From an uncultured virus (IMG/VR IMGVR_UViG_3300008266_000011) (Duplodnaviria; Heunggongvirae; Uroviricota; Caudoviricetes), in IMG/VR virus record IMGVR_UViG_3300008266_000011: a DNA stretch of 35,204 bases, one strand, 5' to 3'. Position 1 is the stretch's first letter, and each line of letters opens with the position of its first letter. The notes under the pieces were generated by a model, which made no database searches, had not been told where the DNA came from, and worked only from the letters and a program-made list of their open reading frames with translations. Below are positions 1 through 35,204 of this stretch, piece after piece. The translations under genes were made by a program, and so were the position numbers.

Positions 1-1119
1 AGACTCTAGGGACTGTTCAGCGCATGGGTTATAACCTACCGCTCTCCAATCCTTGTTGTTCTCTGGGTCTGCAAGGCGACCATACTTACGAGTAACATCC
101 ATCCAGATAACTCCAGGCTCACCATTACGGGCAATGCCATCAATGATTGGGCTTAGGTCTTGACCTACAGATACCTCAACAGAGTTGTTTGACATCCAGC
201 CATGAGCCATACGCTCTGGGTGCTTCTCGTAGTTCTTTAGATTTAGAAAGTCTTCATCATCTAGTCTGCCCATCAATAACTCAGCAGAGCGACGAACATT
301 TCCAGATACAACGCAAACACCAATCATGTTGCCGATGTCAGCAATATCTCTACGGGTTAGTTTCTGTCCTGCACGACCACTAAACATTCCACTAATTAAG
401 TTATGTAACTTAATTAGTGGGTCTGGTCCTGCTGCTGTTCCTCCAAACGTTTTGATTGGTTCGCCTGCTGGACGGATTGCTTCATAATTAAATACTGGAT
501 TCTTCGAATCTGGTCGTAGGTAGGCATTGATGAGGGTGGCTGTCGATTCGACCCAGCCCTCTCTGGTATCTGGGATGTCATAAGGTTGTTCTCCTTGTGG
601 TTCATAGATATTGAACTCTTTGTCTGCGCCCTTATCGTCAAAGCCAACTCCAACACCAAGCATTGATGCCTCCATTAAGAAAGCAAATGGCTTTGCTGGG
701 TCGGTCTTTGTCATAGAGCCAGTTGATACAAATGCACAATTTTGTAGGGCTGCTGAATTTCGTTGGACATTTACTAGCGGTGTGCCCATGACCCACAGAC
801 CACGTCCAGGTGGAGTCCACTTCAAGTTGAATAGTCTGTCAAAGGCCTCCTTTGCCGAGGCTGCTGCTTTGGCATCAGACCATGGAAGTCTCTGACTTTT
901 AGCATGGTCCTTCTGCAACGAATACATGCCATTGATTACGCGTTCGCATACATCTGTCCATGTCTCTTTACGACCATTCTCCTTTAGACGAGAATAGGTG
1001 CGCAAGAAAGTTATCTCCCCTACCGAATTGCCACCAGCATCTTGATAACCAAATGGAGCCTTTTTGTCCTTGTACTGACCAACAAAGTCTTCAGCCAACT
1101 TAAAAGAAAAGTAATTCAT
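1..1119 (-). CDS. nrdJ: Class II (adenosylcobalamin-dependent, RTPR-type) ribonucleotide reductase, 5' part, truncated by the window edge
   Basis: Translated by hand from ATG at 1119 (SD GGTAGGGG), open through the part translated (to about 181): MNYFSFKL...FLRTYSR...ETWTDVCERVING...KWTPPGRGLW...ALQNCAF...LGVGVGFD...IPDTREGWVES...IRPAGEPIKTFGGTAAGP...CVVSGNVRRSAE...WMSNNS. These are typical RTPR motifs. Absent from the ORF track, presumably because its stop lies beyond the edge. Confidence 0.93.
   Translation of the reverse strand, partial: MNYFSFKLAEDFVGQYKDKKAPFGYQDAGGNSVGEITFLRTYSRLKENGRKETWTDVCERVINGMYSLQKDHAKSQRLPWSDAKAAASAKEAFDRLFNLKWTPPGRGLWVMGTPLVNVQRNSAALQNCAFVSTGSMTKTDPAKPFAFLMEASMLGVGVGFDDKGADKEFNIYEPQGEQPYDIPDTREGWVESTATLINAYLRPDSKNPVFNYEAIRPAGEPIKTFGGTAAGPDPLIKLHNLISGMFSGRAGQKLTRRDIADIGNMIGVCVVSGNVRRSAELLMGRLDDEDFLNLKNYEKHPERMAHGWMSNNSVEVSVGQDLSPIIDGIARNGEPGVIWMDVTRKYGRLADPENNKDWRAVGYNPCAEQSLES
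389..420. repeat. 32-bp palindrome (perfect 15-bp arms, 2-nt centre) inside nrdJ
   Basis: ccactaattaagtta-tg-taacttaattagtgg, read directly from the sequence. Confidence 0.9.
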
Positions 1120-1255
1120 TTCCCCTACCATTTCATCATATTGTCAAATACCCTCAAAAGGAAGGCTTATTGTGAAGGCACGAAACCTATCATGCACTTG
1201 TTAACTTCGTTTAATACTTTTGGCAATCTTTACAGGTTGAACCATGTTTCATAGC

Positions 1256-1275
1256 CTGATAACTTCTGTTATCAG
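1256..1275. repeat. Short inverted repeat just after the stop of the 500-aa gene; possible operator or hairpin
   Basis: ctgataac-ttct-gttatcag (8-bp arms); no U-tract follows on the minus strand. Confidence 0.5.
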
Positions 1276-1278
1276 ATA

Positions 1279-2781
1279 CTACTCTTCTATTGACTCAGAG
1301 ATAATCTTTGTAACTGTATCTTCTTTCAATGTCTCTGGTAACTCACGAAGCGCCTGTGCACGGTCACCAAAGATGGCTGAAAGCACTCCACCAGCACTCT
1401 GACGCTGGGCTGTAATCTGTATAAACTCTTTATTAGTTTCCATCTCTTTAACCTGATTGACCAATTTAAATAGACGGTCTATCTCCTGAGATACGTTAGG
1501 GTCTGCGTATCCACCGTTCATTTCTTCGGCAAATCGCATGAAGGCTACACGCTGACCTTGCATCTCAATTATGGCTGTGAGCAGGGCTTTTAGTTGTTCT
1601 TTGGTCTTAACTTCTACGGGAAGATTGAAGGCACAAGAGTTATTAGGCTTGAAAGCAGGACAGTTAGAAGCGACAAAGCAAGTATTGCACTGACGAATCG
1701 AACTACTCTGCGTTTGGACGACTGGTACATCTTTGAGGACATCTCTTCCATTCTCATCCGTTTCTACTACAGTCTTTATATTAAAGCCAAAGACAGGTAA
1801 GTTTTGCATCTCTTCAGGGTCTCTTTGAACCACTTCACTTCGCTCCACTTTCCTCCCTTCTACTCCACTGTTATCAGAAGGTACCCCCATCAATTCCATC
1901 AAACCCGACATAAGGGGCGTATCGCTATTATCAGATACTTCTTCAGTTTTGCCACCTTCGATAATATGTAAATCGGGCTTCTTCTTATCCATTGACTCTT
2001 CCAATCGTAGGTATGACCACACGGCAACCTTAGTGGCTTCAAGGGTACTATCGTTTACAAACTCTGAATAGTCTAGACCTGCTCCTTCAACAATCGCCTT
2101 GTATCGGAGTCTGGCTTGGTCCTTCATCTTCTTGGGATATCTAACTAACTTAGTGCCATCCCAGACGATTGTCTCGCCTCTTCTCATGGGCGAAAGCCAT
2201 GACAATGTGCTGGTTGTGGCAAATGGTATCTGCCTTAAGTTATCTGGCTTGGCACATCCAAGGGCGTGATATCGCGTCCCATACTGTCTTTCGTAGGCTC
2301 TGGTTATACCGGATAAGTTAGTTACTGATTCAATCTCATCATTGGGTATTGCAATGTTTTGGAATTGCTGTGATAGTTCTTTTAAGTTCAGTAGTCCATA
2401 CTCTTGATGCCAGATGACCCATAGTTTAGGGTCGTTACTAAAGAAGGGACGTTGTTGTTCTACCCATTCTTTGCCCAAAACTTGGGAATCAAACTCCTGG
2501 AAGGCTGCGGCTCTGTCGGCGTTATTTACTAAAAACTCCTGGTAGTCAGCGGCGAGGTCTAGTAACTCTTGCTTTGAAAGGCCTGCCTTGTCTGCTTGTG
2601 ATGCTCCTGACTCAATGTAAACCTTTGCATTATCTTGGAAATGTTCAGAAATAAGCCATATCTTTGTTTTAGGCAGTCCTCTTTTACGCAATCCCCAATA
2701 GTTGAGTCCCATCGACTCAACTTTCATTCCCTCTAAAAGGGTACGGTTACTCCCAACCTCTGTTCCTGAGAAGATAAGCAT
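1279..2781 (-). CDS. Degenerate tRNA-guanine transglycosylase/DpdA-like domain fused to a C-terminal Cys4 and helical domain
   Basis: Motif order YIESGA...EFD...VIWH...IAIP...YHALG...PFATTSTLSW parallels DSGAF...LD...PVWH...IAIG...HGFG...PFxSxDSxSW of DpdA-like proteins; C-terminal CNTC-x5-C-x8-C. Confidence 0.5.
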   Translation of the reverse strand: MLIFSGTEVGSNRTLLEGMKVESMGLNYWGLRKRGLPKTKIWLISEHFQDNAKVYIESGASQADKAGLSKQELLDLAADYQEFLVNNADRAAAFQEFDSQVLGKEWVEQQRPFFSNDPKLWVIWHQEYGLLNLKELSQQFQNIAIPNDEIESVTNLSGITRAYERQYGTRYHALGCAKPDNLRQIPFATTSTLSWLSPMRRGETIVWDGTKLVRYPKKMKDQARLRYKAIVEGAGLDYSEFVNDSTLEATKVAVWSYLRLEESMDKKKPDLHIIEGGKTEEVSDNSDTPLMSGLMELMGVPSDNSGVEGRKVERSEVVQRDPEEMQNLPVFGFNIKTVVETDENGRDVLKDVPVVQTQSSSIRQCNTCFVASNCPAFKPNNSCAFNLPVEVKTKEQLKALLTAIIEMQGQRVAFMRFAEEMNGGYADPNVSQEIDRLFKLVNQVKEMETNKEFIQITAQRQSAGGVLSAIFGDRAQALRELPETLKEDTVTKIISESIEE

Positions 2782-3266
2782 TACTCATCCCAAAGTTGTG
2801 CGTCTTTAGGCTGTGCTGCATATTTTGATTTAGCAATGTTAACTTTTGTAATGGCATTTTCTATGTCTGACCATTTACGAACTTTGCTTGGGGCATCAGG
2901 TCTGTGCTCTACTGGCAAGTAACTTGGGTTACTGACGAGTAACGTTGGGATACCTTGTTCCATTACCCAAGCGCACATAGATGGGTCTGAATCAACAAAC
3001 AGTTCTACAGGCGCCTTTTGACGACTTAAGGTGAACTGACGCTTCTTTAGGTCTTCTCCAGCAAGTTCAACCGACTTATCTAATAAATCGTCATAACCAA
3101 TAATGCCGTGAGAATTAAGCCAGTGCTTTGCATCGGCTAAATCGCCTTTTGTAATTAACGCAACACGATGAAGGTTATTTAATGCGTAGTAGACCAGCAC
3201 TCCTGCTCTGTTTGGTTCTCCAGATTCCGCCCTAAGTACCCCGTCTAGTGAAAGAATTATATTCAA
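2781..3266 (-). CDS. HAD-superfamily phosphatase-like protein with degenerate motif I
   Basis: N-terminal IILSLDGVL (DxDG with the first Asp replaced by Ser), ALIT (motif II), LFVDSD (motif IV); TTG start with SD AAGGGAG. Confidence 0.6.
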   Translation of the reverse strand: MNIILSLDGVLRAESGEPNRAGVLVYYALNNLHRVALITKGDLADAKHWLNSHGIIGYDDLLDKSVELAGEDLKKRQFTLSRQKAPVELFVDSDPSMCAWVMEQGIPTLLVSNPSYLPVEHRPDAPSKVRKWSDIENAITKVNIAKSKYAAQPKDAQLWDE

Positions 3267-3267
3267 A

Positions 3268-4197
3268 TTACTCCCTTACTCTATATGTTGCTGCTCTACG
3301 AATAAGTGTTTGTGTATCAGGTAACTCTACACCGTAAGTTTCCAAAGCCTGCTGACCTTCGTAGTCTTTTAAATAGTCATGCATTTTGCGAAGAGCAGGG
3401 ATAGTTCCATACTTTTTACCAGCCTGCCAGCGATAGTTATGGAAGTCATCATATCCTTTACCAAATTCTGTAAAGGCAAGTTTACGTGAGCGATGAATGT
3501 CATCAAATAACATTGCGCCATGTTGTAGCGCTTGTTGTAGTTTGAACTCTGCATTGCGACGTGCTGCATCATTAGGAGCAGATTGCATTTCTGTCATGGC
3601 TTTAGAATACCTAGACACAATGTTTATAGCCATTGTGCGGTCACTCTGAGCAGCCTTTTCCCATGCAGCATTCTGTGGCGCAGAAGTTCTGCGTGGGAAT
3701 ACTGTCCACTCGTTGTACTTTAAATCATATGCAGCATAAGGATTAATAGTTCGGATATCTGTAGCACCAGGATTTACATAGAAGGTAACTTCAAAGCCAT
3801 GCCAGTTAGTTGTATCTGGTTGTAGATACTCACGAAAATCTTCATTGAGCATTTTGCTAATTTCTGTATCAGACAGCCCTATGTATTCAGGATGTGCTTT
3901 TCTAAACTGTACATAATCAACACCAATCAAGACATCCAAATCACCTGGGTCACGATGTGCTGCCCATTGGAAGGAAACTGCAGAGCCTGCAATCCATGCA
4001 TGAGCCCAAAGGTCTGGGTGTCGGTATTGCTCATTCAAGAATCCGAATAGAAGTTGCAGAATGCCGTTACGCACCCAGCCCTTGAGAACTGTGCCAGTAA
4101 ATAACTGCGGGTCTAAGGTCTCTTCTGGCTCAGAAAAGTAGGACGTAGAGCCACGTCGAATTTCGACAGGCTCATCTAGACCAAACTGGCGTTCCAT
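3268..4197 (-). CDS. Pol-beta superfamily nucleotidyltransferase (phage type)
   Basis: hG[GS] motif followed by DLD (IAGSAVSFQW...GDLDVLI), then GFEVTFYV and YDLKYNEW, then a helical C-terminus. Confidence 0.75.
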   Translation of the reverse strand: MERQFGLDEPVEIRRGSTSYFSEPEETLDPQLFTGTVLKGWVRNGILQLLFGFLNEQYRHPDLWAHAWIAGSAVSFQWAAHRDPGDLDVLIGVDYVQFRKAHPEYIGLSDTEISKMLNEDFREYLQPDTTNWHGFEVTFYVNPGATDIRTINPYAAYDLKYNEWTVFPRRTSAPQNAAWEKAAQSDRTMAINIVSRYSKAMTEMQSAPNDAARRNAEFKLQQALQHGAMLFDDIHRSRKLAFTEFGKGYDDFHNYRWQAGKKYGTIPALRKMHDYLKDYEGQQALETYGVELPDTQTLIRRAATYRVRE

Positions 4198-4209
4198 GTG
4201 CCTAGTCTA
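4198..4209 (-). promoter_or_regulatory. Putative leaderless promoter -10 (TAGACT) for the NTase unit
   Basis: Minus strand reads TAGACT-AGGCAC-ATG: TANNNT, 6 nt, start codon, no clear SD. Confidence 0.55.
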
Positions 4210-4216
4210 TGTCTAT

Positions 4217-4567
4217 TTATGCGCCTGGTGTCTCTATGCCTCTATCACTAAGAGCGGACATCAATCTTTCTCGTAATTCTTTAGCGCTATCTGCAGGTTG
4301 CAGAGATGACACAACAGCCCGTGCTACGCGGTCTGCCAACAACTGAGACTCAATATCACTGACCAGGTCTTTGCAAGTAGAGTAAATATCAAAGGTATTG
4401 GCCCGTCTAGAAACCTTATCTGATGGCTCTGATACCTGCGTGTGTATAGCGCCGTCTCTATCTACTATTACCGTGTAGGAGTACTGAATAGTTGGTTCAG
4501 GTCTTCCAAGGTCTTCCCAAGCCTTTTCTTTCTCTATGGGCTCAGTTACACTCTTTATATCTTCCAT
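4217..4567 (-). CDS. Hypothetical protein
   Basis: 116-aa ORF abutting the upstream gene (TAAATG) with an SD-like GGGG. Confidence 0.75.
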   Translation of the reverse strand: MEDIKSVTEPIEKEKAWEDLGRPEPTIQYSYTVIVDRDGAIHTQVSEPSDKVSRRANTFDIYSTCKDLVSDIESQLLADRVARAVVSSLQPADSAKELRERLMSALSDRGIETPGA

Positions 4568-5116
4568 TTATAACCCCATCAATTTCTGTTTACGTTCGGC
4601 TACCTTTATCGCTACAGGGCAAAAATCACATAAGTATGTCTTTACTCCTGGAGTGCTTTCATAACTATCTAGTCCTTCTTTACGGCGCTCTTTTATTGTG
4701 TTTGGAATAAGCATCTTGTCAGAGACATGCCAGTCAACACAGCCATCTTTAGGACTATTATGTGCTTTGTAGCACTTCATTGCATCTTCCATAAATGTAG
4801 AGCGAGTCTCGTAAAACTTATCGTCTATTTCAGCAAGACCTTTTGAACCGCCTTGTCTGATTTGACGAATAGCGTCTCTGCGAGTTTCTGGGTCACGCCA
4901 TGCATCTACTGGAATGTCAACAAATAGGTTACCTCTGTGCGGTTCACCGGAATCAAATACGTGTTTTTCGCAGGCAACTTCAAGTAGATAATCTTGTTCT
5001 GCAGGGCCTTCAAATGGCGGTAACTCTTCTAGAGTGTCGCAGACCCAACAGTGTAATAAACGGAAGGTCTTCTTCTTTTCAACAGGTTTAGAACCCAGAA
5101 TGGGTACATTACTCAT
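4568..5116 (-). CDS. Hypothetical Cys/His-rich (probably zinc-binding) protein
   Basis: CWVC, CEKH, CYKAH...C and CDFCP motifs; SD AAGGAG. Confidence 0.75.
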   Translation of the reverse strand: MSNVPILGSKPVEKKKTFRLLHCWVCDTLEELPPFEGPAEQDYLLEVACEKHVFDSGEPHRGNLFVDIPVDAWRDPETRRDAIRQIRQGGSKGLAEIDDKFYETRSTFMEDAMKCYKAHNSPKDGCVDWHVSDKMLIPNTIKERRKEGLDSYESTPGVKTYLCDFCPVAIKVAERKQKLMGL

Positions 5117-5124
5117 AGTGCTCC

Positions 5125-5307
5125 TTATGCTGCGACAGTTAGTTTGCGATGACCTTGGTCATGCCCCAATCTATCAGTTCTTTTAAGGGAATATCCACAG
5201 CAGGATTTGCCCTTCTTTTTATTAACTTTTGGATTCTTTTTCATAGCCTTCCCATTACGGCGTGAGTCATTACGACCACCGCCCCCTTTTCCGCCTCTCT
5301 TTGCCAC
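5125..5307 (-). CDS. Small, very basic hypothetical protein
   Basis: 60 aa, K/R/G-rich, CC...H...H; TAGTG coupling to the upstream gene. Confidence 0.6.
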   Translation of the reverse strand: MAKRGGKGGGGRNDSRRNGKAMKKNPKVNKKKGKSCCGYSLKRTDRLGHDQGHRKLTVAA

Positions 5308-5588
5308 TAATCTACTGGATTAATCCAGGCATCAAGACGATGCCCCTCAACAATAGCATGGGCTGGAGCATGCTTTTGACCACGCCAAGTGATGCCATCT
5401 GGAAGTTTAATCTTTGCATCATGATTGCCCTTATTAACTGCATTGATAGCACGCTTTGACGGAGCGACCATAGATTCCGGTACTGGTGGATACAAGTTAC
5501 TTGCTAAATGAGCACGAAGCCCAGCATTACCATTCTTTTTAAACTGTCTATCGTGAGCAGCATATTCCTCTGCGTGCATGCTTCCCAT
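5307..5588 (-). CDS. Hypothetical protein
   Basis: 93 aa; SD AAGGAG, TAATCATG junction. Confidence 0.75.
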   Translation of the reverse strand: MGSMHAEEYAAHDRQFKKNGNAGLRAHLASNLYPPVPESMVAPSKRAINAVNKGNHDAKIKLPDGITWRGQKHAPAHAIVEGHRLDAWINPVD

Positions 5589-5590
5589 GA

Positions 5591-5914
5591 TTAACTCCTT
5601 GCGTTATTGTGCGCATCGGTAAAGTGCGCATTAATAGAGCGACGAATTGTTCCTTGGAGTCTTGAAGTAGTTTTGCTATAACTAACATCAGGGACAACCC
5701 ATCCCTGGTCTCCGTGCCAAGCAACGGGAGTGTTATAAGACTTAATTACATAAGAAGGATTATGAGAGCGCATCTGCTCTGCAAGATGAGATGGAAGCAT
5801 GCCTGTTTCAGTACCAACTTCTCCTACTGAACCGCCACGACTGCTTGGGCCTACAAAAGATTCTCTTGCAGTAACTGCTTCACCAAGATTTTTATGAGTA
5901 ACTCTTTTAGCCAT
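5591..5914 (-). CDS. Hypothetical protein of a phage family with an SYxTPVA...YSxTTSR motif
   Basis: SYNTPVAWH...W...SYSKTTSRLQ; TAATCATG junction. Confidence 0.7.
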   Translation of the reverse strand: MAKRVTHKNLGEAVTARESFVGPSSRGGSVGEVGTETGMLPSHLAEQMRSHNPSYVIKSYNTPVAWHGDQGWVVPDVSYSKTTSRLQGTIRRSINAHFTDAHNNARS

Positions 5915-5916
5915 GA

Positions 5917-6135
5917 TTAAAGGTAGTTCCTTCCCTTTGACCGTCTCTTTTTATTACGTGGAGCAAATGCCATATCTTTTATACGGTCAGAATGTAACTT
6001 AGTTGCTTTTTCTGTTGAATCAGTATCGTAATAAGCGCCACCAGAATCATTACGGTCATTAGTTGCTTCAACATGAACGCCTTTATCAGTTTTTCTGGCA
6101 ACAAACTTGCGACGGTCATTAAACTCAATAGCCAT
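5917..6135 (-). CDS. Small basic protein with N-terminal FNDRR motif
   Basis: MAIEFNDRRK...; SD GAGGT; TAGTCATG junction. Confidence 0.75.
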   Translation of the reverse strand: MAIEFNDRRKFVARKTDKGVHVEATNDRNDSGGAYYDTDSTEKATKLHSDRIKDMAFAPRNKKRRSKGRNYL

Positions 6136-6137
6136 GA

Positions 6138-6329
6138 CTACTTAACCTCGGTAACTTTAGTAGAGCGAGGATGCCATCCTTCATTTTGTGCTCTTCCTAA
6201 ATCTTGCTCGCAATAAACAGTTCCTCCATAACGATAAAGAGTGGTCTCATGTTTTTTTGCTGAACAAACTTCGCAAGCAGTTTCACCTTTTTTAACAGCA
6301 GTACTACGTCTTCTGTCATTAAATTGCAT
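6138..6329 (-). CDS. Small protein with N-terminal FNDRR motif and CxxC...C
   Basis: MQFNDRRR...CEVC...YCEQD; TAATCATG junction. Confidence 0.75.
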   Translation of the reverse strand: MQFNDRRRSTAVKKGETACEVCSAKKHETTLYRYGGTVYCEQDLGRAQNEGWHPRSTKVTEVK

Positions 6330-6331
6330 GA

Positions 6332-6535
6332 TTACTTACCTGGATTCACCTTGTTTGGATATTCAGTAGTACTAAAACCATATCCATAGAATGGATGTAG
6401 AGATTGACGATTAGCCTCAGTTGCTGAGGTATTCATTGCATTCTCTTCTGTATCTGGGCGAACTTTACGGTACTTGCCGTCTGTTGCTCCTGCATCAAGC
6501 GACTTGTTCATTGAACGTGATGAGTTGACTGCCAT
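6332..6535 (-). CDS. Small hypothetical protein
   Basis: 67 aa, coupled on both sides, SD AAAGG. Confidence 0.75.
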   Translation of the reverse strand: MAVNSSRSMNKSLDAGATDGKYRKVRPDTEENAMNTSATEANRQSLHPFYGYGFSTTEYPNKVNPGK

Positions 6536-6536
6536 T

Positions 6537-6749
6537 TTAGTAACCTTTCTTCATTTCAGAATCGATTGCAGCACGGTTCTCTTTTACGGTCTTTTTATTG
6601 CTCGAACCTGTGCCCATCATCATTCCACCAATTTTTTTACTTAATGCTGAAGGTTCTTTCTTTGGCTTTTGGGTAGCCTTAATTGAGCCAGCCTTTGCTG
6701 CTGCTGCAACTGCAGGATTCTTGATAGTGCGACGGTCATTAAAATACAT
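6537..6749 (-). CDS. Small basic protein with N-terminal FNDRR motif
   Basis: MYFNDRRT...; Lys-rich; TAATG coupling, SD AAGGAG. Confidence 0.75.
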   Translation of the reverse strand: MYFNDRRTIKNPAVAAAAKAGSIKATQKPKKEPSALSKKIGGMMMGTGSSNKKTVKENRAAIDSEMKKGY

Positions 6750-6952
6750 TAGGCAATCATCTCCTTGGCTCTTTTTACACGTTTCTTAGTCATGCACTTT
6801 AAGCAGTGACCTTGATTAGATAAGAATTCTACAGGGTTCATAACCACTCCACAGGTTGGACAAGCAGAAGAACCGTTGTATACAGTGGCATTTTGAGCCA
6901 CCTCTCCAGCCTGAAGTTCCATTGTTAGGGCGCCGTCGCCGTCATCAGCCAT
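6749..6952 (-). CDS. Small zinc-finger protein
   Basis: CPTC...CLKC; TAATG coupling. Confidence 0.75.
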   Translation of the reverse strand: MADDGDGALTMELQAGEVAQNATVYNGSSACPTCGVVMNPVEFLSNQGHCLKCMTKKRVKRAKEMIA

Positions 6953-7233
6953 TAGTAAATCCCATCTCCATAGGTATCTAGCCCTTGCTTTTTTGCGGGT
7001 TCACTTGGTTGTGGAAAAGATGATAATCCAGAAGATGCGCTTCCTGAACTACCTGAACCAGAAAACGCAGACATAAGTAATGCTCCACGTCCAAGTTTGC
7101 CAACTTTTCCAACTTTACTAACTTTGTTCAACATTGATGCACCACGAGCAAATTGAGAAGCGCTAACAGCGGCTCCACCACGAGTTGCTGCGGCTCTTGC
7201 AACTGCTCCAATAATAGGTCCGATAATTGGCAT
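6952..7233 (-). CDS. Small Gly/Ala/Ser-rich hypothetical protein
   Basis: Hydrophobic N-terminus MPIIGPIIGAVARAAA; TAATG coupling on both sides. Confidence 0.7.
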   Translation of the reverse strand: MPIIGPIIGAVARAAATRGGAAVSASQFARGASMLNKVSKVGKVGKLGRGALLMSAFSGSGSSGSASSGLSSFPQPSEPAKKQGLDTYGDGIY

Positions 7234-7592
7234 TATTCACTTCCTAACGTGTTTCTAGATGCACCAGTGTAGCCTGCTGGACTTCCTGAGTACCAGGAAA
7301 TGCGTGGTTCTACATAGTTTCTATCTACGGTTATAACATCATCTATGCCTACAGCACGACGGTCATAGCCATACCGCTCTGGAAACAAACGAATCTGTGG
7401 CAAGGGTGGACGAACCATCTGTGAGATTTCTTCAGCAGGAATATTCATTATCATTAATGCTTGAGATGTTAGCCGTTCCATGTTGGATGACCATGGACCG
7501 TTATATTGCCAACGCTTTGCTACCTGGTCGGGTTGAACAGGTGCACGCCATGGCTTGGTGTAATCATAAACTCCGTCATACTTCTGGGTCAT
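7233..7592 (-). CDS. Hypothetical protein
   Basis: Start moved to ATG 7592 (MTQKYDG), which gives an ATGA overlap with the upstream stop and SD GAGG. Confidence 0.75.
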   Translation of the reverse strand: MTQKYDGVYDYTKPWRAPVQPDQVAKRWQYNGPWSSNMERLTSQALMIMNIPAEEISQMVRPPLPQIRLFPERYGYDRRAVGIDDVITVDRNYVEPRISWYSGSPAGYTGASRNTLGSE

Positions 7593-8242
7593 AATGCACC
7601 TCGATGTGCAACCCAAGATACTGCTTGCGCTTTATTAGGAACTTCAACTTCTAAGTTTTGAGCAGCAGCATGATAAGCATGAACAAAGTGGTCGTATCTA
7701 TTTTTTGCAGATAAACCAATGTCCGGAGACATCTTGCCACCTCCACCACGTGGTGTTGACTTACGACCAGTTCCTACAAAAGGATTTCCCATTGCAATAT
7801 CATAAGCATGACGGTCAATAGTTACAGGTTGAGGATTACTTGGGTCATGGATATTTTCAAAAAAACTACGAACTTTATGTCCACCCAATACTTCGTGTGG
7901 GTCTTCTCCAGAATGAATTCTTTGTGCTTTTTCAACATTTGCTCTTATCAAACTGCTAGGAGAGTCTCCTGTTTTTGCCAACTGATGTGCGTACGCAACA
8001 TTCTTATCCCAGTCAGTTAACGGAGATAATGCAGCGATAATTCCTGCACCTCTTCTAACGTCTCCTCCACCAACTTTTTTGGCTTCATCGTGAGCACGCT
8101 CATACCATTCAGAACCGCCTTTTAATAACTTAGGCGTTGCTTCTCTGTATTTGTTAACAATGTTCTTTACGTGCAAGTCAAACTGTTGTTGCGCTAAATT
8201 TTTATCAAAACGACCATGTTCGTTAACACCAAAGTAAGCCAT
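7589..8242 (-). CDS. HhH DNA-glycosylase-like phage protein
   Basis: WY...IIAALSP...W..N...GHKVRSF..NI...VTIDRHA...QAVSW; the Lys and the IDxH motif resemble EndoIII-family catalytic elements; start moved to ATG 8242 (TAATG coupling). Confidence 0.55.
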   Translation of the reverse strand: MAYFGVNEHGRFDKNLAQQQFDLHVKNIVNKYREATPKLLKGGSEWYERAHDEAKKVGGGDVRRGAGIIAALSPLTDWDKNVAYAHQLAKTGDSPSSLIRANVEKAQRIHSGEDPHEVLGGHKVRSFFENIHDPSNPQPVTIDRHAYDIAMGNPFVGTGRKSTPRGGGGKMSPDIGLSAKNRYDHFVHAYHAAAQNLEVEVPNKAQAVSWVAHRGAL

Positions 8243-8775
8243 TATCGCCACGCAGGTTTCAAATAAGCAAGCATATTCTGACGACGAACATCAATCTGAC
8301 CTGGAGCATCAGATACAAGGTTGGATTTACCATCATTGACAAGGTGTGGTGCAGGAGTTAACTGTGTTTGTGGAGCAAATCTTGGTGAACGATAAACTGT
8401 TGCTCCAGAACTTGAGTCTACTTGTGCACGCATTTGTCGTATTAAACCCATATCTGGTGTGAACTCTTGAGGCCAAAAGTACATTGATGGCTCAATACGC
8501 TCACCCTTATGTACACCACGTTGATATGCTTTTTGATTAACGCGAGATTTAACAGAGTCAAGAAGCCTGTCATCACGACGAGAACGAATTGTTCCTAGAT
8601 AACCATCTGGATACTCTGCAGAAGGTACACGACCAACACCAATACGCGTTGCATCTAGAGTGTCACGAGCAACTGGAGTTCCTGCGCCACCCTGATTGTT
8701 ATAGCCGTAGAATCCACCAGCGCCTAATGATTGCCAGTTCTGAGATGCTGAGAAGTTATTTGAGCCAGTTGGCAT
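8242..8775 (-). CDS. Hypothetical protein
   Basis: 177 aa, PSAEYPDGYLGTI...RGVHKGERI; TGATG coupling, SD GAGGGG. Confidence 0.8.
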   Translation of the reverse strand: MPTGSNNFSASQNWQSLGAGGFYGYNNQGGAGTPVARDTLDATRIGVGRVPSAEYPDGYLGTIRSRRDDRLLDSVKSRVNQKAYQRGVHKGERIEPSMYFWPQEFTPDMGLIRQMRAQVDSSSGATVYRSPRFAPQTQLTPAPHLVNDGKSNLVSDAPGQIDVRRQNMLAYLKPAWR

Positions 8776-9353
8776 CAGACACCCCTCTTTCTACGGTTCT
8801 TTGCAATCTTTGCATACACTTCATTGATTGATATTGGCTTACCCTTTAGACGTGCGCCTCGACTAATGTGAGACTGTTCTACAAATTCCATAGACTTTGG
8901 TTTTGGCTCCATACGTTCTGCAGCGCTAGTCTCTGTCGCACTACTACGAAATTCTGGGTTAGACTCAATTCCCCTCAACTGACGGCTAAAGTAAATATTG
9001 CCACCTTCAGGACGACGTACATCTGTTCCACCAAGGTCATATCCTGCAATTTGTTCGTCGCGTTCTCCAGCGACACGTGCTGATTCAAGGTCAGGATGTT
9101 TACGACTTACATCTTGAAATATCTTATTTCCAGACTTCCAAGCACCTTGATAGTCATAAGAAGTTGCCTGTACTTCGTGTTGTTTTCTAAAAGACTTTGC
9201 TTGCTCAGGAGTTAAAGGAGCATTTGTTATTTTTTCTGCGCCAGGTTTAGACACCATAACTCCAGGACCTTCAGCAGGTTCAAAGGTTTGTAAGTTACGG
9301 CTTGCACCACCTTTATTTGCTAAGTTTGCAAATTCAGCGTTACTCAGTACCAC
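8775..9353 (-). CDS. Hypothetical protein
   Basis: 192 aa; GAW...FQDVS...EQIAGYDL core; SD AAGGGG. Confidence 0.75.
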   Translation of the reverse strand: MVLSNAEFANLANKGGASRNLQTFEPAEGPGVMVSKPGAEKITNAPLTPEQAKSFRKQHEVQATSYDYQGAWKSGNKIFQDVSRKHPDLESARVAGERDEQIAGYDLGGTDVRRPEGGNIYFSRQLRGIESNPEFRSSATETSAAERMEPKPKSMEFVEQSHISRGARLKGKPISINEVYAKIAKNRRKRGV

Positions 9354-9615
9354 GGCCTACCCCCTTGTCGGAGCGAGGCATACTAGGAGAAGTATCACTA
9401 TCAAAATTGTATGTAGAACCAGCACTACGCTTTGAATATGGAAGAGGTCTTCCACCACCCATATCACGGGTACGCCAAGCAGTACGTTGTTCATAGGTTC
9501 CACGAGTTGAAGACCCGTATGAAACTGGTGAATCTACATCGGGTGTGACTGGCTTTACAATGCTGCTGTCGTCATCATCCCCGAACTGTGAATAAGAACG
9601 AGGCTGTCTCGGCAC
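9340..9615 (-). CDS. Low-complexity hypothetical protein
   Basis: 91 aa, S/D/R/G-rich, fits between its neighbours. Confidence 0.65.
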   Translation of the reverse strand: MPRQPRSYSQFGDDDDSSIVKPVTPDVDSPVSYGSSTRGTYEQRTAWRTRDMGGGRPLPYSKRSAGSTYNFDSDTSPSMPRSDKGVGRGTE

Positions 9616-9617
9616 TT

Positions 9618-10076
9618 CTAGTAACCGCTATCCATTCCGTAGTTAAAGTCAGCACTTTGACGTCCCTTGCTTGATGGAACAATCTTTGCATTACTAAGAG
9701 TTGCTGATGCTTCAATTGAATGAACTGCTGGAAACTTTGCGCCAACAACATAACGAGCACCCATACGCTCAGACTGTGCTGCATTTCCTGCAGGAACATT
9801 CTTGCGATTTACTTTTGCCCCATAATTTGGGTCGCCAGCCTGTGTGTTCTTCTTAGGCATTAGTTTGCCTTTTAGTGGTTTTCCACTTATGTTTGTTACG
9901 CCTGAATAATCTGAGCCAACATAGCGACGTGCGCTTGACATGTGTGCTGCAGATGCGAGAACTTCTTCTGGGGTATCAATATTTCTGTTTTTCATAGTAC
10001 CTGCCGATTCTGAGTGGCTTGCGGAAAGGCCCATGCGACGACGCATTGCATGACCCATGTCTGACCAATTTGCCAT
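9618..10076 (-). CDS. Basic hypothetical protein, first gene of the small-gene array
   Basis: 152 aa; SD AAGGGAG; candidate -10 TATCCT upstream. Confidence 0.75.
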   Translation of the reverse strand: MANWSDMGHAMRRRMGLSASHSESAGTMKNRNIDTPEEVLASAAHMSSARRYVGSDYSGVTNISGKPLKGKLMPKKNTQAGDPNYGAKVNRKNVPAGNAAQSERMGARYVVGAKFPAVHSIEASATLSNAKIVPSSKGRQSADFNYGMDSGY

Positions 10077-10116
10077 AGTAACTCCCTTGCTTTAACCCAA
10101 GGATAAACCTGTTTTA

Positions 10117-10404
10117 TCAGGCTGTAATGACGAATACGATGGCGCTTATCTCTCCATCTCGGCTCTCAATAGTGGTAAACCCTGGCTTACAGGTTAAGTC
10201 CATGCCACGAGGAGCGACATAGCCACGAGAGATAGCGATTGCCTTTACGGCTTGATTTACAGCACCAGCACCTACGGCACGTAGTTTTACTTCATGCTTT
10301 TCATAGAGTGCATGAGCGATTGCTGATGCTACTGATTGTGGATTAGACCCTGCGCTTACTCGTAAAAACGGTTCTTCAGTAGAGATTATTGGTTCTATAG
10401 ACAC
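10117..10404 (-). CDS. spoVS: SpoVS family (Alba-like fold) protein
   Basis: LRVSAGSNPQSVASAIA...AVGAGAVNQAVKAIAISRGYVAPRG.DL...PGF closely matches the SpoVS consensus. Confidence 0.92.
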   Translation of the reverse strand: MSIEPIISTEEPFLRVSAGSNPQSVASAIAHALYEKHEVKLRAVGAGAVNQAVKAIAISRGYVAPRGMDLTCKPGFTTIESRDGEISAIVFVITA

Positions 10405-10459
10405 GATTGTTAGTCCTTTGGTTCCGATGTAGTGCCGCTCCTAGGACAAAATGGTATGG

Positions 10460-11038
10460 CTAATCTCTTGGTTGGTCTCGGTATTTGAGGTCTTTCATTT
10501 GCTCTACTACAGACTCTTCTACCTTGTCTTTATAGATGCCAGCAGCCAGTCTAGCCAAGGCATATGAGTCGGCAGCGTTGTCATCATTAAACTCTATGCC
10601 CCAGCGTTTATACATCTGTAGCAGCATCTCCTGCTTTTTGGCATTTCCCTTACCTGCTGCGTATTTCTTTAAAGTCATAGGGGGAACCATTACTGGAAAC
10701 CTAGTATCGTCATCAAAATAGTCGTAAATAGCCAACTTTACTAGGGCGGATAATTCACCTAAAACTAATGCAGAGTAACTGGCAAGAACAGTTCCCTCCA
10801 TTGCAATTTTGTCTATTGCGTGTGTTTCAGACACATAGTCTAGATGGTCAAATAAGAATTGCCTTATATCAACCAAACGTTCGACACCAAAGTATGGAGA
10901 CTTATAAACCCACGTGTGATATTTAGACGGGTCACTTACTTGAAGCGCAGTTACAGCAAATCCAGTAAGTGACTGGTCGATACCTATTGTTACTAAATTA
11001 CCGTCCTCAAGATTGCCGTCAAACGACTTTGTTGGCAC
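10460..11038 (-). CDS. ruvC: RuvC-like Holliday junction resolvase
   Basis: IGIDQS, IAMEG, LKKYAAGKGNAKK and DNAADSYALA catalytic motifs. Confidence 0.88.
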   Translation of the reverse strand: MPTKSFDGNLEDGNLVTIGIDQSLTGFAVTALQVSDPSKYHTWVYKSPYFGVERLVDIRQFLFDHLDYVSETHAIDKIAMEGTVLASYSALVLGELSALVKLAIYDYFDDDTRFPVMVPPMTLKKYAAGKGNAKKQEMLLQMYKRWGIEFNDDNAADSYALARLAAGIYKDKVEESVVEQMKDLKYRDQPRD

Positions 11039-11303
11039 GGCGTTCTCTTTCGGTAATGACCATGTCTACAGTTCCAAGATAACCAGCGCCGTCTACCAAG
11101 TTATCCCTCTTATGCTTGTAGGCTTCTCGTGCAATCTTGACCCACGCCATGGCGAGTCCAACTTGCTCTTCAGTAACATCAATTCCAAATATTACTTCCC
11201 ATCCCTTTTTTATCCTATTAAAGTTATCTAAAGGGTGGTCGTAAGATTCGTTTCTGTCGTTGTTTATTAACTGATGTGCTTCTGGCAGAACTGGTTCACT
11301 CAT
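11019..11303 (-). CDS. DUF6378-type small helical phage protein (nucleotide diphosphohydrolase-like)
   Basis: DR..SY.HP.DNF.RI...W...MAWVKIAR...DNLVDGAGY; start moved to ATG 11303 (ATGA overlap). Confidence 0.75.
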   Translation of the reverse strand: MSEPVLPEAHQLINNDRNESYDHPLDNFNRIKKGWEVIFGIDVTEEQVGLAMAWVKIAREAYKHKRDNLVDGAGYLGTVDMVITERERRANKVV

Positions 11304-12172
11304 GGAATAAACACATACCTTCCTGTTAACCATTGGTTAGATGCAGTTGTTGTTGTAATACTTGCGTAAGTCTCGTTAATAGTTGACTTTAGGTTCTTCA
11401 TCCACCAGCCAGCGAAGGCTGCAGTTGCATTAGATGTACCAACAGCAAACTGTCGTGAGCCATTCTGTGCAGTGTGGAAGAAGCGACCATTGGTATAGAA
11501 GTCAGTAGTTGCACTGCCATTGCTGTACAGGGCAATAGTTGGTGTTGCGTTCTTATCCCACGCAGAGCCAGCCAAAGGATTGTCTGTTGCTCCAACAGAG
11601 ACGACGTCATCGATACAAGAAGGAACAGCAATGTTAGTTCTGTTCTTCTCATTACCTGTAGAGGCTATTACTGCCACTTCTTGCTTTTTCAGAGAAGAAA
11701 CGGCACCAGTTAATTCTGGTGTTGCTCTACATGGGGCGTTTACTCTTCCTTGTGAAACGCTTACAGCCTTGATGTTTAATCGTGATGAATTATTGACTAT
11801 CCAAACAAGAGCCTTTGTAATGTCATCAATAGTGTAGGCACCAGCACGACCATTGGTGTTCATTCCTAGAACTCGAACTAATACAACTTTGGCATCTGGA
11901 TTTACCGATGTAAGAATTGAAAGCATCGTTGTTCCATGAGCAAATGCGGGAAGTGCATTAGCAGAAACTGATGCTGCTCCAACACCTTCTTGGAATCTTT
12001 GACCATTTGGACACGCTGCGTTTGAAACAATACAGACTTCGGTTACAACATTATTTGGAAACAACGATGCGTTGAATCCAACATCAATGATTGCAACAGT
12101 TGGTGTTGTGTTTGCTTGGGCTGGAAATGAAACTCCAACCAATAGTAAAACAAGTGCAAGTAACTTTCTCAT
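11300..12172 (-). CDS. Subtilisin-like S8 serine protease with signal peptide
   Basis: MRKLLALVLLLVGVSFPAQA signal; triad motifs VAIIDVG, HGT and GTSNA; oxyanion motif STGN. Confidence 0.9.
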   Translation of the reverse strand: MRKLLALVLLLVGVSFPAQANTTPTVAIIDVGFNASLFPNNVVTEVCIVSNAACPNGQRFQEGVGAASVSANALPAFAHGTTMLSILTSVNPDAKVVLVRVLGMNTNGRAGAYTIDDITKALVWIVNNSSRLNIKAVSVSQGRVNAPCRATPELTGAVSSLKKQEVAVIASTGNEKNRTNIAVPSCIDDVVSVGATDNPLAGSAWDKNATPTIALYSNGSATTDFYTNGRFFHTAQNGSRQFAVGTSNATAAFAGWWMKNLKSTINETYASITTTTASNQWLTGRYVFIP

Positions 12173-12618
12173 ACGTATTCCCTCCTCGGCCCTCCAGCCG
12201 TTCTCCTAGTTATTTCCCTAGATACTAGAGTGATGTCTCGCTCCTGATTGTTGAGCATCATCTCTAGAATCTTTCGACGAGCATACCGCTCCTCAAACTT
12301 ATCTTCCAATTCGAGCACATCCTCATCAATAGCAATCTGAGCCTTTATGAGGGTTACCTTATCACCCTTCGTGGCAGTGCCCATTTTCTCTACCATCATC
12401 CTATTGACTTTTAAATCAAAGGCTCTTTGAGCGGCTCTTTCATCTAATTGAGCCTGAGCCAGTTGAGAGGCTGTGTAGTCAGCCCATCCAGTAAGAACAG
12501 TAAACAGTTCTGCTAACTGCTCACTGCTCAAAGAAGTGATGTCAGGTGGCAGAGGCGTTAAGTCGTACGTTGGTTTTTGTACGTCTATCGCTTTTTGTGT
12601 TAAGGAATCAAGTCGCAT
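12169..12618 (-). CDS. Coiled-coil protein, possibly a UvsY-like recombination mediator
   Basis: Helical 149-aa protein ending SREITRR, located in the recombination cluster; function inferred from context only. Confidence 0.5.
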   Translation of the reverse strand: MRLDSLTQKAIDVQKPTYDLTPLPPDITSLSSEQLAELFTVLTGWADYTASQLAQAQLDERAAQRAFDLKVNRMMVEKMGTATKGDKVTLIKAQIAIDEDVLELEDKFEERYARRKILEMMLNNQERDITLVSREITRRTAGGPRREYV

Positions 12619-13430
12619 TGCTTACACCCATCTGAAGAGACATTGCATTTAGGCATATCGTCAGCCTCAACTGCATCTACTACCTTTTTGGCTGCATTAA
12701 AAACTCTTTCTACCACTTCATAATTAGCCTTTACCGTAAACTCTTTATAAGACTGGTCTGCTTTAAGTTCATAAATAAAGACCATCTCTTTGGGCGCATC
12801 TTCACCAAACATACGATTAGCCAGTTCTAGGTACATCTGACCCTGTAGCAAGTGACTGCGAAAAGGTCTGCGTATGTTTTTCCAAGCCTTTGTAACATCT
12901 CCGTCTGCGTCATACAGAAGTTCAGGAGCCTCAAATCTGAGAGTTCCAGCACCTATGGACTTGATTTCAATTAAACAATCTTCTCCAAGTCCCTTTATCC
13001 AACCGTCAGCATGACCGTGTATACGGAGTGACTCATCTTTTAATGGAACTTCTAAGTACTCATCCTCTGCATCAACGTCAGAAGATATGTTCCATCCTTT
13101 GCCTATAGGTCCATGCCACATTCCATAAAGAACTCCCATTTCACGGAATCGGGTCTGCCACTTTGCGTGAATAGCATGGCCTTCATCAAAGATATTCTGC
13201 AGTCTTAGACCTGGCTTTTCTTTTTTAGCAACTCCACCCTTTAACAAATAGAAGGCGTAGCGGTGACACCAATCGGCCTTTATTATCTCTGATGGGTGTA
13301 GAACATCTGTTCTACGAGGACTAGGTGGCTTTAATAGAATGTGCCTTTCTACATCTCCAATAAGTCTAGTTTCAACCTTTTTTGCATCCAAGAACTTCTT
13401 GAAGTCTTTCGACGCTTGAACTGACATCAC
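12600..13430 (-). CDS. Cas4-like / RecB-family PD-(D/E)XK exonuclease
   Basis: HPSE...C, G.AIH, GHADG, IEIKS, Q..MY and C-terminal C...CxxC (split Fe-S cysteines). Confidence 0.85.
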   Translation of the reverse strand: MMSVQASKDFKKFLDAKKVETRLIGDVERHILLKPPSPRRTDVLHPSEIIKADWCHRYAFYLLKGGVAKKEKPGLRLQNIFDEGHAIHAKWQTRFREMGVLYGMWHGPIGKGWNISSDVDAEDEYLEVPLKDESLRIHGHADGWIKGLGEDCLIEIKSIGAGTLRFEAPELLYDADGDVTKAWKNIRRPFRSHLLQGQMYLELANRMFGEDAPKEMVFIYELKADQSYKEFTVKANYEVVERVFNAAKKVVDAVEADDMPKCNVSSDGCKQCDLIP

Positions 13431-13744
13431 ACTTCCTTACTGAATATGTATTCTTTGAGGGTCATTTTCTTTTTGTATTTCTTTTGCCACTTTCTTATTA
13501 GAGCGTTTCTCTCACGATGAGAAAGACCTCCCCATATTCCATGCGGTTCATCTCGTGAGACCGCATCCCACAAACATTCTTTTTTGACAGGACAGTGGTT
13601 CTTTCCACTCTCACCAAAACAGAACGCTTTTGCTTTCGTAGCGATAACTTTGTACTGCTCTTTATCTCTTGGCGGATAAAAGAGGTCGGTATCTTCTCCT
13701 GAGCAACGTGCTTGGTATCTCCAAGCGTACTCTGGTTCATCCAT
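13427..13744 (-). CDS. whiB: WhiB-family Fe-S transcription factor
   Basis: W...ARC...D.DLFYP...AK..C...CPV...C...GIWGGLS..ER. Confidence 0.93.
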   Translation of the reverse strand: MDEPEYAWRYQARCSGEDTDLFYPPRDKEQYKVIATKAKAFCFGESGKNHCPVKKECLWDAVSRDEPHGIWGGLSHRERNALIRKWQKKYKKKMTLKEYIFSKEV

Positions 13745-13747
13745 GTG

Positions 13748-14065
13748 TTAGGCATCCTTTGTCTTATCCCTCATCTCTAGGAAATCATTCTCAAGAAGAA
13801 TGACATAATCTTCCCCATCGAGATGAACACCAAGAACTGGCATTCTTCCTTCAAGGATTGCCTCTCTAACGTTTTTCTTTAGTACATCGGACTTTATAGT
13901 GAACTGTTTTTTACCAGTCCACTTGTGCTCAATCAGCAGGTCTTCTGACCGCACATCGCCCTTTCTTGCCCAAAGAGCCCCAGAAGCCGCGTTGCGTGTC
14001 CCACCAATTGTTTTGGCAAGTCGCTTTTCGTGCTTCTTGGACTCTTTTTGCCCTTTACTCCTCAA
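13748..14065 (-). CDS. Small PD-(D/E)XK nuclease (Hjc-like resolvase)
   Basis: E..LAK...SGA...KGDV...LLIEHK; TTG start. Confidence 0.75.
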   Translation of the reverse strand: MRSKGQKESKKHEKRLAKTIGGTRNAASGALWARKGDVRSEDLLIEHKWTGKKQFTIKSDVLKKNVREAILEGRMPVLGVHLDGEDYVILLENDFLEMRDKTKDA

Positions 14066-14300
14066 GTTCTATTTTGCCTTCTTCGTAGCCACGAAGCAAC
14101 TTGGGAACTATGTAGAACAGTGTCTCTCTCCAAAAACATCTGTTACATCCACAAAATGGTTCTCCTGACAAAGTTTCAGTTATCTCATCTTCTGTTCCTT
14201 CAGGATATATGGCTTCAAACAACATATCGGTGTAGTCCTCTACACCTCGTTCTAGTTCTTCAGCCCAACCTGAGTCATTTATCACAAATCTGTTACTCAT
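14055..14300 (-). CDS. Small acidic protein with CGCxxC motif
   Basis: Start moved to ATG 14300 (MSNRFVIND), overlapping the end of recA; PFCGCNRC. Confidence 0.7.
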   Translation of the reverse strand: MSNRFVINDSGWAEELERGVEDYTDMLFEAIYPEGTEDEITETLSGEPFCGCNRCFWRETLFYIVPKLLRGYEEGKIELEE

Positions 14301-15339
14301 CAATACCCACCACAATGGAATCGTTGGATTCGAGGACAGCCTTTTCAAGTTCTTCCTTGAAATCAATTTCGCCACGGAGGCTATCAATAACTGGTTCGAT
14401 TCCTTGCCATTTTCTTTCTCCATAGTAATACCACCCACCTTTTCTTTCAATCAATCCTTTTACGACTGCAAGAGATGCAATCTCTTTAGCAAAGTCGTAC
14501 TCTCCAGGAAGACAAGAACCACCGTCTGCAAAGTAGAAGTCAAAGTAGGCAACTCTTTGTGGAGGAGCGGTCTTGTTCTTTAGTGTACGAACCTTAATTC
14601 TCTGTCCAACACGAACCTTGTTATTACCGGAACCAAGTTCAATCCATTCATCACGGCGAACTTCACAGCGAGTAAAGAATGCGTAGTTCTTACCTTCTCC
14701 ACCAGGAGTGGTGCGTGGGTCTCCGTGCATCACGCCAATCTTCATTCTGTATTGATTAATAACTATTCCTAAAACAGGTCTCTCTGCTTCAACAAGACTT
14801 CTTTTCATTGCGGTACCGACAACACGAAAGAACTTGTTTGTTAACAGTGCACCTTTTCCTACAGTCATTTCGTCCATACTCTTTTCCAACTCAGGAGAAG
14901 GAGAAAGGGCTGGCAAAGAGTCAATGACTATAGCATCTACAGATTTAGACTCTGCAAAGGCAATGACGGCATCGTATGCCTCTTCCATAACAGAAGTTTC
15001 AACAACAATTACACGAGAAGTATCAACTCCACACATCTCTGCATATTCAGGAACCCACGCTTCTGCAGCAACCCATACAGTTGTGAAATCAGGGTTCTTT
15101 GCTTGATTTGCAGCAATCGCTTTTAATGCAACTGCGGTTTTACCATGTGAAGGCTCGCCAATAAGTTCGTTCCATTGGTTTCCAGGAAATCCACCACCCA
15201 AAACATAATCGAGAGTTGTAGAACCGCTGGTAAACCTAGGTACAAGGTCAGAACGAATGTCACTAGCGAATACAACAACACCATCACCAAACTTTTTATT
15301 GAGTTGTGCAACAATTTTTTTAGCCTCATCAGTTATCAT
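14293..15339 (-). CDS. recA: RecA recombinase
   Basis: SGS..LD..LGGG, GEPSHGKT (Walker A), IVIDSL (Walker B), INQYRMKIGVMHGDP..TPGG, KNKTAPP. Confidence 0.96.
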   Translation of the reverse strand: MITDEAKKIVAQLNKKFGDGVVVFASDIRSDLVPRFTSGSTTLDYVLGGGFPGNQWNELIGEPSHGKTAVALKAIAANQAKNPDFTTVWVAAEAWVPEYAEMCGVDTSRVIVVETSVMEEAYDAVIAFAESKSVDAIVIDSLPALSPSPELEKSMDEMTVGKGALLTNKFFRVVGTAMKRSLVEAERPVLGIVINQYRMKIGVMHGDPRTTPGGEGKNYAFFTRCEVRRDEWIELGSGNNKVRVGQRIKVRTLKNKTAPPQRVAYFDFYFADGGSCLPGEYDFAKEIASLAVVKGLIERKGGWYYYGERKWQGIEPVIDSLRGEIDFKEELEKAVLESNDSIVVGIDE

Positions 15340-15710
15340 CCATCAATCCTTCCAATTATCTGTTGTGGGTTAAAATTATTTATTGCATCATTTCCTCTGG
15401 CTGATTTTGTAGCGCCCTCTACTTTAGCACCAGTTAAAGAACCATATCTACTACCGGATTGTTCTAAAGGATACCCACAGTCATAGCAACGAAGTTTTGC
15501 ACCACCAACACTCATGTAGTTACTAGAAGAACAATTTGGACACGACTGCGTTTGATTAGCACTCTGTGCTTTAGATAAAACTGGATTTGATTGTGGTGGA
15601 ACATATGGAGTCATTGGTTGTTGAGACGGCGGCATTGGCATATCTGCAGGACGCGGTTGTTGCGCAGGTTGTTGTCCAAGTTTGTTAGCCCACCAGTTAG
15701 CGTTACTCAT
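15336..15710 (-). CDS. Zinc-ribbon protein with Pro/Gln-rich N-terminus
   Basis: CPNC...CYDCGYP; start moved to ATG 15710 (MSNANWW). Confidence 0.75.
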   Translation of the reverse strand: MSNANWWANKLGQQPAQQPRPADMPMPPSQQPMTPYVPPQSNPVLSKAQSANQTQSCPNCSSSNYMSVGGAKLRCYDCGYPLEQSGSRYGSLTGAKVEGATKSARGNDAINNFNPQQIIGRIDG

Positions 15711-17713
15711 TCTTTGGCCTCTCCCCATCTATCTACAATTTTTGCTTCAGCAATAAGCGGAACGGTAATCTCTGGTAGGCGTATGCCTTCCATCGACTCG
15801 CGGATTGCTTCTGCCACATCTTCCGCTAAATCTTCACGAGCAACAGTAACCAATTCGTCATGCACGGTCAAAATGACATTGGCTCCTGGCTCGTCTACAA
15901 AGCAAGAATGAGCCCTAATAATGGCTAACTTCATAATGTCAGCAGCAGAGCCTTGAATAACTGTGTTAAATGCTTGACGCTCTGCTCTAGACTTCAACCC
16001 CTGTTCCTTGCTCTTTAAGTCAGGGATATACCGACGTCTGCCAAACAAGGTAGACACAAATGGCGTGGGTGTCTGGGCTGCTGCCATACGAATTACTCGT
16101 GCACGATACTTAGATATGTCACTGAACTGCTTGGTAAATCGGTCTAACAAATCTTTTGCGTCTTTTACGGTGCAACCAATACTTTGAGCAATCTTTTCAG
16201 GACCAACGCCATAGGCAATAGAAAGAACAAGAACCTTTCCAGCCTTGCGGTCAACTCCCATAGTGTCACCAATAGTGGTGTAGATATCTCCACCATCAAG
16301 ATAGTTGTTTACCATAATTGGGTCACCTGAAAAGGATGCGATGATTCTTGGCTCAATTTGACTATAGTCAGCAACCACAAGTTTGTGACCAGGTGGCGCA
16401 ATGAACAAATCACGAATTAACTTTCCGTACTCTCCACCACTAGGAATGTTCTGTAGGTTTGGGTCACTACTAGAGAAACGCCCTGTCTCTGCTCCGTGAG
16501 GTTTAAAGTTAGTGTGTACCTTGCCATTTACTAAAAGAGATTTCTTATCTACAACTTTTGTTTTGCCCATTACTGTATGGGTTATCTCTCCACCTAAGTA
16601 CGGCATTACATAAGTTGTCATTAACTTATTCAAATCTTGATATTCAAGTATTGCGTCTACAAGTTCGTCTTTATTACGATAGAACTCCAAAGCATCTGAT
16701 GAAACGGAATAGTGTTGAATTCCTAACTGCATGGGGTTTACAGCAGCAACTCCCTGTCCTTTTGCAGTCAAAGCAACTTTAATGCGAAGGTTTGGCTTTA
16801 TACCTCTACCGCCTTCTTCTTTGGGAGAGAAAAGCAACTTCTGCTTCTCTTGCACAGAGTTCATGGCAAAAGGCTTACCTACCAACTTCCAAGCCTTTGC
16901 TTTAGCAGCATCAAGGTCCTTTTCAAGACGGTTCTTTAACTTTGTTAACTCAACAACGTCGATGTTTGCTCCAGTCAATTCCATATCACAGAGAGCAGCG
17001 AGAACATCCATCTCCAAATTCCACACACGGTTTAAATCTCCTGTGAGTTTAGGAGCCATTACTTTATAAAGTTTATAAGTGACCTCAGCGTCTAGTGCTG
17101 AGTAGTCTGCTACATCACTAAAAGAGTGAACTTCTACCTGTGCTCCAACTCCCTTTTCAACTGTAATTCCTAATTCTCGTTTAGCACAGTCAGCAAGTCC
17201 TAGATAACCACGAGTTCGGTTATTCACTATAAACCCAGCCATCATGGTGTCAAAGAAGGGCTTTGTAGGAACAACCCCACGGTAATACTTTGCAATAGAC
17301 TTTAAATCAAACTTTACATTGTGACCAATCTTTAGTTTTTCACTGAAGAATAGAGGCTTAAGAGCCTTGAACACGTCTCCAGGCAATAGTTGGTCAGGAG
17401 CAGGACCAAACACTGGAACCCACTTCGCTTCATTCTTTGAATAGTCTGTTTCTTTTAATTCTTTGCCAGCGGCTAACTTGCGCTGACCACTAAGAAGCAA
17501 CTCTTTGTCCCAACGTAAGAACTCGCCGTTTGGATGACCCATAGGTATTACATCAACACGGCCTTCTGTTGCAAGAGAAATCCACAAGACATCGTTAACT
17601 ACAGGTTGGATTCTGTTTTCACCAACAGATTCGATGTCAAAAGCAAATGCATCTACTTTTTTGTAATGCGCAACTAAATCTTCTAGTTGTTCTTTTGTTG
17701 TAATTATGTTCAT
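15707..17713 (-). CDS. polA: Family A DNA polymerase (3'-5' exonuclease plus polymerase, no 5'-3' exonuclease)
   Basis: Exo I FDIE, Exo II HNVKFD, Exo III YSALD; TGRFSSSDPNLQNIP; motif A DYSQIEPR; motif B RKAGKVLVLSIAYG; motif C VHDE. Confidence 0.96.
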   Translation of the reverse strand: MNIITTKEQLEDLVAHYKKVDAFAFDIESVGENRIQPVVNDVLWISLATEGRVDVIPMGHPNGEFLRWDKELLLSGQRKLAAGKELKETDYSKNEAKWVPVFGPAPDQLLPGDVFKALKPLFFSEKLKIGHNVKFDLKSIAKYYRGVVPTKPFFDTMMAGFIVNNRTRGYLGLADCAKRELGITVEKGVGAQVEVHSFSDVADYSALDAEVTYKLYKVMAPKLTGDLNRVWNLEMDVLAALCDMELTGANIDVVELTKLKNRLEKDLDAAKAKAWKLVGKPFAMNSVQEKQKLLFSPKEEGGRGIKPNLRIKVALTAKGQGVAAVNPMQLGIQHYSVSSDALEFYRNKDELVDAILEYQDLNKLMTTYVMPYLGGEITHTVMGKTKVVDKKSLLVNGKVHTNFKPHGAETGRFSSSDPNLQNIPSGGEYGKLIRDLFIAPPGHKLVVADYSQIEPRIIASFSGDPIMVNNYLDGGDIYTTIGDTMGVDRKAGKVLVLSIAYGVGPEKIAQSIGCTVKDAKDLLDRFTKQFSDISKYRARVIRMAAAQTPTPFVSTLFGRRRYIPDLKSKEQGLKSRAERQAFNTVIQGSAADIMKLAIIRAHSCFVDEPGANVILTVHDELVTVAREDLAEDVAEAIRESMEGIRLPEITVPLIAEAKIVDRWGEAKE

Positions 17714-17731
17714 AAAACCCCCTCGTTAAAT

Positions 17732-17769
17732 GTGAGAGGACCTGAAATGGAGGTAACAGGTCCTCTCAC
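17732..17769 (-). promoter_or_regulatory. 13-bp hairpin between ssb and polA (attenuator, terminator or translational operator)
   Basis: Minus strand GTGAGAGGACCTG-TTACCTCCATTT-CAGGTCCTCTCAC, ending 18 nt before the polA ATG. Confidence 0.75.
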
Positions 17770-17783
17770 GTGTGGAAACGTGA

Positions 17784-18434
17784 CTAGACTAAAGAGCGAG
17801 CAATTTCCAGCATTTCAGAGCGAGGGGTCTCTCGAATTACGTCGGCTGTAAATGGAACAGCATTTGCTACTAACTCATTAACTTCATCAATGTTTAGTTT
17901 CCACTCCTCGGCAAGGTCACGACCACGGACGAAGTTGAGGGTGTACTGCGTCGTTGGGCCAGTGCCTAGTCGAGAAATCTCCCAGAACTCTTTTGAAAGA
18001 GGTCCTTTACGCTCGTCATCATGAGCCTTCTTAATTTGACGTGCTAATGATGGTGGAGCAGTGAGAATTTGTACAGAAGGTGCTTCTGCGCTAAGAACAA
18101 GCACGTTAAACGCAAAACGCGGACGTGGCCTGCTTCCTAGAATCTCAGTGAATGGGTCGTTCTCCTCAAGAGCGACGAATGATTTCTTTCCTTTTGGACG
18201 TTCAATCCAATGTTGTTCATAGACACGGAATGGTCCATCCTCTAAGAACTTAACAAGTTGAGGTTCTTCAGAGAATTTAAAGTCAGATGGAAATTCTGAA
18301 GGTGTATCTGACTTCAACAATGCATCGGCAGCATCCCAGCCCTGTTGGACTGTAGTGCCGACCTTAGGAGTTGCTGTTTCGCTATCTTCTTCAAGATACG
18401 AATCAGCATTTACTGCTGGTTTTGTAATTGGCAT
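17784..18434 (-). CDS. Probable single-stranded DNA-binding protein (gp32-like)
   Basis: LVKFL...YEQHW...FAFNV...ISRLGTG..TQY pattern, acidic, adjacent to polA. Confidence 0.7.
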   Translation of the reverse strand: MPITKPAVNADSYLEEDSETATPKVGTTVQQGWDAADALLKSDTPSEFPSDFKFSEEPQLVKFLEDGPFRVYEQHWIERPKGKKSFVALEENDPFTEILGSRPRPRFAFNVLVLSAEAPSVQILTAPPSLARQIKKAHDDERKGPLSKEFWEISRLGTGPTTQYTLNFVRGRDLAEEWKLNIDEVNELVANAVPFTADVIRETPRSEMLEIARSLV

Positions 18435-18489
18435 TTGTTTCTTTCTTGGTAGTGAGGCACGGAATAGTTCGTATCTCTGTACGTGTTTA

Positions 18490-18969
18490 CTATTTCTGGC
18501 TCTCGATGGATGTGAGTTCCTTCCAGCGCTTTAACAAAGCCTCTGTCAGGTCTTCGTGTTGATTCCACTCTACACGAGCAGAACCTAGTAGGTTACGTTT
18601 GGCGAATTCGTCAATCGCAGCCTCAATGAGTAGTCGAGTATAAACTCGATTTCCTCCAGTCTTTTTACCTTGTAGGGTTTTTGCCCTAAGTCGGTACGGT
18701 GCACGAGGTATGTACCCCTTGCGTTCCCATAGACGAACAGTAACTATTGTCTTTTCCAATGCCTGTGCAAGAGCACCGATTGTAAAGACTTCAGTTTCCT
18801 TTCCACCTAATGTTTTAATAATTGGGTTTTCATCCCAACCATTAGTCTCACCGCTTTTACGGCGAGAAACCTTTGGGTCTGGTTCGCGTCGTTTCTTCTT
18901 TGAACCAGGAACGTATTCGAGGTCTTTGAAGGCCTCGTAAATTTCGTCCTCTCCTCTTAATCCAGGCAT
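18490..18969 (-). CDS. MerR-like HTH DNA-binding protein
   Basis: FTIGALAQAL.K...TVRLWERKGYIP...RVYT. Confidence 0.8.
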   Translation of the reverse strand: MPGLRGEDEIYEAFKDLEYVPGSKKKRREPDPKVSRRKSGETNGWDENPIIKTLGGKETEVFTIGALAQALEKTIVTVRLWERKGYIPRAPYRLRAKTLQGKKTGGNRVYTRLLIEAAIDEFAKRNLLGSARVEWNQHEDLTEALLKRWKELTSIESQK

Positions 18970-18972
18970 TTG

Positions 18973-19413
18973 TTATCCCTTGTTAATTACCAATGCCCAG
19001 ACTACAGTCTGAGGATACATTTCATCAATCTCTTCTTCTGTCAGTTCGTCACTATAAAGCGCAGCCATAAGAGCATCTTCATCAACTACTTCTACAGTCT
19101 TTATAAGTTTGTCTCGCAATCCTCGTTCATCGATAATCTCAAATGCAACATCTTCATCAATCTTTCTTGAAACTCTACGCTGCTTTGTCATAGATGCAAA
19201 GCCCTCAATTTCTTGAGGAAGTTCAAATATAATATTTCCTTTATCGTCAGTTTCGCCGTTTTCTTCAATGTGTATGAAAAGGTCATCACGCAAGTCTTTC
19301 ATTTGTTGTTGGAAATACTCAACTTGCTTTTTATAAAAAATATACTGTTGTGCTTGCGACAGAGTGTCGTCTTTATCGATGCTTCTGGCTTCTTGTTTTG
19401 ATATGCGTGGCAT
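18973..19413 (-). CDS. Hypothetical protein, possibly a Gam-like coiled-coil protein
   Basis: N-terminal coiled coil followed by VDEDALMA; acidic. Confidence 0.5.
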   Translation of the reverse strand: MPRISKQEARSIDKDDTLSQAQQYIFYKKQVEYFQQQMKDLRDDLFIHIEENGETDDKGNIIFELPQEIEGFASMTKQRRVSRKIDEDVAFEIIDERGLRDKLIKTVEVVDEDALMAALYSDELTEEEIDEMYPQTVVWALVINKG

Positions 19414-19422
19414 TAGCCCCTC

Positions 19423-20955
19423 CTACGATTTAGAAAGGAAGTTCAAAAGACTTCCTACGGTCAAGTCTACACCACCACGAGAGTTGATTCCCGCACCGTC
19501 AAGTACGGCATTAGCCACGGCGCTCTTCTGCTGTAGCATCTCGTGCTGACGCTCTTCTATAGAGTTCTTCATGAGTATATCCTGGATAGTTATAGTGGGC
19601 CAACGGCTAGAGGTTCTCTTTATGCGCCCATTTCGTTGAACCGCTAGGCCCGCATTCCAAGGCAAGTCATAGTTAATCAAAAGGTTTGCATTAGGAAGGT
19701 CAACTCCGTAACCACCAGCATCCGAAGAAATAAAGACCCTGCAATCTGGGTCAGTTAAAAACTTTTCTTTACTTTTTTCTTTTTCTTTAGAGTTCATTTC
19801 TCCGGTATAGATAGTTCCACCTAGTTTGTCATAAATCAAAGCAACAGCATCTAGGTAAGATGCAAAGATAACTATTTTGGCATCGGGGTCAGTATCAAGG
19901 TGGTCATTGGCGTACTCTACAAGAGCATCTAGTTTAGGTGCCTTTGCTCCGTGTAATTTAACGTGACCTTCGGCAATTAAATATTGAGCATACGCCGATT
20001 CACTATTGGCAAGAATTATAGGATTATCACAAACCATACGAAGCGCTGTTATCTTAGACATTATCGAGCCACGCATTAAGTCTGCTGGACTACCTGGTTT
20101 ATACCCCTCGCCATAATGAGCAGCAATAGAAAAACTAGCGCCTAAAAGTTGTTTGGCTTCTATTAACTCATTCATCAATTCTTCGGCAATAAAGTTATAC
20201 AGTTTTCTTCCAGCAGAATCAAAGGAGACAAGTAGAGGGTCTCTAGTTATGACGCTAGGAAGATGAGGAGCAACATCTGGGTCTGTTTGTACTTTTCTAA
20301 CTGAACAAGTCTTCATCTTCTCATGAAAGATTGGAAGATTTCTATATCTTTGTACTCCGCCAAAATGATTTCGAACAATGAAGGTTTGGTCAAACAAATC
20401 AAATCGACCAAGAAGTGTTGGATTAACAAACTGCATAATGCTGTACAACTCTTCAGGTTTACCGTTCTCAATAGGAGTTCCAGTTAGAGCAAACCTTATA
20501 GGTACATTTCTTGACAACTCTTTGACTCTCTTTGAGCGTTTAGACCTAAAGCCTTTGATAGCAGTGGCTTCGTCACACACCACAGCGCCCCAGAAGTATC
20601 TAGATACCATAGACCAGTCATTGACTATCGACTCATAATTAGTAATGACGTAGTCAGCCTTCTGTCCGTCTTCGTACTGCTGTGTTCTCTGTTGTTTGCT
20701 GCCGTCCACCACAACAGAAACTACACCCTTGCAAAATTTTGCTATCTCTTTTTGCCATTGATATTTAAGACTGGATAGGGCTATTACAAGAACAGGACCC
20801 TTCTGTATCTGCCCTGTATCGTTTAATTTCTCAAGGGCCGCAATAGTCATACAGGTCTTTCCTAAACCCATCTCGTATGCAACTAGCATCTTCTTTTCGC
20901 CAACCATACGGCTAACAGCCTCAACTTGATAAGGTTTAAGAGTTCCGGTGAACAA
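19423..20955 (-). CDS. SNF2-family SF2 helicase
   Basis: LKPYQ, MGLGKT, CDEAT, LTGTPIEN, AGGYGVDL, YDLPWN, QRNGRIKR. Confidence 0.92.
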   Translation of the reverse strand: MFTGTLKPYQVEAVSRMVGEKKMLVAYEMGLGKTCMTIAALEKLNDTGQIQKGPVLVIALSSLKYQWQKEIAKFCKGVVSVVVDGSKQQRTQQYEDGQKADYVITNYESIVNDWSMVSRYFWGAVVCDEATAIKGFRSKRSKRVKELSRNVPIRFALTGTPIENGKPEELYSIMQFVNPTLLGRFDLFDQTFIVRNHFGGVQRYRNLPIFHEKMKTCSVRKVQTDPDVAPHLPSVITRDPLLVSFDSAGRKLYNFIAEELMNELIEAKQLLGASFSIAAHYGEGYKPGSPADLMRGSIMSKITALRMVCDNPIILANSESAYAQYLIAEGHVKLHGAKAPKLDALVEYANDHLDTDPDAKIVIFASYLDAVALIYDKLGGTIYTGEMNSKEKEKSKEKFLTDPDCRVFISSDAGGYGVDLPNANLLINYDLPWNAGLAVQRNGRIKRTSSRWPTITIQDILMKNSIEERQHEMLQQKSAVANAVLDGAGINSRGGVDLTVGSLLNFLSKS

Positions 20956-21886
20956 CGAACGCCTCCTTTCCTAATACATAGGATTTAGCGTTCTCTATAC
21001 CGCGATGAATCTCATTGACTCCCATATCTCCTGGGTCTTTCACATCAATTCCTGTGTAATCAAAAAAGAATAAGTTCAAGCCATATTTACGAGCAAAGGG
21101 ACGCATAGATTCGGCAGCCTTTAATCCTGCCTCGTCTTTATCAAACGTAGCAATGACCTTATCTGCTCTGCGCATAATCTTTGCTTGTTCTTCACTAACA
21201 ATCGCACCAAACGTAGAGATTGCTCCCTCTACACCTGCGCAACGAAGACGGACAACATCTAGTGGAGATTCAACCACAACAAGAATATCGGTAGCCATAA
21301 CTTCCACACCAAAAACAGTTTTAGACTTTTTAACTCCTGCTGGTTGATTGCGAAAAAACCGACCAGAAGCACCCTTCTCTTGCCATCCCATCAATTCATA
21401 TGTGTCGGGATGGCGGATAGGAAGAATCCATGCTGAATGATTTACATCCCAAAGTACGCCATGGTGCTTTGCTGCTTCTGCAGTTAGGAATCGCTTTTTT
21501 AACTCAAATGCAGGAGGCTCTGAGTACACAGCCAAACGAGCCTCTGACATACCTATTGGCTCTTCTTCAGGCTTTACAAAATGTGGCAAATCCTTAATAC
21601 GACGAAGTAAAGAATCTGCAGGAATCTCTGCTTGATTTTCTATAAACTCTTTTGCATCGTGATAATCAATTCCCTTTAAATCACGAACTAATGTGTAGAC
21701 GTTTCCTTTGTAACCGCAAGAAAAGCATATGTGAGCACCAGTAACTGTATTTATCCACCAAGAAGGATTGCGGTCATCTTTTCCTGTGCGCTTATTATGT
21801 AGGGGACAAAATCCATTTACTTCTTCACCACGTTGTGCAGCAAGTGGTAGGTCAAGTGATATCAAGACCTTCTCTACATCAATCAT
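20936..21886 (-). CDS. dnaG: DnaG-like primase (CHC2 zinc finger plus TOPRIM)
   Basis: CPLH...CFSC, VVESPLD, FDKDEAG, KDPGD; start moved to ATG 21886 (TGATG coupling). Confidence 0.9.
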   Translation of the reverse strand: MIDVEKVLISLDLPLAAQRGEEVNGFCPLHNKRTGKDDRNPSWWINTVTGAHICFSCGYKGNVYTLVRDLKGIDYHDAKEFIENQAEIPADSLLRRIKDLPHFVKPEEEPIGMSEARLAVYSEPPAFELKKRFLTAEAAKHHGVLWDVNHSAWILPIRHPDTYELMGWQEKGASGRFFRNQPAGVKKSKTVFGVEVMATDILVVVESPLDVVRLRCAGVEGAISTFGAIVSEEQAKIMRRADKVIATFDKDEAGLKAAESMRPFARKYGLNLFFFDYTGIDVKDPGDMGVNEIHRGIENAKSYVLGKEAFVVHRNS

Positions 21887-23133
21887 CAACCGCCCCAATT
21901 CATGCAGTATGTGCACTTGGTCATAGAGGCTTCATCATGGAAGCAGCCAGTCTCCCAACGCCAAGTAATGGCAGTCTCACTTGGTGGGCAGTTACGTGAT
22001 TGAACAATCTTTAATAAACGAATCTCCTCATCTTCTTCCACTGGCTCAAGACCAAGAATTACATCTGAGTCTTGGAAGAACGATGATGAATAACCAATAG
22101 AGTCTGCAGTTACCTTGCCAGCACGCATCTTCCATAACAGAGTTTGAGTTGTAATAACGATTGGCTTGTTTATCTTTTGAGCCAGTCTCTTTAAAGCACG
22201 AGTAACGTTGGTTATTGCTTGAGGCGTGTTCATTTCGCCAGTAATCTCATCTAGCATCAGATAAACACCGTCTACAAACACAATGTCAGGATTGCACTGC
22301 TCAATCTTTGCTGAAAGCGCAGATACAGTAATTCCGTTTACGGCATCTACAAGATGGAAAGGCTGCAATTTCTCCATCTCATTGAGCATATCTACATATC
22401 GGTCTTCTTCTGCAGGTAACAACTTTCCACGACGTAAACGACCATGAGATATCTGAGCACGCATCGCATCATGGCGCTGCTGCTGTTCATGATTGTTCAT
22501 CTCAAATGACTGGAACATTGGAACATAGCCAAGTTTGTGAACATTTATAGCAATCTGCAGAGCAATCTGAGACTTACCAGTTTTTGGAGGAGCAATAATC
22601 GTTATGAGTTGACCGCCCTGTAATCCTGCGGTTGCTTCGTCAATCTTTTCAAATCCAGTAGGTATTCCTAAGAACTTTTTGCTTTGAAGTGCTTTGTAAT
22701 CTTCGTAACGCTCTTCAGTGTTCTTTGATAAATCAACTTCGTGAGTTCCTAAAACACCCTGTTCATTAACCTTAGCAATTGCCTGCTCCATTGCAAGAAG
22801 CGCAGCATTGTGATTATTGTCTTGTAGTAACTCAACAGCATTCTCAAGACCTTGTCGTGTAAGCAGTCGACGACGGAATTCGACCATAGTGTCGAGTAGA
22901 TATTCGACAGTGTCTTCTACATCAAGAATTTTGTAATTTGGATAATGGTCTTTAACAGTTACGCCAGTAGGAACTTCGCGGTACTCGCTGTAATGCTTGC
23001 GAACAAATGACCAAACTTTGCGATTGTCTTCATCTAAGAACCAAGAGTCCTGAACGCCACGTGAAAGGGCAGGGACAATGTCACGGTCACGTATTACTTT
23101 ACTGACCAGACGGTGTTCGTTATCTGCTGCCAT
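21886..23133 (-). CDS. dnaB: DnaB-like replicative helicase
   Basis: GIPTGF..ID...G, APPKTGKS, SFEM, VFVDGVYLM, LKRLA...PI, FFQDSD. Confidence 0.92.
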   Translation of the reverse strand: MAADNEHRLVSKVIRDRDIVPALSRGVQDSWFLDEDNRKVWSFVRKHYSEYREVPTGVTVKDHYPNYKILDVEDTVEYLLDTMVEFRRRLLTRQGLENAVELLQDNNHNAALLAMEQAIAKVNEQGVLGTHEVDLSKNTEERYEDYKALQSKKFLGIPTGFEKIDEATAGLQGGQLITIIAPPKTGKSQIALQIAINVHKLGYVPMFQSFEMNNHEQQQRHDAMRAQISHGRLRRGKLLPAEEDRYVDMLNEMEKLQPFHLVDAVNGITVSALSAKIEQCNPDIVFVDGVYLMLDEITGEMNTPQAITNVTRALKRLAQKINKPIVITTQTLLWKMRAGKVTADSIGYSSSFFQDSDVILGLEPVEEDEEIRLLKIVQSRNCPPSETAITWRWETGCFHDEASMTKCTYCMNWGG

Positions 23134-23150
23134 ATCGCCCCCTCAAGGCT

Positions 23151-23567
23151 CTAAAGATTGGCTAGTTCTACTCCTGCTGACCCATATCGCGCAACTCGGT
23201 CAGGCTTATCAATTACGCCCTTCAAGTTTGGTCGATAAGGAAGCATCGTAACTAACTCATCTACACTTTCGTATAATTGCCAGTAGTTAAACGGATTAAC
23301 TACACGTCGTTCTAGTTTTTCAAAGGCTTTGTCAAGAAGTTCTTCTGTCCAACCCTCCGATTCGAAACCAGCAAGTTCTAGAGAAATGCCGTAGTTATTG
23401 GCAAGTATCCACAATCTGTTGGCTCCAAGCAAATCGACATCGCCAAGTTTATAGGTAATCTTCTTACCTAAGAGTCGACGAGTCTCTTCTTCAACTAACT
23501 TAATCACTACATCAGTAGTAGCGATAACTTGTGGAGAGGAGACATTCGATATGTCTCCGTCTTTCAT
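23151..23567 (-). CDS. Hypothetical protein of the replication module
   Basis: 138 aa, ATGA-type overlap with the upstream gene, SD GAAGT/GAGG-like context. Confidence 0.7.
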   Translation of the reverse strand: MKDGDISNVSSPQVIATTDVVIKLVEEETRRLLGKKITYKLGDVDLLGANRLWILANNYGISLELAGFESEGWTEELLDKAFEKLERRVVNPFNYWQLYESVDELVTMLPYRPNLKGVIDKPDRVARYGSAGVELANL

Positions 23568-23872
23568 AGTACTTCTATCTTAGCGTACTTAACTACAAAC
23601 TCACGAAACTTCTCAGCGGTATCGCTTGCATAAAGCGCAAGTTCTTCTGGAATCTCGTCTGGAATGAGGATTGAGTAATGACCAGAATTCATAAGCATAC
23701 GTTCATCTACAAAACGAACGTGTTTACAGTTGAAGGTCTTTTTCCACTTAGGACAGTTACATCTAAGTTTCTTTGTCTCAGTATCGACTTCAACTTCAAA
23801 AATTCCAGCAGCCTGTGCAGAGATGAACAACTGAATGGTTCGCCAAGAAGTCTGCACACTTCCGCCTTTCAT
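23564..23872 (-). CDS. SWIM zinc-finger protein
   Basis: CNCP...CKH motif. Confidence 0.8.
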   Translation of the reverse strand: MKGGSVQTSWRTIQLFISAQAAGIFEVEVDTETKKLRCNCPKWKKTFNCKHVRFVDERMLMNSGHYSILIPDEIPEELALYASDTAEKFREFVVKYAKIEVL

Positions 23873-24591
23873 TGTGCCCCTCTCATATCTGAACCGAATA
23901 TTGGAACCCGCACAAACGCTTCGTTAGCAAAACTTCCCATCGCTTCGCTGTACTTATCGGTCCAATTTTCAAGAACGACATTGGTTGTCACAATAGTCGG
24001 CAACGCTCTGTCGTACCTAGACCGAAGTATCTCATCAAAAGAGGTGTCGTCGTACTTTGAACCGTACTCTTTTCCAAGGTCATCAATTACCAGTATGCGA
24101 ACATTCAAGAAGTCAAACTTAGAGCGACCATGCAGCCCGTCAATTTCATAGACCATCTGCTTCTTGTCTTCTGGGTCTGCATCAAAAGTCGACTTCTTCT
24201 TTGATAAAAACTCAGGGTAAGTCATGTAGTAGATAGGGCGAGCATTGAGGCCATAATCGCTCGAACTCATACCCAGAATCTTACGAGCCTCGTCGTCGTC
24301 CTCTGGGAGACGGCGGACCACCTCCATAGCGGCGACAACTGCATGAGTTGTTTTGCCAATTCCGGGCCCTCCATCAAAAAGCATACCGACACCAGTTGTA
24401 CCAATGTTGCCAACCTGCTTTATAACAAGACCATTAGCAACATCATCAATCCACTGGTCGTATTGTGAAGGCAATTCACCAGAACGCTCAACTATGTCTT
24501 TAGTTTCAAGACCAAGAAAGCGACGTGGGATATTCGAAGTACGCAAAAGCCAATGCTTTTTCATAGACGACAATTGATTCACGTCGTACAC
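23869..24591 (-). CDS. DnaC/IstB-like AAA+ helicase loader
   Basis: IPRRF, GGPGIGKT, LVIDDLGKE, RSRYD...PTIVTTN. Confidence 0.9.
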   Translation of the reverse strand: MYDVNQLSSMKKHWLLRTSNIPRRFLGLETKDIVERSGELPSQYDQWIDDVANGLVIKQVGNIGTTGVGMLFDGGPGIGKTTHAVVAAMEVVRRLPEDDDEARKILGMSSSDYGLNARPIYYMTYPEFLSKKKSTFDADPEDKKQMVYEIDGLHGRSKFDFLNVRILVIDDLGKEYGSKYDDTSFDEILRSRYDRALPTIVTTNVVLENWTDKYSEAMGSFANEAFVRVPIFGSDMRGAQ

Positions 24592-25565
24592 TATTTTGCT
24601 CCCCTCAACCTCTGTTCGTAACGCTCTAACTGTGCTCTACCAGACATTGAGTTTTGAAACTCTTTGCCATCACTTGCAGTTACGGTAGCCATCTTAGCAG
24701 TAGGAGTTTTCTCTTTAGAAACTCGGTGCAATCCTAAGTTCTCTCTTGCTTGATTCATCTTCTTTCCAAAAGATGCAAGATAAAGTTTATAAAGACTTGG
24801 AGCCTCATCGCCAATCTGTTTGAAGTTTCTTTCGTCTGCCATAAACAAACGAAGCAACTCAAGTTCTACGAGAGCGGTTGTTCCGTATTGCTTTCTGAAT
24901 TTTGAGAGCGCTCCTGAGAGGGCTCGGACATTGACGGTTCCTGGAAGTAGGGGGTACTTACGCCCAACCCTAAAAGAAAATTCTGCAGCGACATCCATTG
25001 GGGTCCACTCATGCTCTGGTCTCTTCCCACGGGTCTTTGGGTCGCGCTTTGAGATTTTCTGCGTAGGAGCATCCTTTGGCTCAATAAGACCAAATCCTGC
25101 CAATTCGTCGCCATCGTCATAGCCTTTCATAGGAACCTTCACTTCCTTTAGTGAAACACCTTCGGTGTTTCTAAACTCTTTTAATTGATTACTAGATTGA
25201 CTAGTAGGTACTACTAACTGGTTAGTATCACGTGAACTAATAGTCACATAGTCATGTGAGGTGCGGTAATTTGCGTCCCCTTCGGTCTCTACAGTGCGGT
25301 AATTTGCGTCCCTTATCTCAATCATCAATAGGCTATTAAACCCATTGGCACGACGTGTCTTTGAAAGAGAAACAAGGCCCTTCTGTTCTAGGGCTTTAAG
25401 GGCCCTTCTGACGGTCTTGTCGGACTTCTTGTCAGTCTCTCTACCCAGTACATCTACTGAGGCCTTAAAACGGCCTTTGGAGCCCGCAAAACGGCATAGA
25501 ACGACCAGTAGTCGGAACTGATAATCGGTTAATTGGGCGGTAAACGCCTCCTGCGGTATTTTCAC
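24591..25565 (-). CDS. Replication initiator with N-terminal winged HTH (lambda O/DnaD-like organisation)
   Basis: HTH TVRRALKALEQKGLV; repeat-containing linker; lies directly upstream of the DnaC-like loader. Confidence 0.75.
   Translation of the reverse strand: MKIPQEAFTAQLTDYQFRLLVVLCRFAGSKGRFKASVDVLGRETDKKSDKTVRRALKALEQKGLVSLSKTRRANGFNSLLMIEIRDANYRTVETEGDANYRTSHDYVTISSRDTNQLVVPTSQSSNQLKEFRNTEGVSLKEVKVPMKGYDDGDELAGFGLIEPKDAPTQKISKRDPKTRGKRPEHEWTPMDVAAEFSFRVGRKYPLLPGTVNVRALSGALSKFRKQYGTTALVELELLRLFMADERNFKQIGDEAPSLYKLYLASFGKKMNQARENLGLHRVSKEKTPTAKMATVTASDGKEFQNSMSGRAQLERYEQRLRGAK
25261..25312. repeat. Two perfect 19-bp direct repeats (putative iterons of the replication origin)
   Basis: gtgcggtaatttgcgtccc at 25261-25279 and 25294-25312 (33-bp period), beside an AT-rich tract. 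Confidence 0.8.
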
Positions 25566-25577
25566 GGGGTTATGTTA
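25566..25577 (-). promoter_or_regulatory. Putative leaderless promoter -10 (TAACAT) for the initiator gene
   Basis: TAACAT-AACCCC-GTG; no SD. Confidence 0.5.
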
Positions 25578-26153
25578 CTTACCGAAGGGGTCAACATCCT
25601 TTTTGCCCATATCCTCTTTTATGCGCTCTTGTACGGCCTTTGAGAGGGTGTTTAGAACGCCATTGGTGATGTAGGTAGCAAAGGATTCGATGAAATTGGA
25701 AAGGGCATCCTGCATTTCTTCATAGAGCACGTCAGACTCATCGTCATCGTCAAACTCCACTTCGATTGGCTCAAGGCCATCTTCGATATTCCAAGTCTCT
25801 ATAGCCAAGTCCTCAACTGCATGAAGAGTCAAGTGAGCCTCGATGCTATCTTCCCAAACCATTGCAAGAATATCTTCGGCGGTTATCTCTCTTGTAATTT
25901 CTCTTATTGGGTTATTGCACATAGTTAAATCATGTGCTTTTAAAACTAGGCTATCGATGTCGTCATTTCCATCAGTAAAGAACAAATGATATTTTGCATT
26001 AGTTTCTTCAAGAATTTTTATCATAGATTCAGTAAACATCGGCAGTTCCACTACTGGAAAAACAACTACCGCTTCTGGGGTTAACTGTATTAACCTACGC
26101 ATTCCATCTTGGATATCGCCATCCTTAAATGGCAAAACAATTATCCTCTTCAT
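25575..26153 (-). CDS. Acidic hypothetical protein
   Basis: 192 aa; strong SD AGGAGGGG. Confidence 0.8.
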   Translation of the reverse strand: MKRIIVLPFKDGDIQDGMRRLIQLTPEAVVVFPVVELPMFTESMIKILEETNAKYHLFFTDGNDDIDSLVLKAHDLTMCNNPIREITREITAEDILAMVWEDSIEAHLTLHAVEDLAIETWNIEDGLEPIEVEFDDDDESDVLYEEMQDALSNFIESFATYITNGVLNTLSKAVQERIKEDMGKKDVDPFGK

Positions 26154-26161
26154 AACCCCTC

Positions 26162-26434
26162 CTATAGACGTGGTAACCTCTGTTGAACCACTGTCGGTTT
26201 ATTTAAATACTTGGCTAGCGCCAATGAAACGAATGTAGCGGCTGGTACTAAAACCACCAAATTGAGGTTTAAGCCACTGAGCAAATAAAGGCCCCCAAGA
26301 CTTAAAGGAGGTGCAAAAAAGATGTTTATATTTGATTTACCTATCCATGCACCAAGAATGGTTAAGTCAAGTAACTCCAACACATAGGTAACTGCAAGTG
26401 CAACTAGTAGAACAGTAATCAAGATATCGGTCAT
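26162..26434 (-). CDS. Small membrane protein (2-3 predicted TM helices); holin-like candidate
   Basis: Hydrophobic 90-aa protein with a basic C-terminal tail. Confidence 0.6.
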   Translation of the reverse strand: MTDILITVLLVALAVTYVLELLDLTILGAWIGKSNINIFFAPPLSLGGLYLLSGLNLNLVVLVPAATFVSLALAKYLNKPTVVQQRLPRL

Positions 26435-26446
26435 AGGGTCATCCTA
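26435..26446 (-). promoter_or_regulatory. Putative leaderless promoter -10 (TAGGAT)
   Basis: TAGGAT-GACCCT-ATG; no SD. Confidence 0.5.
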
Positions 26447-28417
26447 TACCGATAGTCTGGTGTACTCAACTCCGGCGTAGGTGGACAGTCTCCAATAGCA
26501 ATTTGCAGGAACCCAAGAATCTAGCGTTTGAGATAGACGAGGTAACTTGATGGCCTTGTTTACATAAGCGTGAGAGGTTGACTCGTGGGCTGTGCCTTCC
26601 CATACAACGCCAAACTGACTGGATAGGCTACCGTCAAAGTAGTCTGTTGCTTTAAAACTTTGTTCTAATTGGAACGCATCTACCCATGCGTACACTCCAG
26701 AGGCCGTATCAAAGTCTAAGTTTATTGTGTAAGTGAGTTCTCCTGCTACATCCGCATTATCTACGAACGCTGTGATTGTGTAACGCTCCCAATCAGTTGA
26801 CAAGGTAAAGGTTTCAATCTCTTCTCCAGTTGTAGGAGTTCCATCATCATTTGGTGTTAGCGTCACATCTACATCTACTGCAGCACTTGCTTTGGCGTAA
26901 AACGAAAGTGTGTAATACTTATCTAAGCCTGTTGATGGAATAGCACCTGTGTCTGTTTCTAATATTGCACCTGTAGTTAAAGTTAATTTTAGAGAATCAT
27001 CACCTGCACCTACACTGTCAGGAGTCTCAACTTCTCTTACGTTAGCCGCAGCCGTTATTGTCCAAGTATTTGAGTTATCTTCGAATGAAGGATTTTGTAT
27101 GTAATTAGTTTTACTAGGAAGTAAAAAGATGTTTACGGCACGAGCCTCTTGGAATGATGTGTTATCTAAGTTCTCACCGTTTTCAGCATAGAACTGGTCT
27201 AGATAGTAAGTTCCTGCTGCACTAAAAGTCACCTTTAGAGAAGCGTACACAGCATCGGCTGGTGTTTCAGTTGTTTCCCAAGATGTTTGCCACGTGTTAT
27301 TGGCGGCATTTAAAGTTCCAGTAAAGTCTGCTGCTAAGTCTGTTCCATCTTTGTCATAGAACTTAACTATTAGTCTTACGCTTCCTGCGCTTGCAGGTGA
27401 CTTATATTTATATCCAAAGGTAAAGTCTGTTTCTGCAGTTACAGGGATTCCTTTGCCTATTGGGTCATTTGCACCCAAAGTTATAAAGGAAGCACCAGAT
27501 GCAGCAATAGCCTTGCCTGTGTAGTCCTCATCAATTGTGTAGGTGTTTATGTCTGGCACCTGTTCTGTTACAGATGTAAGAGTTGTTGTAGATGTTTGCC
27601 AGTTACCTATGGTTTCTAAAAATGTTGAGTCTTGAATTGTCAGTAGTAGATTTGGAGATACTGTAATTGTTGGGGCAAAACCTGTTAGGTCTTCTATGTA
27701 GGCTTCAAGGCCTGATTGCAAACCTCGATTAGAATAAAGAAAGAACGCATCTCTTGCCAGTTTTTTCTGATACTTAACTGGAATATTACTTTCTGTTGTA
27801 AATCCTGAGTTCAATAGTTCAATGGGTAACAAGGACGCAGGAGTGTTCTCTGATGAATGGTTTGGTTTTAGCACATCAATCTGTGTCAATAGTTGGTCTA
27901 CCGTAAATGAAACGCCGTCCATAAACTTATACAAATCTGATGCGGTATCAGTAACTCCTAGAGGACTCTGGACTTCACTAGTGTAAACTTTTGGAATAAT
28001 GTCCATAAGTTTTTTTTGGGCATCATGGTCTGAAGGAACCGTGTCAGTTACTTGTCCAGCAACAACCCAATACTCTGTATCGATGTATAAAAAGAATCTA
28101 TAATAAATTTGACGACCTGGGTCAATAGCAACTATTGGGTCTTCTGCATCATCACTGTCTACAAACGATAGGCGTGTTACATTACCTTCAGTAGCAAACT
28201 CTTCATAAACAATAACGCCGTCTTCTTCATTCTCTGGATAACCTGTTTGACTGCGTACCAATCTCCAACGGGTAAAGTCACCAGTAGGTGATTGCCATTC
28301 AACTAAAGTTCGGTCATAATCAAGAACCGTAATTGACATAGGTTCAACGGAGTACGCAAGTTTTGGAGTTGCTCCATATTTGCCGCCACCGTAAACAAAG
28401 TTACCGTAATTTCCCAC
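26444..28417 (-). CDS. Baseplate/tail protein with a P2 gpI-like region and two carbohydrate-binding-like domains
   Basis: FN3-like N-terminus; LY.NRG...G...LTG wedge motif; NLL...STF..W and NYIQNPSFE...YTLSFYAK...W.R...QLE (CBM4/9-like). Confidence 0.7.
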   Translation of the reverse strand: MGNYGNFVYGGGKYGATPKLAYSVEPMSITVLDYDRTLVEWQSPTGDFTRWRLVRSQTGYPENEEDGVIVYEEFATEGNVTRLSFVDSDDAEDPIVAIDPGRQIYYRFFLYIDTEYWVVAGQVTDTVPSDHDAQKKLMDIIPKVYTSEVQSPLGVTDTASDLYKFMDGVSFTVDQLLTQIDVLKPNHSSENTPASLLPIELLNSGFTTESNIPVKYQKKLARDAFFLYSNRGLQSGLEAYIEDLTGFAPTITVSPNLLLTIQDSTFLETIGNWQTSTTTLTSVTEQVPDINTYTIDEDYTGKAIAASGASFITLGANDPIGKGIPVTAETDFTFGYKYKSPASAGSVRLIVKFYDKDGTDLAADFTGTLNAANNTWQTSWETTETPADAVYASLKVTFSAAGTYYLDQFYAENGENLDNTSFQEARAVNIFLLPSKTNYIQNPSFEDNSNTWTITAAANVREVETPDSVGAGDDSLKLTLTTGAILETDTGAIPSTGLDKYYTLSFYAKASAAVDVDVTLTPNDDGTPTTGEEIETFTLSTDWERYTITAFVDNADVAGELTYTINLDFDTASGVYAWVDAFQLEQSFKATDYFDGSLSSQFGVVWEGTAHESTSHAYVNKAIKLPRLSQTLDSWVPANCYWRLSTYAGVEYTRLSV

Positions 28418-28432
28418 TTATGTGGCTCCTTT

Positions 28433-28969
28433 TTATGCTCCCATTAACATTAGGGTATCGGTTACAGACCCACCACCGCTAGTTGATACGGTAGCCCAAG
28501 ATGCAATAGTTCCATCTGTCGTTAAAAACTTTCCTGCATGAGTTGACTGAGACGGTACCTGACTAATAGCAGCCCAAGACGCTGATGAACCATCAGTAGT
28601 TAAAAAGTATCCATTGTTGCTAGTTTGAGATGGCAGACCTGTAAAGGTTGTCCATGAATAGTCATAGTTGGTAGAGGAGTTCTTAACAAGAACTTGACCA
28701 GTAGTTCCTCCAACAGGATTACGGGCATCGTATGCAATTTTTGCTACGTATTCTAAGTTAGTTATTCTATCTTTTACTGTGTTCCAGTTTGTTGTAGCAA
28801 AGTCTGCAGCCCCAGCCCATCCTGAGCCTGTCTTAATGCTAGAGCCTAAAGTGGCTTCAATAGAGTTTACTTCGTCTTGCAGGTCATTTACGTGCGCCGC
28901 AAGAACGGTGTCAGTAAAGTCTACCTTAGTGGTAAACGACTTCACCGATGAGGGATACGATGCTGTCAC
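28433..28969 (-). CDS. Short tail-fibre / minor tail protein
   Basis: A.HVN.LQDEV..IE..LG anchor; GGTTGQVL.K; two PSQ...G.FLTTDG..ASW repeats. Confidence 0.7.
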   Translation of the reverse strand: MTASYPSSVKSFTTKVDFTDTVLAAHVNDLQDEVNSIEATLGSSIKTGSGWAGAADFATTNWNTVKDRITNLEYVAKIAYDARNPVGGTTGQVLVKNSSTNYDYSWTTFTGLPSQTSNNGYFLTTDGSSASWAAISQVPSQSTHAGKFLTTDGTIASWATVSTSGGGSVTDTLMLMGA

Positions 28970-29033
28970 GTTGACTTCCTTTCAGACCTATCGGTCTATT
29001 TTCTTAGGTTTGCCCCCTATTTACCTGCTGAAC

Positions 29034-29732
29034 TCAGGCTATCTGGTTCATAGTCACTATCAATGAGGGTATGGCTGGTGAGGGAGAGGTTGCCCCATTT
29101 GCTTCAAGGGCAATATTGGTAGTTGTTGTAGACCAGGCTAGTTGAACGTATTCGTTGTATTTGAGTTTTACAAAGAAATTCCATGCCGCTACAGCATAGT
29201 TACCGCTTCCAATATTTAAAGAGGTAGAAGAGTTTGCAACCGTTGACCCATTCTTTTTTAACCAAACATAAGCGTTACTTCCAGAGCCTCCTCCACCACC
29301 AGTTCTATGGTGAAACTGAGCCGAGAATTGAAGGTTGTATGTTCCAGTTTCGGCAACAGTAAATTTTGAAGTATCTACAACCGAGATTCCTTCAGAAAAG
29401 TCAATGCTGTTTACTGTCATAATTTTTTCAGTATTGACTGAGGCTGTTTGGTCTTGGGTGCTAAACCAAGAACCATAAGCAAAGACTCCTTGCGGTTTTT
29501 CACCAAACTCACCTATCCATACAGGATATTCAGGGTCTCCTCCTACATACATGACGTATACGCCAGTGCCAATTGCGGGTGGACGTTTGGTTGAGATTAC
29601 AGGCCAAATCCAGTTAGTAATCTGTTCACCTGTTGCAGTGACCTTAACTTTTAATCTTCGTAACTTTTTAGGGTCTCTGTTATCGTGAACGACTGCTCTG
29701 TATATGCCAGGTAGTGTTCGCTCAAAATCCAT
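29034..29732 (-). CDS. Baseplate spike (gpV/gp5 OB-fold N-terminus) fused to a C1q/BclA-like beta-sandwich
   Basis: GIYRAVV.DN.DP....R.KV...P..G..V.VMY.GGDPEYPVW.G, then F.V.ETG.Y.LQFSAQ...WLKKNG. Confidence 0.78.
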   Translation of the reverse strand: MDFERTLPGIYRAVVHDNRDPKKLRRLKVKVTATGEQITNWIWPVISTKRPPAIGTGVYVMYVGGDPEYPVWIGEFGEKPQGVFAYGSWFSTQDQTASVNTEKIMTVNSIDFSEGISVVDTSKFTVAETGTYNLQFSAQFHHRTGGGGGSGSNAYVWLKKNGSTVANSSTSLNIGSGNYAVAAWNFFVKLKYNEYVQLAWSTTTTNIALEANGATSPSPAIPSLIVTMNQIA

Positions 29733-29734
29733 TA

Positions 29735-31294
29735 CTAGATTTCACCAATACTTAAGTTGTCCTCTGTAAAGCGGAAGATTTCATCTGGGTCGCCTTGCAG
29801 CGTTGTAAGAGCGGCTCCGCTTCCAGTTCTGTAAAGTTGAGTTACACGAGCAACTTGAATTCCAGGAATTTGAAGTAATTCAAACTCAAGGTCTCCAGAG
29901 TTAATTGTTTCTTCAAAGAATAGATTGGCATAACCAAAGGCTGTAACCATCTTCTCTTTAATTGCGGTTTCAATCTCTGTTGTAGTGTATTGGTTCAACT
30001 TGGTATATTGAATAGTTACATTTACATCTACGTATACTGGAGGCGATATAGTTACTGAAGTTCCAATTAACGTTTTACCTTCGTAGAAGGTCTCTAAGTC
30101 TGTTTGTAATCTATCGAATTCTGCCGTTGGGTCTCCCAGTTCATCTAAACCTGGAGCAGCGTCAACATCTGTTGCAGTTCTTGTTGGTGCTATGTAAACA
30201 GTTACTGAAGTCCAAACTGCTGCAGTTGCATTTGCTTTTCCAATTCCAGTTACTGAAAGAGCAAGATTTGCAAAATCGTTTAATGTTACTGCTCTGTTGT
30301 TAGCACGCAAAGTTAATGGAGCAGCAGTTCGTATTTGTTCCGTTGACTCTGGGTCTGCACCAGCAAATGCAACATCCCCATTAGCAACTGAAATATCTGC
30401 TTGAAGGGCCGTAATTTGAACTTCAGATAACCCAGGAACGTATACAAGTGTGTCTAGTGTGTCGGCATCAACGTTTCCAGCGTTTCCACCGCCAACTGTA
30501 TACTTTGCTCTAATCTCTGAATAGAGAGTTGGTATTGCTCCAGAAACTCCATCTCCAAATTTAATTGTTACAACATCATCCTCATCAAGTGAGGTTACAT
30601 AAACTTGGTCATTTGGTCCGTAATCTGAAAGATGTTGAACCTCTGTCCATTTTACAAACAGAACACCGTCTTGTACATACACCTCAATAGAGTCTTCTAC
30701 TACAGGTGTTTCTCCTAATTCAAACGACATTGCAGGAATGCCTGTAGAGGTACCTATTAACTCTCCATTTGTGGTTGCATCATCGGATACAAGAACTACT
30801 GAACGACCTTCTGCAGCAGTTACTGTTGTTTCTCCTGGAGATGACCCTATTTGTTCTGCAACTACGGCGTCTGCAACGGTTGTAAAATAAATGGTGTTTA
30901 CTGTGTCATCTATTACAACATCGCCAGAAACAACTGTACCTTCAGGCAAGGTTACCTCAGTTGCAGAGGTGTTAGTGAAAGTTAATTCGACTAGAGCCTG
31001 CCTGTAACCAGCAGGGGTATAACCATAGTTACGAGCAATGTTAAGAACGCTATCTCTTTGACTTGCCGTGGTTATAAACGCTTCATTGGCGTTTCTGTCA
31101 ATATAGTATGAAAGTATGTCGGAAACATAAGCAAAGGCTTCTACAAGAGCAACACCAAAGTCTGCTGGGTCACTTGCTTTCCAATCTGGAATTCGGTCTT
31201 GAATTCTTTCTATCAACTCTTCACGAATTGAGTAATAATCCTTACTGGTGTAATCAACCGATACAGGGATATTAGAGGCTGGCGTTATTGTCAT
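29735..31294 (-). CDS. Baseplate wedge protein (gpJ / T4 gp6-like)
   Basis: DYTSKDY.SIR..L, D.G.AL.E.FAY..D.LSYY.D..ANE, FGDG..G.IP, G.D.ES...IR, RAVT..DF. Confidence 0.9.
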   Translation of the reverse strand: MTITPASNIPVSVDYTSKDYYSIREELIERIQDRIPDWKASDPADFGVALVEAFAYVSDILSYYIDRNANEAFITTASQRDSVLNIARNYGYTPAGYRQALVELTFTNTSATEVTLPEGTVVSGDVVIDDTVNTIYFTTVADAVVAEQIGSSPGETTVTAAEGRSVVLVSDDATTNGELIGTSTGIPAMSFELGETPVVEDSIEVYVQDGVLFVKWTEVQHLSDYGPNDQVYVTSLDEDDVVTIKFGDGVSGAIPTLYSEIRAKYTVGGGNAGNVDADTLDTLVYVPGLSEVQITALQADISVANGDVAFAGADPESTEQIRTAAPLTLRANNRAVTLNDFANLALSVTGIGKANATAAVWTSVTVYIAPTRTATDVDAAPGLDELGDPTAEFDRLQTDLETFYEGKTLIGTSVTISPPVYVDVNVTIQYTKLNQYTTTEIETAIKEKMVTAFGYANLFFEETINSGDLEFELLQIPGIQVARVTQLYRTGSGAALTTLQGDPDEIFRFTEDNLSIGEI

Positions 31295-31707
31295 AGTTTC
31301 TCCTGAATTGGGGGTAAGTTTCCTGCAATTCTTACTAAGCCTATTGTAGTGCTTGTTACGTCTTCAATTCGTGCGTCTGGCAATGAGTAGACTATCTCTG
31401 TCTCTAATATGCCTGTCTCTTCGTCATAATGAGGTATAACTTCTACCAAATTTAGGGTTGGTAGATACCTTTCAAATGCCTTCCTAGTCTCGTTTTGTAC
31501 AATCAATTCGGCTTCTCCTGAGTTTTCAAAAACAGCGTCAACTACGTCAGCCCCAAAGTTTGGACGCATCACTCTTTCACCTAAGTAAGTGCCTATCACG
31601 GACCTGACTCTATCTTGCCAGATTTTAGGCTGTTCAATCGTTGTTCCAACTCTTCCATATGGGTTTATGGAAAATGGAAGAGATATAGCGGTTTCTCTTG
31701 TAGCCAT
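31291..31707 (-). CDS. Baseplate gp25 / gpW-like protein
   Basis: T..GERVMRP.FG...FE...P. Confidence 0.88.
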   Translation of the reverse strand: MATRETAISLPFSINPYGRVGTTIEQPKIWQDRVRSVIGTYLGERVMRPNFGADVVDAVFENSGEAELIVQNETRKAFERYLPTLNLVEVIPHYDEETGILETEIVYSLPDARIEDVTSTTIGLVRIAGNLPPIQEKL

Positions 31708-32954
31708 TATTTACCTATCCATTTTCTTTGTTTTAACTGTATACCATTGTCAGATTGTTTTATTAACAACCTATTTGAATTAAGTTTAGTTACTGATGGT
31801 TTTGTCTGCAATCCAGAGGCTAGTTCATAGGCAACGTTTCTTACAGCAACACTTTTAGTTGGAGTCTGTCTAAATGATGAAGTTTTGTTGTTACCAGTTC
31901 CATCAGTCATACAAGAAAAGTCAACTGTGTATCTGCCGTCATGTGTCATAAAGTGTTCAGCGTCTTTTACCATCCAAAAACCATCTGTGGAATTTCCCGT
32001 TCCGTCTACATGAATAGTTTTAAAAGGAGATATTCTTGGGTCACCTTGAGCCGTGCCCTTGGCATGTTCACTAAACGAAGAAACCATTGCTTCAGATTTT
32101 GCTCTACTTTCTGCGAGCGCTTTGCTTCCCACAGTCACTCCAAACATCTGTTCGGAGAACACTTGAGTAGTGGTGTTCTTTCTTAATGCTTTACCAACCT
32201 CAGATGGAGAAGTTTTATGAGTAAAAACTTTACCAGTAAATGGGTCAATTCCCATTATATTTTTTGTTCTATTTGAATACCTTGACTCTGATGGGATTGT
32301 AGAACTTTCGGTTTTAAATTCTAAAAGATTAGATTGATAGATATTGTCATATCCATCTCCATAGTTTGTTTCAAGAGATAGGAAAGGAATACTTCCCATA
32401 AAAGTGTTTATCATAGTATCAAAAGGAACAAAATAGAGTTCTGTTTCGAATACATGAAACACGTACCCCGATTTGTTTGCTAGTTCTCTTAATTTTTGCC
32501 AATAGGTTTGACCAACCATTGACTCTTGAGTTAATCTAACTTTTGTTGGAGACACTATTGGTTTTAATTTAAACTTTTTAGCAATTTCTTGAACAATTTC
32601 AGAAGCAGTTTTGTTTAACCATATCTTTGGTGTGCTTTCTTTTAAAGACAACCCAGTTCCAATAGCCTTAATGGTTGTAGGATTATTTTGTCCAAAAGTT
32701 TTTGTAGGAAGTACACTTACAACTTGTCCAAAGAACTGCCCTCTTACTGAGGAACTCATCCAATTTATTTTCAATAAAGAACCAGGTTTTAATGCATTTT
32801 GATAAAAAGACGAAACATTAAAGTACTGTATTTCTACTATATCCTGATGACTTGATTTTTGAATTAACCTAATTGTGCTTGGAATTTCTTCAAATCCAGG
32901 AAAATCAGGATAGGTAACTTTAAATGAGTTATCAAATGCATATTGATTAGTCAT
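31707..32954 (-). CDS. Baseplate hub (gpD / gp27-like)
   Basis: TASEIV..IA.K, Q.....W..L..LA...GY, GDP.I.P...I...G....DG.W.V...H. Confidence 0.82.
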   Translation of the reverse strand: MTNQYAFDNSFKVTYPDFPGFEEIPSTIRLIQKSSHQDIVEIQYFNVSSFYQNALKPGSLLKINWMSSSVRGQFFGQVVSVLPTKTFGQNNPTTIKAIGTGLSLKESTPKIWLNKTASEIVQEIAKKFKLKPIVSPTKVRLTQESMVGQTYWQKLRELANKSGYVFHVFETELYFVPFDTMINTFMGSIPFLSLETNYGDGYDNIYQSNLLEFKTESSTIPSESRYSNRTKNIMGIDPFTGKVFTHKTSPSEVGKALRKNTTTQVFSEQMFGVTVGSKALAESRAKSEAMVSSFSEHAKGTAQGDPRISPFKTIHVDGTGNSTDGFWMVKDAEHFMTHDGRYTVDFSCMTDGTGNNKTSSFRQTPTKSVAVRNVAYELASGLQTKPSVTKLNSNRLLIKQSDNGIQLKQRKWIGK

Positions 32955-33222
32955 TTGGAATCCTTAATTGTGTACCATAAGGAATATCAAACGGGTCAAT
33001 TACTTCTGGATTTACATCCATAATTTGCCACCATAAAGAAGGACTTCCTAAATATCTCAACGCTAAAACATCTAATCTGTCTGTCTCTGTCCACTCATGA
33101 TAGGAAAAGGACACTGTATAAGTTGGATACTGACGTAGTACCGTTACAGGATATTGACCAGTTCTTGAATCGTAAGCACGATACAGTCTAGCGTCTGCAT
33201 AACGACTATCTAAATAAATCAT
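32947..33222 (-). CDS. LysM / tail-X type baseplate protein
   Basis: DRLD.LA.RYLG...LWW.I.D.NP...P..IP.G..LRIP. Confidence 0.85.
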   Translation of the reverse strand: MIYLDSRYADARLYRAYDSRTGQYPVTVLRQYPTYTVSFSYHEWTETDRLDVLALRYLGSPSLWWQIMDVNPEVIDPFDIPYGTQLRIPND

Positions 33223-34655
33223 CTAAGTTGTTGCCTTCCCCCGCCACCGCTGCCACCTGTTTCCCTTTTGTTTTCAAATTCAATAAATCTGCCAAATGTA
33301 ATTCTAACAATTGAAAAGATGGGAACCATTCTTGGGTCAAATATCTTATGTTCAACTGCAAGGCTTATTACTCTAACTGGATAACGCAGTCTATTTCCTA
33401 AATGTAGTTCAAGAATGGTAGGACGAATGAATCCCATATCTGCAGTTTTTCCATTATAAGTAGAATTAAAAGTAGCATGTGGAGCATTCATTGTTTTAAA
33501 CATATACTCCATGTCATACATTGTTCCTTTTTCATGCACTTCTTTTATATCTGGAAGAAGACTTTCCGTTTCTCCTCCGCCAAAATAAACTTGTCTTCTT
33601 ACTGCTAAACTAGGATTAGTTCTGTATTTCATATCTTCCATGCGGTTGAGAACTAAGTCTAAAGAGACTGCACTACTTGATTTTGTTAAAGGCAGAAACA
33701 CGTCTTTTCCAGTGGCAATCATTCCAGGGTGTAAGTCCGCGTTTATATCGTAAATCATTTGTATTTTTTCTGGGTTGTATAAAAACCTAAACCCATAAAG
33801 TTGTTTGTCGGGCGTTCGTTGAGGAACTGACGCTCCATTAACTAGGTCAAGGTTTCCTTTTTGAACGTTTCCTTTTTCAGTAGTTGTACTGTTTAAAATA
33901 GCCTTCATCCACTCTCGGTTTACTCTAAGAACTCCCCTGCCTGGACTTTCTTTCCAATAATTTTCAGCATCAGTTGTATTAAATCCTGGAGTATTAATCA
34001 AGTTAGATGCATCACCTAATGAGGATGTAAGAGGTGCTGAAGAACCTGTAGAAAATCTGGCTGGTTTAATTAAGGGAAGGTTGTATTTATACGGTCCTTT
34101 TGGCTTCTGTTCTTCTCCTTTTCTTTTATTACCTGATGAGCCGCCGCTTTTATTACCTCCACTACCTGAAGTAGTAGTCACTTTTCCAGTGCTTAAATTG
34201 TAATCACCAACCGCCTTAATGTTATAGATTGAATTAATTTGTTTTGTAATAGCATCATTTTTATTCTTTAAATCTTTAATGTTGTTTTTTGAGTTGTTAA
34301 TTAACTGTTCTCTTCCAGTTATTAGAGTTTGATAAGAAGCAATTGCTGCTAACTCACCTGAAGTTTGGGTTGCACCTCCAGGACTTGATGGACTAAGAGA
34401 ATTTCGTGTTAAAGTATTGTACTGAGTTACATACTCTGCTTTGGTAATCTCTGCACTTTTAATAATTGCACTTAAATTATTTATAGTTTTATTATTTTGA
34501 GAAATTTGGTCTCTCAATGACGCTGCAGTTTTTGCGTTTGTTGCTGCAACCTTTGCTTTTTCACGCTCAGTTTTTAAACGCTGCGCAGCAGTTTCATTAT
34601 TCTTTTTATTTTTAGTGTATTCAAGTTGTGGGTTGTTATAAGAAGGACCTGGCAT
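33219..34655 (-). CDS. Probable tail tube initiator / baseplate protein with N-terminal coiled coil
   Basis: Lies between tape measure and LysM genes; GFRFLYNP...L..NR...GTMYD.EY...H.IF...MVP. Confidence 0.6.
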   Translation of the reverse strand: MPGPSYNNPQLEYTKNKKNNETAAQRLKTEREKAKVAATNAKTAASLRDQISQNNKTINNLSAIIKSAEITKAEYVTQYNTLTRNSLSPSSPGGATQTSGELAAIASYQTLITGREQLINNSKNNIKDLKNKNDAITKQINSIYNIKAVGDYNLSTGKVTTTSGSGGNKSGGSSGNKRKGEEQKPKGPYKYNLPLIKPARFSTGSSAPLTSSLGDASNLINTPGFNTTDAENYWKESPGRGVLRVNREWMKAILNSTTTEKGNVQKGNLDLVNGASVPQRTPDKQLYGFRFLYNPEKIQMIYDINADLHPGMIATGKDVFLPLTKSSSAVSLDLVLNRMEDMKYRTNPSLAVRRQVYFGGGETESLLPDIKEVHEKGTMYDMEYMFKTMNAPHATFNSTYNGKTADMGFIRPTILELHLGNRLRYPVRVISLAVEHKIFDPRMVPIFSIVRITFGRFIEFENKRETGGSGGGGRQQLR

Positions 34656-35204
34656 TAGTTACTCCCCATCATTGCATTGTTGTTTTCTCTATCAAGGTAT
34701 GATTGGACTTGTTTAGCAAACTTCATTGCAGAAGTTTCATCTGCTTGATTAAAGGTAACAGTAATATTTACTGTTTTTGCTCCAGAATCCATAGCCTGCA
34801 TCATTGCAGGACCGCCACCACCACGTGGGAAATTGTAGTTACTTGCCTTGCCTTCTCCGTGAACCCAAGCAGACTGATTTACAGCAGATAATACGGCTGA
34901 AGTTCCCGCGTTACTTCTTAACGCGTCTACAATTGCAGCGTATCCTCTTTCAGAAGAACGATTACCAAGAAGTGTTTTAACTGTTGCGTTTAAGCCTTCT
35001 TCCCATGACCCGTATTTCTTTACTCCAACGCTATTTATTGATTTATTTCCACCCAAATCTAAAGTTGTATTTAAAGGGTTAAAACTTGCACTGTTTTTCC
35101 AATGTCCGCCTTCAAATCGAGCCCAGGTTGTTAAAGCCGCAACGTTTGCATCAGTAACAGGTGCTCCAAGACTTCCAAGAAGTTTAGATGCCCAATTATT
35201 TTGA
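34655..35204 (-). CDS. Tape measure protein C-terminus with a lysozyme-like domain, truncated by the window edge
   Basis: The frame stays open upstream of the ORF-track start up to the edge: QNNWASKLL..LGAP....NV..L..W.RFEGG.W.N...FNPLNTT...GV..Y.SW..G..AT; ends in VNITVTF...FA..V, typical of a tape measure end. Confidence 0.75.
   Translation of the reverse strand, partial: QNNWASKLLGSLGAPVTDANVAALTTWARFEGGHWKNSASFNPLNTTLDLGGNKSINSVGVKKYGSWEEGLNATVKTLLGNRSSERGYAAIVDALRSNAGTSAVLSAVNQSAWVHGEGKASNYNFPRGGGGPAMMQAMDSGAKTVNITVTFNQADETSAMKFAKQVQSYLDRENNNAMMGSN

Follow-up and report, generated by a model that had tools for sequence, protein, structure and literature searches.

A conserved group of three genes on the minus strand of an uncultured tailed phage, which appears to combine a nucleotidyltransferase with two degenerate enzymes, raises the question of what such a unit does to the phage DNA or to other nucleic acids and nucleotides. 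The locus lies in a window of 35,204 nucleotides, by which we mean the whole stretch of IMG/VR record IMGVR_UViG_3300008266_000011 that was analyzed. An earlier note, based on the letters of this stretch, had described the three genes as tightly coupled, and this layout was fully recovered: NT309 (309 amino acids, 4197..3268) is followed by HAD161 (161 amino acids with a TTG start, 3266..2781) and TGT500 (500 amino acids, 2781..1279, an interval that includes the stop codon). The junction between NT309 and HAD161 reads GAG TAA, one base, TTG, leaving a gap of 1 nt, with AGGGAG as ribosome site directly 5' of the TTG, and HAD161 ends in TAATG, an overlap that also contains the ATG of TGT500. 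As likewise noted earlier, the unit is located upstream of nrdJ, the gene for a class II ribonucleotide reductase (1..1131, minus strand; RNR_Alpha 5e-30, phrog_367), which is cut by the window edge.

The unit is preceded by a candidate promoter of a leaderless transcript, the -10-like hexamer TAGACT (4204..4209, minus strand), which is positioned 6 nt before the ATG of NT309 at 4197. IMG/VR relatives supplied 65 distinct upstream sequences; the pattern TANNNT ends exactly 6 nt before the start in 61 of them and at 7 nt in 3 more, and a Shine-Dalgarno-like word is absent from all 65. The fixed spacing exceeds chance, as none of the other offsets between 0 and 29 shows the pattern in more than 5 of these sequences. 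Similarly, TAAACT followed by 6 nt is found upstream of the unit in BRock, and TAGACT followed by 7 nt in GiJojo. A scan for the sigma-70 consensus, which returned fewer promoter-like sites than shuffled sequences did, does not list the TAGACT site because the scan requires a -35 element. The proposal that the unit has a leaderless -10 of its own has thus gained support from its relatives. The window shows no desert of CTY words: its message strand carries 7-24 CTY per 500 nt, and no bin holds 6 or fewer.

The linkage of the three genes extends well beyond the window. The order NT-HAD-TGT was followed through 80 IMG/VR loci, in which the HAD gene is present in 72 and the NT gene in 67, all misses lying at contig ends. 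In a set of 15 diverse loci the HAD gene is found in all, a further gene, g182, in 14 and the NT gene in 13, in the same order. Accordingly, the genes are not unlinked in relatives, and the unit is a real one; it is, however, larger than the three genes of the earlier note, and the NTase is not a constant part of it. The additional gene, g182 (4568..5116, minus strand), is located upstream of the unit and encodes a Cys/His-rich protein of 182 amino acids. When 28 sequences that cover the three lineages are aligned, C23, H52, C115, C126, C163 and C166 prove invariant and C26 and H60 nearly so, and BRock gp42 is 32% identical to g182. Between g182 and the unit lies g116 (4217..4567, minus strand), a small acidic protein conserved among lake phages only, which is present, with identities of 28-100%, in the majority of the lake-phage loci and was not found in BRock or GiJojo. 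In two of the 15 diverse loci (L165 and L173) the NTase is missing beside the core, and therefore the core can work without the NTase or with one encoded elsewhere. The three-gene set and g182 recur in lake phages, in BRock-like Streptomyces phages and in Streptomyces prophages, where the unit is flanked by the lysis genes on one side and the serine integrase on the other, a moron-like location. The gene nrdJ lies downstream in 74 of the 80 IMG/VR loci (two misses at contig ends, four true absences), and this linkage is absent from BRock phages and from prophages. Locus searches in distant clades with the family members P0297 and P0332 found no loci, and a search with P0261, the one member that carries the nucleophile Asp, missed the contig of P0261 itself. 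The TGT500 family comprises 853 clusters at 50% identity, and inteins are inserted in relatives at three conserved sites, including one before C368 and one at C383 of the Cys4 cluster; the size of the family and the siting of the inteins both indicate that it is under selection.

TGT500 is predicted to consist of two parts joined by a linker. The AF2 model places eight strand-helix units in the N-terminal part with a pLDDT above 94 over residues 1-267, strongly suggesting that residues 1-272 (1966..2781, minus strand) form a DpdA/TGT-type TIM barrel. Residues 273-319 (1825..1965, minus strand) are an acidic linker modeled at low confidence (pLDDT below 50 over residues 272-312), and residues 320-500 with the stop codon (1279..1824, minus strand) comprise a Cys4 cluster followed by long helices, a domain common to long-form phage DpdA. 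Structural comparison by VIA aligned the model with ArcTGT 1j2b_A (Z 17.5, rmsd 3.5, 256 residues aligned), bacterial TGT (Z 17.2) and DpdA 7ui4 (Z 16.8, rmsd 3.5, 256 residues aligned), and Foldseek returned a TGT match at E 8e-6. Three of the VIA alignments extend to residues 371-372, the Cys4 cluster sitting behind the disordered linker; this cluster may be the counterpart of the structural Zn site (CxCxxC...H) of the TGT/DpdA superfamily or may be a separate feature. At the level of sequence profiles, hhalign joined the TGT500 family to seven phage DpdA proteins at 99.6% (E 9.9e-23, 259 columns) and to gp21 of Bacillus phage BCD7 at 99.8% (E 6.4e-30). Against E. coli Tgt alone it recovered the DSG motif only, at a probability of 0.45%. 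The Pfam TGT family PF01702 matched neither TGT500 nor the family members scanned. The Pfam models for aGPT-Pplase, the thymidine hypermodification transferases, were not matched either; TGT500 of the window had no Pfam family with E <= 1, and 23 members had none with E <= 0.01. In general, Pfam, NCBIfam and PADLOC returned nothing for NT309, HAD161 or TGT500, and phmmer and a profile search against the PDB sequences gave no match. Taken together, profile and model comparisons indicate that TGT500 descends from long-form phage DpdA, a DNA guanine transglycosylase, and the barrel fused to a Cys4 domain that had been suspected at this locus is well supported.

The motif residues of the TGT500 barrel are Glu8, Glu57 at the DSG position, Glu96-Phe-Asp98, His172, Ser191 and Trp195. 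Position 191 corresponds to the nucleophile, which is D256 in S. Montevideo DpdA and D280 in Z. mobilis TGT. In the family of 83 members this column reads S38 A15 T11 G11 Y3 M1 D1, and the nucleophile Asp is replaced in 82; it is found in none of 13 module proteins (the window and 12 further loci), as opposed to both of the two long-form DpdA proteins, BCD7 gp21 and gp87 of Bacteroides phage BS162P1. Thus, TGT500 has lost the Asp which forms the covalent sugar-enzyme intermediate. The other positions behave differently. Asp98 is kept in 69 and His172 in 72 of the 83 members, both aligning to DpdA columns, and the acidic pocket positions Glu8 and Glu96 are kept in 79 and 74, respectively. The column of the DSG Asp reads D56 E9 Y6 H5 N3 T1 A1 of the 83 listed, and the subclade to which the window belongs has E, Y, H or N there. 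The family therefore retains for the most part the carboxylates and the His that hold a guanine-like base, and the earlier view of a TGT-like domain without its catalytic Asp residues is true of the nucleophile, family-wide, and not of Asp98, or of the DSG Asp in most members. The Cys4 cluster, C365-x2-C368-x5-C374-x8-C383 (nt 1633-1689), is invariant in 83 of 83. Searches by tblastn and blastp matched the C-terminal domain to BCD7 gp21 and to BS162P1 gp88, and tblastn with this domain alone returned the same phages and one faecal contig only. Most members have retained the C-terminal Cys4/helical domain of real long-form DpdA. The five Streptomyces prophage forms all carry Phe at position 172 and lack the Cys4 stretch, and in these forms the acidic linker is deleted.

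Loss of the nucleophile may mean a changed catalytic route. It might also be supposed that TGT500 is an ordinary DpdA which inserts host-made 7-deazaguanine or another base, the nucleophile being provided by a different residue or by a partner. Glu8 was considered as a migrated nucleophile specific to the clade and was rejected, because the Asp-bearing BCD7 gp21 has Glu8 as well, so that this residue did not arise to replace the Asp. True homology and a largely conserved base pocket speak for an ordinary DpdA, as do the database labels (queuine tRNA-ribosyltransferase for BRock gp36, dpdA-like for GiJojo gp181), and Hutinet 2019 describes phages that carry dpdA alone, the preQ0 coming from the host. 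However, the nucleophile Asp is present in one of 83 members in a column that varies between S, A, T and G, and, as reported for DpdA of S. Montevideo, exchange is lost when either catalytic Asp is changed to alanine. Supply of the base also argues against this possibility. No que or folE gene was found among the scanned proteins of the window, in line with the earlier statement that folE, queC, queD and queE are missing here, or in a complete relative. None of four phage records yielded QueC, FolE or QueD; these records include BRock, GiJojo and a 96-kb relative that is 100% complete. Of five host genomes, none has a Pfam TGT and one encodes a full-length QueC. A source of 7-deazaguanine is thus not at hand for the phages with TGT500, and we consider an ordinary DpdA to be highly improbable.

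HAD161 is HAD-like as judged by the spacing of its motifs, and its catalytic positions are unconserved. Motif I reads SLDGVL and motif IV VDSDP in the window, the latter varying to ITNNP and VTAEP in the family. Position 6 reads E10 S9 D6 A4 T3 N2 among 34 members, of which 24 have D at position 8, in agreement with the earlier observation that the first Asp of DxD is lost. None of 32 members matched a Pfam HAD family and PHROGs gave nothing clear; the Atlas neighbors of HAD161 are of the NIF/HAD type at 0.90, which is a lead only. The ortholog in BRock is gp38 (E 3e-20). A search among longer proteins found none to which HAD161 is fused, which is weak evidence, and prediction of a complex between TGT500 and HAD161 gave 'no answer' (score 0.00, mark 0.32) and is evidence neither for nor against an interaction. 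NT309 presents a different picture. Its model (AF2, pLDDT 89.1) suggests a minimal NTase core (about residues 40-166), after which comes a helical bundle at residues 177-308 that forms the C-terminal part, and the motif G71 S72 ... D86-L-D88 ... E136 is invariant in 35 of 35 aligned relatives, so that the GS...DLD motif seen earlier in the window is kept throughout, as is a TSYFSxP motif at residues 18-24. With residues 28-161, VIA found 1ylq (Z 6.6), 1no5 (Z 6.1) and 5yep (Z 5.4), whereas the hits of the wide VIA search were taken up by helical bundles that resemble the C-terminal domain. For NT309, no Foldseek row reached E <= 0.001, the NTase rows being weak (E 0.015 or worse). Pfam NTase models did not match the family, DUF6932 appeared weakly in 8 of 35 members, and the Atlas neighbors include a cluster in which 12% carry PF01909. 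Judging from these motifs, NT309 would be the only intact catalyst of the unit.

Thus, it might be hypothesized, if only tentatively, that the locus is a conserved actinophage operon in which a DNA base-recognition scaffold, the disabled DpdA, works with a nucleotidyltransferase. The operon would be read from the leaderless-type promoter. TGT500 would still bind DNA and take a purine into its pocket, would be unable to swap the base, and would act as a targeting or base-presenting subunit with HAD161 and g182 as non-catalytic partners, while NT309 would carry out the chemistry, either nucleotidylation of the presented nucleic acid or an action on a partner. The DNA would thereby gain a mark or protection of an undescribed kind and would not be deazaguanylated. 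Of the proposed one active enzyme with two pseudo-enzymes, the intact NTase triad and the lost TGT nucleophile and HAD positions have held; the pocket Asp98 and His172 are mostly kept, however, and the unit is larger. Several findings weigh against a scaffold that works with the NTase: the NTase is missing beside the core in the two loci described above, the pocket is not strictly kept, with Asp at the DSG position in just 56 of the 83 members, and the prophage forms have Phe172 and lack the Cys4 cluster. It is possible, though rather doubtful, that the disabled DpdA, HAD161 and g182 constitute a non-enzymatic complex for DNA recognition or shielding, for example in anti-restriction, packaging or replication control, and that the NTase is an independent neighbor. 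The family-wide loss of the nucleophile, the unconserved positions of HAD161, the core loci without NTase and a C-terminal domain common to real, DNA-acting DpdA would all agree with binding only, and noncatalytic TGT paralogs such as QTRT2 are known. On the other hand, the NTase belongs to the same leaderless operon at a distance of 1 nt and accompanies the core in 13 of 15 diverse loci, and the retention of Glu8, Glu96 and Asp98 seems to go beyond what binding alone would call for.

The unit of these lake-water actinobacterial phages probably does something undescribed to DNA; full-text literature searching found no description of an NT309/HAD161/TGT500 module. In a further, quite improbable scenario, the disabled DpdA would read 7-deazaguanine or other unusual purines in DNA, and the operon would serve as a weapon of phage against phage or prophage against phage, in which recognition of the modified DNA of competing actinophages is followed by the nucleotidyltransferase as effector. 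Many actinophages carry DpdA beside QueC-like genes, which would fit such a role, as would the moron-like position in prophages. The labels queuine tRNA-ribosyltransferase and DpdA wrongly predict that a very large actinophage group, the 853 clusters given above, has 7-deazaguanine in its DNA. The family shows the fate of a DNA base-swapping enzyme after loss of its nucleophile, which has remained under selection with fixed partners and a leaderless promoter of its own; these features suggest that abundant lake phages and Streptomyces phages possess an activity, as yet undescribed, that is directed at DNA or nucleotides. Phages of the BRock group are cultured, and the question of function is therefore directly testable.

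Among known systems, the MNT-type and aminoglycoside-type NTases (1YLQ, 1NO5, 5YEP; ANT(6) 8VXB) share with NT309 the GS...DxD...E motif and possibly the core fold, and the ANT enzymes also have a helical domain after the core. They differ in that their matches to NT309 are middling (Z 5.4-6.6) and in that TSYFSxP is peculiar to the NT309 family. Another parallel is Cap10-CdnD of type IV CBASS (9NTN), in which, according to the Cap10 preprint, a TGT-fold protein is encoded with and bound to a nucleotidyltransferase. TGT500 matches this complex (Foldseek 9ntn_B, E 1.6e-5; VIA 9ntn_A, Z 16.6), weak Foldseek rows for NT309 include the CD-NTases 6u7b, 6wt9 and 7ljo, and in lake phages the unit adjoins nrdJ. 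All this would be compatible with a unit whose target is not DNA but nucleotides, RNA or protein, and whose pocket binds a guanine nucleotide or another ligand with a guanine that the NTase makes or uses, be it for signaling, for remodeling of the nucleotide pool beside nrdJ or in a CdnD/Cap10-like pairing. We regard this as unlikely. According to the preprint, Cap10 keeps its nucleophile D248 and the CdnD system needs the QueC-like Cap9 and a CD-NTase N-terminus of the form M(G/S)G(G/S)GG. Cap9, the Gly-rich N-terminus and the Cap10 nucleophile are all absent from the unit; NT309 begins with MERQFGLDE, and this stretch is modeled as packed (pLDDT 86-91). In addition, probabilities for the CD-NTase rows are 0.13-0.33, at a TM of about 0.2, PADLOC matched none of the proteins, and the linkage to nrdJ does not extend to BRock phages and prophages. 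The tRNA-repair and nucleotide-signaling roles first suggested for the unit have found no specific support. Type IV CBASS is, moreover, a bacterial defense system, as opposed to the phage operon described here.

A further known system is eukaryotic QTRT2, a partner subunit which pairs with an active TGT on tRNA. Like TGT500 as proposed here, it is a TGT-fold protein without catalytic power, described as noncatalytic in the Cap10 preprint; it differs in that no active TGT or DpdA was found in these phages or their hosts. Among DpdA proteins, the profile match to gp03 (DpdA1) of Enterobacteria phage 9g spans the whole 9g protein, with the pocket Asp and His in common, and S. Montevideo DpdA (7UI4) shares the TIM-barrel fold and the same two residues. 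DpdA1 and bacterial DpdA have the nucleophile Asp, whereas TGT500 has Ser191, an extra C-terminal domain and other partners. ParB-like genes, the neighbors termed DpdB, adjoin all three actinophage DpdA genes examined, two of which also lie beside a QueC-like gene; the unit has no DpdB neighbor. The closest counterparts are the long-form DpdA proteins, BCD7 gp21 (757 amino acids, phrog_887) and its split form in BS162P1, gp87 and gp88. BCD7 gp21 and BS162P1 gp87 keep the nucleophile Asp, which is Ser in the window protein, and BCD7 gp21 adjoins FolE, QueC, QueE and QueD, in contrast to the unit without preQ0 genes. Near the long-form DpdA genes of BCD7 and BS162P1 no relatives of NT309 or HAD161 were found (hhalign probabilities of at most 1.8%), and g182 has no relative nearby in either phage. 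In the protein itself, TGT500 and BCD7 gp21 have the same two-part build of a DpdA barrel and a Cys4/helical C-terminal domain (1e-15 by blastp of the latter), and the G-x-E, DSG, E-x-D, His and S/T-W motifs are common to TGT500 and long-form DpdA.

Our analysis demonstrates that the genes for the nucleotidyltransferase NT309, the HAD-like protein HAD161 and the DpdA/TGT-like protein TGT500 form a conserved operon with fixed partners. The window originates from a tailed phage and, according to the ORF listing, carries all its genes on the minus strand, including baseplate genes at 29.7-33 kb and genes for DNA polymerase A, DnaB, a primase, a RecA-like recombinase and a Cas4-like exonuclease at 12-23 kb. 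NT309 (4197..3268, -), HAD161 (3266..2781, -, starting with TTG) and TGT500 (2781..1279, -) are followed by nrdJ, which is cut (1131..1, -), and preceded by the gene for the Cys/His-rich protein g182 (5116..4568, -), a relative of BRock gp42. The tight coupling proposed in the earlier note can be read at both junctions: NT309 closes with GAG TAA, a single base separates it from the HAD161 TTG, which is preceded by AGGGAG, and the TAATG closing HAD161 contains the ATG of TGT500. Three adjacent small basic ORFs upstream of the unit (5917-6135, 6138-6329 and 6537-6749, -) have a common N-terminal motif (MAIEFNDRRKF, MQFNDRRRST and MYFNDRRTIK) and look like a small paralogous family. Directly 3' of the TGT500 stop lies a perfect 8-bp hairpin, CTGATAAC-agaa-GTTATCAG (1256-1275, -), which has no T-run and is absent from the output of the terminator scan; a TTGACA is located beyond it, ahead of nrdJ.

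The three genes are also linked in relatives. HAD161 resides immediately ahead of TGT500 in 72 of 80 IMG/VR loci, all eight misses being matches at a contig end, and NT309 precedes HAD161 in 67/80, the 13 misses again all being contig ends. Downstream, nrdJ is found in 74/80, the misses comprising two contig ends and four true absences. A profile search of 15 diverse flanked loci, which included BRock and GiJojo along with two remote lake phages, four additional IMG/VR clades and six genomes of actinobacteria, identified the HAD-like gene in 15, g182 in 14 and the NT gene in 13, the latter being absent from L165 (Terracoccus) and a second locus, L173. In the public phage records, full-length matches of TGT500 and NT309 occur only in BRock-group Streptomyces phages (33-38% identity), and the order in BRock, gp39 (NT), gp38 (HAD-like, E 3e-20 against HAD161), gp37 (low-complexity) and gp36 (TGT-like), matches that of the window. 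In five Streptomyces genomes the set has LysM/PG-binding lysis genes on one side and a large serine recombinase on the other, a position at the end of a prophage. The complete relative G002 (96,345 bp, terminal repeats, CheckV 100% complete) carries two WhiB genes, indicating an actinobacterial host. Some relatives have an insert of 0.4-0.8 kb with an extra small ORF between the NTase and HAD-like genes (for example L154:2417-2854 of G002, L006, L008, L012 and L023), where the window has 1 nt. Elsewhere in G002, genes for an APS-kinase-like protein, a 4Fe-4S ferredoxin and a sulfotransferase adjoin one another (L153:1429-3172), possibly as a phage sulfation module, and an AAA_5 ATPase is encoded beside a VWA-domain protein as a MoxR/VWA-like pair (L153:6341-9657), a tyrosine integrase and a pyrimidine-dimer glycosylase of the T4 endoV type being encoded nearby.

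The operon appears to have its own start signal. In the window, TAGACT is located 6 nt 5' of the NT309 ATG, and no Shine-Dalgarno sequence is present there. We compared the 60 nt 5' of NT309 orthologues in IMG/VR relatives, using loci in which the orthologue is full-length and the flank is no shorter than 60 nt; duplicates were counted once and BRock and GiJojo held separate, yielding 65 distinct sequences. In 61/65, precisely 6 nt separate the end of TANNNT from the start codon, and in three more 7 nt; at any other offset from 0 to 29 it occurs in at most five of the 65, and a GGAG-like word is found in none of these upstream sequences. The most frequent hexamers are TAAACT (30) and TAGACT (23), followed by TAGAAT (4), TAAAAT (2) and TATACT (2); BRock has TAAACT, 6 nt and ATG, and GiJojo TAGACT and 7 nt. 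Leaderless transcripts are common in actinobacteria, and a conserved hexamer spacing without a Shine-Dalgarno sequence is as expected for a leaderless transcript, here with a candidate promoter. Because the spacing is conserved among relatives and a GGAG-like word is missing, the earlier proposal of a candidate leaderless -10 is well supported by the comparison.

We class NT309 as a nucleotidyltransferase outside the described families; its catalytic triad is intact. In an alignment of 35 orthologues, picked from the 77 distinct ones listed so as to cover 48-100% identity, G71 S72, D86, D88 and E136 are invariant (35/35), so that the GS...DxD motif is kept as previously claimed, and so is TSYFSxP at residues 18-24. 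The model (pLDDT 89.1) consists of a small alpha/beta core with a helical bundle from residue 177. Foldseek returned no row at E <= 0.001 for this model, the weak rows including CD-NTases, ANT(6), AAD(9), a CCA-adding enzyme and TUTases; VIA comparison of the core to minimal NTases gave Z 6.6 for 1ylq, 6.1 for 1no5 and 5.4 for 5yep. The Pfam NTase models matched neither NT309 nor its relatives (n=35 scanned), DUF6932 matched 8/35 orthologues weakly, and the Atlas neighbours are viral clusters, one with PF01909 on 12%.

HAD161 has a motif spacing fitting a capless HAD (hhhhDxDGVL, T/S, K/R and an acidic pair), and its catalytic places are not kept. Among 34 sequences, position 6 is E10 S9 D6 A4 T3 N2 and position 8 D24 E6 N4, and motif IV ranges from VDSDP to ITNNP and VTAEP; the invariant residues G22, W49, P114, P123 and W132 all lie outside the catalytic places. 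Pfam HAD families matched 0/32 members, PHROGs gave one weak polynucleotide-kinase row among 34, and the NIF/HAD clusters at 0.90 in the Atlas are a lead only. The degeneration described in the earlier note stands for the unconserved catalytic positions, and the assignment to the HAD proteins is a putative one.

TGT500 is a member of phrog_887, 'queuine tRNA-ribosyltransferase' (1.9e-59), and is not matched by Pfam TGT. An exhaustive search placed the family at 853 clusters at 50% identity (E <= 0.001), 221 of them at E <= 1e-30. The AF2 model (overall pLDDT 83.1) has three parts, an eight-fold strand-helix barrel (residues 1-267, pLDDT above 94), a disordered linker (272-312) and a C-terminal domain of two hairpins, a Cys cluster and long helices. 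Foldseek lists bacterial TGT at the top (E 8e-6), with the Cap10-CdnD complex in fifth place, and VIA gave four tied top scores, ArcTGT 1j2b_A (Z 17.5, rmsd 3.5, 256 aligned), bacterial TGT (Z 17.2), DpdA 7ui4 (Z 16.8) and Cap10 9ntn_A (Z 16.6), which strengthens the predicted TIM-barrel/TGT-type fold. The barrel profile was also aligned by hhalign to DpdA of seven phages (9g and Stenotrophomonas, Synechococcus, Mycobacterium, Arthrobacter, Rhodococcus and Vibrio phages). This match (99.6%, E 9.9e-23, 259 columns) spans the entire 9g protein. The relation is one of homology beyond a common fold, and TGT500 is a true DpdA descendant without the nucleophile.

In S. Montevideo DpdA, Asp95 is the acid/base and Asp256 the nucleophile, the base is read by Asp130 and His181, and alanine at Asp95 or the nucleophile abolishes exchange (PMC10164549). 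The hhalign pairing places DpdA DSGAF on family LDSG (Glu57-Ser-Gly in the window), the second Asp on E-F-D (Asp98), the His on H-G/A (His172) and SvDSSsW on svsStSW, with Ser191 under the Asp. Our family alignment comprises the window protein and 82 of 150 listed proteins, leaving out fragments, double-stretch rows, four proteins that contain inteins and two that have an HNH head. In these 83 sequences, the nucleophile column reads S38 A15 T11 G11 Y3 M1 D1 and the DSG Asp column D56 E9 Y6 H5 N3 and others, Asp98 is D69, His172 H72, the Glu8 column E79 and D4, and Trp195 is present in all 83. Judged from the alignment, the nucleophile is gone in the family, its position is unconserved, and the pocket is mostly kept. 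The earlier claim of lost catalytic Asp residues is therefore correct for the nucleophile, half correct for the DSG Asp in this window and incorrect for Asp98. Glu8 was considered as a new nucleophile of the module clade and ruled out, since BCD7 gp21 carries it too. The only aligned protein with Asp at the nucleophile position, P0261 (RFTTADSGSW), has all pocket residues; its contig had no match in the IMG/VR locus search.

The Cys cluster, C365-x2-C368-x5-C374-x8-C383, is invariant (83/83), and three VIA alignments extend to residues 371-372. It may hold Zn or an iron-sulfur centre, and may or may not correspond to the zinc site of TGT. Four family proteins (P0271, P0335, P0339 and P0340) contain LAGLIDADG inteins, which occupy three distinct conserved positions: immediately ahead of the C368 equivalent (2), at the C383 equivalent (1) and at the Thr204 equivalent in G-x-T-I-V-W (1). 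Inteins usually occupy conserved sites of proteins which the phage cannot lose, and this placement agrees with a working protein. In two other members, P0249 and P0257, the protein is headed by an HNH endonuclease, which may reflect fused gene calls. The five Streptomyces prophage forms (L166-L170, about 7001-8280) have about 427 aa; linker and Cys4 stretch are missing from all of them and His172 is replaced by Phe, yet they retain HAD-like and NTase neighbours.

The closest comparison is that to the long-form Bacillus phage DpdA, BCD7 gp21 (757 aa; hhalign 99.8%, E 6.4e-30), which has the C-terminal domain in common with TGT500. In contrast to the Ser of TGT500, BCD7 gp21 (TGDSTTW) and BS162P1 gp87 retain the nucleophile Asp, and gp21 directly adjoins GTP cyclohydrolase, QueC, QueE and QueD. 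Profile comparison of neighbours identified no relatives of NT309, HAD161 or g182 near these two DpdA genes. In the window, as in each of the 12 module loci checked, the nucleophile position is S, A, T or G. Thus, Asp associates with preQ0 genes; where it is absent, the companions are the HAD-like protein, g182 and, in most cases, the NTase. QueC, FolE and QueD are missing from all four records searched (nearest fragment, complete relative, BRock and GiJojo), Pfam TGT from all five host genomes, just one of which has a full-length QueC; no deazaguanine supply was identified for these phages. With the homology and pocket on one side and the missing nucleophile and supply on the other, ordinary DpdA activity is very improbable. 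Ordinary actinophage DpdA genes of Mycobacterium, Arthrobacter and Rhodococcus phages (L161-L163) lie directly 3' of a gene for a ParB-like nuclease domain, which matches how DpdA and DpdB are paired in the bacterial system, and precede a QueC-like gene in two of the three.

We infer that the TGT500 barrel and C-terminal domain still bind DNA and admit a purine to the pocket; the chemistry would come from the NTase, or else the complex would do no more than shield or mark the DNA. TGT500 as a targeting scaffold, with the NTase acting on nucleic acid, is our tentative choice; binding only, with no chemistry, is somewhat less likely. Full-text searches yielded no description of the module, and BRock or BCD7 may appear in supplementary lists of phages that carry DpdA; the main text of Hutinet 2019 (PMC6884629) contains neither 'Streptomyces' nor 'BRock', and the glycosylase preprint, in the passages considered, describes no TGT fold for the Dag enzymes.

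Among known systems, comparison is directed towards Cap10-CdnD, to our knowledge the only known pairing of a TGT fold with a nucleotidyltransferase fold. In this precedent, described in the Cap10 preprint, the TGT-fold protein and the nucleotidyltransferase are bound to each other, and a comparable role on nucleotides, RNA or protein might be considered; however, Cap9 is absent here, as are the Gly-rich N-terminus and the nucleophile of Cap10, and we regard such a role as unlikely. What probability remains is left to readings outside these four. Differing in the three features named, the module shares with Cap10-CdnD the combination of a TGT-fold protein and a nucleotidyltransferase.
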